A stretch of DNA of 63,959 nucleotides, the filler included, from Folioceros fuciformis (taxonomy: Eukaryota), in the NCBI GenBank assembly GCA_049999805.1. It is 13 parts of 13 records of this genome, joined end to end, with 100 filler letters (N's around TTAATTAATTAA, not from the genome) between each part and the next. Parts side by side here need not be neighbours in the genome. Positions count along the whole stretch, not along the records: positions 36,346 to 44,226 come from JBNGIO010005574.1; 12 more parts are not named here. One strand, given 5' to 3'. The notes under the pieces were generated by a model. The model worked only from the letters and a program-made list of their open reading frames with translations, had not been told where the DNA came from and did no database searches. A program made the position numbers and the translations under genes. Of this stretch, positions 1-63,959 are shown piece after piece. The stretch's first letter is position 1; every line of letters starts with the position of its first letter.

Positions 1-544
1 CACTCTTGTTCCTTGCTTGGTCAAGTGCTGTAGGCCGGCCATGTCTCATGGCGTCTGGTAAGGTTGTGGGGAGGAGATACCCAAGAAGGGAGTGTGTTCC
101 CTTCTTCCTTTTGTTTGGGGTTAGTCTAGTGACTCTTGCCGGGTAGGAGGAGTCCGTAGGGAAGTGTAGAAGGTAGTGGTGTCGTTGCTGGTTGCTGGTA
201 GTTGCTGGTGTTGGTGCTGGAGTGAGAGAGTGAGTGAAGTGTGTGAGGGAAGACGTAGATCTGAGAGGTTAGAGTCGTTGTAGTGACTAGAGTGAGTTTG
301 TGGGCACCGAGAGAGGTGCAGCTGACCGCCGGACAGCGAGGCCTGTTCTACGCCTGATCGGAGCTGGAGGGGAGCCCTCGAATCCGTCATCGAGTCGATC
401 AAGTCCGACCCTCCATCCACAGCAGCAAGGAACCCCATCGCTCCTTCGTGGGAACGAAACCTAATGTCTCAACGACAGTGGGATAAGTGTGGCCACTAAA
501 GGTGGAACCCGTCGGCAATCAGTGCCCGGGGTTTTGCCTCCACA
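1..544 (+). mobile_element. 3' part (R/U5) of a high-copy gypsy-type LTR (family X), cut by the window/contig start
   Basis: Near-identical to the reverse complement of 46493-47020 and to 33994-34141 and 63849-63959. Ends ...GCCTCCACA. Shares a U5 block with the PBS-flanked LTRs at 12537 and 15821, which gives the orientation. Confidence 0.8.
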
Positions 545-940
545 ACAGGGTCAGGGACAAACTGCGATTGAGGGTGTGCAGGAAGGTTAGGGGCTGCTTG
601 CAATTCATCAGAAAGGTAATCCACTACATCGAGGTCTAGGTCAGCATAATCCACAGAGCTCTCTTCACGGGGCATGTGTCCAAACATAGAAGGTTGAGGG
701 AGAGCTTGATGATTGCTGCTAGACTGAAGATGTGCTTGCAATATGAAGCTTTCATTGAAGCTAATACTACGTACTAAGGTCAGTTGTCTAGTGTAGGGGT
801 TATAGAGTTTGTAACCTTTTGAAGTGTCTGAGTAGCCCACGAAAATGTGTTTTGATGCACGATCGTCCATCTTTCCTCTCTTGTCAGTAGGTACGTAGGC
901 ATAAGCGGCACATCTGAAGATAGATGGCTAATGCGAGTGG
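545..940 (-). pseudogene. pol: Ty1/copia integrase C-terminal fragment
   Basis: MDDRASKHIFVGYSDTSKGYKLYNP is the copia GY/GKGY-like motif after the integrase core. Interrupted by the LTR ending at 544. Confidence 0.85.
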
Positions 941-1119
941 AACGGAAAAGTTTGGTAATCGGTTTAGGAAAGTCTAACTTGGTTTTTTTTTTAGAATAGT
1001 TCGAAGGGAGGCATGTGGAAGGTAGGTTCTTGAGCAAGTGCCCATGGTAGGTAGTGAGCGGTTGATGAAGGTTTTTATGGAGTTTTTTAGTTCTATTCTG
1101 GTAGGTTAGAATAAGAAGA

Positions 1120-1470
1120 TACCTACATAGTAGAATGTCTACCTACATACGTAGAGAGAGTACCTATGTAGGGAAAATGGAAGATACCTACGTAGCTAGG
1201 GAAGGTACTTATACGGTAGACATCCCACATACGGCAATGAGGTAGGTTGTCTACCTACGACAATGGGTGGGAATGGTAGGGGAGGGTTAGGGAACCTACC
1301 TACGAGGAGAGGTAGGGAACCTACCTACGAGGAGAGGTAGGGAACCTACCTACGAGAGAAGAGGTACGGAACCTACCTCCGACAAGAGGGGTGGGGAACC
1401 TACCTATGAAGGGAGCAACAGGGACCCTACCTACAAAGAGAACATCCTCACTCTACGTAGGGAAGGAACC
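1120..1470. repeat. Tandem array of ~25-bp units (GTAGGGAACCTACCTACGAGGAGAG)
   Basis: Near-perfect units at ~1288-1410 with degenerate flanking copies. The same unit recurs at 62640-62697. Confidence 0.85.
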
Positions 1471-2387
1471 TCAAGTTGAAGAACAAGTGGATCCCTTCCC
1501 TACCAAACCTATAGGCAGTGGTGAAGGGATATCCCGAGGGATCCACACAGAGGAAGGTATGGTGGAAGTTCGTGGATCCAACAAAAGACGAATCCCAATA
1601 ATGGAGGGGGACCTAGTAGCTCAACCTTCAGATTCTGCCTCCCTTCAGGAGCCATCCTATCCACACCTTTTTGAAAAGGGGGTCAATGAATCTTCTATGG
1701 CGGCACCGACAGTCCTAATCTTCAACGGCGCGCACTGCCCTAGCAATTATTGGTAGGACTTAGCCTCTTTGGTAGGTGTGCACAGTTAAAGTTGGTAGCG
1801 CATAGTGTGAGAGAAGGGTAGCCCACCACCTACATTTAGGAGAGGGTTCATGTGTCGATCTCTCCTATAAGGAGGGGCTTCACAAAGAAATGAACCACCA
1901 CATTCTGCACTCTTCTCATGGCGAGTTCTCATGCTCAGCAGAGCGTAGGAATCTCGTTGTTGGCTGTGTGCCATCACACCGCCTGGTTGTGGCTAGAGTT
2001 GCAGTGGTCGAAGTGCTTGGTGGAGGGCTCATATTCTTCCATGGGCACCCCTTCAAGTTGCTTCCCTTGTGAATGGTTGTTGTGCTGCTGGAGGTGTGTG
2101 GCAATACCTGTGTGACTGTTGGCTTGAGGGTAGACTCCAGGGAAAGACCCCTTGGAAGTTCTCGCTAACAAGCACAAGCACGCAACAATCAGCCCAAGGA
2201 AAAACTTGGGAGGTCGTTTTTAGATTGTAAGTGTTTCATGACAAATAGTGAACCACCTTTCGTAAGCCTGCGTGGACATCCTGACAGAAGGGGGAGTTGT
2301 GAGTACCCTTTCTGTTGCCAATCGCAAAGGTTCTTGTGATGTCTGGTTGGGAGTGTTGAACGCAGGGAGACGAACAATTGGATCGTG

Positions 2388-2890
2388 TGGAAGGTGTTGT
2401 GAGGAGACTTATGAGGAAGGGTGTTGGGTGTAGGTAGTTAGAAATCGGTAGGGAAAGGTACTAGAGCCCTTCCAAGTGAACTGAATGGTGCCTTCCTACC
2501 GACTGGATGTGTTAAAGGTATGCGTTAGGGAAGGTTGAATGTCAAAGGTGAGCGATAAACACAGCTCGAGAGAGCGGAGCAGGTTCGGAGGAAAACTTGG
2601 TCGTTGGGCGTAGGGAGAAGAGCAACTAGATTGTGGGTTGAGGAAGGTGTTGTAGGGAGCCTTGTGAGGAAAATGGTATTGAGCGTAGGGAGGTAGAAAT
2701 CGGTAGGGGAGGTACTGGGGCCCTTCCAAGTGAAGGAATGGTGTCTACCTACTGACTGGACGTAAGGAAGGTGTTGTAGAGAGCCTTGTGAGGAAAAGGT
2801 ATTGAGTGTAGGGAGGTAGAAATTGGTAGCGGGAGGTATTGGGGCCCTTCCAAGTGAAGGAATGGTGCCTACCTATTGACTGGACGTGTT
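2388..2890. repeat. Three copies of a ~120-bp unit
   Basis: GGAAGGTGTTGT...GAAATCGGTAGGG...GCCCTTCCAAGTGAA...GACTGGA at ~2388, ~2641 and ~2765. Confidence 0.75.
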
Positions 2891-3139
2891 GCAAGATTGG
2901 TAGGTACGTGATTGGGAGGGTTGACTATTGTAGGGGAACGATATACGTAGGTGACCAAGCTCAGAGATGAGCGATTCCGGAGAAGCCTCCAACGAACGTG
3001 GGATTGATGTGGCCACGATACATGTGACTGGGTGCCTGGAAGGGATACCACACCCGCTTGCCCACATTGTGTCATCGTTGAAAAGGAGTGTGGTTATATA
3101 AAGGTTTTGTTGGCAGCCTGTTATGTGCATAATTTACAA

Positions 3140-5403
3140 CAGCAACAGCTTCGGCCCAATACCCTCTAGTCAGGCATGCCAGTGAAAGTGTTGCTCTGCA
3201 TCTTTCTTCCAATGTCCTGTTATAACATTCAACAAACGAGTTTTGTGCAGGATGTTAGGGCACAGTGAGTTGGTGGACAATTCCTTTCTCCCTACAGAAG
3301 GACTGAAAATCATGGCTAAGGTCCTCATGTGCGTTATCACTGCGAAGTCTCTTTAGAACTCTACTAGTTTGTGTTTCTACCATATGCACATACTTGACGA
3401 ACTTGTCATATGTCTGGTGTTTCCCATGCAGGAAACATAATGTGCAGTAGTGGCTCCATTCATCCAGAAAGGTGAGAAAATAGGTAGCACCTCCAAAGAG
3501 GTGCTACCTGTTTTCTCACCTTTCTACAGATTAGCTTAGGCTAATCTAAACTAATGGTACTTAACTAGACACTAATATTAGACTAAACACATTAGTCTAA
3601 GCACATTGGGCTTTAATAACCCTAGCATGGGTCCAAAAAGATTTGAATGTACAATTTCGAGCAAACCAACTACCTTGGCGGGCTTAGGATCATTGTAAGG
3701 TTTCTGAGCTATCTTTCCAACTTGACATTGACAGTTCTCACAAAAAATGTTGTTAGAAACTTTAAAAATTAGGGCATCCTTGTAAAGTTCTGGCTTACCA
3801 ACCATCTGTCGGATGTAGATCATGCTGGGGTGACAAAGACGACAGTGCCACAGCAAGGTTTTGTCAACTTCTAGACGTGCATCAGTGACATAGCTGCAAG
3901 CTGCAGAGGGGAGAATCTCAAAACGATACAAGTCATTGAAAACTACTCCTGATGGTAACAATTGAGAATTGTCATTGCTTGGGGAGACATTGCACCCTGT
4001 AGGAGTGAACAACACTTGCAAGTTGTGGTAAGAAATAAGCTTGCGTATTGACAACAAGTTCTTTGTCATGTTGGGTACATGGAGCATATTCTGCAGTTTG
4101 ATTTGTTGGCCACCTTGCAGGCATAATTGGACCTCACCGATACCCGAAATGGCCAGACCATTGTCATCCCCAAGTAGCACAAATTGACTTGTTAAGATGG
4201 CAGTGTAAGTGGAGAATTTCTCTCTCAATTGGCAGATATGGTTAGTTGGTCCAAAGTCGAGAAACCACATGTTACTGTCTACTTGTGTAAGCGACAGACA
4301 TATTGCCAATATTGTTGGTTTTCCTACTAATGTGCTGCTATTTTGACCACGAGTGATCAGGTGGGATTCACCACCGGGTGGAGCTTCACGTCTGGGTTCC
4401 GCAACATGTTTCTTTCTGCACTCATTTTCATAGTGTCTAGGTATGCGACACCAATGATATGTACCTTTATTCTTCCGCTGATTTGAAGGGAAAGAAGGAG
4501 CCACATATGACCTCCTAGGTTGAGAGGATCCTCTGCAAATTCCACGGCCACGTCCACGACCTCTAAAGGTAAACAGAACTTGCTGATGTTGGTGTGGCTG
4601 TTGGCTGCGTCCAATACCAGCTCTGCTTAATTCCTCTTCAAGCAATGATCCAACTATCTCTGAGAATGTCACAATAGGGGCATAACCTGCTGCTGCCGAT
4701 TTGTTTGCTAAGCGTATAACTGAATTTTGAGAGCTGATAAAACCTCTATAGCTAGGGGGCAGGGAAGTCATTAGAACTACAGCTGCCTCTACTTCTGTTA
4801 AATTATGTCCACATGAGGACAATTTTGCTCGCAAGGTACGAAATTTATGAACATGATCCTCAACACTATCTGTATCTTTCATGCGAAGTGCATATAGCAA
4901 TCTGGTTGCATTTACTAATGATGTTGAATCCTTGGCAGCAAACATGTCTGTGAAAACTTGCCAAACTACTGTAGATGTGATTTGCCCCTATGTATGCTAG
5001 ATCATATTTTTATCTCGTACTGAGAGGAGAATGCTCCGTGCACGCTTGTCCTTTCTCTGCCAAGCTGCAATAGTTTCAGGGGCTGATCCTGCTACAGGAC
5101 ACTGAGTTTGTCCATTAACAATATCCATAAGTTCGTGTTCCTCGAACACAGCAATCATTCGCATTTCCCAGGTAGCATAATCGGTTCCATTGTACCGATC
5201 TTTGTCTTTTATGTCGACTTTGGTGGTGTGAATCTCATATTGGAACAGGTGTGGTACCACCACTTCGACCTAAACCACTTCCACCTCCACTAGTTCCTCC
5301 TCCACCGCCACTTCCTAACATATTGACAGGTGGTGTTGGAAATGGCAGGTGAAATTTAGGTTGGCGATGAAGAGCAAGTTTATGAGGAGGGGACCACATA
5401 CAT
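3140..5403 (-). pseudogene. gag-pol: Ty1/copia element A: gag - zinc knuckle - protease - integrase N-part (degenerate)
   Basis: DKDRYNGTDYATWEMRM (gag N-term), SLPPSYRGF, CRIPRHYENEC knuckle, WFLDFGPTNH protease, LWHCRLCH...CENC, GGATYFLTFLD and integrase core remnants. Contains in-frame stops. Confidence 0.9.
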
Positions 5404-5473
5404 GGTAAAAATTCTTACTACTGACCCTAATGTGTGACCATCTAATTATTACGGACTAATTGTGTGTGGTGTC

Positions 5474-6063
5474 TTAAGAGGTAGAAGGAGGGGTTTGGTC
5501 TTCCTCATCAAACATACGAGAAATTGAAAACAGCATGTGATCCAAAGGCTGAGGAATTATCATGCAACCATAAGGTGAATATGAGGATGAGAGATCATGC
5601 AACTTTTGTAGACAAAGTTGGGCTGTAGCAAAGTTATGAGACATTTGTGTGACTTTCTTTATTAAGATGCCAATTTTTTTGTGCAAAGAGATGAGTTCTT
5701 TCTTGTGATTAGATCTTTCTAGACGTGCATTGTCTTGCAGATTGTTGAGTCGAAGTCTAAGAGACTTGATGTTTGATGTGCAGGATTTGTGTGTAGGATC
5801 TGTATGCTGGAATGAGGGTGAAAAATTACAGTAATGTGTTGGGCGCATTGGGATAGTATGTTGTTGTTGACAGCAGGTATACTGACCACAACTGGTTTCA
5901 AGAGAGAATGGAGAACAGCGTTGCTAAAATCTGCTGTAATCTCTCCAGTAAGACATTTTGCAAGCAAGTCACTTGCGCATTCTCTCAAAACGCTCCCATT
6001 GGCTATATGCCTTCCAGAATTGCTTGCGGGCTCTAGTGTAGGCTTGTTTCTTGTTTGAACCAA
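5474..6063 (-). pseudogene. Extra ORF upstream of copia A gag (frameshifted pair 5719-6063 / 5474-5848), coiled-coil C-half
   Basis: Same strand as gag and directly 5' of it. Begins (L/M)VQTRNK. Heptad-like IKSLRLRLNNLQDNARLERSNHKKELISLHKKIGIL. Confidence 0.5.
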
Positions 6064-6089
6064 AAAGTATTATCCAATAGTGGACTAGG

Positions 6090-6652
6090 TCTGCGGCCGA
6101 AACACCTCCCTCTGAGGCTGGCTGGACTGGCTACAAAAAGTTAACAGTCCGTGCCAGGACGATGCCGTAAGTCTCAGGGTCAAAGAGTTTGTAGGCTTTG
6201 GTGATCTCACTATATCCCACAAAAATCAACTTCTTGGCTCTGTCTTCCAACTTGCGCCGCTTTTGCTCAAGGATATGGGCAAAAGTAGCAGATCCAAATA
6301 CTCGCAGGTGAAGAACACTTGGCTTCCGCTGCCAACGGACCTCGTATGGGGCACGCCCAGACAGTGAACTTGTGATAACCTAATTTAAAATATAAGTGGC
6401 GGCCACAATAGCCTCTACTCAGAAGCCTTGCTGGAGGCTAGACCACAATAGCACATATAGGTCTGAGTTGGAAGGCTGGTAGAAGCAACAAGAGTCACGA
6501 GAGAATAGCACTTCCAGGGAACCGTATCTCATAAGGTGACTTAGGGAGATAAGATTCTTTGTCATCTTCGGCACATAGAGCATAGGCTCTAAAGTAAGTG
6601 TTGATCCATCAGATAAGGGGAACTTGCAAATCCCTTGCCCAAGTATTGGCAA
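6090..6652 (-). pseudogene. pol: Ty1/copia protease fragment fused by deletion to the integrase C-terminus
   Basis: LYVPKMTKNLISLSHL (protease), followed by AIVAATYILN and HLRVFGS...KLEDRAKKLIFVGYSEITKAYKL read from the minus strand. Confidence 0.8.
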
Positions 6653-7969
6653 GCTTGATTTGTTCTGCTCATTGTAAATGATAAAATGTTTAGGAACTCC
6701 TTGCTAAGGCATGCAACGGAGAGTATTTTTGGTTTTTTGCTAAGTTTGGTGTGAAATCGGATTAGGTTGGGAGTAGGCCGAGGTATTTATGCTCAAGAGC
6801 TCTTTGGCCCATGAAGTTTTTAGTTTTGAGTTAGTTTGACCAATAACTAGTTTGATAACTAGGGAGAGGGGGGTGCTAATTGTTCCTTGACCTTCGCCCT
6901 TTGAACAATTTACAAACACCTATATATATAAGGAGGGTCCCCATGGTTATAGAGGCGGGTTGTGATTAGGGTCAACTCGGGTGTAGGACATCACTAAATG
7001 TGGACTTAGGCCGAGAAGGGAGGTAGCCGAAGCTTGGCGATGGTTGCGGAAGGTGGATGGTGGTCGTGGAAGGGGCAACCAGCAGCGGAAGCCGGGGGAG
7101 GAAGTGGAAACAAGAATGACCGCTAACGAATGGAAACCCTAAGAGAGGACCCAAGTGACCAGGAGTACTTTCAAAGTGGAGCGCAACCACAACTAAAGCG
7201 GCGTCGGGCAGCGGACTTGACAGACAAGGAGCGGGCATATGGCGGAGCACAAGGAATAGAGAGAAAGTAGCAAACGCGAGCTGTAGCGATCCCCTGACAG
7301 GCTCGAGGAAGTGTGAGGCTATGAGGCGTAGAATAGTAGGTAGTGGCGGTGCGCAGGCTAACCTTGGAGCAGCGACAAATGGAGGAAACAACCGCTGAGC
7401 TAATGCCTGTAGAGCTGTGCAGGAACGCCGCACCTGGACCCATGGCACAAGTCGAGGTTGCGCTTTGGCCCAACATGGACCACTGGAAGGCCCGGTTAGG
7501 TGGGCCCGGGTAGGTGGGCCCGGGAAGCGTTGGGACTTGGGTTCATGACGAAACGATAGAATTACGTGAACCCAAGCCTAGTACAGGAGTGTGCACAGCA
7601 GCTGCGAGGTAGGACGTTGGTGGAAGGTATCAAAGGTAGACCATAGGATTGGGATTTGGGGTTGGTGAGAGCGGTATATGGGCACAGCCAAGAGGAGGCT
7701 GACGAACTCGTAATCCAGTCTTTGCAGAAGCGTAGCACGGTGGCAGCGGCAACAACCCTGTTCAAGTTAGAAATAGGAAGGGAGGCCAACGGCTGGCTGG
7801 CACAAGAGATGGCGTCCGCTCAACTCATGGGCCTCGCCAAATGGCTCTTATGCTTCTTGCATCATAAGAAGCAAGACTACCTATCGGATCACATGCTGTT
7901 GTTTCTGCACAAGGTCGTCAAGGGGAGTGTGAACGAAAAAACTTTCGGAATCCCCATTTTGAGCGACGG

Positions 7970-9631
7970 AATGAACAAGTACACCACAACTGAGAGGGAG
8001 GCACTCGGCATGGTTTACTCCTGTCGTAAATTCCGCCACTACCTTCTCGCCTATGAGTTTGTCTTCCATGTTGATCATTTTGCTCTCAAGCACCTAGTCA
8101 ACAAGGCAGACTTATCGGGCCGCATAGCCCACTGGATCTTGCTCTTGCAGGAGTTCACATTCACCGTGGAAACAAGGGAAGGGCGCAGGCATGTGAATGT
8201 TGATTTTCTGTCCAGGCTGAAAATGGAGAAGGTGGTTCAAGACCAAGAAGATGATTTTCCGGATGAGGCATTTTCAGCAGACCTAGTGGAGAAGGATGTG
8301 GCCAAACCAAATACTAGGCCATCAAGAGGTGAAGATGCAACACCAAATGAGAAGGGGAGAAGGGGGTTTCGTAAGCCTTCCTACCAAGAGGTGTCCGATT
8401 TTTAGACACGGGGGAATTTCCAGTTGATCTTTCACGGCAGCAGCAGCGGCTGTTCTTGTACTTCACAAGGCTGGTGGTTAAGTACAAGGGCAGGCTGTAT
8501 CTCTTAGGGGCTGATGGCGTGGAGAGGTTGTGGGTCAAACCTGGCCAAGTGGAGCAAGTTATCAGCTCCTTACATGAGGGAGAGGCTGGGGGTCATTATG
8601 CAGCCCATGTGACCTGCAAGAAAATTCTGGCAGCAAGGTATTGGTGGCCGGCAATGTATGCTGAGGCTGGAGAATTCATCAAGAGGTGTGATGCGTGCCA
8701 AAGGGTGGGGAAGCCTACCAGGACCACACAATGGCCATTGGTCCCCATCCTAGCCCTAGTACCATTTGAGAAGTGGGGGATTGATTTTGTAGGACCAATT
8801 CAGCCCAAGTCCAAGGGAAGGCAGAACCAATACATCCTGGTGGCAACCGACTACTGCACACACATGGTGGAGGCTCAAGCTTTGCCCGTGGACACAACAA
8901 ATGTGGTGACCAGATTTTTGTTTGAGCAGATCATCACAAGGTATGGGTGCCCGTTGGAGCTGGTGAGTGACAGGGGGACTCACTTCATCAATGAAGTAGT
9001 CAAGCACATGACTGAATATTTCAATATCAGTCATAGGAAGACCACTCCCTACAACCCTAAGGCCAATGGGCTCACGAAGAAGGCTAACGGGCTGTTGTGC
9101 AAGATCCTCAGTAAACTCACCGTCACCTATGCTCATGACTGGGATAGGAAACTCCACTCAGCCTTGTGGGCATACAGGGCTGCTGAGAAGGTTACTACCC
9201 AGCAGACCCCTTATTACCTCACTTATGGACACTCACCGGTCATGCCCATCGAATTTGAGGTACCTACCTTGAGGATGCAGGAGAGCAATCGATTGACCGT
9301 GGAGGAGAGCCAATTGGAGAGGCTAACCAGTTTTGTGCAGCATGATGAGGATAGGGAACGGGCCTTGGCTGTTTTCCTTGATGTTCAGGAGAGGAGGAAG
9401 AAGTGGCACGACCATAAGTTGCGTAAACAAGAGTATGTTGTGCCTAGAGATTTAGCCTTGTTATATGACAATAGGTACATGCACTTTCCAGGTAAGCTGC
9501 ACTTGAGATGGATGGGACCCTACAGGGTGCTGGAGGTGTATGAGAATGGGTCCATTCAATTGCAGCACCTCAACGGCCCCAACTTGCCAACTAGGGTTAA
9601 TGGCTGGCGTGTGAAGAAGTATTATCAGTAG
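7970..9631 (+). pseudogene. pol: Athila-like Ty3/gypsy RNase H and integrase (frameshifted, no chromodomain)
   Basis: YTTTEREALGMVYSCRKFRHYL...DH...RIAHWILLLQEF (RNase H). HEGEAGGHY...CDACQR, WGIDFVGP, SDRGTHF and GPY motifs. Ends VNGWRVKKYYQ*. Confidence 0.92.
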
Positions 9632-9652
9632 TTGGCAAGGACGCTAACAAAT

Positions 9653-9663
9653 GAGAAGGGGAG
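9653..9663 (+). promoter_or_regulatory. Polypurine tract (PPT)
   Basis: GAGAAGGGGAG between the integrase stop (9631) and the LTR start TG at 9666. Confidence 0.75.
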
Positions 9664-9665
9664 TA

Positions 9666-12185
9666 TGTGGACTCCACATGCTGAACAGACCCCTGGGAAA
9701 TGATATGTTTTCTTTTTTTTTTGGGATTTGTGAGTGAGTGTTGTAGAGGAAAGGTTGGAAGGTTAGGTTAGAATAGTAGCTAGAGTGATGGTGAGTCGAT
9801 AGGGTAGGTAGGTTGTGTGGTAGATAGGACGTGGGCTCTAGTTCCTGGGCCAAGGGTAAGAAGGCTAGAGGGTAGCCAGATGAGGAATGGGCCGGCTGTT
9901 CGGCTAGCCACACTGGTCGGCTGACTTGACCTGGGCGAGACCGGGAAGTGGCGGCCGAGGCAGATGGTATAGGAGACCGACTGGTTGATCTGGCCAGGCT
10001 AGTTGGTAGATCAAGTTGGGCGGCCAGGCAGCCGGCTGGCCGAGGGAGGAGTAGCCAGCGGCCATGTAGGCGACCTGGCTGCTGGCAGGCCGCATGGCCA
10101 AACCCAGGCCGGGGTCCGGGACGGAGCTGTGAGGCAATCAGCCGAGTAGGCCGCTGGAGCACTGGAGGGGGCAAGGTAGGCAGCTAGGCGGGGTTGCTGG
10201 AACCCAACCAGCAGTCCAACCCGGGCTGATGGGAGGCAATCCTGCAGGTCCAGGCTTTAGGCCAGTTGGTGGATCCAGCCAGGCTGGACAATAGACCAGG
10301 CTAGAGCTCAGAACAGGTCAGGGAGGCTGGGGGCCTGGTTGGCTGGCCGGGTTTGGACCAGCAGCCCGACGACAAGGAGCGGCCGGGCTGGCCAAAGCTG
10401 GATGACTTGGGAGTCCACAGAGGCAGAACAGCCAAGCTAAGTCCAGGCAAAAGGTAGAAGAAATGTGACGGGCCGCTGAGGAGTCTCGACAACCGTGAGC
10501 CTGGGACGGATGCATGCGGGCTGGGTAGAATCTAGGCAACGGCCGCCTGGCTGTCATAACCAGGTAGTCACTGGCCTGCTGGTGGCGTGGTAGGATCCAG
10601 AAGTTGGGTAGTGAGGTGCCTTGCTGGATCGAGAGGTTAGGGCCTTGGGCCTGTCGATCGGGCAGGGCTTGGTGACTAAGGATGTCCTGGCAGGTATGAC
10701 CACAAGTGGAGGGCTAGCAGACTGGGCCGCCAACAGCTAGGCACCCTGGAGGTGGGTCGGCTGGTCGATCTGGAAGGCTGGCTGGTTGGCTGGCCGGGTT
10801 GGCTGGCGGGCCAGGTGACAAACGGATGTGGCCGCCAACGCCAAGCTAGGACGGGCTGATCGGCCGGCTTGGCTGGTCACAGTTGGGACCAGAGCAGCGA
10901 GGTCGGAGCCAGAAGCAGGCCAGGCTAGAGGCAGCACCGAGATGTGGCCGGCGTGGATGAGGTTGGTTGCAGGACCGGTTCATTAGGATTAGCTCCGGGG
11001 CTGTGGCAGTCCAGAATCAGGATGCAAGGCAAGCCGGCTTGCAGGCACCTAGACTGATCAGCAGCAGGTCGGCGGGGCCAGCAAGCTGGCTGGGGTCTGG
11101 GCAGGTAACCCGACACCAGATCAGGCGAGCCACGGGGGTCTAGCAGTTTGGTTGGCTGGCTGGGCTATGGCTAGCTAGCGGCCTGGCTGTCCCATGATCT
11201 AAGTGACACAGGGGGTCGACCGGGCTATAGGAAGGCATCAAGCAACCAGCATGCCGGCTGATGATAGGTGACCCTGCAGGTAGACAGCCGGCAGTGGTTG
11301 GCGGGGTTGGTGGCTGGAGGATTCAATGGGCTAGTGGGCCGGAACCGAAGGCCAGTAGTGGTCCAGCTGCTTGTGTCTGGTCGGGGTAGAATCGGGCAGC
11401 CAGGCCGACTAGCTGGACCCTGGCTTGTTGACAACTTGGCTGAAGCGGGGCAAGCTGGCCAATGCTTCAGGCTGGGCTGATCGTGACCGGAGGAAGTCGA
11501 ATGGCGGTGAGGCAGGGTTCAGGCGGGGTGGCAAAATGACGAAGTTAGATTCGGGCTGGTTTGACGGGATGGCAGGCAGCTGAAGTCAGGCGATCTAGGT
11601 CTACCAGCAGCTGGACCGATCAGCAAAGGTAGATCTGAGCTAGGCGGTGGGGCTGGCTAGCTGGCCGATTCTGGAGCTAGGTAGGTGAACCAGCAAGCTG
11701 GGTGCCTGGACGAGACAGGCATGGCAGGTGGCCGAGCCGGTAGCGGCCAACTACTGAGGAGCAGCCAAGCCTTGCAGGCGGCCTGGCAGGTGGCTGGCTG
11801 GCCGGGGGGAAGTTGGTTAGGCGGGAAATCCAGGCCAGGTAGGCCTTGGCATGATCCAGGCCGTAGGTAGGCGCTGCCAGCAGCTAGTTGTGGATGGTGC
11901 TAGAGTGGACTAGGCAGGCTGGAGGCGGGCCGGGCCTAAGCTGGCAGTGGGAGGTGGATCCAGTGGTTGGCTAAGGCGGGTGCTGGTCAGAGGCAGGCCA
12001 ACTTGCTGGAATCATGCAAGGAGTCAAGCATGCAGGCAAGCAGACAACTAGACAGGCTGCTGGAGCATTGGCTGGAGCATGGCCAGGCAACCAGGTGAGG
12101 CTGCCAGAAATCCAGGCCGCAGGTGTACCGAATCCAGGGAGGCGACGATGGATAGACGGCTAGATCGGGGGTCTGGTGGATCAGG
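9666..12185 (+). mobile_element. 3' LTR (U3) of the gypsy element, with a multi-kb GC-rich degenerate repeat; truncated
   Basis: Starts TGTGGACTCCACA after the PPT. The first ~200 bp are homologous to 21500-21670, and 11280-11420 is homologous to 23165-23305. Confidence 0.7.
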
Positions 12186-12534
12186 TCAGGGGACGGCCGG
12201 TGTGAGCTCTTCCAAAACGTCCCAAAACCGCGTTTCCTCTTGCCTTCCTAGCGTCTCCCATTCTTCTTCGCTGGAAACAACCAAATCCTCCTCCCCCTCG
12301 AGGGTGTCAAGGCTGGTCGTGAAGGCAATGTCTCCCTTCCTCGCTTGTGCTGCACTTGGAGCAGCGTCTCTCAGCTGGTTTCTTCGGGCTGCTCTCCGCT
12401 CTCGATTTGATGTGGTCAGCAGTGCCCTTCCTCTACCACGTCCGCCTCTTCCCTCACCAAACATCAGCGGTTTCCTGCACGTAAGCCATGCACACCGAAC
12501 CAAGGACAAAATCCCTCTCCGGCAACGGCACCCA
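12186..12534 (-). mobile_element. gag: Variant tRNA-Asp PBS (12516-12534) and truncated 5' gag region of a second gypsy element
   Basis: Minus strand TGGGTGCCGTTGCCGGAGA next to an LTR end ...CCACA, followed by the Arg-rich/acidic ORF 12186-12509. Confidence 0.6.
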
Positions 12535-12536
12535 AA

Positions 12537-13100
12537 TGTGGTGGAAAGAATCCGGGGACATCCAGGGGCTTCCCTCTAGCGGCCACACCTATCCCGCTGT
12601 CGTGTAGTCTAGCAGGTTTCGTTCCCTCGAAGGAGGGCCTGTCCTAGTTGTGTGTGTGCGACTCTATTCGTACCTTTCTTCTACCACGACCCTCACTAAC
12701 CTGAATACACCTCCTGCTTGCCAAACGCACCTCTGCTGTCGGCGACTCACTCCAGTAGGACACCCACGAGTGTGTGTGCGAAACATGGCACCTCACACCC
12801 CGGCGTCTGGGTCGTCACGATCTCCACCAAGCTACCAGGTACTACAGACGACGCAGCCGGCAGGAGCACACTTGTTGGAACACGAACAAGTGTGCTCAGG
12901 CTTGGTAAGAAACGAAGACCAACCACTTTATCTCTTGAGCCCTATGACTCTTATAGAGTTCCTGGCTACTGTCGGTTGGGGTGGTTGATCGGGTAGGCAG
13001 CCATTGATGGTCCCTCACCTGCTACAGCGCTTAAGCGCATTAAACAGTGTCTTTAAACGCTTAAACCACCCCTCCTACCACGTCTATCCTAACTACCCAA
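12537..13100 (-). mobile_element. Partial 5' LTR of that gypsy element (right boundary approximate)
   Basis: TGTGG at 12537 on the plus strand. Shares GGCCACAC.TATCCC...GGTTTCGTTCCC.CGAAGGAG with family X LTRs. Confidence 0.6.
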
Positions 13101-13164
13101 CTCTATTGGGGATGCTTCGGTGGTTCGAATGGGTAGGTCAGAAGGGCAGTCTTTGCATCCTCTA

Positions 13165-13497
13165 GCCCTCAACCTTAATCAAGTCGAGGTTGACATCACG
13201 TCTCTCCAAATCCGCCGCCGCAGCAAGCACAGCTTCCACTGCAATTTCCGCCAGCATCCGTTTGCACCTACCCACTATCTCGGAAGATAGCGTCGTCATG
13301 TACGTCTAAACGAGAGGCTCAGCATTATCTGCACTGAAGTCAGACTTGGGCGCGCTGTGATTCAAGTGCTCAGTGGCGACCTTAGACGCTATCTCATACC
13401 CCTCAGCGATCCCAATGGGGCGGATGCCCCGATCTAGCAGCTCTTCCGCCTGCTCCAAGAGTGTATCTGCTGCGACTACAACCCCAATTGTGTCGTC
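13165..13497 (-). pseudogene. CCT5: T-complex protein 1 epsilon (CCT5) fragment, intronless, with an in-frame stop
   Basis: Hand translation: [41 protein letters not shown]...[51 protein letters not shown]. This matches plant CCT-epsilon. Not in the ORF track. Confidence 0.88.
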
Positions 13498-13498
13498 A

Positions 13499-13598
13499 NN
13501 NNNNNNNNNNNNNNNNNNNNNNNNNNNNNNNNNNNNNNNNNNTTAATTAATTAANNNNNNNNNNNNNNNNNNNNNNNNNNNNNNNNNNNNNNNNNNNN
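13499..13598. other. Artificial contig spacer N44-TTAATTAATTAA-N44 (first of 12)
   Basis: Identical 100-bp spacers start at 13499, 19671, 22351, 25885, 28118, 33894, 36246, 44227, 48018, 52572, 59843 and 62698. Confidence 0.98.
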
Positions 13599-15724
13599 AC
13601 ATGATTCCTCCACATTTGGGGTGCCCTTCTCCTCCTCCGATCCTGCAGCAGATTCCACTTCCTTCCCCTTCTTCTTGGCACCCCGCTGCCTTCCCCTTCT
13701 CTTCCCCCTGCGAGTACATACCGCCATGGCTGCAGCCTCTCCATAATAACCCTCCTTAGTGCTGTCCAGCCCTTCCAGCCCCTTAAGCACCTTGGCCTCG
13801 GCCTCCTCCCAAACAGCCATGAGGGCATCCTCCACGTGCATGGCCGTTGCAGCCCCTTGAGGTGCTGCTTGCAGCACCCTGTCACCGCTGGCTGAGCAAT
13901 CCTCACACTCTTCCTAGGGTTCTGACAAAGCACGCTGCCCGCCACGTGCCCCTGCTGTTTGCAGTCCTGGCACAACCTATCGTAGTCTCCATTGGCCTGC
14001 CTAGTTGCTGATGGACAGCTGTTGGCATAGTGTCCAAATCCTCGACAATTATAGCATTGGACAACCCCCACTGCTTGACCAGCAACTCTCCCCACCTGGT
14101 TGCTACGACCTCCCGTGCCCATAAGATTTCGAAGAATGGAAGGATGGGCTGTCTTGGAATATTGCTGCCCTTGGGAAAACTCCTGAATTTGGTAGGAGTC
14201 CTCCACCGACCACTCCTCTTCTTCCCCTTCACAAGCCAGCAAATGCACCTTGGCCCCTTGACAATGGGTCTTGGTGTGGCCTTGCTCACCACAAATGGAG
14301 CAAACCAAGTTAGCCCTGCCACTAGTTGCAGCCCTCCTTCTCTCATGTTCCTTGACAGCATGGAGGTGAAACTTCTCAAACTTGCTCATCATGTCCTCCA
14401 TCTTGGACTCTTGCTGCTCCACTTTCTTGGCTGCAGCCTCAGCCTCTTTCTTGACCTGCTCCACCTCCCTCTTGGCACTAGCCACCTCTTGCTTGGCCTT
14501 GGCTAGATCCTTTGCCTTCCTTGCTTCCTTCTTCCTCCTAGCCACCTCTTGCTCCTTCTTCTTCAGTCTTTTCTTGACAGCCTCGTCCTCCGAGGACTCC
14601 TCCTCTAGGCTGTCCCCTGCTGAAGATGAAGAGGTCTCTGCTGCTGATTCTTCTGAAGAATCGCTCTCCTCGGAGGAATCTTCATCTGAGGAAGATGACT
14701 CCTTCTTCTTCTTCCCCTTCCTAGGCCTGTTCTTCTTCTTGTCCTTTTCCCTCACTCTCTCCTTCTCCTTCTTGGATCTCCCTTTGCCCCACGGATGAGA
14801 CTCCTCATAATTGAGGGCTGCCCTTATAGCCCTATCCACATCTTTTTCTGCGAACAATTTCACATGGCCCCCCATCCTTGATCCTAAGCCTCCAGCGAAC
14901 CACCTAATGGCTTGTAAGTCTGAATGAGGTCCACAGCGATCCCGCAGGCTGTGGAACCTCTCCACATAGGCCTGCAAGGTCTCCTTCCTCCTCCTCCTCA
15001 AGGCCTCCAGCTTGGACAACACATAGCCCTCTACGTCTATCCCCCTGAACCGCTCACAAAAGGCCCTCTTCAACACATCAAAAGTTGCTGGAAATGTACC
15101 AACCTTGAGGTACTCTCTCCTGTATCACTTGGCAGGCCCTCCACGCAGTACACCATAGAACAATTGGATGCGCTGTGCATCCGCTGATTCTTGGTTAGCA
15201 AGGGTCAGCTGCTCAAACCTCTCCACAAATTCATCCGGGTCCTCATACCCCTTCTTCTCCTCATACAAGGGGTACAACTGCTTGGTGGACATTGCAACAG
15301 CTGGGGTCGCCATGGTGCCTGCACTCACCACTGCAGTTGCGGATCCAGCAGCTCCAACAACTGGAGTTGGGCTGATGTTGCTGAATTCTTCAGCCCCCGC
15401 ACTCCTAATCACCTGCACCAGTCTAGGATGAAGACCAAGGAGCAGACTTGGATTAGGTTGCCCTGGATTAGGCTGCCCTGGATTAGGCCTTCCCCCAATA
15501 GCTGAAAGTTGAGGGTCTTGTTCCAACGTGATTGATTCCCCCAAGATCTGCTGATTGCTTGCCCCTCTCCTCCTCCTCTCTAGTGTATGCCCTGGCTGTG
15601 CCCTCCTTAGCTCCCTCTCCACTGCTCTTTGCTCACGCTCCAATACTTGCTGCTGCCTCCTTACTTGAGCTTGAGCTCCCCCTTCAAAGCTAGAGTTGAA
15701 ATCTTCAGCTCCTATGCGGGGCAT
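13599..15724 (-). pseudogene. gag: Athila-like gypsy gag with three zinc knuckles
   Basis: EDPDEFVERFE...LRGGPAK*Y (one in-frame stop at 15125, same frame on both sides)...ETLQAYVERF...WFAGGL. Knuckles CSICGEQGHTKTHC, CYNCRGFGHYANSC and CQDCKQQGH. Confidence 0.9.
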
Positions 15725-15799
15725 CCATCAACCCTACACATTCCCTTGTACAGTCCCCTATCTAGGTCAGTCCTCTCCAAACCTTGACAGCAATGTCAC

Positions 15800-15817
15800 T
15801 CCCCGGCAACGGCGCCA
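15800..15817 (-). promoter_or_regulatory. Primer binding site complementary to the tRNA-Asp 3' end
   Basis: Minus strand TGGCGCCGTTGCCGGGGA, 3 nt from the LTR end. This PBS is typical of Athila-type elements. Confidence 0.92.
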
Positions 15818-15820
15818 AAA

Positions 15821-17073
15821 TGTGGAGTGAAACTTGCACCCAAGAACCACCAAGGGGCCACACTTCCCCTTATTATCGTTGCAGTCTTATGATTCGCTTC
15901 CAAGGGAGTGAACTAATGTCAAGGTTACCTACATCTCCCTAATCTCACCCTATCTATCAGCATATACCAAGTGCTACAGCAATAGGTCAGAAGTCTCGGT
16001 CCTGTCTTCGGCTCCTACCACAACACCAACCCCAGCCTCAACAAAATGAGAACTCCAGCATGGTCTTCAGCCTTCATTTCCAGCTCCAAGTATCAATCAC
16101 TTCAGTGCTAAGAGGAGGCTCCAGCCCCAAGTCTGGCCTCCAACTCTCAGCACCTAGTGCTAGCTACCTCCGCAGCTGAACGAGAACCTCAACTTCAGCT
16201 AGCTCCTCACCCCAGCTCCAACACTTCATTCCACCACTTCAGCACTTCACTTGAGCACTTCAGTCCTTCACTTGAGCACTTCAGTCCTTCACTTCAGCAC
16301 TTCACTTCACCCTCCAGCCCCTCACTTCAGCTCAACTCCTCTCTTCAACACTTCCACTTCCAAAATCTGCAACTCAACCCTTCTCTCCTGCAATTTGGAA
16401 CACAACAGCCTTCCCTCTTGCAGCCTTTAAGGCAAAGGCGAGGCCTAGGGCTGGGTAGCCTCCTTGGCTCACGGCCCTGCAACCTCACCTCAGCCAGCAT
16501 GCAAGATGGTCAGCCATTGCGGATCCGGCCACACGAATCTTGGCAGTCTTGGGATCCTCCACGTTCCCCTAGTGGCAAGGGAAATCAAGACCTTGGTTTA
16601 GTCTCAACCAGCTCAGCGCCCTAAGCCAGGAGTTCTGCACCTAAGGTCCAGGGAAATCGCACCGTAGACAGCCCCCTCCTCAACGGCAGGTCTAGCCTCT
16701 TATACTACCTTGGCCCAAACCTCCATCTCTATCTATTAGGGTTAGCCTCAGTCAACCACCCAACAATCTCTCTCTGACCTAAGCCGGCCCTAATTCTGAC
16801 CTAAACCTAACTTTGACCTAACCCTAACTTTGACCCAAACCTAGTTCTGACCTGAAAGGGGTTGTGTCCCATGGACACCACTGGGTGCCCTTACCAAAAT
16901 TGACCAACCTCTCAAGACTACCAAAATGGTCAGTGCCTCTCAACCCTCTCCCTCCTCTCTCAAATCATTCCATCCCTTCTCTCAGATCATTCCAGCAACC
17001 CTTCAAAGACACATCTCACCTCACCATTAATCTAGCTACTAATCTTTCCTAATCTTTTAACTTTTTCACCACA
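15821..17073 (-). mobile_element. Complete 5' LTR (~1.25 kb) of the gypsy element
   Basis: Termini TGTGG...CCACA. Internal CACTTCAG repeats. 16500-16850 is homologous to the reverse complement of ~25150-25450. Confidence 0.8.
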
Positions 17074-19670
17074 GGGTTCACTTAGAGATTCCCAAAAAGA
17101 GAAATCCTACCATTTTCCAAGGACCTATTCAGGATGTGGAGTCCACACTCACCCAGGTCTGACAGTCGACGTTCGGTCACCTCACTTGAACGCCTCACTA
17201 AAGTAGCTTGATCTTCGACAGCGACCCCAAAGTTCTCGTGATCACCCATCATATGGCTGCTGCCAGCCCTCGGGACGCCCTCCACCCAATCCCAGCCTGC
17301 ACCTGTGGCCACGTCAGAGCAATTCTTCTGAGCCATGAGAGAAGGCAACGACGATTCTGCTTGCACCGACACTAAGACCCCCCCAGCTGGCTGGACCACC
17401 ACCTTGACAGCAATCCTCACAGCCAAGACCTCGTCCTCCCAAACCATCTTGATGGGAGATTCTTGCACCACTTCCCCACATCCCCCAACCCTCGGTTTTG
17501 GAGAAGCCTCGTTGGATCATGCCCGCAGAAGCCAATCGTCCAGAGCCCCAGGAGGGGCTTGTTGAAGTCTCCTACTAGGATGGTTTTCCAGACCGCCCAC
17601 ACCTACCTCATGGATGAATCCACCCTCCGTCTGCCCCTGAAGTGCGCTTCCCTCGCCTCCCCTTGCTGGCACGAGGAGGAGCCTAGAGCCCACTGCCGAA
17701 AGGCCAAAGGGACGAACAGCCGGATCCAGTGCCAAGGATCCTTCTAGGGCCAAATAACCCACACAACTCTCTGCACCCATTGACCCCCCTGAATCACTGT
17801 CCTGCACCGCCATTACCCTTGTAGGGTTTTCGACCACCACCGGCGCCTCCTCTCCTTGCACGGTCAGAAAGGCACCGCCAACCTCCAGCCCTTGACAGTG
17901 AACAAGGTCACTGCCTGGCCCTGGATCCTATTGCCAAATCGGTTTGTTTTGGCAATCCTCAACCTCTCCATGGTGTGCCACCGACTCCCCCCAACTCCCT
18001 CCTACTCTCATGCCCAGCGAGCGCACCTACCACCACGCCTTGATCCTCCCATGCAGAAATCTCATGAGAGCCTGACCCAAAAGTTTTCGTCGAGCTCAAA
18101 ACTTCCGGGTTGTGTACTTGTCTCCAGACTCGCTGACCTGCACCCTTACAAGCTGCCAGAACATTCCCACCATCTACAGGCTTACCAGAGGGCACCGACC
18201 ATTCCTCCACTCCCTCAGGACCAGTGTCCAGGGCCACTCCAGAGAAACCCACCGGAGTGGGGATCTTACTACAAGCGGTCAGTAACACCTTTGAGGCGCT
18301 GTGTGGCTTGGTGGCATCAAACACAACCTTCAAGTCTCTCCTGGCCAGTACAATCGCGGGGCATGCAAGTTGAAACCCGCGCAACAACTTGTCTGGACTC
18401 CCAGTTGCAACTTGACTCTCTTTAGGAGGGTCGCAAAAAGTATTTGTTGGTGCTGACCTTGCTTTCCTGGTGCACTCGTCATTGTCAAGATCCACCTCCA
18501 TAGGCACAGCGTCCTCTGCTAACATGTCTTCTTCCCATCTAAGCTCCTAAGTGCCTAGCAGTTTTATTGAGATCAGGGCCGTCAGTAAGCCCAAAAACCC
18601 TAGATGAGCCTTGAAGACCACCCTAGATGCCAGTGGAACCCTGCCTTTGCCAAACTGAGCGTCTTTAATGTAGGCCAGCACCTATGGTTCCCCCATCCAC
18701 TGTGACACATTGTTGTCCCGAATTTTGCACTCCTCACCCAACTCAATCAATGTGATCGCAAACAGGATGGAAGAGGAATCTTCCCATCGGTGGTACACCA
18801 TATTGTGCCTAGCCCCTTGAAGAACCTTTCTCCCGGCTAGTTCGTCTAACCCCAGCCCCACCTGCAGCATGACCCGAGACCTCAGCTTAACGGTATCCCA
18901 AAAAGCGGGAAGCTGATGCCCCGTCGCAGCCCCTATCTAGAGGGAGCGCGTAGGCAAGGCTCTAAAGTCTCCCACCTTCAGCATCCAGTAGTAGAAATCT
19001 TTATCCAACTTCTTCTTCATAAGCACACACACTTTGATGTGCGTGTTGGTTGCATCCACACTACCCGAGATTTTTTTTTCTGGATTCTACTTGCCTACTA
19101 CTGCATTCCGGGGTTGGACCTCCAAGATTTCTTGAGCACACCTTGAAAGCCCGGCAGTGGACCCAGATGGGCCGATTTGTCCCCTCCACTGCCAACTCTA
19201 GCATAGAGAGGGCAAGTTTGCTTAAGGTGGCTTTTCAAGCCACAAACGCCGCACCTGACAGGCAGATCCGGGTAGTCAAAAAGTTGCGTAAAACATCTAG
19301 CTGGGTCCTCCGAATTGCAAACGATGACGCCTTCAGGGAGGTCCAGGAGGCTATCAACCCTCACGCCAAAACACGGGGGCTTGCTACTGTCAAAAAAGTG
19401 CGAATTCACCTTGGGAACCTCCACCACTCGGCCTATAGTCCCCAGGATCTTGCATATCATTGGAATGAGTTGCACGGGAAGAGTAGGAAGCCCCACCCAG
19501 AGAAATTGCCTCTTTGATTTTTTACTGCATAATTGTGTGCCCCGAGGACCAGGCTTCCACCAGCACCAGGATGGAGTCTCGAAAAGGCAGCGTTGTGTTT
19601 AAGATTGCCTGCACTCCCGCTACCTTGTCACACTTGATCTGAAAGGAACCATCGGCCTTCAGGAACACAT
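17074..19670 (-). pseudogene. Plant L1-type LINE ORF1 remnant (DUF4283-like region plus CX2CX4HX4C), degenerate downstream
   Basis: WVGLPTLPVQL...ILGTIGRVVEV...FDYPDLPVRCGVCGLKSHLKQTC at 19098-19500. The remainder is low-complexity decayed ORF1. Confidence 0.7.
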
Positions 19671-21180
19671 NNNNNNNNNNNNNNNNNNNNNNNNNNNNNN
19701 NNNNNNNNNNNNNNTTAATTAATTAANNNNNNNNNNNNNNNNNNNNNNNNNNNNNNNNNNNNNNNNNNNNAAATTTGATTATGTATTCTACTTTATCTTC
19801 TTTTCCTTTTATATCAAAATTTTCACATGTTTTTTCCTCTAAAAACTTGTACTTTAAGCTAATGTTTCAATTATTTAACTATATGCCCAATTTAATGTAA
19901 GACCATAATGAACTAAAAGGAGGAGCAAACCTGGCATGCTCTTTTGAATTGCTGGATGCTTTGCAAACTCTGCTAAGGTTTGAGATGTCTCTACCGCTTG
20001 AATTATGTCAAGGAATGACCTTAAAGCACGATCAGCAAATGAAATTCCTCGAGTTTGCAGTCAAAAACAATTATTAATGCATTTAAAAAAAAGGTATAAA
20101 TAAAATATATGCAAGTCAAAATTTTATAAATTAGATCATAATACACTAATTAAAGTATATGTTTGATTTGGTTTCTATTTAATATATATAGACATATAAT
20201 AATCAAATAGTTTGGTTTGTACACATACCTAAAAAAGTGGACACTTCCCTTTTTTTAACGATAGAAAACTGTACCTGCCTTGGAAAAGAGGAAAACAAAC
20301 TACAAAGGCAAGTAGCCAACAAGGACTAGCCCAAGTGGCCACCTTTTATAAAGCTACCAACAACACCTAATATATCATGATCAAAGAGTTGAAAGAATCA
20401 ATCTACCATTAGAGCTACTAACATTGCCCCCCCTATGCTTGCTGTCATTTTGTAAATCAAGTTTGCAAGTGCTCTTTGAAGAGAAATGGATGCCCATGGT
20501 CAAAAGAGGGCCACAATATAAGAATCTACATCTTGAGGAAGCCCATTTTTCTTAACAACATGGCTCCTAAACCTTGGGAGAAAAGGGGCATTTTCAAATT
20601 GGCTTCAAGCCTCCAACCAAACCCTAAAAAGTGGTATAAGGGAAACCTCTATACTATAATATATGTTTAAGAATTTGTTTTTTTACATAAAATAAATAAA
20701 TTAAAATAATATTTTTCCTCCAAATTTGGACTAAAAGGGTCTATTTTGACACTTCACTCAAGTATAAAGTGTCTTGAGAAATTTTAATAAAAGAAAAGAA
20801 AAAGAATGGCTTTAACCCCTTGGCTTTATGCTACTCCAGCTTGAAGCAGCTGCTGGTAGTGGGATAATCACAAAGCATGTTAGCAATAGTGGAATAATTG
20901 TGCTTTGGAATCACTTCTCTTCAAGTTGAAGATTTGGATTTGTGCAACTAAAGATGCCTTGCTACGTTGCTAGCCACCATAGTTAAGTCTTCACCCTTTG
21001 TATGTTGAGCTTCGCTGCGAGACCTATCAACCACTTGAAGATGTTGCCTTTCCTTGCACATGTTTGAACAAGGCTCGAAACACCTCATGTTGTGTGTGGG
21101 ACTATTCAAAGTTTTGAGTTCTAGATTATCCTTTTATAATTAGTTTTTATGCACCCCACTAAACTAAGCTTGTTAGCAAT

Positions 21181-21367
21181 GAGTGGGAGTGTTAAATATG
21201 TATCTTGTGTGTGGGTTACATTGCTAGCACTTAGGTTAGCAAACATTTATAACCAATATTAGTTTTAGTTCATATAGTACTTGTTTCTTGGTTCTTTTTC
21301 AATGCACATTTTACCTTTGTGATTGATGTATCTAAATCTTTGCTCATGTTGGTCACAAATTTCAACA
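21181..21367 (+). mobile_element. Copia PPT plus short 3' LTR (21190-21367)
   Basis: GAGTGGGAG followed by TGTTAAA...TTTCAACA. The same PPT precedes an LTR after copia RNase H at 48621. Confidence 0.55.
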
Positions 21368-21499
21368 CTTATGTTTTTTATTTCAGCAAACATGAGGTCA
21401 CCTTTAAGTCCAATTCGAAGGAGGAGTCCCAAGGTATTGCTTTTGTCTCATGGAGCAAGGTCCTGATAGAGAGGAATTTCCTCTTTGGCTACGGCTTCC

Positions 21500-22350
21500 T
21501 GTGGAGTCCACATGACGAAGAGATCCCTGGAAAATGGTAGTGTTTATTTTTCTTTTAGGGTTTTGATTGAATTTCGTAGAGAAGTGTTTAGGAGATTAGG
21601 CTAATAAGTCGATAGGGTTTAAGTAGGAAGTGTGGTAGGTAGGTCATGGGTCTAGGTTCCTCTAGTTAGGGTGTCCAGATGTGAGTGGAGTTGCCTGGAG
21701 TGGCCAAGCAGGGCAACGGGGGCTCTGGGGCGGACGCTGTCAACATTATTAGAGCCTAAGCAGGCAGCCGACAAGGCTGATCCTGTAGCGCACTCTTACT
21801 CGCTAGCTGGAATGGATGTGGGTGACAAGGCCAGGGGATGCAAGCGGGACTAGCTTAGCTGGCAGGCTGATTTGCTCGCTATCAGAGGTGGCTATGGCTG
21901 GGATTCGTCCCTGACACCCTATCTTGTCCGCTTGTATTGTGGGCACGGGGGGCTGGAGGATGCGTAGGCTGTGCTGCAGCCAAGCACCAAGCCGGCATCT
22001 TCATCTGGGGCAGGGAGATTTGGAGATCCATCATGGCAGATCTACTACGACCGGGGCTTAAGGATGCAGAGCAAGGATTGCTGGATTCGTCTAAGGGCTT
22101 CATGTGGGATCAACAACTGCGGGCATCCAAGCGGTTGTGCAGCCAAGCGTTGTACTGCAGATGGCTAGATCCATGCGGTTGTGCAGACGATGGTGGATCC
22201 AAGCAGGTAGTGTGGACTGGATCCAGGTGGGTGGCATGTTGGCCAAGGTGGATCTGAGCCAGGCCGGAGCCAGGAGCGGGCCGAGGGCCAGCTAGCTGGC
22301 TGGCTGACTGTTGAGGAGCCTAGCCAATAGCCCAGCTCGACCCAGCAGCA
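21500..22350 (+). mobile_element. 5' end of a GC-rich gypsy LTR inserted in AT-rich DNA
   Basis: Starts TGTGGAGTCCACA. Homologous to the LTR start at 9666. Confidence 0.7.
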
Positions 22351-22450
22351 NNNNNNNNNNNNNNNNNNNNNNNNNNNNNNNNNNNNNNNNNNNNTTAATT
22401 AATTAANNNNNNNNNNNNNNNNNNNNNNNNNNNNNNNNNNNNNNNNNNNN

Positions 22451-25400
22451 CTGAGGGGAATCCTGGCCAGGGAGGATCTGCAGGCTGGTAGACGGAAGCG
22501 GCAGGCCAGACAGGGCCAGATCCCGAAGCCACGCAGGCTGGCCAGGCTGGCTGGGGCTAGTCTAGCCCAACGCAGGAAGGCCGAGCAGGTGGGTGGCCTA
22601 AGCGAATTGGCCAGGAGGGCGGTGTATGGCCTTGCTGGTAGGCGGATCCAGCCAGGCAGCCAGGTAGCCACCTGGCCGGGGAAGGCAGGCCTAGCTGCCA
22701 AGACAGATAGATAGAGGGCCGGCCTGGCTGCAGCTAGAGAGGCAAGGCTAGACAGCCTGAGGCAGCGCTGGATCGTAGCTAGACGGGCCTTGGGCTAATT
22801 TAGGCCGTGCTGGCCAGCAAGGGAGGCTCAGGCCGGCGACAGGCTAGCAGGGAAGCTGGCTATCGGGGCGGCTGGCCGCAGCTAATGGCTGGTGGCGAGC
22901 TGGGTACGGCCTTACAGGCTAGATCCAGCTGGCTGACTAGCTAGGTGGATCCGGGTAGGCGACCTGGCTGACTAGTGGACGGGCTAAGGGAATTTAGGCA
23001 ACGGCCTGGCCAGATCTCAGGCAGCAGCAGGTAGGCGGCCTGGCTGGAGGTGGCAGCTGAGAAGCCTAGACCGGCAGGCGGCCAGCCAGAGCGAGATCCA
23101 GGCCAGGCCCGGTTGCTGGAGATCAGGTAGGCTGGATGGCGATGGCAGCTGCAGGCAGGCATCAGACAGCCGGTAGTGGCTAGCAGGGCCGGTGGCTGGG
23201 GGATTCAACGGGCTAACGGGCCGGATTCGGAGGCCAGCAACGGCCCAGCTGCTTGTGGCTGGTCTGGGTGGATCCGGGTAGCCAGGTCGACTGGTTGGAC
23301 CCTGGCCAGACTGCGACCTGGCTGAATCGAGGCATGGCAGGCCAAGAAGGCTGGCGGCTGGTAGGCAGGGGGGTGGCCGACATGCGAGCAAGAGAATGGA
23401 AGGTAGGCAGGCCAGGGTGGATACAAGCAGCCGGGAGGGATCTGAGGTAGGCGAGCGGGTGCCAGCGTCAAGACCGAGGCGAATCAGGTGGACCAGATCC
23501 AAGCGGTTGGTTGGCTGCCAGGCAAGCAGGCAAGCGACCTGGCCTAATCGCCAAGGTAGGCGAACCCAGGTAGGCAGGTGGCTTGGCCTGATCGCCAAGG
23601 CAAGCAAGCGGGTTGGTTGGATCGTCATGGCAAGGTTGGATCTCGAAGTCAGGCAGCCGCCTAGCGGCTGGCTGGGGAGAGTCCGCATTGGGGGGAAGGA
23701 CGGATGGTTAGCAGGGTGGCCGACCCGAGCAGGTAGTTCGGCTGACGGCTTGGCGGGCTAGCAGGCCGGATCGAAACCGTTGCAAGGGATGCGCAACCTG
23801 GTAGCGGGCTGGATCACGGCCAGGCCAACCCGGCAGGGAGCATGGCACTACCTCGCGACATGAATAGGCTGATGAAATCCAGCAGGTAGGAGGTCGGCTA
23901 GCAGGCGGGTTACCCGCGAAATCCAGGCAAGTAGGTGGAGCCAAGACGTGCAGAATCGTGCTTAACGGAATTGAGGCAGGCAGGAGGCAAGCTGGGGTGG
24001 TCGAGTCCTCCAAGCGGATCAGAGGTGGGCGCTAGCGTCCAGGCGCCCGACGCTCCAAGTAAGTAGGTGCCAGGGTCAGTCTAGCAGGTCGGTGGGTGGT
24101 AGAGACTCCAAGTTCTGCCTGGATCGCATTCAGCAGGTTGGACCATGGTGGTTGGTTGGCCGGGTCTGGCCAGGTCCCTAGCAAGTGAGGCACAGGCGGG
24201 CCTCGGGCTGATCCAAGCGAAGATGGCTGGCAGGTGAGTCTGTGGTGGATCAAGGAAGGTGGATTGGCCAAATGAGAAAGGGCCAGGCACGAGATCCAAG
24301 CAGGTGGCCCTTTCTCAAGGGGCTGAGCCAAGAGGGGCAACTGGGAGGAGGTTCGTGGCTCTAGGGAAAGAGGCATCAATGTTGCTATGGGCCTTTGGAG
24401 CAGTTAACCTGGGTAGCACCGAATGCCTCGTGAACCATGTATGGCTACTTTTGCAACTAGATTGGGACCAGAGCAACGCACCTCCCCTACGGGCAGCCAG
24501 AGGACATACCTAACATTTGGCTGTCCGCCGACGAGCAGCGTTGCTCGCAGGCGGAAGATCTGAATACAGACGTACTACTCACAGGTGGAGAGCCAGATGG
24601 TGGGAACAAGGCTGCTCCTCAAGGGCATCAGACGGGTAACTGGGCTGGACCATGGGGCCTCCTTGGCCAGCAGGATGGGGAGTAGACGATAAGAGGAAGG
24701 TGGAGGCTTGAAGGGTTGCAGGATGATTCGAGGGAAAGGGAGGATCTGAGGGAGGAGAGAAGAGTGTTAAGGAGCACTCCGGATTCTTGCTAGTTGTGAG
24801 AGGCTGACAATGTTGGATAGAGGGCAACCAGCGGTGTCCAAGGGGGTAACGGGCAATTAGGTGCAGGTTAGAGTTAGGCTTGGGTTAAGTTGCGATCAGA
24901 ACTAGGCCTGACTATATTTAGGTCTGTTTAGTTTTAGGTCAGACCTAGGCTAGGTTTAGGTTAGGCCTGGATTATGTCTAGGTCACAGGCCTAGATTAGG
25001 TCTAGGTCAGGCCTATATTAGGTCTAGGTCAGGCCTAGATTAGGTCTAGGTCAGGCCTAGATTAGGTCTAGGTCATGCCTAGATTAGGTCTAGGTCAGGC
25101 CTAGATTAGGCCTAGGTTAGGCCAAGATTAGGTTTAGGTCAGACCTAGGTTAGGTTTAGGTCAGAACCGGATGTAGGATGGTTTAAGTCAGAGAGAGAGG
25201 TGGTTAGGTAGTTGACTCAAGTTAACCCTAGTAGACAGAGATGAGGGCTAGGCAGTACAAGAGGGGAGGCCTGCCATTGAGAGGAGGGTGGTCTACGGTG
25301 TGATGTCCCCGGACCTTGTGTGCGGAACTCCTGGCTTAGGGCGCTGAGCCGGTTGAGACCGAACCGAGGTCCTAATTCCCCTTGCCACTAGGGGAACGTG

Positions 25401-25884
25401 GAGATCCCAAGACTGTCAAAGATCCGTGTGGCCGGATCCGCAAGGGCTGAATGATTTGCAGGCTGGCTGAAGTGAAGGAACAGGACCGTGAGCTGGAGGG
25501 CTATCCAGTCCTAGTGTCCACACTATGCTTGGAGGCTGTAGGGAGTGAAGCCATTATGTCCCAATTTCCAGGAGCGGCTGAAGAAAAGAGAGGAAGAGTT
25601 GGAGTGAAATGCATAGAAGTGAAGAGTGAGCTGCTGAAGTGCAGGAATGTGTGTTGAAGTAGAGGGTGGAGGACTGAAGTGAAGAGGGAGGGACTGAAGT
25701 GGGAATCTTGAAGAGCTGAGGTGAAGGAGGAAGTGGCTGAAGTGGGAATCAAGAAGAGCTGATGGACTGAAGAACAGGGGTGTGAGTTGGGCGAGCTGAC
25801 TTAGGGGGTAGGTTAGGCTTCTAGCCTTTTGTTGTGTGTGTATGGACAGGCCTATAGACCGGCTGATAGGTAGAAGTGTGATAG
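22451..25884 (+). mobile_element. Internal part of a long gypsy LTR: GC-rich block, TTAGG array, conserved core, CTGAAGTG repeats
   Basis: Homologous to 11280-11420 and 34145-34330, and on the reverse strand to the PBS-flanked LTR at 16200-16850. Confidence 0.7.
24930..25165. repeat. Tandem 22-bp unit TTAGGTCTAGGTCAGGCCTAGA (~8 good copies)
   Basis: Units in register at 24996, 25018, 25040, 25062, 25084, 25106, 25128 and 25150. Confidence 0.92.
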
Positions 25885-26190
25885 NNNNNNNNNNNNNNNN
25901 NNNNNNNNNNNNNNNNNNNNNNNNNNNNTTAATTAATTAANNNNNNNNNNNNNNNNNNNNNNNNNNNNNNNNNNNNNNNNNNNNAATATCTTGATCAGGA
26001 AAACGTCACTGATGCTGTTATGTAGGTAGGGGAGAAGGAAAAAAAAAATGGACACAAGACCCAGGAGTCACAAATCTATGGCTAGTGAATTTTGTGTCAA
26101 ATGTTTCCGTCTTTCTACATACATGTGCAGCACCAGACTAGGTTACTTACAACTATAGAAATATGCAATATCTATGCATCAAAGCTCCAA

Positions 26191-26397
26191 GCTCTGATAC
26201 CATGTTGATAAACATGAGAGCAATACTCTTGTAGTCAAGATGTATATTAAACATTAAATTAATTAAGCTCTAAAGAAGTCTTACATACTTACTCTCCTGA
26301 AGAGTCATGACTGTTCAGCTGACCTAAACTTATACAACTATCGGCTAACAGCTGTGACGTTTATCTTAACTAAACCCTAACGGGGTTCTATTCAACA
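26191..26397 (-). mobile_element. Copia 5' LTR (26203-26397, 195 bp) and tRNA-iMet PBS (26191-26202), nested in another copia
   Basis: Plus strand GCTCTGATACCA followed by TGTTGA...TTCAACA. Confidence 0.88.
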
Positions 26398-28117
26398 ATA
26401 TCTGGGAGCATGAGATTGTGGATGTAAGAGCTTATAGGCCTTCATATGCTCCATGTACCCAACTAGGATATATTGTTCGCTCCTTGCGTCAAACTTTGAG
26501 CGTGAGACTGCAGGGATGTATACATAGGTGGGTGAGCCGAATACCCGGATATGACCAAGAGATGGTTTGAAACCTGTCCAGAGTGTGTAAGGAATCTATC
26601 CACCGATGGCAGCTGAAGGTAATCTGTTGATAATGTAGTTTGCTGTATCAACAGCTTCAGCCCAGTAATGTTTGCTCAAACCGGCTTGAATCAGCATAGT
26701 TCTCGCATAGTACTGAAGAACTTGGTGTTTGTTCTCCGCAACTCCGTTCATTGATGAGGAGTATGGGACTGTAACTTGCTTGACGATACCACGCTGAGTA
26801 CAAAAATCTGTGAAGGCATGTGATGTGAGTTCTCCAGCACCATCAGTACGTAGTTGCTTCAGTGCTCTCTCAGTTTGTCTTTCAGCCATAGTGAGATACT
26901 CCTGAAAGATGTGTAACGCTTGACTTTTCTTTTGCAGGAAGTATGTGAAGGTCATTCTGGAGTGATCGTCCACAAACGGCATGAAGTATATCGACCCGCC
27001 GAAGGAAGGTGTTGATATGGGACCACAAAGGTCCGTGTGAACAAGTTCTAGTAAGGCCAACGCTCTGTAAGAAGAGATCTTGGCGTAGCAAGCTTGCTTG
27101 ATTTTTCCTTGCGCGCATGCTTGACAGAACTAGATGTCTATCAAAGTTGGCATTTTATGTCGATATAAATCCTTGTTTGCCAGTCCAGTCAGTCGTTGAT
27201 TGCTGACGTGGCCAAGTCGAGCGTGCCACAACATGGAGGAATCAACAGAACCTTGCCTAGCTTGTGCGGTGACAAGAGCTGCAGGTGAATAAGCTTGACT
27301 TGTAATACTCGTTTGCAAACACAAGTCGAGCTTGTAGAGATCCTCCAGTAGTGTACCCGATAGGACTAAGCTTTGATCAAGTTTGTTTAATATTGCACAG
27401 CTGTCCTTAGAGAAGTTCACTGTGAAATTGCCCGTGTGAAGAAGCTTCGACACGCTAATCAAATTCTTGATCATAGAGGGAACATAAAGAGCTTGTTTAA
27501 TGTTAAACAGTCTTCCGGCCGAGTCTGTAAGGGTTACAGAACCTTCACCCACAATCTTGCACACAGACTTGTTTCCGACCACCAGATCGTTACTTATGTC
27601 ATACTTGTGCAGGGTTCTGAAGAGTTTCTCACAGTTACAAACGTGATGAGTTGCTCCGCTGTCGAGGAACCACGCCCCAGTCTCACACAATGTGGAGTCA
27701 GCAGATAGGATATTCACGAGGACAGTAGGTTTAGACGTCGATGCCATATGCGTTTCCGGTTGTTGGAATTTGCGAGGCTCACCGGCTAGTTTCTTCCTGC
27801 AGTCCTTTTCCCAGTGACCAGGTATGCGACACCAATTACAGGATCCTTTGGAGGACTTCCTGGGATTGGAGTTTGTGTTCTGACCTGTGGAGGCAGAGCC
27901 AGAGAATTTCTTCGCTTTCCTGAATTTGCCTTTGGAGGCAAACAGTGCCTTGGCTCCTGTAGCGTAGGAACCTGTTGGCGATTTCTTGTGTGCTTCTCTG
28001 TGCACCTCCTCAGCAAGAAGGCTTGTCGTGACGTCCGTGAGCGTCACTTCTTTGCCCATGCCTAGGGCTACGGCGGCCTTACTTTGGTTGATCAGACCAA
28101 ACTGTGATGTGGCGAAG
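26398..28117 (-). pseudogene. gag-pol: Ty1/copia gag C-part - protease - integrase
   Basis: CNWCRIPGHWEKDC, WFLDSGATHH, LWHARLGH, VHTDLCGP, LRTDGAGE, NGVAE, YWAEAV. Contains stops and frameshifts. Confidence 0.93.
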
Positions 28118-28217
28118 NNNNNNNNNNNNNNNNNNNNNNNNNNNNNNNNNNNNNNNNNNNNTTAATTAATTAANNNNNNNNNNNNNNNNNNNNNNNNNNN
28201 NNNNNNNNNNNNNNNNN

Positions 28218-29457
28218 GGATGGTCGCTCGTTGTGTGCGTGCTTGATTCCTGCTGCTTACGTGCATGTGAAGGCCGCTTCTCACGCTAAGTGGGAGGAGA
28301 AGTGGAGGGCGGTAAGCTCTGTGAATGTGGGTCAAGGCATGCGTGTTTTGAGCTTCCATAGGGATGCTTTTAGTTGTTTAGTGGTTGAGATGCCTTGGCA
28401 ATTTGCAGAACTCGTATGGGCACATGGACTCGGATTCCGTTCGGAAGGTATGAGAGTTACTCTGGTTCAGGCAGGGGCAGAGTCAGATTCTGTTTTTTTC
28501 CTGCTCTCATAGTCTCTGCAAGTGAATGTGGGTTACATTTGCAACTCTGGACGCGTTGCTTGTCGGTGATCAACCTACCCGTTGTCTTCTGCCCCTTTGC
28601 AGCGCCACTCCATATACGAGAAACGAAAGCGGCGAGCAGAGGGGAAACGCAAAATTCATCAAGAGTGGCGCTGTCTCGTGTTGCATGTTGACGAGTTAAA
28701 AGCGGTACATGTTTATATACAATGGTGGTGTGGTGTGTGTCTTAAACCGCACGGAGTGGCATTTGGAGGATGAAGTGTTGGTCATTTGCTTGGCCTTCAG
28801 AGGGTGGAGGAAACCCGGCGGGTGAACACGAAACAAGCGCAGAAAACTACATGCGGGAGGTCTCAAAGATTTGAGCGTGACTGGAAACGATTCTGTCAGA
28901 AAACTAATGGCATGTGTAGCCGTTATTTGCATTTGAAGGTATCATATTTCCCGAATGGTGTGTAACTTGGGTTTCATTGCAGGGAAACCAAGACAGGCCG
29001 AACCAGAGGGTCCGCAGGAAACGCAAGCCGAAGGTGGTGAACCCTACTCGAGGTCGTCAGCAGGTGCTGATAGTAGCTATTACTACTGGGAACAGGGCCG
29101 TTACAGTAGGCAATATAACTCGTGGTCGAGCAGCTCCTCGGAGTACTATGCCAAACGAGGTCCTTCCTGGTCCAGCCATACTGCTTGGGGCAGTGGAAGA
29201 GGACCAAAACAGGATACGACTGATTTTGAGCAGACTATTGGATCGAAAACAGATAGAGCGGAGCTGGGCCTGCCTTCAGCTGGACCCTTGACGTTAGTTG
29301 GTTTGAAAGAGGCGTAAGCAATGTCTATCCTCCCTTCTCAGGCAGGTGCTTGTGCGTACCTGCTCTTCAATTTGACAACTTGTCTGAGGATTGTGGCTGC
29401 AGGTTCCGTATTTGTGCTTTGAAGTGGCACCCAGATCGACACCTGGGTCCTTCCAAG
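28218..29457 (+). CDS. Partial host gene for a protein with a C-terminal J-domain; exons <28218-28311, 28603-28704, 28801-28876, 28983-29313, 29403-29457
   Basis: GT-AG introns with consistent phases (0,0,1,2). Spliced product ends DRAELGLPSAGPLTLVGLKEAFRICALKWHPDRHLGPSK, with the HPD motif. The start codon and last exon were not found. Confidence 0.75.
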
Positions 29458-29939
29458 GTACGTCACATCAAGCCGAGCTGGCTGGCACCTTCAACTCCTT
29501 GCGGGCTGGTTAAACGAAGATGGGCACCCCTGCTTGTTTCCACACTCTGTCCTGTACTGACCCCCCTTGGATGGCATTTGTCTTCCAGGAATTTGCCGAG
29601 TCCAAGTTTAAGCGCGTGGGTGCAGCTTACAGGGCCTTGCTCCACGCCTTGGGACCATCATCTTGAACGGCTTTCGTAAGATGTTCAAGTATCGTAGATT
29701 GCTCATCCTTCCTCTTTTCCAGGTATCCTGTGTGTCCGGCAGCACTAGTGCAAAATCGTTCCCGGATATCTTGTCATTAATAAACTGCGCCCCACTTCTC
29801 GTGGTAGTCTCAGCCAGCCGGCCCCGCAGCTGGTGTTATCCTGCTTGCGATGTTGTACACAATCCCTCCAAAGCCAAGTGTCAAACCCAGTGGCCTGTGC
29901 TAGGCTGGAAGAGCACCTTTGTGATGGATGAGGATATAA

Positions 29940-31400
29940 ATGCTTGCAAGTGGAGAGCACGCAGCAGGTTGGTTCCTGAAGCTTCTGCTCACACCAGTGC
30001 GCTTAGACTTTCCGGCCTGGCAACTGTATCAAGAGGGACATTCCACAGCAGACCAAAGGTATGCCAAGTCATTCAGCATTTTTGCTAGCTCTTGGCATGC
30101 CGGAAAACATGACCAGACAGGTCAGAGGTATATGGCTGCTGCATTTTGCGTTACCTGGAATCTTGTATCCCTTGGTCAGTCAGTCCCCTTGCCGGCCATT
30201 GTTCCATTGTCAGCCCCCGTAGTGATTTCAGTAGGGGCTGTACTTCCTACGTCAAGTATCAGCCAAGTGGGTGGAGGAGTTGCTGCAAGGATGGATGCTC
30301 CTATTCACAGTCGTCAGCAATACGTGAAGTTTGGAGACAAGAGAAGAGGGGAGGATGCTGAATCCTTCCTAAGGACGTTCGAGCATGTGTCTCGTGCCAA
30401 CATGGAGGACACTACAGCTGATCGTGTGAGGATCTTTCCAGGTTTGCTGAGAGGACAAGCTCAGCAGTGGTACAGCCGGACGTATGGAGTGACACAACCA
30501 GTGGATTGGGACAGCCTGAAGGACGATTTCTTGACCAGGTTTCGAGGTCTCAGCCATGGCCATCACACGTACGCAAGGTTGAGGACTTTGAAGCGAGGAA
30601 GGAAGGAGGATCTCTATGATTACATTGAGAGGTTCTACAGCTATGTGGACAGGATCCCACGTGGTAGGCCAGTTGTCCCAGGAGGTCTGAGTACTCCAGG
30701 GTACACGGATGCTCAAGCTTTGGATTGGTTTGCTGGAGGACTGCCCGATCGGACGGCAACCTACTGTACGAGAGGTGTGACCACTTTGCAGGAGGCTTTG
30801 AAGGCTGCTGAAGATTTTGAGCTGTCGGAGTTGAGTAGAGAGAAGAGGAAGCAGAACCGGAAGTATGGGCATCATACGAGGTCGAGGCATCACAGCCCAT
30901 CTTCCTCTTCAAGGTCGAGGTCACCGTCTCACTCTGATTCGGATTATGACAGCCTTGTGTCGGATCCTTACACCGATGAGGAGTCCGATAAGGCTTATGA
31001 GAAGAGGATGAGGAAGGATCTGGAGAAAGCACGCAAGAGGCGCGAAGATGATGAGGATCGTCGAGCTGAGAAGGACAAGAGAGGCAAAGGATCCTATAGG
31101 ATGAGAGGCGAACCGTCCTCAAGTGGTGGAGGACTGACCAGTCAGGTTGAGGCATTGACGAGGAGGCTGGCCGAGCTGGAGGTGAAGGCAGTACGCAACC
31201 AAGCACCAAGGAGGTCACCTTCACCGGGTCGGCAGCTGGTGTACTGTTCTATCTGTCACCAATCAGGACACACCCACCAAGAGTGCACTAGGGCTCCCCG
31301 CCACGCCGTCAACCAAGTGGACACCTACCTACCAGGAGACTATTGGTACGTGGATGACTCCTATCAGGTACAGGCTGTGACTGCTCCTCGACCACCATAG
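29940..31400 (+). CDS. gag: Uninterrupted gypsy Gag-like ORF (capsid, Ser/charged linker, one CCHC knuckle) with no visible LTR, PBS or pol
   Basis: EDAESFLRTFE...LLRGQAQQWY...DFLTRF...YIERF...WFAGGL...CSICHQSGHTHQEC. Homologous to the gag at 13599-15724. Confidence 0.85.
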   Translation: MLASGEHAAGWFLKLLLTPVRLDFPAWQLYQEGHSTADQRYAKSFSIFASSWHAGKHDQTGQRYMAAAFCVTWNLVSLGQSVPLPAIVPLSAPVVISVGAVLPTSSISQVGGGVAARMDAPIHSRQQYVKFGDKRRGEDAESFLRTFEHVSRANMEDTTADRVRIFPGLLRGQAQQWYSRTYGVTQPVDWDSLKDDFLTRFRGLSHGHHTYARLRTLKRGRKEDLYDYIERFYSYVDRIPRGRPVVPGGLSTPGYTDAQALDWFAGGLPDRTATYCTRGVTTLQEALKAAEDFELSELSREKRKQNRKYGHHTRSRHHSPSSSSRSRSPSHSDSDYDSLVSDPYTDEESDKAYEKRMRKDLEKARKRREDDEDRRAEKDKRGKGSYRMRGEPSSSGGGLTSQVEALTRRLAELEVKAVRNQAPRRSPSPGRQLVYCSICHQSGHTHQECTRAPRHAVNQVDTYLPGDYWYVDDSYQVQAVTAPRPP

Positions 31401-33993
31401 TCCATTTGGAGATATATTTGCGGAATTCAAAGGAGCGCGGCTCTATGGAATTGTAATCTCTGGTTGGATCCCTTGGCATAGAGTCGAAGTGTCACAGCAG
31501 AACCATCTCCTGCCCTGGCATGGTAATTCTGAACGTTGGGCAGGTACACGACAAACAGATGAGATAAGCGTAACTTTGTATTCGGTCGTGCGAGAGGGCA
31601 AGTCCAGCGGCGGCAGGTTCAAGCCAAGGAACACGGGCAGAACGGTCTTGTAGAACCCATGGATCCCAAAAGGGCCTGAATGGTTTAGAAATTGTGGAAG
31701 GACGAAATGTGCTGGCTTGCGGAAAAATTCCCTCGGGTGCACAAGCTGTCCTGCAATCGTAGCTCCTTACAGGGAGCTACAGAGCCCTTATCCAGCTTCA
31801 GGTCAGTTTACGACTTCAGAATCGCACGTTTGCGTACTAGCTTCCCGCTTGGAAAGTTGTTGCAGCAGGCTAATGCAGGCTGGGTGTCTAGAAAGCCGAG
31901 AGTAGACAACAGGCGGGTCAACATGCAGGAAGGCTCAGGAACGCAAGCTCCCAGGAGTCCAAGCGTCGTCCTCAGGCAGACTTCGTTTGGTTTCTGTGCT
32001 GGTGACGTCGCAGAAGGCCTGCCTGTACAGAAATGAATAGGAAATGAATTGAAACCCTAACTAAGGCTTCGGCATTCCGTCGGGTCGGGTCGGGTCGGGG
32101 GCTCCAGTATTGCCATTAAGCAGGGCCGAATTTGTCAAGGGTACGGTTGATAAGGCCTGAGCTCTAGAAGACTTATGGATTCCTGAGCCGGACTGCACCA
32201 GTGGTGGATCAGTCCTGATATTCTGTCTGTCTTGTCCTGTCTTCCTTCTAGTTTCACTACCACTGATGATAGCAGTGCAGAGCCTGTCCATGGCCACTGC
32301 TTACTGCTCCAATCCAACTGCTGGTGTGTCCCTACAAATTGATGAGTCGTCCTAGTTTTTTGATTGGTGTGTTCATGACCGGCAGGGCGTGATTGAACAC
32401 ACCAATCAAAATCAAGCTTCCGCTCGTCACCGGACCCGTCAAGGGCTGGAGGACGGCAGGTGATACGCGCATAATGGGAAGCTGTCAGCGAAGCTAAAAA
32501 CTCGATGTTACCACGAAGGTCATAATCTCCTTCACCGATTGTGCGGCACTGACGAGTGACGCCAGAACCCTGGGACTCCGCGCCCCGGGATATGTATTTC
32601 ATCCTGCATCCAGATTCTTGACGCCATACCGACACTCGCCAGCAGTCGAACCTCCCACACCCTCCTCCGCACTCCCGACAACCTTTCTTCCTGTGGCCAT
32701 TGGCCAGCCCTGCCGTCGGAAGATACCCGCGACTGCTGACCGGTCACTGTACACTCCGACTGGCGGGCTAATGGCGGAGGTGTCTCTCATTCTCACACGC
32801 CAGAAACGAAGTCAAAGCAAAGGTCCGTCTCGCCCGGCTTCCAAGAGCCTCCCCTCCAGCTCGCTCGTCACCCATCCCGATCCCCTCCCTCTTCACACAC
32901 ACAAAAACAGTCTTCGCCACGGCTCACTGGAGATAACCTGCCTGCCATCGCCATCACACCGTTCTACCACCAACGTACGGGCAGCACCGCGCGGCAGAAA
33001 CAGACAAAGCATCCTTTCATCCCTTCCTTTCACGAAGCCGCATCAGCAGGCACGGTGCACGACACCGGCAGCGGCATCACCCGGTCCCCACCCTATCATT
33101 CGCCTGCCTGTCCCTGTCATGCCGGATTCATGTCAGGCCTGGCAAGGATAATAAAGGAGGAACCTGGCCCGACCTGACCTGGCCTGGCCTGGCCTGGCAT
33201 CGCCCGTGTTTCCCTCATCACACGGGCTTTGAAATAGCCGCTTTCCCGCTCCCTTTCACACGCCCCACATGCCTCCCTGCGTGCAGCGGCCGCTCGCTTT
33301 GGAGAGCGAGTGAGGAGCCATCAAAAAAAACCAAGTGCCCCGCCTCCAACTCCATCGTGCTCTGCACCTCGTCTCCACACACACCTGGATTGTCGCTGCG
33401 ACTCGCCCAATCTGGGGACCGCCATAACCGGGATGGAGTCAAGGAAGTACATACGACACCATACTCCACGGGACTTCCATCGCACCTCCTTTCTACATGC
33501 CACCTCTAATCCCTCCTGCCAACCATCACACCCGCATCGTCCGTCTCCCACCTCGTCTCCTCGATCAAGCTTCCGTTCAAAGTCGTAATCCTTCCTTCAG
33601 GTCTCATGGACATTAGACCGGTATTCAGGTAGACCTTAGTACGGGAAGGAACATGAATAACATATTTATTTGTGACGCCTGCTCAGATGATGGACAGCTT
33701 GGGTAGAGAGTGGATGTACTTGATGAGCATGCAGCGTGCGGGAAATAAAAATGGTATTGCGGGACAAAAAAGTAAGTGGGTAGGTAGCAGGCAGCCTTTA
33801 ACGGCGGGTGGGGTCGGCCATTTGTGCACGTCCCATTTTGGTCAGGGTGGGAGAGAGGCTGGTTAGCCGGGAAGCGGAGTGTACAGTACAGTANNNNNNN
33901 NNNNNNNNNNNNNNNNNNNNNNNNNNNNNNNNNNNNNTTAATTAATTAANNNNNNNNNNNNNNNNNNNNNNNNNNNNNNNNNNNNNNNNNNNN

Positions 33994-34141
33994 GATCAAG
34001 TCCGACCCTCCATCCACAGCAGCAAGGAACCCCATCGCTCCTTCGTGGGAACGAAACCCAATGTCTCAACGACAGTGGGATAAGTGTGGCCACTAAAGGT
34101 GGGACCCGTCGGCAATCAGTGCCAGGGGTTTTGCCTCCACA
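33994..34141 (+). mobile_element. U5 end of a family X LTR
   Basis: Near-identical to 397-544. Ends CCTCCACA. Confidence 0.85.
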
Positions 34142-36245
34142 TCAGGACGTGCAGAATCGGGCTCAACGGGATTGACGCAAGCAGGAGGCAAGCTGGGGCG
34201 GGCAGCGTTCAGGCGGATCAGAGGTGGGCGCTGGCACCTAGGCAAGCGGCGCCCCAAGCAAGCGGGTGCCAGGATCAGTCTAGTACGCTGGATCATGGGG
34301 TTGGTTGGCCGGATCTGGCCAGGCATCCAACAGGCGGGGCATAGGCGGCCTCTGGGCAAGCGGCCCGGCTGCTAGGCTAGCTTGTCTGGCCGGGTGGCTC
34401 GGAAGGCTGGAGGTAGGCAGCAGGGGCCGGGTCGGGGAGCTGGCAAGCGGCTCAGCGGCTGCCGGATCTGGAAGGTGTCAGGCGGCCAAGGCTGGATCGT
34501 CGTGACGGGCTGCTCGGATCCAGGCAGGCTGGCAATCATAGCAGTGAGGCAGGCAGGCGGCCTGGCTACTGGCAGGCCGCATGGCCAGACCCAGGTCGGG
34601 GGCTGGGCCGGATCGGACAGGTTGCCTAGCAGGCAGTCGTGTAGGTTAGGCGGGCGGTGGCGGAGCACAAGTAGCAGCCTGATGGGGGGTTTGCTAGAGC
34701 TAGATGGGCGGTTTGGCTGGTCATAGGTGAGAGCAGGTGCCGGATCGACGGCTACTGTGGAGGGGACAACCAGGCCAGGCCGTGGCGACTGTGGAGCTGG
34801 TTGTCGGTGGCCGATCCAGGTCGGTGTAGGCCGCGAACGGGCAGCTAGTAGGGGGATCGACAGCAACTGGGGACTAGGCCACACCAAGCAGGCCGGCTTG
34901 GAATCGACTGGTGATGGCGGGCTGCTGGAGCGAGTTGGTCGCCTGGCTACTAAGGAGCCTGGCCGCAGCCCAACCTGGCCTAGCTACAGGTAGGCTGCGG
35001 GCCGGTCTGTTGGCCTAGCTTCTGGCCAGGTTTAGGAGGGCAGGAGGCCGGGCATGTCGGTGGCAGGCCAGCTGAAGGGTAAGCGGCCATCTTGGGGTCC
35101 GGGCTGGCTGTGGCTGCCCATGACTGGTGCCAGGCAGCCTGGAGTGCAAAGGAGCAGCCAGCTGACGGGCGGGCTGGCTGGCCTGGCTGGGCGGATCCAA
35201 GCTGGTCGAGACCGGGGTTGGATCTGGAGGTTGGCAAGCGGTCAGCAGCAGTCGGGTGTTGGTCGGCAGGGCGCTCCGAGGCTGCGGTAGTATCAGATTC
35301 AGGAGGCAGACCAGCCAGGCGCGGGCAATGGCATAAGGTCCTGGTCAGGCTGGCTGGGCAGGTGGCCTGGCCATGGCAGCTGGTCGCAGCTGGGCCAGAT
35401 AGCCTAAGGTGGCGCTGGATCGTAGCCAAACGGACCTCTGGCTGATCCAGATCGTGCTGGCCAGGAGGGGGGGCCAGGGATGCGAGAAGGATGGTAGAGG
35501 GGCTGCTAGCTGGTGATGGCTGGCTGAGGAGCTTAGCCAAGCAACCCAGCCCGCGCCGGTGGCGAGCAAGCTGCCGGGATTGGATCCCGGCTAGGATCTT
35601 TGCTAGGCCGCGAGACTGGCTGGCCACAGGCACAAGGGGCAGCCTGATAGCAGCAACCAGGCGACGCAGTGTTCAGACAGTCATGGCTGGCTATCTTGGA
35701 TCGCGTCCATCAGGATAGCTGGCTAGGGGCTCTAGATGGCCGGGGCGAGATTAAGAAGCTAGACAGCAGCCTGGCTGCAAGACCCCAAGCAGGCTGTCGG
35801 CCAGTCGGATCAGGGGGGATAGGTTGGCTGATCGGACTGCCAACCTGCCCGGGCAAATCGGCCAGCCGGAGTGCAGGAGGCCCAGCTGGGCGCCTAGGCT
35901 GGTTGTGGTTGGTCACGCCCGCAGACAGGCAGCCTAGTGCCGGCCAGGTGGGCGCTGTCGACCTGGCCAAACGCTGGAGGCGGGCTGTCGGCAGGGCGAT
36001 CTGGGCTGGGGCTGGCCGGGATCCGGCTGACCGCAGGCTCAAGGAGCAGGTGGCCCGAGTCGTCAGCATGCAGGCAGCCCGGTCTAGCGGCAGGCAGACT
36101 GGCAGCTGATGACTGGGGGGGAAGGTCTGCTGGCTGGTGGTGGGTTGCTGAAGAACCTAGCCAGCAGCCATCCCGACCCGGCAGTAGGTAGGCTCCGATC
36201 AGGATCCAGGCCGCGCATCCCAGCAGGCGGCAGGATCCAGACCAG
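34142..36245 (+). repeat. GC-rich degenerate repeat of the gypsy LTR type
   Basis: 34145-34330 is homologous to 23944-24170. Same GGCTGGCC/GGCAGG/GGATC composition. Confidence 0.7.
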
Positions 36246-36345
36246 NNNNNNNNNNNNNNNNNNNNNNNNNNNNNNNNNNNNNNNNNNNNTTAATTAATTA
36301 ANNNNNNNNNNNNNNNNNNNNNNNNNNNNNNNNNNNNNNNNNNNN

Positions 36346-37095
36346 TGCTGGGCCAGTTAAAATTCAAGCAGTTCAAAAGTTTCGCACGTCGCTTGGTATC
36401 ATTGTGGAGTCGGAGGCTGTGTGTGATACAGGTATTGCGACAGCTCCTGTTTGGGGCCCAATGGCTTTTTCATCCTTCTCCGACGTCTCAACTCCACATA
36501 TTCGTCACCAAATTCTATTTCATGATGTCCCTATCAGCTTATCAATGGAGGAATTCAAGGAAGAAGTTCTCGAAGACAATTACATCACCTTCGAGGATGA
36601 GCCTCGGTGGCTCCTCCGGGATCTTTCTACCAAGCGGCATTCTTCTGTTTTGGTATCCCTTCCCGACGATGATTCTGCATCTGCAATTCTTCGGCGTGGC
36701 CTTGCTTTGCAGGAGCACTTGCTGCAGGTGACACCTTTTGTACCCAATGCCCGCCCTACTCAATGCTTTCGGTGTCAACGTTTTGGACACACTTAGACCT
36801 TCTACAGGAGCGCGGAGCGATGCTTGAACTGTGGTGGGCCTCATCCAACTTCGGATTGTAAAGTGGCAACCTCTCTATGCTGCAACTGCCATGGATCTCA
36901 TCGGGCCACTTACCCTTCATGCCCTACTTGCCTCGAAGCTAACTCCAAGTTTTTCTCTCGACCAGGCCCCTCATGAGTTCCCTCAAGATCTTTCAACTTA
37001 AATGTCACCGATCCTGTGTCGTCATCTCTACTCTTCTGAATCTGCTTCTGTCGTCCTTTGACATTCTTTTCCTTCATGAGCCTTATGTCATTAAC
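36346..37095 (+). mobile_element. Non-LTR retrotransposon of Tad1/R1/I type: ORF1 C-half with three zinc knuckles (to 36976) and ORF2 endonuclease start (36973), cut by a copia insertion
   Basis: PRWL...KRHSSVLV...QCFRCQRFGHT*...CLNCGGPHPTSDC...CCNCHGSHRATYPSCP. ATGA stop/start overlap at 36973-36976. ORF2 begins MSSLKIFQLKCHRS...FDILFLHEPY. Confidence 0.8.
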
Positions 37096-37566
37096 TGTTA
37101 AACCCCTAGGGTTATTAGTAACCACGGCCACTAGTTACCTAGCTACCTAGATTAGGGTTATTTATATTATGAGGGGTTATGTAGTTAACTTTAGGATTAA
37201 GTATATAAACACAACTTATTGTCAAGTTTGCTGTCTCTCTCTAGCAATTTTGACATGGTGTCAGAGCTATCTGATATTTTTATTTTTAGTTGCATTGATT
37301 TTTCATGAAAGGAATCACTATTAAGAAGTACAGGATGCGACAGTGTGCATAATCTAATATGTCTATATAGTCTAATATGTCTATCATATATAGATTCTAT
37401 GCATTATCGTATCTATACTTCCCAATAGTTTCTCTCCTTCATCAACAATTGCAAATTCTATTCCCTTGCCACAGATGGGGAATTTCCAAGTTCTCTATTG
37501 GCACATGAAAACGTTTCCGCTGCACTGCTAAAAAGGGAGATATGCAAAATATATCTCAAGTGCAAA

Positions 37567-38130
37567 ATGCCTCGAAGAAATAGGACTCGGGAGCCTGGTG
37601 CACGAAGTTTCTTTAACTTTATCACTGACAGGTACGTAAGGGAAAGAGATCGCCAGAGGCGGCCAACACTTCTTCCCACAAATTTCCCAGTGACAAGAAA
37701 TTCCCGAGCCCAGTTTTCCAGGCGTCACAGGCCTCCAACCCCCCCGAATTACCTTGTAATTCAAGCGAGGTTCAGGGTACCGCAACAGGACATGCAACAC
37801 TCACACACAAATTGTGAACAATCACCTAGAAATAATCACGCAGGGGAAACACATCGTTTCCATCTGCAACCATCTAGGCATAATCACGCAGTGGAATCCT
37901 CACGGTTCCATTTGCTGAGTGAAATTGCCGATGAGCCTGTTGCAAACCTAGGAGACCTTCATGTTATGCTCTTCAGGCATACCACCAGAACACAAGTTCT
38001 CACAGGGCAGATTTTTCTTGAGATCAACGAGATCAAGCATCAATTGAATGCCCTGGTCACAAAATTAAATGAAGACTTTCACATCAGCGATGGCCCTGTG
38101 ATTGACGGCCATCGACACACCATCCTGTGA
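37567..38130 (+). CDS. Extra ORF between PBS and gag of copia B (187 aa, basic N-terminus, heptad C-terminus)
   Basis: Open frame from ATG 37567. Motif RYVRERDRQRR is shared with the ORF at 44833-45282. Confidence 0.65.
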   Translation: MPRRNRTREPGARSFFNFITDRYVRERDRQRRPTLLPTNFPVTRNSRAQFSRRHRPPTPPNYLVIQARFRVPQQDMQHSHTNCEQSPRNNHAGETHRFHLQPSRHNHAVESSRFHLLSEIADEPVANLGDLHVMLFRHTTRTQVLTGQIFLEINEIKHQLNALVTKLNEDFHISDGPVIDGHRHTIL

Positions 38131-38535
38131 TAGCTGCGGGCTCACCCCGATCCTTTGCTTGGCCAAGCAATCTTGCAAACAAGCAAGGGAGATACGAAAC
38201 GCCGTGAGCAGATTTTTCACGCATCTGTGATAGAGCAGGGACACACATACATCTGGTGAAAGGACGCGATTTGCAGAAACAGGCATCACCGGCAGCGAAA
38301 GGACGGGACTCTCGCTAACACACGGGCATCACGGCAGCGGGAGGACGCGATCGCAAGTGAAACCCCAGTATCCGTGAAAGGACAGGTTTCCCAAGCGGCA
38401 CCAACCTGCAGCCTCGCCTCCTAACCCCGTGCCGTCCGACGTCCTCGCAATCTGCAACCAGACCGCAGATACACATCCGGGATCTGCCACCACACACCAT
38501 CAGATACAATCTGAATCCAACTTTGCACCGAAAAC

Positions 38536-39447
38536 ATGGCTGAAAATTCTGGAGACGCAGGTTCTGATGCTAGTGACGATCTCGGGCTTTATGCCGGAGA
38601 TCCTGGGTCCGATGCAGGTGTGATCCTAGGTGCCGGCGCCTCAACCGGTGTAGGCGCTTCCACGGCTGCGGGTATGCCTTCCCTCCCAAGCTCACCGCCA
38701 CACGGAGCGCCCGGCACCTTCCCACCTGCAGCAAACCCTGGAGGACATCCAGGCAATGCCGTGAGCACATCAGGCTTTGGAAACGGCAACAATGGCCTGT
38801 TCAGCGGTTTCGGCACGTGATCATATTATACCTTCACCTCTGCTGGATCTGGAGCGGGCCTATCTGCTGCTCAAGGAACCGGTGCCTCGTCCTACCCCAG
38901 TTTCTCCACGTCCCGGTACTTCAACCCCCTACCATCCCTCGGAGCGGGATATGGGAATCCTTTGCCTGCACCAGGAGCTGGATTCGCCAATCCCCTGCCG
39001 GTATATGGAGTCGGGTCTGGAAATTCCGCGAGTGGGCAAGGAACATGGTTTGGACAGGTACCTCAGCCTGGGCAAGGGCTTCCACAGCCACCTCTGCCAG
39101 GCTCAGCACTCACACAGCAGACACATCAGGCCGCCCTTCTGCCACCCTTCCCTGCATATCAGCCAACCTACACAATAGAGTTTAAGGAACGTGACAGGTT
39201 CAATGGAACTAAATACCCCGTCTGGAGCGTCCGTATGCATGGAGCCCTTGATGCTCGGCATGTGTGGAGCGTCGAGAGCGGGCAGTTTCAACAACCTGCA
39301 GTTACTTCTCCGCAGCCTGACCAGGACAGATGGGAGAATGCTAACACTGTGGCTCGTGCCCTCATCATAAGTGGCTTGGACGAGGTGTTAGTGCCCGATG
39401 TGGCCTTCCTCACTAAGGCTGAAGACATATGGACACAACTGGCATAG
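38536..39447 (+). pseudogene. gag: Copia B gag N-part with a long Gly/Pro-rich leader; one in-frame stop; truncated
   Basis: ORFs 38536-38820 and 38962-39447 are in the same frame. FKERDRFNGTKYPVWSVRM motif. Confidence 0.85.
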
Positions 39448-39479
39448 ACGTACGACGTGAAGAACGTGCTTACCCTCTG

Positions 39480-42284
39480 TGCTATTCCTGGACATACCCC
39501 CTCAAGCGAAAATCAGACACTTTCTTGCTATTCAAAGAGTGGCTCACAATGATACAGAGACAGACTGGGACTCACCTCCGCTGCTTAAGATTAGATAACG
39601 GCACAGAGTTTGTGAATGCTGCTTTTGACGATTATCTTGCAGCTCAGGGTGCAGTCCGCCAGCTCAGTATCCCTTATACTCAGCAACAAAATGGGGTAGC
39701 CGAACACCGTAATCAAACTTTGCTCAGCATAACAAGGAGTATGTTGGCGTGGTCCGGGCTCAGCAAAGCCTACTGGGCAGAGGCAGTTGTCACTGCCACT
39801 TATATTCTTAATAGGCTTCTCACTTCAACAGTTCCTGACCAGACTCCTTTCGAGATGATTTGGAAGCGCAAGCCTAGTTTGCTTCATCTTCGAGTATTTG
39901 GCTCACCTGCCTATGCTTACATCCATGAAGAACAGCGCAGGAAGCTTGAGGATAGGGCTCGACCTCTCGTATTTGTTGGTTATGGTGAGGAGACCAAAGC
40001 TTATAAGCTTTATGACCCTCACTCCAGGTCTTCCATATTTGCCCGCAGTGTCACTTTTAAGGAATTGACAGCTCCTGCTTCCCCTGCGACTACTTCTTCA
40101 GCACCCTCTCCTCCGGACACGGCTGACTTTGATGAGACACCCTCCGAGTATCCTCAAGATGCTGCATATGAACCGCCACGTGCTCCTCGTTTTTGTCAAC
40201 CAGCTGGCAGTTCAGGGGGTGGAAATGCAGCAGCTCAGTCATCAGTACTTGTTCCTGTGCCCGCACCACCAACTCAGCTGTTGCCTACAGCACTACAGGA
40301 GACACCAGAGGATGACACAAATCAGGACGCTGAGCTTCCAATACCTGATGCTGAAGTGATGCATGAGCTCGAGGACGATACACTAGTTGATGAGACTGCA
40401 GCCGATTCACCTGTCATAGAGCCTGAAGTTGCTTCACTTGTTGACGAGGCTGAAGATGTTGCTGAGCCACTTACTGACGAGCTGGAACATGCTGCGGACT
40501 CAACTGTTGAGCCACCTGAGCTGGAGACTCCTGAGGAACCAGCTGCTGAACCTGCACCAATTGTTGAAGAGCGTAGGTATCCCAGCAGATCCCGTCCATC
40601 AAGGGAGAATTGGAGCACTAGGCCGTATGAACCCGAAGACTTCAGGATTCCTCGATCTGCTCGTCTTTGTGAGGCTTTCTCCACCATCACTCTTCATCCC
40701 GCAGAACCCCGCACATACCAAGAGGCTATTACTGGCCCTGACAAACATCACTGGGTTCCTTCCATTCAAGATGAATATAATTCTTTGATTAAGAATGGCA
40801 CATGGGAGCTATGTCCTTTACCTACCGGGAGAAGATCGGTTAGCTGCAAATGGGTGTTTAAGCACAAGCTGAATGCTCAGGGAGAAATAGCCCGCTATAA
40901 GTCGCGTTTAGTTGCTAGGGGCTTCTCTCAAGTCGCAGGTGTAGACTTTAATGAAACTTTCAGCCCTGTTGTGAAGACGCAGACCATCAGGATGGTGCTG
41001 GCTCTTGCAGCTGCGAGAGACTGGGATCTCGAGCAGATGGACGTTTCAACTACTTTCCTGTACGGCGAGCTTGAAGAAGATATATACATGGATCAACCTG
41101 AAGGATTTGTAGACCCTGAACATCCTGATTGGGTCTGCAAATTGAACAAAACTCTATATGGCTTGAAGCAAAGTGCCCGTGAATGGCACAAGTGTATCGA
41201 TAAATATCTCAAGTCGATTGGCTTCATCCAGAACCCAGCTGATTCGAACGTGTATATTTACTCCAAAGGAGGTCATCTGGTCATACTAGCTCTGTACGTG
41301 GATGACGTTATACTTGCTTCCAACAACAGAGAGCTCTTGGCCTCGGTGAAAGGTATGTTGCACAAGGAATATGATATGAAGGACATTGGACCACTTACCT
41401 TTGTCCTTGGTGTTCAGCTGTTGAGAGATAGAGACACTCGCACACTTATCTTGCACCAGACAAAGTATATTGGCGAGACTCTTCGACGCTTTAACTTGCA
41501 GGATGCTAAACCTGTGAGCACAACAGGAAGCGTTGGGGTTAAACTTTCTGCTCAACAGTGCCCACAAGATGATTTTGAGCGTGAAGCCATGAGTCAGGTC
41601 CCTTACCGGCATGCCGTGGGCTGCCTTAACTACATAGCATGCTGGACTAGGCCGGATATTCAGCACTCCGTAAGTGCTGTTTCTCAATACCTTGAGAATC
41701 CTGGTCCCGAGCATTGGATGGCAGTTAAAAGGATTCTCGGATATCTTAAAGGCACCTCCACCTTTGGTTTATGTTTTCAGGGTAGTGACCTAGCACTCAC
41801 TCTTGAGGGATATGCAGATGCATACTGGGCTACAGACTTGGATCAAAGGAAAAGCATTTCTGCATATTGTTTCCTGCTTTCTGGTGCAGTCGTCAACTGG
41901 AGCTCGAAGAAACAAACTTCGATAGCTCTTTCATCAACAGAAGCAGAATACAAGGCCCTAACAAACTCAGCCAAGGAGGCTGAATGAGAGCGCACTTTCC
42001 TAGCTGGTTTGGGTTTTCAATAGTCGATTCCCACAACCATCTTCTGCGACAATATGTCGACTATTGCCCTGGTTGGGAATCCCCGTTTCCATGCGCGCAC
42101 CAAACATATTGAGATTCAGCATCACTTTGTTAGACACTCTGTGGAGCGCAAGGTGATCAAAATTGAACATATATCGACGGAGCTAAACACAGCCGACGTG
42201 CTTACAAAGAGCTTACCGACGAGCAAGCATGTTTTTCATATGGAGGCACTGGGCCTGGTAGAATACTCTTCCTATTTGCCTTGA
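39480..42284 (+). pseudogene. pol: Copia B pol: integrase core, RT, RNase H
   Basis: LDNGTEF, QQNGVAE, CKWVFK, KSRLVARGF, QMDV, LYGLKQ, LYVDD, SSTEAEY, HARTKHI. Stops at 41985 and 42021. Confidence 0.95.
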
Positions 42285-43199
42285 TTGCTGCAGGTGGCTG
42301 TTCCAGGTGCTGGGCGGATGAAGCTCCTCTGCTTATCTAATCGTCTAGCACCTCGCTGTGTCCTACTTCGGCAATGGGACCTTGGCGGCTTTCTCCAGCT
42401 GATCTTTCAGCTCCTCCGGGATGCCGGCTCGCCTCTTCACCGGTCTCACTGCGCCTGCCAATGACAGTTTTTGCTTCCCAGTCTGCCACCTCAATTCGCT
42501 GCTCTGTCGCATAGCATAACCCGCTTTCTTCATCACGCGCTGTTGGTGCTCAGCTCAGATCAGCACGAAGGCTGCTATCGCCAGGGTCCACAGCTTCACC
42601 GCCAGCCACCCTTAGTCTTGGCTTGTAGGCTAACCAGCGTTCCGTGGTTAAGGGGGTGTGTTAAACCCCTAGGGTTATTAGTAACCACAGCCACTAGCTA
42701 CCTAGATTAGGGTTATTTATATTATGAGGGGTTATGTAGTTAACTTTAGGGTTAAGTATATAAACACAACTCTCTTTGTAAATTTATTATCATTATTATT
42801 ATTGTCAAGTTTGCTGTCTCTCTCTAGCAGTTTTGACACGAGGGGAGCAAGTAGGTGGGAGAAGTAAGGGGAGCAAGCAGCTAGGAGAAGCAAGGGCAGC
42901 AAGCAGCTGGGAGAAGCAAGGGCAGCAAGCAGCTGGAGCTAATGAGCTCTATTCGTGGCAAAGGAGGCAAGGCCTTGTCCATTACTTCTTCCCATGCAGA
43001 GTAGCAAGGCCTGTCATATAACTAAAGGGCTACCAAAATTAGAGTTGGCTTTTTGCTTTCATCGCCCTCTACATGCTAAAGCCTACTTTAGCCTACAGAA
43101 CTATTTATTGCTACGCTTGATTGCCTATTACAAATAGATTAATTGAACTCAGCCACACAACATATTTTATGTTCATCCTTATCCTCATCGCTACAATTC

Positions 43200-43461
43200 C
43201 CTATTGATAGTGAACAATAAGCAAAGTCTTCTTAAGCCTGAAGTCTACTTTTGGGTGGAGAAGAAAGAGAGAATCTATGTCATTTATTTATTTGAGAAAA
43301 TAAGATGGAAAAACCATCTATCTAAAGAGGGCCTATTGATAGTGAACAATAAACAAAGTCTTCTTAAGCTTGAAGTCTACTTATGGGTGGAGAAGAGAGA
43401 GAGAATCTATGTAATTTATTTATTTGAGAAAACAAGATGAAAAAATCATCTATCTAAAGAA
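43200..43461. repeat. Tandem duplication of ~132 bp
   Basis: CCTATTGATAGTGAACAATAA...CATCTATCTAAAGA occurs twice (43200 and 43332). Confidence 0.9.
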
Positions 43462-43821
43462 GAAGATAAATCATGATAAGAACATTAGGGACTAATGTCT
43501 CAAGCCTAATGATTACCAATAGCACTAAAATATCATGCCATTTAAAAGTATTTTTAAAACTTGCATATTTTCACATAGTATTTACAAATCGATCCGAACT
43601 CACACGGTACAAAGGGAAAGAATACCCAAGTGATACAATGTGGCTGCCAGAATGCGGATAAGTGTGGGATAAAAATGCTTTGATCGGTATTGGTGGAAGG
43701 AGGATGAAACCGGGAGGTTGAAATGTGAGAAACCCTGGCAAAGGCTTAGGAGCTGGGGGTGAAGTGCGGGCACCAGAGGGCGGCGTAGGACGATCGCTGC
43801 GGCCAGGCCGCTGCAGCCAAG

Positions 43822-44226
43822 ATGCAGTGCGCGCAGCGGTACCCGGGGCTAGAGGCCCTGCAGGCCGCCCCTGCACTGCCTGCGCCAGCTCGCAGGTTGG
43901 CTGTAAAAGTAGCCCTGAGAAGCGCAGGCCAAAGCAGTCGCAAGAGCAGGAAAAATGGCGTTCGCCTCAGCATGGAAGTCGGTGCAGGGGAGGAACACCG
44001 GCAGGGCCCTCTGGGCACCTCCCCAAGCGTCCTGCTCAAGCTGCCGCTCTCCTGGGCCAGGCAGAGCAGCTCCTACCGGGCAGCTTTGCTGGCCGGTGTG
44101 CAGAAAGCCCTAATGGTGGGGGCAGGAGCAGGAGCGGCATTCCTGGTCTCAGACGGAGGAGGAGGGAGCTGGAGTGGCAATGGGGGAGGTGGAGGTGGTG
44201 GAGGGGATGGGAATTGGTTCGGGAGG
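43822..44226 (+). CDS. TOC75: N-terminus of a plastid precursor with a polyglycine stretch, probably TOC75(-III); cut by the contig end
   Basis: Basic transit-peptide-like region, then hydrophobic LLAGVQKALMVGAGAGAAFLV, then GGGGSWSGNGGGGGGGGDGNWFGR. This is the layout of the Toc75 bipartite transit peptide. RETICULATA-like proteins are an alternative. Confidence 0.55.
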
Positions 44227-44326
44227 NNNNNNNNNNNNNNNNNNNNNNNNNNNNNNNNNNNNNNNNNNNNTTAATTAATTAANNNNNNNNNNNNNNNNNN
44301 NNNNNNNNNNNNNNNNNNNNNNNNNN

Positions 44327-45745
44327 GGCCACCGTGTTAAGGTTGTTCCATTTGTCTTTCTCATCCTGGGTAGCTGATGCAGGTGGTGCCTGAAGTGTTC
44401 CGCTTGCCATAGGCCAGAGATGCCGTGCCTCCAGCGCTGACTTCATCCTCACACGCCATATCTCGTACTTCGTCCCGTTGAAGCACCATCGCTCCTTAAA
44501 ATCCACAGCATATGCCGGTGGAAGAGGAGCTGGTGGTGCAGGGAGCGGAAGAGGAGGTGGAGGCGGTGGAGGTGGAGGCGGCGGTAGTGCATTAGACATT
44601 TCACAAAGTTATTCACACGCTTCTGTAGAGGAGCACTAGATCTTGCATCCTTGCAGTGAGTTGAAGCGACGTGCAGGAGGCTGACGACGGTTGGCTCCTT
44701 CTGGTGCCAGCTGAAGTGGATAGCCAACTCACACCGTTTCGCATGTGCAGACGCGCTGTTAGCTTACAACGCGCCAATCCAGATCAGGAGTGCCAGCTTG
44801 GTGGGCTTAGCGCGCCTGTTCGCCGGATCCTCTCACAACGGTTCATATCTTTGTACACCCGTGGAGCTCATGCGATCTTGCTGTCGGATCTCTCCGATCA
44901 GCAGCACGCGCTCGAGAAGCGATGCCAGCCGTGCTTGCTGAATTGACAAATCGTCAATTTTTGCTTGCACGATGTCCAAATCTCGGAGCCGGAGCAGAAC
45001 GCAATCTCTCCCAGGTAAATTTCGTGTTGTTTTGTCATAGAATTGCCTTGAATCACTCGCTCTGTAATGGAGTTGTGAATCAATCCTGCCAAGTTCCCTG
45101 ATGCTGTCAATTGTCGCAGGTGAATGCAATTCTTGTTGAACACCGGCTCTGACGTGGGGACATTGTTGTGAGACGTTGCCCTGCTGTCTCCTGCGGTTTC
45201 GCTCCCTCACGAAGCGAGCCATGTTCCTTGGTACTTGGTACTTGGGTTGTGGTACAGGCTGGGCAGGGCGGCGCCTCGACATCCTCACTTCAGCATAGTT
45301 TGTATCTCGACAGGCTAGAGCAGCGGAATTTCGTGATTTTCTAGTCCAATGCAAGTAGCTCTTTGCATTTTTTTTTTTATTTTAGTTCAGACTAAAAAGT
45401 GTGATGCGGGCGGAGGGGTCTGCAACTAGACACATGATTAGACATGCACTCTATAGTGAATGCCTAGTGATGTGTTTAGCTGTGTATCCCATCACTAGCA
45501 CTCACAATTGAACGAGCTCTGATACCATGTTTGGGGATCGTTCGATAAGAATACAAAACTTGGACAACAAACTTGCCAAATGAACGAACGATTAATTGAT
45601 GATAAGTTTCTCCTTATATACAAAATTGTAAAGTCATGTCCTTTCGTAATTAGGTTAAACTAAGTCACTTTGATATACATAGCCCTAATCTAACTGGCGT
45701 ATGTTTATATAACGTGTAACCCTAACGGCACGGTTACTCTCAACA
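44327..45745 (-). mobile_element. 5' part of copia element C: LTR 45528-45745, PBS 45516-45527, extra ORF, gag start at 44599
   Basis: GCTCTGATACCA next to TGTTTG...TCAACA. Gag begins MSNALPPPP...FKERWCFNGTKYEIWRVRM. Confidence 0.9.
44833..45282 (-). CDS. Extra ORF between PBS and gag of copia C (149 aa)
   Basis: MSRRR...RFVRERNRRRQ...LRDLDIVQAKIDDLSIQQARLASLLERV. The frame is intact. Confidence 0.65.
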   Translation of the reverse strand: MSRRRPAQPVPQPKYQVPRNMARFVRERNRRRQQGNVSQQCPHVRAGVQQELHSPATIDSIRELGRIDSQLHYRASDSRQFYDKTTRNLPGRDCVLLRLRDLDIVQAKIDDLSIQQARLASLLERVLLIGEIRQQDRMSSTGVQRYEPL

Positions 45746-46492
45746 ATTTCCAAGATTTTTTGCAAATCACTTGGCATAGGAAGACAGATCACTATCCCAT
45801 ACACATCCAGCCAAAATCTACTTGCAGAATCTAAGAATCGCTATCTGCAAGAAGTTGCAAAAGCTATGTTGTACAAGTCAACACTATCAAGGAGGTACTG
45901 GGCACAAGCAGTTCACACTGCTACTTATGTGCAAAATTGACTTCCCACCATAGCTTTCAAGGACTCCAAACCGTTTGAACGTTGGACAGGTAGGAAGCCA
46001 GCCATTTCTCATTTTAAGATCTTTGGATGTAAGGTCTTTGTACACATACCTAAGGAAGTCAGGACAAAGCTTGACTTCAAGGCCAAGCAAATGCTTTTTG
46101 TTGGATACTCAGAAGGTATTAAGGGATATAAAGTCTATGATCAAGGAATAGGCAGAGTCACACATGCTCGATTTGGCAAATTCGATGAAAGATCAACTTT
46201 GGCAGCTTCTCCTCTCAAGTATCAAGAAAGTGAATTAGTTGTTGATGATTTTCTACACTTAGAAGAATATGACGCTTCTCATGGCATGCCTGGACAACAG
46301 ATTCACGAACCATCTGACCAACTAGATCATTTCTCTTCACATCAACCTAAACAGCAAAAATAACCTAACTTAGAGTGGTCGGAGGTGTCGTTTTTCAATG
46401 ATGTTGAACCAGAAGATGCGAGTGACAGTTGTGAGCAAGTGGGAGCTCATGATTTTGATGATGAAGCTGATTTGAATGTGAGTGTGAGCTAG
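45746..46492 (+). pseudogene. pol: Degenerate copia integrase, target of element C and of a family X LTR
   Basis: YWAQAVHTATYVQN, HFKIFGCK, LFVGYSEGIKGYKVYD. Confidence 0.85.
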
Positions 46493-48009
46493 TGTGGAGG
46501 CAAAACCCCGGGCACTGATTGCCAACGGGTTTCACCTTTAGAGGCCACACTTATCCCATTGTCGTTGAGACATTGGGTTTCGTTCCCACGAAGGAGCAAT
46601 GGGGTTCCTTGCTGCTGTGGATGGAGGGTCGGACTCAATTGACTCGATGATGGATTCGAGGGCTCCCCTCTAGCTCCGATCAGGCGTAGGATAGGCCTCG
46701 CTATCCAGCGGTCAGCTATACCTCTCTCGGTGCCCACAAACTCACTCTAGTCACTACAATGACCCTAACCTCTCAGATCTGCGACTTCCCTCACTCACTT
46801 CACTCACTCTCTCACTCCAGCACCAACACCAGCAACCAACAACAACACCACTACCTTCTACACTTCCCTACTGACTCCTCCTACCCGGCAAGAGTCATTA
46901 GACTAACCCCAAAGAAAAGAAAGAAGGGAACACACTCCCCTCTCGGATATCTCCTCCCCACAACCTTACCATGAAACATGGCCGGCCTACAGCACTTGTC
47001 CAAATAAGGAACAAGAGTGGACAGGTTGAGAGAAAGACATCCTTTACAATCAAGAGCTAGGGGCAAGCCCCTTCACCCTGGTCATTACACCTTGTGATCC
47101 TACCAGACACTATACAACCGGCAATACGCTGCCCGCAATCCTACCAGACACTGTACAGCCGGCAATATGCTGCCCGCAATCCTACCAGACACTGTACAGC
47201 CGGCAACACACTGCAAGTCCTAAACCAAGCAGGGACAGACCACAAGAGCTCGTGAAGAGAGTATCTCCAAGAGCTCACGAAGTGATAGACTGACTCCTAA
47301 AGTGAATAACTACCTCCTCCTACAGGCTCACCTGATCTTATAGGAGCCTCTCTCTCTCTTTGACTTCACCTCTCTCTAACTTGACAAATATTATTTTAAT
47401 GGGACCACTGGCCTAGTCGGCTGTTACCAACCACTTATTTAGACTTCTAGCACATCCTGCCACCAATGAGCTGGCCCTACCACCACAAGGATCTACCACC
47501 TCTTAGACTATCATGAGACTTCGAAGGATGTTTGATCTTCAAAGATCTGCGGACACCGCCTCTTCCTTTCTGGATGGCCACCTGCTAAGTCTTCCCCTGC
47601 ACCTGTTCACCCTTGGTGGCGGAGCCAGCCTCCAGGGGAGGAGTATGAGTAGTGGGAAAGATGGAGAGGAGGTGGGAAGCAATGGGATCAGCAGCCAAAA
47701 CTTGGCCTGAAAACGGTAGCTTATTCAGCGGAATTAGCTTCCAGCCAAAATGGTTTCTTGGCCATGAAAGACTGACCCTAACATGCTGGAATAGGCCTCA
47801 AACTAGGAGGAAAAGAAAACAGGTGAAACAGAGCTGAATTGGAATTAAATCCAGAAAACAGGGGTGAAATAGAAAAGGGAAAAATAGGAAAATAAAAAGA
47901 AAAAAAATATGGGGATATATATATGGTATACATATCAATACGTATTTTAACAGTATAAAATACAAATGAGGGGGTATATGTATAGGGACCGTATACGGTC
48001 CCTATAACA
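46493..48009 (-). mobile_element. Probable full-length family X LTR (~1.5 kb), with three 41-bp tandem units at ~47097-47213 and a terminal palindrome
   Basis: TGT...ACA ends. The left part matches 1-544; the right part resembles 60311-60700 on the opposite strand. No TSD, so it may be composite. Confidence 0.6.
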
Positions 48010-48117
48010 TTAAACTANNNNNNNNNNNNNNNNNNNNNNNNNNNNNNNNNNNNNNNNNNNNTTAATTAATTAANNNNNNNNNNNNNNNNNNNNNNNNNNN
48101 NNNNNNNNNNNNNNNNN

Positions 48118-48700
48118 AACACCATTTTATAAGAGAACAGGTAGCAAGCGGATTAGTGCAAGTGGTCTACTGCCCTACAGATCTAATGACAGCAGATGTG
48201 CTCACTAAAGCATTGAGCAAGGTCAAGCACCAGCAGCACGCCCATGGAATGGGGCTGTGCTCAGGATCTGGAAACCCGATCTAGGAGAACCCGGCAGCTA
48301 GTGGCGCACAAGGCTCTAGCTCGAGATCAACAGCAGGAGCAGGAGCAGGAGGCGGCGACGGCGCACAGGCATCACCAGCAGGTAGAGCTAGCGTGGCTTT
48401 GTAGCCAACACCATTGCCTCAAGCTCGCGCTCAGCTGGCGCAGCGGCGCCTAGCTCGAAAGACCAAGCAGTAGCTGGATCGAGCGCCTCAAGCGCAGCAG
48501 CAGGCGTCGGCGGCAAGTTTCTTTTAGGCGGTTCTATAGTTAATCAAAGTTTCTTACCTAGGGTGTCTATTAGCTTAGCATAGGAATAGTTATTAAATCC
48601 ATATAATTACCCTAACTCCTGAGTGGGAGTGAAACAATAAATAAGTTTAATAGGTCTAGTCATTAGGTTAGTTAATATAAATAGGACTAAGCCCTAACAA
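48118..48700 (+). mobile_element. pol: Copia 3' end: RNase H tail, 3' UTR, PPT (48621) and start of the LTR
   Basis: HFIREQVASGLVQVVYCPTDLMTADVLTKAL, then GAGTGGGAG followed by TG. Confidence 0.8.
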
Positions 48701-50519
48701 GACGGGTATTACGGTTGTAACCGTTCATGGGGTCGTAACACACATAACCGTGTGTTCGCGCACTCATGATCGATCAATCCAAAACCATTCACTGTAATGT
48801 GGCCGCTATGAATCTAGAAGGCTGGAAGCTCTAAACTTATTGGGTCAGCATTGCAACTAGCTGCTAGTAAGACGGGGAAGATGGTGCCATGCTGTAGGTG
48901 CGTAACCATGTCCTCTAAGCCCACTCGCCCTCATATCTCACAGACAGTCGTCGAAATGACATGAAACCAGCTCACATGCGGTTTCATAGTCATTGTAGCA
49001 ATGTCACAATTGATGGGCTGCCATTGCTAGGCAGCTTTGAGTCACATAAGTCACATCGGAGCTGCCGATGTACATAGAAAATCCATGAGCTTTACAACAT
49101 TCCTGCCCCAAAACAGGCTGGAAATTACAAACATAAAGCAAGTGAAACCCTTGGTGTGGGGTCAGGCACTCTCCCTCAGTTCAATTTCAACAACTGTTTT
49201 TTGCGGCGCCCTTCCCAACGTTTAGCGCTAGCCACCATGGCTGATGTCAGCGATAATTTCAAGTATCAGCGGCAATTTTATCACAGTTGGGCTCACACTC
49301 TTGGTGTGAGCCCACGAGCATCCTACAAAGGCAGCTCTTGAGTGAGCCGCCATATTTTCCATCTAATGTTTTGCTAACATTTAGGCAGCATTTTGCAAAT
49401 CTAAATGAAAAACAAAGGCTAAACTGTTCTAGCACTTTGGTGTCATGACAATGGTCGCTAAAGGGAAGCGCTTCCGTTTCTTGGGGGTTTCCCACCACAT
49501 TAACACAAGAGGATGGGCCATGGTAGGAGAGCTAAGGAGTCTTAATCTGGTGCTTGGGCAATCATGACTAGATTACGTAGCCAATTAGGTCTAAGGTGGA
49601 GTATAGGAATAGGGTAATTTAATTTAGTTCCTACTTAAATTTCATATAATATAATGGTTACATAGGTTATTTATTAATCAATAAAAGATACAAAATGATC
49701 AATTAGGTTATAGACGGCTACTCACAAATGCAACTCTTTACAATGTTTTTCTTCAGTACAATGTACCATCCTTTTTGCATTCTCTAGGCTAGGCTCCTAG
49801 TGTTTGCCACCTTGTAACCAATCCCATGTGCTTAGCACGCTAATGTGATACATTACACTATATGCAACTACCATTGAGCCTTCCCCCTCACCCATGCAAA
49901 GGCTTGTTAGTGCTAAACCTTATTTTTTGTTGAAAAAGATGCCTTTGAAACAAGCTTTTACATATGCAAGATTTGGTGCATGTTGAAACTTACCAATCAT
50001 GTATTTTCAAGATTTTTTAGGAGGAGTAAATGGGCACCCAAACAAAAAGGTCATTCAATCATTAAACCTCATACATGTATTTTGTGCTTTCATGTGCCTT
50101 TTTTTGTACATCAGTAATACTAGTTGTAGTAATAGTAGCAATGTAAACTTATTTATTTATAATGTAATCAATTTATGTTTTCGTGGTGTGTATAGTAAGA
50201 CAAAATACAATATGCTTATAAAACATACTCTTCCCACTAGTGGAGTTTTTGTCTCTTGTGAGAAAGATTTTCCTGCGAATGATACAGGATCCTCAGCGAG
50301 CTCCTTTACAAAACTTACCATTCTTTCAATGGGCTGTAGAGCAACGAAAGTCATCAAATTATACTTTTGTAGTCTTGGATCCCATTCAACAATTTGTGCT
50401 ATAAAGTATGCAATATAATTATCTTCATGAATAACATGTTTTGATACCTATCAACATTCTTATTATTTATTCATATTAAGACATAAACTAAGGCATCAAG
50501 GAATATAATAAGCATATAG

Positions 50520-52225
50520 AAAAGAGTCTGTGTGTACTATCTCTAAAGGTGACTTGGCCCTTTGTGGAGATGGATTTTTGAAAGGTTCATGGTGATGTTT
50601 TGTGAGGACACAGGTTTCGCACCAATCTAGGTTATGAACCTTGGAGAGAAGGTGTTCTATACAGGTTGTCTCTAGACATTTCGATTAACTTCTGACTATT
50701 AGGATGACCTAATCTACAATGCTAGAGCATTGTGTGTGTTGGTGTTGCAGAATGTTGGGAGGCTACATTGACAGAATGTGTGGCTCCTACTTTAACTGAC
50801 AATTGATACAGACCATCTTCTAAGATGCCAGTGCAGATATTGTGTGTTCTATTCTTGAGGTAGGAAAGGAAACAACTATCTACATATAAAAGGACTTGCA
50901 TGTTACGTTCTTTGCAAAGACTAGCGGCTGACATTAGGTTTTTGCACATGGTAGGAACATGAAGGACTTGGTGAAGATGAAGAGTCTGACCTGAATCACA
51001 TATGAGTACAGCAGAACCTAGGCCCGAGATGAGAAGGTTGCGATCATCGCCCAAAAGAATAGTCTGATGTCCTTTGGTTGGGGTGTATGACTCGAAGGAG
51101 TCTTTGTTGTAGCATATATGTGATGTTGCTCCACTGTTCACGTACCAATAAGCGGTGGCCGGCTTAGAGGATGCAAGGCAAATAGTGAGCACACGTGTTG
51201 TTGATGAAGAGTGTTTCTTTGAAGCAACATGAGCTGCAGGCGGGGCCTCAGATCTAGGTTCCCCATTCTTCTTCTTTCTACAGTCCTTTCCATGTGATTA
51301 GGAATTCGGCACCAATTACAAATAATTCCACTCTTTTTGTTACCCCTGGAAGGTGTGGAAGAGCTGGATTCGCCATGATATTTGTTTGGTGTAGAAGAAG
51401 CAGGTCGATTGGAAGGAGAAATTTTGCCGCGTCCTCTTCCTCTGCCTCTTCCAGCATACATCACCTGCTGTCGGCTGGACTTGGGCTCATGGTGTTGACT
51501 GGACTCCTCCTGTATTATGGCTCCGATGAGTTCTACGACACTAATGTTAAGGTCTCCGTCTCCATCAAAGCTGCCCAAATTCTTTTGGGCTTGTCTAACC
51601 ACAACATTCCGTGTGGTGAGAAATGGTCTATAGGAGGGTGGGAGGGATATCAAGAGAACAAGGAATGCAACAAGTTCCGAGACGGAGGTGTTGGTGGCAG
51701 CTTCATATTGAGATCTAGCTTGCTAGAAAGTGTTGATATGGTGTTTGACGGAGTCAGATTCCTTCATCTTCATATTGAAGAGGTTGCGCGTCGCAGTCAT
51801 CATACTCATCACATCTCTTGAAGAATATAACTGAGCAAGGTGATCCCACATCTATTTAGAAGTCTTTGCTTGATTGTATTGTCTTACCATGTTCTGTGCT
51901 AGTCCACTGATCAGGAGGTCTTGAGCTTTTTCATCCTTGGCATCCCAGGTTTCTTTGCTCTTGGAGCCCCACTGTGGTCTGAGTGTGGACCCACTTACAA
52001 CATCCCATAGATCTCGATTACGGAAAAGTGCACGCATTCGCAGGCGCCAAACGTCATATGCCTGCCCATTGAATCTAACCTTCTCCTTAAAACTGTCACC
52101 ACAGTTGTGATTCACCACGGAAGGTCGTACTTCATCTTTGGGTGGATCCTTTGTATCCTCTCTCTCTCTCTCTTGTCGTTATGTTGTTGTTTCTCTTCTC
52201 GTTCGTCCACATCAGAACCAGCCAT
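50520..52225 (-). pseudogene. gag-pol: Copia element D gag - protease - pre-integrase (degenerate)
   Basis: FKEKVRFNGQAYDVWRLRM, SLPPSYRPF, CNWCRIPNH, WYVNSGATSH, HCRLGH. Confidence 0.9.
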
Positions 52226-52671
52226 TGCAGGTGGTCACTACTATAGTTTAGAGAGCTACAAAGAGAGCTTCACATTTCCTCATCATCATGCAGGAAATAC
52301 TGGGCGCAAGGAGAAACCTTTTCTACACTAGCATGTTTGTCAGGATGACAAGTAGCAGTTTGTGGGGAAAGTTTGTGATGAAGACAACTCAGCATGTGTT
52401 GATGGCATGATTCTTTGGCGATAGTCTTTATCGAACTGAAGATCTCTTGATTGCATTGTTGTGAACCTTCATTGGAGACAGAAGAAAGAGGACCTGCTTG
52501 TAGATTTGGGATATGATCAAGAGCGAGTTCTTTTGCTTTCACTTGACTTAAACTAAAGATAGTAAGCAAGTNNNNNNNNNNNNNNNNNNNNNNNNNNNNN
52601 NNNNNNNNNNNNNNNTTAATTAATTAANNNNNNNNNNNNNNNNNNNNNNNNNNNNNNNNNNNNNNNNNNNN

Positions 52672-54058
52672 AGTCTGTATGGAAGTCTTGAACTGCTTGT
52701 AGGCAGGTGTTAACCCGCACAAGCAAACTTCGACCTTGTCATCATCTTCCACACTGACACCAATGGACGCAAGGGATTCCACTATCCCTTTGATCTTTAA
52801 CGCGTACTCATTGATTGATAAGTTCTTCTTCATAACTGTGTTGAAGTCATTCTTCAACTGCAGTTTTCTCGCCTTCGTGTTAGTCTCATAGAGTTTTACC
52901 AACTCATCCCATGCTTCTTTGGGCGACTCTGCATCCTGTATGTGCCCAATCATGGTGTCATGAATGCTGATTGACAGCCAATACATGACCTTCCGAGATC
53001 CTTGACTCCAATCCTTCAGCGCCTTAATCTGCTCCGCTGTTGCATTCCGTTCAAGTACTACAGGGGGTTTTTCATGCTCCCCCTCAATGTAGTCCCAATA
53101 ACCCTTTCCCATAAGAAAGTTTGTAAAACGAAACTTCCAGGCATGGAAGTTGTTTTTGTCCAGCTTCTCCTGTACGATCTGGTTAATACTGTCACTGGCC
53201 ATTCTTGCCACCACTCAAGGTTGACACTCAATCCTTTCTTGAGTACTCACACCTGATAAATGTCTGAAAGAACCAGACTGCTTCTGACTGGAGTTTTACT
53301 CACAATACCTTAAGTCTCTTCTTCCTAAGAGCAATCTGGTGCGGAATCACGCTGCCTTGCGTGAACCAGATTGTCTCATGCTCCGTGTCCTTACAGACTC
53401 TTGACTGTCTGCCCACAAAGCTCCCGTGAGATTTCCTGTCAATTCCTTCCCTGCTGCCAAGCTAGGGTTAGCACACTTTCTTGCAGCTGCTGAGGCTATT
53501 GCAGCTGTTGCCTCCACTTGTCAGCCCTTCCACAGAGCTCTGGGGATCAACAGCTAGTCCAGTAAGCTGACAGGGCCTTGTCGCCCTTCTCCTCACTTCC
53601 TGCACACACCGATATGAGAGTTACCTGCCGGGACGCTTGCTGCCGATCTCCCTCCAAGCTGCTCCAACTTCTCGTAGCTGCTCTAGCTTCTGGTGTGCAC
53701 TCTTGCTGCCTCTTGCAGCACCTCCTACGCCGATCTTGCACCGCCTGCACCGGGCTCTGATACCATGTCAATAGGATCGACTCCAATCTACGTGCAAGTG
53801 TAGGAGAGGAGAGGAGAGAAGAGAGGGTGGTATTGGTGATCACAACCATGAAAACAATACACATCACCACTGTCTTACTATGGAGGTCCGAGGTCTCCAT
53901 TTAAGTAGTACATTTAGGGCTACACAACTTCCATGTTCAATATGGGATAATCTACACTATCCTAAGTTCACTAATAACTAGAACTAGTTTAGTATGAACC
54001 CAACTGGGATAACTAACACCACATGAGTTTAGCTCATATAGAGCTCGATAACTCAACA
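52672..54058 (-). mobile_element. gag: 5' part of copia element E (different lineage): LTR 53766-54058, PBS 53754-53765, gag from ~53202
   Basis: GCTCTGATACCA next to TGTCAA...CTCAACA. Gag motif KLDKNNFHAWKFRFTNFLMGKGYWDYIEG. Confidence 0.92.
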
Positions 54059-54570
54059 TCTTGCGCGCAAAGGCTGCAAGCTTCGCAATCTTCTCCGGAG
54101 TCTTGGTTGGAAAAGCTCTGTCCAAAATCGCAAAGAAATCCTCCACAGGGTTGTCGTGCTTGGGCACATTCAACTTGTCCGGGATACCATCTGAGGCAGT
54201 GGCCATCTCTTGCTGAGTCATGTTTACCACCGTAGGTGGTGGGGCTGTTGTGGCAATGGTGCCAGCCGCAATCCCTGCTTGGTGAGTGGCCACCGCAGTG
54301 GCCAACAAACTATTGTATGCCACTTGAAGGGCTGCCGTGTAAGCAGGGTTGAGCTTTTCTACCACTGCCAACATTTCTGGTGCATGAATCTCAAACAGGT
54401 CCAGAGCTTCATCAGCGAGATACCCAAGTAACTCTTCAAACATATACCTATGAGTATAAGTAGCTCCATGCTTAAACTTAACGCGACTGGTTAATAAGCC
54501 ATAGAACAACTTGAAATCCCTGAGGGTCTACGTCCCTGACCTGCCAGAGAACTTTTCAGACTTGTGAACA
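54059..54570 (-). pseudogene. gag: Gypsy-like gag N-terminal fragment interrupted by copia E
   Basis: EKFSGRSGT*TLRDFK...LLGYLADEALDLFE resembles a gag capsid start. Confidence 0.5.
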
Positions 54571-56079
54571 AGTGCTCTCGATCCCTCCATGGTGTTAGAC
54601 TCCTCGGACTCCTTTTCCTCCGAACTGGTGTCTCCACCTACAGCCTGAACAATGTTCGACAGAGGCGACCAGCTTACTCCTACTACCCTAGCAGACCCAA
54701 ACACTTCCCCAATGCTACTCTGGTCTGTGACACTCTGGCTAGGGTGGCGCTCACTCGACTCCTCAGCTGGTCTCTGCTCTGGTGAACTAGGCTTGGGAGT
54801 CCATTGATGCCGTGCCCTCCGCCGCGGTACCCAAGGTCATTGTGGAACGGTCCTACTTCTCAGATGGTAAGCTGGCTCATCATCACTCCCATCAGATGGC
54901 ATATATAGTCCATGTAGAAACCAAACAAGGTCGGTGATTAGCAGTGATTTAAGAAAAATGAGAATGTAAGAGTGCACAGCAACCTATGCCTACTGACTGA
55001 CTCTAACTCCCTGCTAGACCATCATCAGGACTACGCTATCGACAGCCAAGTGTCCACTAGCCTAAAGTTTTGCCCACTTAGGGTCTAGGCCAAACCAGTA
55101 CTTACAACTCAGTAGTCGGCGTACCACCCTCAACCAAACACCCAACAAGGTGATTATCATGTCCTTCTCTTAGCTCACCAAAACTTTAGCATGGTGAGTT
55201 CACACCCTGATCCTAACAAAGAAGGGCGGGTATCTCCCTGTGCATATAGCCAGAACCACATACGATTATGGACAAAAACTCGCAACACACCAAATCGATG
55301 GCCACAAAGTTCAGGACAGTTGTTAGAAGTGGCCTCTCATACAAAAGCGTCTCCACACAACCTCACGACATGTTCAAGTGATGTCCAGCTAGAGCAGTTG
55401 TCTGTATCAATTGACTGACCCTCAATCGTCCAACACACATTACTGCATAGGTCGGTGTCCCCACAAAAGTCCCGCAAGTGTTGGTTTTGATCTCGGTGGT
55501 GTCCTCCACAAATAGCGTTGGCAGTGCTCGTCACCACCCTCACAGCTTTGTCCGTGGCTCAAGTCTCCCCTTGCTCACAGCCTGCTCAGGCCAGGCCAAC
55601 GCTACGATCCAGCCTAAGCCTCGCGATCCAGGTGCAGTATCAAGATCCAGGCACAGCTTTGCGATCTAGGCACAGTGTTAAGATCTAGGCACCACGTCGC
55701 GAGCCAGACATAGTGTCACAATCCAAACACCACATCGCGATCCCCGACTCTTCAGTCCTAAAAGTGGCAATTGTGGCTTTCCATGCGCACAGACGTCGTC
55801 TCCCACACACGATATGCGACTCCCACACACGATGGGCACCTGCCAGCTCTAGCTCACGACTGAACAAGTTTGGATTCGCCTGGGTGCCCCCTGCAGATTA
55901 CAGATTATACAGCCACCTCCTCAGCTCCGTGAGTAGGCCTTCCATGCAGTCAGCTCGGCTCATGGACAACCTCATCTTGCACTCACTGAGTCCCTCCCTC
56001 CCGGCTTGTGTCGCTCACGAACACATCAATCCATCGTTGTCCACCAGTCCGCTGCTCAGCACCTTCATGCATTGACGCT

Positions 56080-56330
56080 GCCCTGATGCCCGCGACGAGA
56101 CACCACAGCTTGCATGAATTCTGCTGGCGCTTGAGCTGAGACACTCAGCTCACTATCCAGCACTAGCGCTACCTTGATGCCCGCGACGGGACACCATAGC
56201 TTGCATGAATTCTCCCAGTGCTTGAGCTGAGTGTCTCAACTCACCATCCAACGCTGTCGTTCACCGATGTCATACTGATACCCGCGACGGAGCACCATGG
56301 CACTTGTGAACTTGCCTGCCTGAGCTCTGG
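56080..56330. repeat. Three ~90-100-bp units (TGATGCCCGCGACG...CACCA.AGCTTGCATGAATTC), probably inside an LTR
   Basis: Units at ~56084, ~56175 and ~56276. Confidence 0.7.
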
Positions 56331-56969
56331 GGTTTGTGAGCCAGATCTTGGTCTTGCAATCACAGCGGCTGGGTTTGCGAGTCGTAGTAAGTTCTCCACC
56401 TAGCCCCGGCATGGCACACTCAAATTGTTAGTCACACATGCTCACACCTCGATGCAACTCATTAATGCTTTCTCTCTGATTTTTGAGCAATGGATTCACA
56501 AGTAGTTCCTTGGCCAGCCACCTTGACCGCAGGCTTAAGCTCAACGAGAGAACTTCTAACAACTACAGGACTGAGCCTAGAAGTCCGGCACTTATCTATC
56601 ACCCTGCTCCTGGCCGTTGCCCCCAGTCCTCCTCTTCTCCATCGGCGCCATGCTGCCCACGCTCGAAACCTCTCCACCATTTTGCACAATGATGTTTCTG
56701 AACCCTAAACTCGTCACACGTTCCCTACCTAGCTATCCCTGATCTACCTAATCATATAATCAGACTAATTACATACAATTAGCCTAATTATATCTATTTG
56801 ATTAATTAGATACCCTAATTAATCAACATGGCTTGACAGTCGAGTGGAAGCCAGGCTTCCCTACTATCCCCGTTACTGGTTGTGTAGGGTGGTGGGGGCA
56901 AAAGGGGACGAATCCGCCAATCGTGGAGTGGAGTGTTGATCGCCTCCCTTATCCCTTGGTGTTCCTGCC

Positions 56970-57930
56970 ATCCCCTTAAATACTGAGAAGGAGAAGAAGA
57001 GTGGAGGAGGGTGCGCTGAAGAGCGAAGAGTTGGGAGAAACGAGTCGATCGAGGGTTGAGCGTGTGAGGAGAAATAGAGAGGAGAACGTGAGCCAGAGAG
57101 GAGAAAAGTTGGTGAGTGTGTGAGCTGGAAGAGTGGAGTTGGGTGGCCGCAGGCCGCCGGAGTCTGAATGTGGCGTGGGGGAACTAGTCGCGAAAATAGA
57201 TGGGAGGAAGTGACAGCGTGTGCGAGGTACTGAGTGACTGTGGAGACGCCGCGGTGTGTGCGGATGGTAGTGCCTGACTGTGGGTGTGGGAGACTGATCC
57301 GTGGAGTGAAGGAATGCTAGTGGGTCGTGGAGGAGACCTGGCCCGAGTTGTTTGTGACTAAAAGGGCGTGAGTGTGTGCTGAGAGGTGAAGTCGTGGACG
57401 TGGACGACGAAGAAGTGACTCGAGTGTTGGGTGTTCTAAGTGACAGGAGAGTTGTCAAGCTGGGTGTCGACGACGGTGTCCAACTGAGTGTACGACCCGA
57501 TATGCTGTATGGTGTGATGTGAGCGGGCTGTGGGGAGGACTCCATCTGACTGGCTTTTCTATGTGACCGGAGTGTGGCCGTGTGAGGGATTGTGGCGTCT
57601 TATTGAAGACCGTTGAGCGAGAGTGCCGCAAGCCTAGTGGGAATGGGCGTCGCTATGTGTGCGTGCTCTGGAGTAAGTGAGTCCCGAAGGTGACAGTTGT
57701 GAGGAGAGGTCAGTAGGAGAGTTGTCCGAGGAGAGAGAGAAGGCAAGGGTGGGGTTAGTTAGGCCGAATCGCGGCTGTGGTTGAGTGCAGAGCCAGCTGG
57801 AGAAGCCTCGAGTGTAGGCAGGTCGTGGACAGATGTGACAGGTAACCATTGGGGGGTATGACTGATTGATCGCGAAGGCCTGGCGTAAGGTGAGGCCCCG
57901 AAGCACCGTTTAGGTTATGAGTGAAACTAG
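56970..57930 (-). pseudogene. Possible heavily degraded LINE endonuclease
   Basis: FTHNLNG near 57920 and LTFSSLFLLTRSTLDRLVS near 57050 resemble APE endonuclease motifs. C-rich sense strand. Confidence 0.3.
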
Positions 57931-58329
57931 AAGAGGTAAGCTGGCCCTAGAGTTAGAGAGAGACTAAGGGTTGGACCCGCTGAGGTAGTGGAGCCCACTA
58001 CCATCGTGGAGTAGCGACTAAGGTGGTCGAGAGCCCGAGGTAGTAGAAGTACCTCCAGGGTAGTTAGGGAGACAGTAGTTGAAGAGACCCCCCTCCAGTA
58101 GCCGAGGGAGTCTGAGAGGTAGTGCAAAGCCGTGGTAGCTGAGCTGCAACGGAGGTAGAGGTAGTCGAACTAGCTGGTAGTGGAAGCGTGGTAGTTAACG
58201 CCTGTCCTAAGCAGTAACTGACTTTGAGAGAAAACCTGTGTTCTTTAACACAAATCATTCCCTTGGGATCCAATCCCAGTGCTATAACGACAAAGAGGGT
58301 TTGTGTGGACCTTGCAGCACCCCCAGGTG

Positions 58330-59797
58330 CAATATTTTCCCCCACAAGTATCCTCAAGAAGCTGCATATGGACCGCGTCCTTCCTCTCGTTTTGATCAAC
58401 ACGCTACCGGTTCAGGGGGTGAAAATGCAGCTCAGTCAGCTCAGTCATGAGCCCAGTGCCAATGCCTGTACATGCACCACATCCGCACCTGGACAGGATA
58501 TGGATGATATGAACTAGGGTGATGTTTTTGATGCTGCGGTGGTAAACTCTCCACTCACTGTGGAACATGAGCTCGACAACAGTCCACATGCAGATACACC
58601 GTTTGCACTTTTTGAAACTGAAGATGCTGCTGTGCAACCTCCCGACGAGCTGGAACCTGCTGAGCACTTAGTTGTAGAACCCAATGAGCTAGAGGCTGCT
58701 GAGGAATCAGCTCCTGAACCTGAACCAATTGTTGAAGGGCACAAGTATCCCAGCAGATCTTGTCCATCACGGGAAAATCGGAACACAAGGCCCTATGAAT
58801 CTGAGGATTTTAGTATTCCTCGATCTGCTCGGCTTTGTGAAGTTCTCTCCATCAGTAGCATCCACCAGCAGAACCTCGTACATATTAGGAGGCGATAACT
58901 GGTCAGGATAAACATCACTGGCTTCCTTCAATTCAAGATGAATATAATTTGCTGATTAAGAATGGGACATGGGAGCTTTGTCCTTTACCTTCTAGGAGGA
59001 AGATGGTTAGCTTCAAGTGGGTATTCAAACACAAGTTGAATGCTCAGGGAGAAATAGCACGATACAAGTCACGTTTGGTTGCTCGGGGTTTCTTGAAGTT
59101 GCAGGTGTAGACTTCAACGAGATGTTTAGCCCTGTTGTCAAGACACAGTCAATCAGAATGATGTTAGCCCTAGCAACTACCCGAGACTAGGATCTTGAAC
59201 AAATGGATGTTTCAACCACTTTTCTGTATGCAGAGCTTGAAGAAGACATATACATGGATCGGCCTAAGGGTTTCGTGGATCCTGAACATCCAGATTTGGT
59301 TTGCAGGCTCAAGAAAACTCTACACGACTTGAAGCAAAGTGCTCGTGAATGGTACAATGTATAGACAAGTACCTCAAGTCGATAGGCTTCATCCAGAACT
59401 CAGGTGATGCCAAAGTATACATATATTCCAAAGGAGGTTACTTGGTCATCCTAGCACTTTACGTTGATGATGCTATACTGGCATCCAACAACAGAGAGCT
59501 ACTAGATTGGGTGAAGGGTATGTTGCACAAGTAGTACGACATGAAAGACATTGGACAACTTACCTTTATCCTTGGCATTCAGCTGCTGAGAGGTAGACCC
59601 AACAAAGCACTTGTTCTACACCAGACCAAGTACATTGACGAAACTCTTCAACGCTTCAATCTACAGAATGCTAAGCCTGTAAGCACACCAGGAAGCGTTG
59701 GGGTTAAACTCTCTGCTCAACAGAGTCCACAAGACGACTATGAATGTGAAGCTATGAGCCACATTCCTTACCGACACGCTATGGGTTGTCTCAACTG
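58330..59797 (+). pseudogene. pol: Copia INT-RT linker and RT, a decayed relative of element B
   Basis: Co-linear similarity to 40140-41630. FKWVFKHKLNAQGEIARYKSRLVARG and LYVDD. Confidence 0.92.
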
Positions 59798-60310
59798 AAG
59801 GATCGCTAGGAGCTACATGGTGAAGGAGAGGAGAGGAGGAGGNNNNNNNNNNNNNNNNNNNNNNNNNNNNNNNNNNNNNNNNNNNNTTAATTAATTAANN
59901 NNNNNNNNNNNNNNNNNNNNNNNNNNNNNNNNNNNNNNNNNNGTCACGGGTGGCCCGCTTCCGCAACTGAGAAGAAACACGGAGCTGTCAGTATAAGCAG
60001 CGGCACGAGGAGCCTTTACAGCAGGGAACAGATGCGAGCCGAAACGTTGTGGAGGACCGTTTCCACTCATGAGACAGGGAAGTGCCAAGCCGCGTACAGT
60101 CCTTGACCTCATTCTATCCCGGATGTTTTCAGTCTGGTGAAGCGAAACAAGACCCGCCATCATGCTTGTAACAGACGGTTGTCCACGAGTTGGCTCAGGC
60201 AGACAAGCTCCATGATCACATTTCAAGTGATATAATCGAAGCCCGCAGGAGTTGAAGAATATTACAGAGCAGGACCGTTTGGGATCACAAGGCTTTTGAA
60301 CTAAACTTGC

Positions 60311-61347
60311 TTTACACGTATCCCGTACGTATAATATATATATGTATAAAATATCTATATAGGTATCTATGTAAAATATTCATATTTTCGTATATTAAAT
60401 TCTTTTTTTTACTTTTTTCTCCTAATTTCTTTTCTTTTCTTTTTTTTTCACTCGTATTTTCCTGGATTTAATTCTACAAATTTCGACTCTGGTTTTTCTC
60501 ACCTTCTTCATTCTCTAGAGAGTCCAAGAACCGTCCTGGCACCCTGGGATCATTTTGCCATGGTTGGGGGAGCATATCGGATAGAAGCCGCTTGTGCTAA
60601 ATAAGCTGCCAATTTCAAGCCTGGTTTCCGCCGCTAACCACCTCCTCTCCTGTTGTTTTCCTTCTCTTCTCCCAATGCTCCTACTAACACCAAGCGACCT
60701 CTATCCCAGGACTATCCGATACTCTGACGGCCGATCATCCCTTGGGGTCATTTCTGACCCGCCGGCTATCACTTCTCTTGGCCAACTAGATGTATTGCTT
60801 GCCTAGTTGCTATCCTATCCTACTCCAGCGGGAGTTCAGCTCTTCCAACCTCCCCATTGACTTCTTTTGCTGTGTTCTGTTTACTACTAACATGACTCAA
60901 ATAGGTCTAACATATTGTTCGTGGGCCCCGTTTCGAACACCATTCTAGGACTAAACTAACAGACTAACATGTGCTTGTCGCACCATCGAGGTTGCAGACC
61001 TATCATGGACACTTGTCACAAAAACACATACAGCCTACTTCCCATCCTCAAGGATCCACAAGTTCAGTAACTAAACATCAGCTACTAAGCCATTCAAGCT
61101 CCTTTCATTCACCTAGAGAATGCGTGCCTCATGACAATCAGGATGCTGTCCTGCGGGATCCATCTGGCTACTAGCTTACTTAGCAGACATCAGGCATGCC
61201 GCCTTCTCCTCCATATGCCACTTATTTATCGTAAGGGTCATCCCTCTCAACAATTGTTGACGGGCTTGCAACTCCTGTTGGAGTATCCGTGTACATACTG
61301 TAGAACTCAGAGTTTAATTCCCCTCAAGTTTTAGGGCACGTTTCACA
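60311..61347 (+). mobile_element. Probable gypsy solo LTR related to 47500-48009
   Basis: Shares CTGGATTTAATTC and AATAAGCT...CCACCTCCTCTCC blocks. Ends GGGCACGTTTCACA. Boundaries approximate. Confidence 0.5.
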
Positions 61348-61559
61348 CATAGGGTTTTACAGACAGTTATTAAATCGAAAGCAGTTTAGATTAAACAAAC
61401 CGTAAATACGGTTAAACAGTTGAAACTGTATTACGAATGTGTATTTAAGACATCTACCTAAACTAATAAATATTCTATTCTGCACTCATAATTGTATGAA
61501 CAGTGAGGGATCCTGGACCAAGCCAGCCAATAGTGGAGGTAGGGTACTAGGTAGGGGAT

Positions 61560-62654
61560 TTGGCGATGACACCAGTAGTGCAAGCACACAGTGGAGCACC
61601 AGATTTGGGGAGAAGGAGCCCAGTGAATTGGGAAGCAGCCCGAGGAGCACACGCCACAAGCCAAGGTAACGATACTTCATTGGGAGTGTGGAGCAACATC
61701 ATTCAGTGTAGCCAACAGCTACAACACATCAATTGGGAAGAGGCCCGTGCAATGATTGCACCCCTACTACAGGAGGACATAAGTCGGGATGCAAACTAGG
61801 CACGACTAGAATCCAAAGTGCAGGAATTGGAAAAGGAGTGAGAACAGTATCTCCTCAAGGATGGTGAGCAAAGGCAAGGACTGGAGAAGTTGACCCAGCA
61901 GGTGACCACGTTGCAAACTTCCCAACAAGGTTTATCACATGAGATCATTGCATGTCGAAGGGACCTCGCCTAGTCTGAGGAAACTAGGAAGGTGGTGGAG
62001 GAACAACTATGGGAACAAGTCTACGTTGCAAAGGATTTACAAGGCAAGCTGGATGAGTTGGAGGCATAGAATGCTAAAGCGAACTAGAAACTCCAGCAAC
62101 GACTTGAAGCAGGGCAACGAGAGCGAGTGGAGAGGGAACAATTGACCATCCACTTAGAAGACCTTCAGCAGGAGAAAGCACAACAAGAAGCTGAGCATCA
62201 GACCAAGATTCACAGGATGCTGGTGGTTCGAGCTCGTAGGTTTCGTGCTGACTATGCCTACTTGACGGGGTGCATGACCAAGCTTCATGCAACTCATCAA
62301 GAAAACCTTGACCTACAGTTGAAGGTAGGGGCGATGGAGGCTGAACGGGATATCTACAAGAGTAGATGCGAGGGTAGGGATTGGGTTGTTGACATGGATA
62401 CCATAGATCTAGCTCAACAGAATCGCAACCTCCACCTGCACCAACGTCTACTCGCTCATCACAAGGAACTGGCAGCATTGGCAAGGCGAAGGTATCTTGG
62501 GCCACATGATGACGACCGTGAGGCCCTGGAGACAGTGCCTCTACCAACAGAATTTCAAGAGGACAACAGTATGGACTTGGAGAGCTTGCAATGGAACCTG
62601 AGGAGCTGCTATGGGCTAGGAAGAGCACGCAACAAGGGGTACCTACTCTCGTAG
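61560..62654 (+). pseudogene. Degenerate coiled-coil ORF, probably an accessory ORF of a gypsy element, followed by the 25-bp hairpin repeat
   Basis: E/Q/L-rich heptads across ORFs 61560-61799 and 62127-62654. Repeat at 62640-62697. Confidence 0.45.
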
Positions 62655-62797
62655 GGAACCTACCTACGAGAGGAGGGGTAGGGAACCTACCTACGAGNNN
62701 NNNNNNNNNNNNNNNNNNNNNNNNNNNNNNNNNNNNNNNNNTTAATTAATTAANNNNNNNNNNNNNNNNNNNNNNNNNNNNNNNNNNNNNNNNNNNN

Positions 62798-63405
62798 CCC
62801 AATTCCTTGAATGCCCCGGGAGAATTCACTGGACAACAGTAAAATGAATCTTCCGTTATCTCCAAGGCACAATAAACTATGGTTTGATGTATAAGGGAAG
62901 TGGGGACCAGCGGCTTACCCTATCCGGCTATTCTGACGGTGATTGGGCATCGGATTCAGATTCTAGACGCAGCATTTCTTCCTATTGCTTCCTTCTTGTG
63001 TCAGCAGCAGTCACCTGGAGTAGCAAAAAACTATCCACGATTGCTCTTAGCTCCACTGAAGCAGAATACAAATCGCTGACGGAGGCAGCTAAAGAGGCAG
63101 AATGGGAGAGAAACTTTTTTACAGGCCTTGGTCACCCACAGCCAGATCCCACTGTCATACTGTGTGACAATACTTCGGCCCTGGAGCTAGTAGCTAAGCC
63201 AACCTTCCACGCCCGAACGAAACACATCAAAGTGCACCACCATTATATACGAGATCTGGTATCTAGGGGCATCATCAACGTCAGCCATATTAGCACAGAC
63301 TTGAATACGGCAGATATACTCACAAAGGGTTTGCCTAAACACCCCCATTACCTTCACATGCGAGGGTTAGGCCTCTGTGACTATTCAGCCTACATCGACA
63401 CTTGA
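62798..63405 (+). pseudogene. pol: Copia RT end and RNase H
   Basis: GYSDGDWA, SSTEAEY, CDN, HARTKHI, ADILTK. Confidence 0.95.
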
Positions 63406-63848
63406 AAGGGCCAGGCTAGCGAGAGGGGGAAGCTTAAATGCTGCCCATAGTCAGCTATCCGAGCTGACGCCGTATACTCTCCCGACGGCCATCACAACAT
63501 AGCTCTTGTGCTCATCTGTCACAGGAGGGCACACAGTTAGGCCATTCAGGTAGACTTTAATAACGTGACACAACCGGGCACCAGTGGACATTAATGACAC
63601 AGCCATGGTGCCCGCCTGCAACAAACGCCGGCTCACCAGATGGATGAAGCTCCAACGTCGACCTAAGCATCTGGTCTCAGCCTCACTATGACCCAGCAGC
63701 ATTCCTTGGCGCCCGCGTCCTACCAACACATAGCCCAAGATTAGAGACCATCTTGCAGACCCGATCTCCTGCCACCCTGCACAGATATGAAGACACAGCT
63801 TTTGAAGCCAGCGCGCGAGGTCAGATACCCGTGGCTCCTGTAGCGTGG

Positions 63849-63959
63849 TGTGGAGGCAAAACCCTGGGCACTGATTGCCAACGGGTTCCACCTTTAGTGG
63901 CCACACTTATCCCACTGTCGTTGAGACATTGGGTTTCGTTCCCACGAAGGAGCGATGGG
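63849..63959 (-). mobile_element. U5 end of a family X LTR inserted in a copia 3' UTR
   Basis: TGTGGAGGCAAAACCC... is near-identical to 46493-46605. Confidence 0.85.

Follow-up and report, generated by a model that had tools for sequence, protein, structure and literature searches.

The window, by which we mean the whole stretch of 63,959 bases that was analysed, is made up of 13 separate contigs of 1.2 to 13.5 kb each, with linkers of the form N44-TTAATTAATTAA-N44 between them. Since it was joined in this way, the five retrotransposons discussed here (elements A to E) sit on different contigs. Element B, which is 5.7 kb in size, lies within the piece 36346-44226 and has its LTR, primer binding site (PBS), ORF, spacer and gag in this order on one strand. 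Its features, together with those inside the ORF, are as follows.

37096-37255, plus strand: 5' LTR, 160 bp, TG..CA, which pairs with 42659-42838
37256-37267, plus strand: PBS, TGGTGTCAGAGC, complementary to the 3' end of tRNA-iMet
37268-37566, plus strand: leader, 299 nt, AT-rich (33% GC), with 8 upstream ATGs
37567-38130, plus strand: 5' extra ORF, 187 codons plus stop
37567-37665, plus strand: arginine-rich N-terminal region of the ORF (aa 1-33, 11 Arg), including RYVRERDRQRR, which is position-matched in element C
37826-37921, plus strand: internal duplication of two diverged 48-nt units, RNNHAGETHRFHLQPS and RHNHAVESSRFHLLSE, identical at 32/48 nt and absent from the TRF report
37897-38064, plus strand: conserved C-terminal block of the ORF (aa 111-166); two paralogous contigs retain the stretches 37866-38016 and 37906-38056
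38131-38535, plus strand: spacer, 405 nt, non-coding, 56% GC, with 5 stops in the frame of the ORF and gag
38536-39447, plus strand: gag remnant, a low-complexity N-terminal extension followed by a DUF4219/Retrotran_gag_2 core from 39199
39423-42284, plus strand: pol remnant, with the C-part of the integrase core, an SH3-like domain, RVT_2 and an RNase H tail
42646-42658, plus strand: polypurine tract (PPT), GGTTAAGGGGGTG, read from the sequence and adjoining the 3' LTR
42659-42838, plus strand: 3' LTR, 180 bp, which pairs with the 5' LTR

Element B belongs to Ty1/copia: a partial rve domain and SH3_retrovirus precede RVT_2 (E = 6.3e-73), gag contains Retrotran_gag_2 and DUF4219, and the terminal features of this superfamily (LTR pair, tRNA-iMet PBS and PPT) are all present. 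Over 152 aligned positions the two LTRs differ by 3 substitutions, and there are two indels besides, of 8 and 28 nt; the flanks TTAAC and CGAGG give no target-site duplication. The PBS TGGTGTCAGAGC has one mismatch to the iMet form TGGTATCAGAGC, which is present at 26191, 45516 and 53754. A search with pol found one relative at 77% identity and others at no more than 52% among the 120 matches listed; the named relatives among the matches listed come from angiosperms, a charophyte alga and a sea anemone.

The sequence-only reading that preceded this work had described the gag-pol of element B as carrying stops and a deletion, and this is what we see. There are three in-frame stops, one in gag (at 38818, behind the ATG at 38536) and two in pol (at 41985 and 42021). 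Gag is cut by an internal deletion and the frame enters in the middle of the integrase core, at about 39423-39447, with gag-C, protease and integrase-N missing (the Pfam rve match starts only at profile position 37). The Pol_BBD and gag_pre-integrs domains were not found by Pfam in element B; element A has both. Between pol and the 3' LTR (42285-42658) there is no ORF of at least 60 codons on the plus strand, and the other long frames that were scanned in the window are all either derived from retrotransposons or without a Pfam match. The spacer contains three copies of GAAAGGAC, at 38258, 38297 and 38376, and this sequence is found nowhere else in the window. With regard to the leader, another copy skips 37259-37497 in the contig comparison, and the 8 ATGs that precede the ORF in the present copy would be awkward for scanning ribosomes.

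The ORF at 37567-38130 (+) starts with MPRR and is closed by the double stop TGA TAG; both RYVRERDRQRR and IFLEINEIKHQLNALVTKL occur in it. A 187-codon frame between the tRNA-iMet PBS (37256) and gag (38536) had been reported from the sequence alone, and we found both its coordinates and its strings to be exact. Measured from stop to stop the frame covers 37429-38130, that is 233 codons. TRF reported no tandem array within 37567-38130, and the ORF is not a tandem-repeat artefact.

To judge its length we made 2000 dinucleotide-preserving shuffles of the 1268-nt stretch from PBS to gag and searched all six frames. An ATG-ORF of at least 187 codons occurred in 14 of the 2000 shuffles, and a stop-to-stop frame of at least 233 codons in 3 of them. 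The length of the ORF exceeds chance. The contrast drawn earlier between an intact ORF and a gag-pol with stops, on the other hand, is uninformative on selection in this copy: at the rate of 3 stops per about 1258 gag-pol codons, a stretch of 187 codons would be expected to contain 0.45 stops.

The predicted product has 187 aa, a mass of about 22 kDa, a pI of 11.2 and 25 Arg residues, and it can be divided into three parts. Residues 1-60 have a net charge of about +12, and with 11 Arg in the first 33 residues the N-terminus is strongly basic, in line with the basic motif proposed earlier. Residues 61-120 are rich in His, Gln and Asn and hold a diverged 16-residue duplication. Residues 121-187 are slightly acidic, and here I152, I155, L159, L162 and L166 follow each other in 3-4-3-4 spacing; the heptad-like C-terminal segment of the sequence-only reading is thus present in the form of a short hydrophobic pattern. 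This amphipathic segment (aa 148-166) closes the conserved C-terminal block. AlphaFold2 without an alignment was uninformative (mean pLDDT 38.4, pTM 0.20) and gave helices at 16-26 and 156-171 with low confidence, the latter with a pLDDT below 50. The product is probably disordered over most of its length.

Next, we asked how the ORF changes between copies. Two DNA runs of one sample contain the element B stretch (shares 0.74 and 0.70), and the contigs of four runs were compared with 37096-39500 at 80% likeness. Some of these contigs are identical to the window. A diverged paralogous contig, 1562 nt long in DNA run X1 and recurring as the same sequence, with a length of 1074 nt, in run X4, which belongs to another study, matches 37482-37615, 37866-38016 and 38520-38620. 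Our codon tally is based on the listed differences alone (40/445 overall, 20/28 of the contig's main block).

Within the ORF there are 24 listed differences, 18 of them at codon position 3, four at position 2 and two at position 1, and the excess at the third position is significant (P = 3.6e-5 against 1/3). In the frame of the ORF 16 changed codons are synonymous and 7 non-synonymous, while the same differences give ratios of 1:21 and 2:19 in the two other frames. The non-synonymous changes are mostly conservative (R>K, S>A, I>V, D>G, V>A, H>Q, V>A). A check of dN/dS, which had been proposed along with the sequence-only reading, gave a Nei-Gojobori omega of 0.08 for codons 111-144 and of 0.09 for the first 16 codons (37567-37615), both from one pairwise comparison. 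The 85 nt upstream of the ATG (37482-37566) are kept in paralogous contigs without codon-phase bias; a hand count shows their 6 listed differences spread 2/2/2 over the phases, hence the codon periodicity begins at the ATG of the ORF. The middle of the ORF has diverged, with 178 letters in place of 250, which amounts to 72 nt or 24 codons fewer.

Another paralogous contig retains 37497-37580 and 37906-38056; as it has 6 of the listed differences in common with the first one, it adds no independent evidence of selection. In summary, conserved blocks of the ORF are seen in two further contig variants besides the window copy, and judged from its substitutions the ORF looks as if it had been under purifying selection between paralogous copies. 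Note that this signal concerns the family and not the present insertion; the window copy itself is defective.

We then compared element B with the other elements of the window. The features that matter for elements C, A and D are the following.

44327-44599, minus strand: start of gag in element C (DUF4219, E = 4.3e-7), truncated where the contig ends
44833-45282, minus strand: 5' ORF of element C, 149 aa, pI 10.9, 24 Arg, which starts with MSRR and carries RFVRERNRRR
45516-45745, minus strand: PBS (45516-45527) and LTR (45528-45745) of element C
5474-5848, minus strand: upstream ORF of element A, 124 aa, a positional analogue only; 26/2000 shuffles reach 124 codons
52270-52569, minus strand: upstream open frame of element D, 99 codons, which runs off the contig, a positional analogue only; 82/2000 shuffles are as long

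That element C has an ORF in the same position, with MSRR and RFVRERNRRR, had been noticed earlier and is confirmed here (45282-44833, minus strand). An ORF of at least 149 codons occurred in 61/2000 shuffles for this element. A distance of 683 nt lies between its ORF and gag, which do not share a frame. The ORFs of B and C are alike in their M-x-R-R start, in the motif R[YF]VRER[DN]R at the same offset, in a pI of about 11 and in their 24-25 Arg residues. We then allowed the offset to shift by up to 5 positions and took the 10-residue window with the most identities, a test that was devised after this motif had already been seen; 7/10 residues were identical, a value that none of 2000 shuffles attained. 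With such a position-matched motif the ORF of C is a probable homologue of that of B. The overall similarity of the two is marginal (BLASTP E = 27; Smith-Waterman z = 2.2, with 38/1000 shuffles as good). It is plausible from these comparisons that they are fast-evolving homologues.

The upstream frames of elements A and D exceed the length expected by chance (26/2000 and 82/2000 shuffles). They have no similarity to those of B or C, or to each other, and a PBS was not found for element A. In element E (PBS at 53754, gag ATG at 53202, both on the minus strand) there is no comparable ORF, in agreement with what had been stated for this element. The gag start that the sequence-only reading considered common to A-D and unusual does occur at exactly four positions of the window (5194-, 39199+, 44482- and 52073-), yet it is not unusual, since it corresponds to the Pfam family DUF4219 (PF13961; E = 4.3e-4 for A, 1.6e-4 for B, 4.3e-7 for C and 1.3e-6 for D), an N-terminal motif that is ordinary for copia Gag and that element E matches weakly. 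The claim that A-D form one lineage could not be upheld. While the gag of B is 53% identical to that of C over 62 residues, it shares 34-38% with D and 28% with A; Gags as distant as this (28-38% identity among A, B and D) do not define a lineage, and with ORFs in A and D dissimilar to those in B and C, the four elements are not established as one.

Searches for homologues outside the window did not find any. None of the four upstream ORFs (A-D) has a Pfam match above the cut-off, the best for B being an unrelated family with E = 0.13, and the plant mobile domain (PMD, pfam10536) was not found by Pfam in the ORF of B. For this ORF, phmmer returned 0 matches among 1.84 billion representative proteins, and there were also 0 matches among the PDB sequences. 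A word-indexed protein search offered 43 candidates for the ORF of B and 47 for that of C, none of which scored, and the ESM Atlas gave no usable match for either. Scans with the back-translated ORF of B produced 305 pattern matches in metagenome contigs, 167 in genome contigs and 24 in viral contigs, with 0 confirmed in each case, and a scan of metagenome contigs with the gag alignment of B and C produced 88 matches, again with 0 confirmed. Within the window tblastn of the ORF found only itself, the next matches having E >= 0.31. As these searches elsewhere were blank, the conservation of the ORF is seen within this genome only.

Taken at the level of the family, we think that 37567-38130 is probably a genuine accessory gene (a 5' forward extra ORF, eORF or aORF) of a Ty1/copia family, a reading for which the codon pattern argues. 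The sequence-only reading had proposed a lineage-specific accessory protein. Of this proposal, a real and lineage-restricted coding sequence stands by virtue of the codon pattern, while its extension to a group made of A-D does not. Four other explanations have to be weighed.

The ORF could be a fragment of a host gene that was transduced by the element and is passively carried. The plant-wide survey of Neumann et al. 2019 (PMC6317226) concludes that many extra ORFs are acquisitions of diverse origin, and transduced ORFs are known from a review that is concerned mainly with 3' ORFs (PMC7264820). By the account of this review, such ORFs occur in one or a few copies, whereas the present one has at least three diverged variants, and element C, with a gag of only 53% identity, probably carries it as well. 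Moreover, no cellular homologue turned up among the 1.84 billion representative proteins or in the other searches, and the substitution pattern is that of constraint after the copies had diverged. We consider passive transduction unlikely. Note that an ancient capture which the element has since domesticated is conceivable; it would coincide with the accessory-gene explanation.

Another possibility is a chance open frame in a non-coding leader, from which no protein is made. The lack of a homologue or domain for the ORF of B, the lack of a confident fold, the 8 upstream ATGs and an intactness that is unremarkable at 0.45 expected stops are all compatible with this, and 14/2000 shuffles still attain 187 codons. 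A chance frame would, on the other hand, be at odds with 18 of 24 differences at the third position, with a synonymous to non-synonymous ratio of 16:7 against 1:21 and 2:19 in the other frames and with an omega of about 0.08. Furthermore, the length change of the ORF in the paralogous contig is a multiple of three, and element C has the position-matched motif. Taken together, this makes a chance frame distinctly unlikely.

The ORF might also be the N-terminal part of Gag, to which splicing or read-through would connect it in intact copies, or from which mutation has split it here. The gag ATG at 38536 does share its frame with the ORF of B, the distance from ORF to gag in the paralogous contig differs by 177 nt, or 59 codons, and the gag of B already has a long low-complexity N-terminal extension. 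However, the 405-nt spacer holds 5 stops, including the TGA TAG, against 3 in about 1258 gag-pol codons, and the frame of gag is not that of the ORF in element C. In the four runs, none of which is on record as RNA, there is no joint that removes the spacer; the only skips seen are replacements, and these are found in DNA runs as well. We regard this explanation as very unlikely.

Leaders of retroelements usually contain cis-acting signals. That the conservation reflects such signals (a promoter, or a dimerisation or packaging signal) and not a protein is extremely unlikely: the 85 nt upstream of the ATG are indeed as conserved as the first 49 nt of the ORF, but signals of this kind would not give an excess at third codon positions that starts at the ATG, the fold of the spacer RNA is unremarkable (z = -1.71, with 6/100 shuffles equally good, so that no structured element is claimed), and Rfam had 0 matches on 36346-44226. 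For the 5' block, a cis signal and coding can both be present at once.

Returning to the accessory gene, the ORF would be the first cistron of the sense RNA of the element, separate from gag. Its arginine-rich arm may bind nucleic acid, bring the protein into the nucleus, or both. The middle of the protein would vary in length between copies, as in the paralogous contig, and the conserved C-terminal block of about 55 residues, which would end in a short amphipathic helix, may contact a partner, be it the protein itself, Gag or a host factor. Tentatively, the protein may serve the cycle of the element, for example in the handling of its RNA (export, translation or packaging), and a role against host silencing or in targeting seems improbable. 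The gag that lies behind the 187-codon ORF could be reached by reinitiation, an internal start, splicing or a second promoter.

A wider reading is that B and C, and perhaps also A and D, are a bicistronic copia group in which an old and very fast-evolving 5' gene has been kept by selection while the families diverged to Gags of only about 50% identity, which we find possible and rather doubtful at the same time. The small arginine-rich protein of such a group might act on the RNA of the element or on host silencing, a suggestion that we hold with the same reserve.

How does this ORF compare with known extra ORFs? The survey mentioned above, in which extra ORFs have at least 250 codons, counts them in 582 Ty1/copia and 3372 Ty3/gypsy elements, in 45 and 314 similarity groups, respectively, most of them without domains (PMC6317226). 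Like the eORF-5'F class, whose products are heterogeneous, the ORF of B runs on the sense strand within the 5' portion of the internal region and encodes no conserved domain; in this copy, stops part it from the polyprotein. It differs in length, with 187 codons (233 from stop to stop) against the minimum of 250, which is a cut-off of the survey and not a biological criterion. As to position, the ORFs of both B and C lie between the 5' LTR with the PBS and gag, on the strand of gag-pol, just as in this class. The only extra ORF that the main text of the survey names as typical of a copia lineage is the 3' ORF of SIRE. This env-like eORF-3'F is likewise an extra, fast-evolving ORF in Ty1/copia, but it lies downstream of pol, whereas the ORF of B lies upstream of gag (PMC6317226). 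Full-text searches of the literature brought up no copia lineage with a 5' ORF as its defining trait; the supplementary tables of PMC6317226 may list some.

Extra ORFs at the 5' end are also known from Tekay chromoviruses (PMC11728184), with ORF0 of the rice Retrosat-2 as a further example (PMC3485330). The 5' aORF protein of the sunflower Tekay 13-2 is described as having an NLS, three helices and long disorder, and it is kept in 500/523 copies (PMC11728184). The ORF of B shares with the Tekay ORFs the sense orientation between 5' LTR and gag, a basic NLS-like stretch and few helices in an otherwise predicted disorder, and further the conservation inside a family that goes with dissimilarity between families and to other proteins. 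On the other hand, Tekay elements are gypsy and not copia, their product has about 400 aa against 187, and there is no sequence similarity, nor is any expected. The background that was given with the sequence-only reading, namely 5' extra ORFs in Ogre/Tat and a 3' one in SIRE, is incomplete, as it omits both the Tekay 5' ORFs and the 582 Ty1/copia elements of the survey. Among the Ogre extra ORFs, 57% have the plant mobile domain, pfam10536 (PMC6317226). The ORF1 of Ogre/Tat is an extra sense ORF upstream of gag too, in far larger gypsy elements that use other tRNA primers, and the ORF of B, unlike many of them, has no Pfam match.

Potentially, one could also think of retroviral regulators of the Rev/Rex type, small proteins in which an arginine-rich arm at the N-terminus precedes a hydrophobic segment rich in leucine. 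Their genes are located 3' of pol and are expressed from spliced mRNAs. The likeness to the ORF of B, which has an arginine-rich N-terminus and neither a Pfam nor a PDB match, is one of layout only. In summary, the ORF of B is an orphan member of the extra ORFs that have already been catalogued, notable for its shortness and its clean selection pattern.

Since element B is defective and few copies stand behind the evidence, the practical weight of this finding is modest. Extra ORFs are common in LTR retrotransposons, but for almost none of them is a function known, and surveys question whether many are functional at all. A short copia 5' ORF with a pattern of selection at the protein level supports the view that some of these orphan ORFs are real genes, and ORFs of this kind are missed by length cut-offs of 250 codons. 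As the product is small and has two recognisable parts, the arginine-rich arm and the C-terminal block, tests of its localisation and of RNA binding would be simple. If B and C, perhaps with A and D, should indeed be a bicistronic group, a selected 5' accessory gene would for the first time define a copia lineage, and the group would offer a short, tractable protein for probing the role of 5' accessory ORFs.

Between its primer binding site (PBS) and the start of the extra 5' ORF (37567-38130), element B, the defective copia element on the plus strand, carries an AT-rich leader, and a part of this leader (37259-37497) is absent from a paralogous contig of the DNA run X1, which skips it. In this variant the gap between the PBS and the ORF start is only about 70 nt. 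The leader-skipping paralogue is also more abundant than the window's own contigs, with a word depth in run X1 of 37 vs approximately 10-15.

The spacer between the ORF and gag contains a degenerate repeat with a unit of about 40 nt (38258-38383). We find three copies of GAAAGGAC in the entire window, all of them inside this spacer (at 38258, 38297 and 38376), and they alternate with two copies of GGCATCAC (at 38282 and 38325). The repeat could be a promoter, an enhancer or a protein-binding site.

Further features were found on either side of element B and elsewhere in the window:

36461-36796, plus strand: open frame ending in ...CFRCQRFGHT, which stops about 300 nt short of the element B 5' LTR
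43200-43460: tandem pair of repeat units, each some 130 nt long, with 94% identity between them, 360 nt downstream of the element B 3' LTR
58347-59796, plus strand: reverse transcriptase (RT) fragment, its DNA about 80% identical to the element B RT (40147-41631)
6092-6454, minus strand: integrase fragment, 53% identical to the element B integrase, directly upstream of the leader of element A (another copia element)
25985-28117, minus strand: copia gag-PR-integrase frame that ends in an LTR
24964-25205: tandem array of AGGTCTAGGTCAGGCCTAGATT-like units with an 11/22-nt period, in about 16 register-shifted copies

The Cys/His-rich sequence continues beyond the first of these frames, for which there was no match in Pfam; possibly, it is a remnant of another retroelement into which element B has been inserted. 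The RT fragment shares its contig with element E, is cut off by the contig end, and has neither gag nor a 5' ORF upstream. Since the integrase fragment directly adjoins the leader of element A, the 5' end of this element is probably truncated or nested, which would account for the absent PBS. Immediately behind the LTR that ends the gag-PR-integrase frame lies a perfect iMet PBS (26191-26202), and this arrangement may represent two tandem elements with a common LTR or, alternatively, an LTR recombinant.

Note that the window consists of 13 contigs chained via N44-TTAATTAATTAA-N44 linkers (12 linker sites, 13499-62797). Distances and neighbourhoods that span the linkers are artificial, and ORFs listed across a linker (e.g. 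52624-53214) are partly an artefact.

When run X3 was compared with positions 37096-39500, 246 of the 260 differing places were C>T or G>A changes (138 and 108, respectively). Such an excess is what bisulfite conversion of a library from the same sample produces, and the data of this run could reveal the methylation state of element B.
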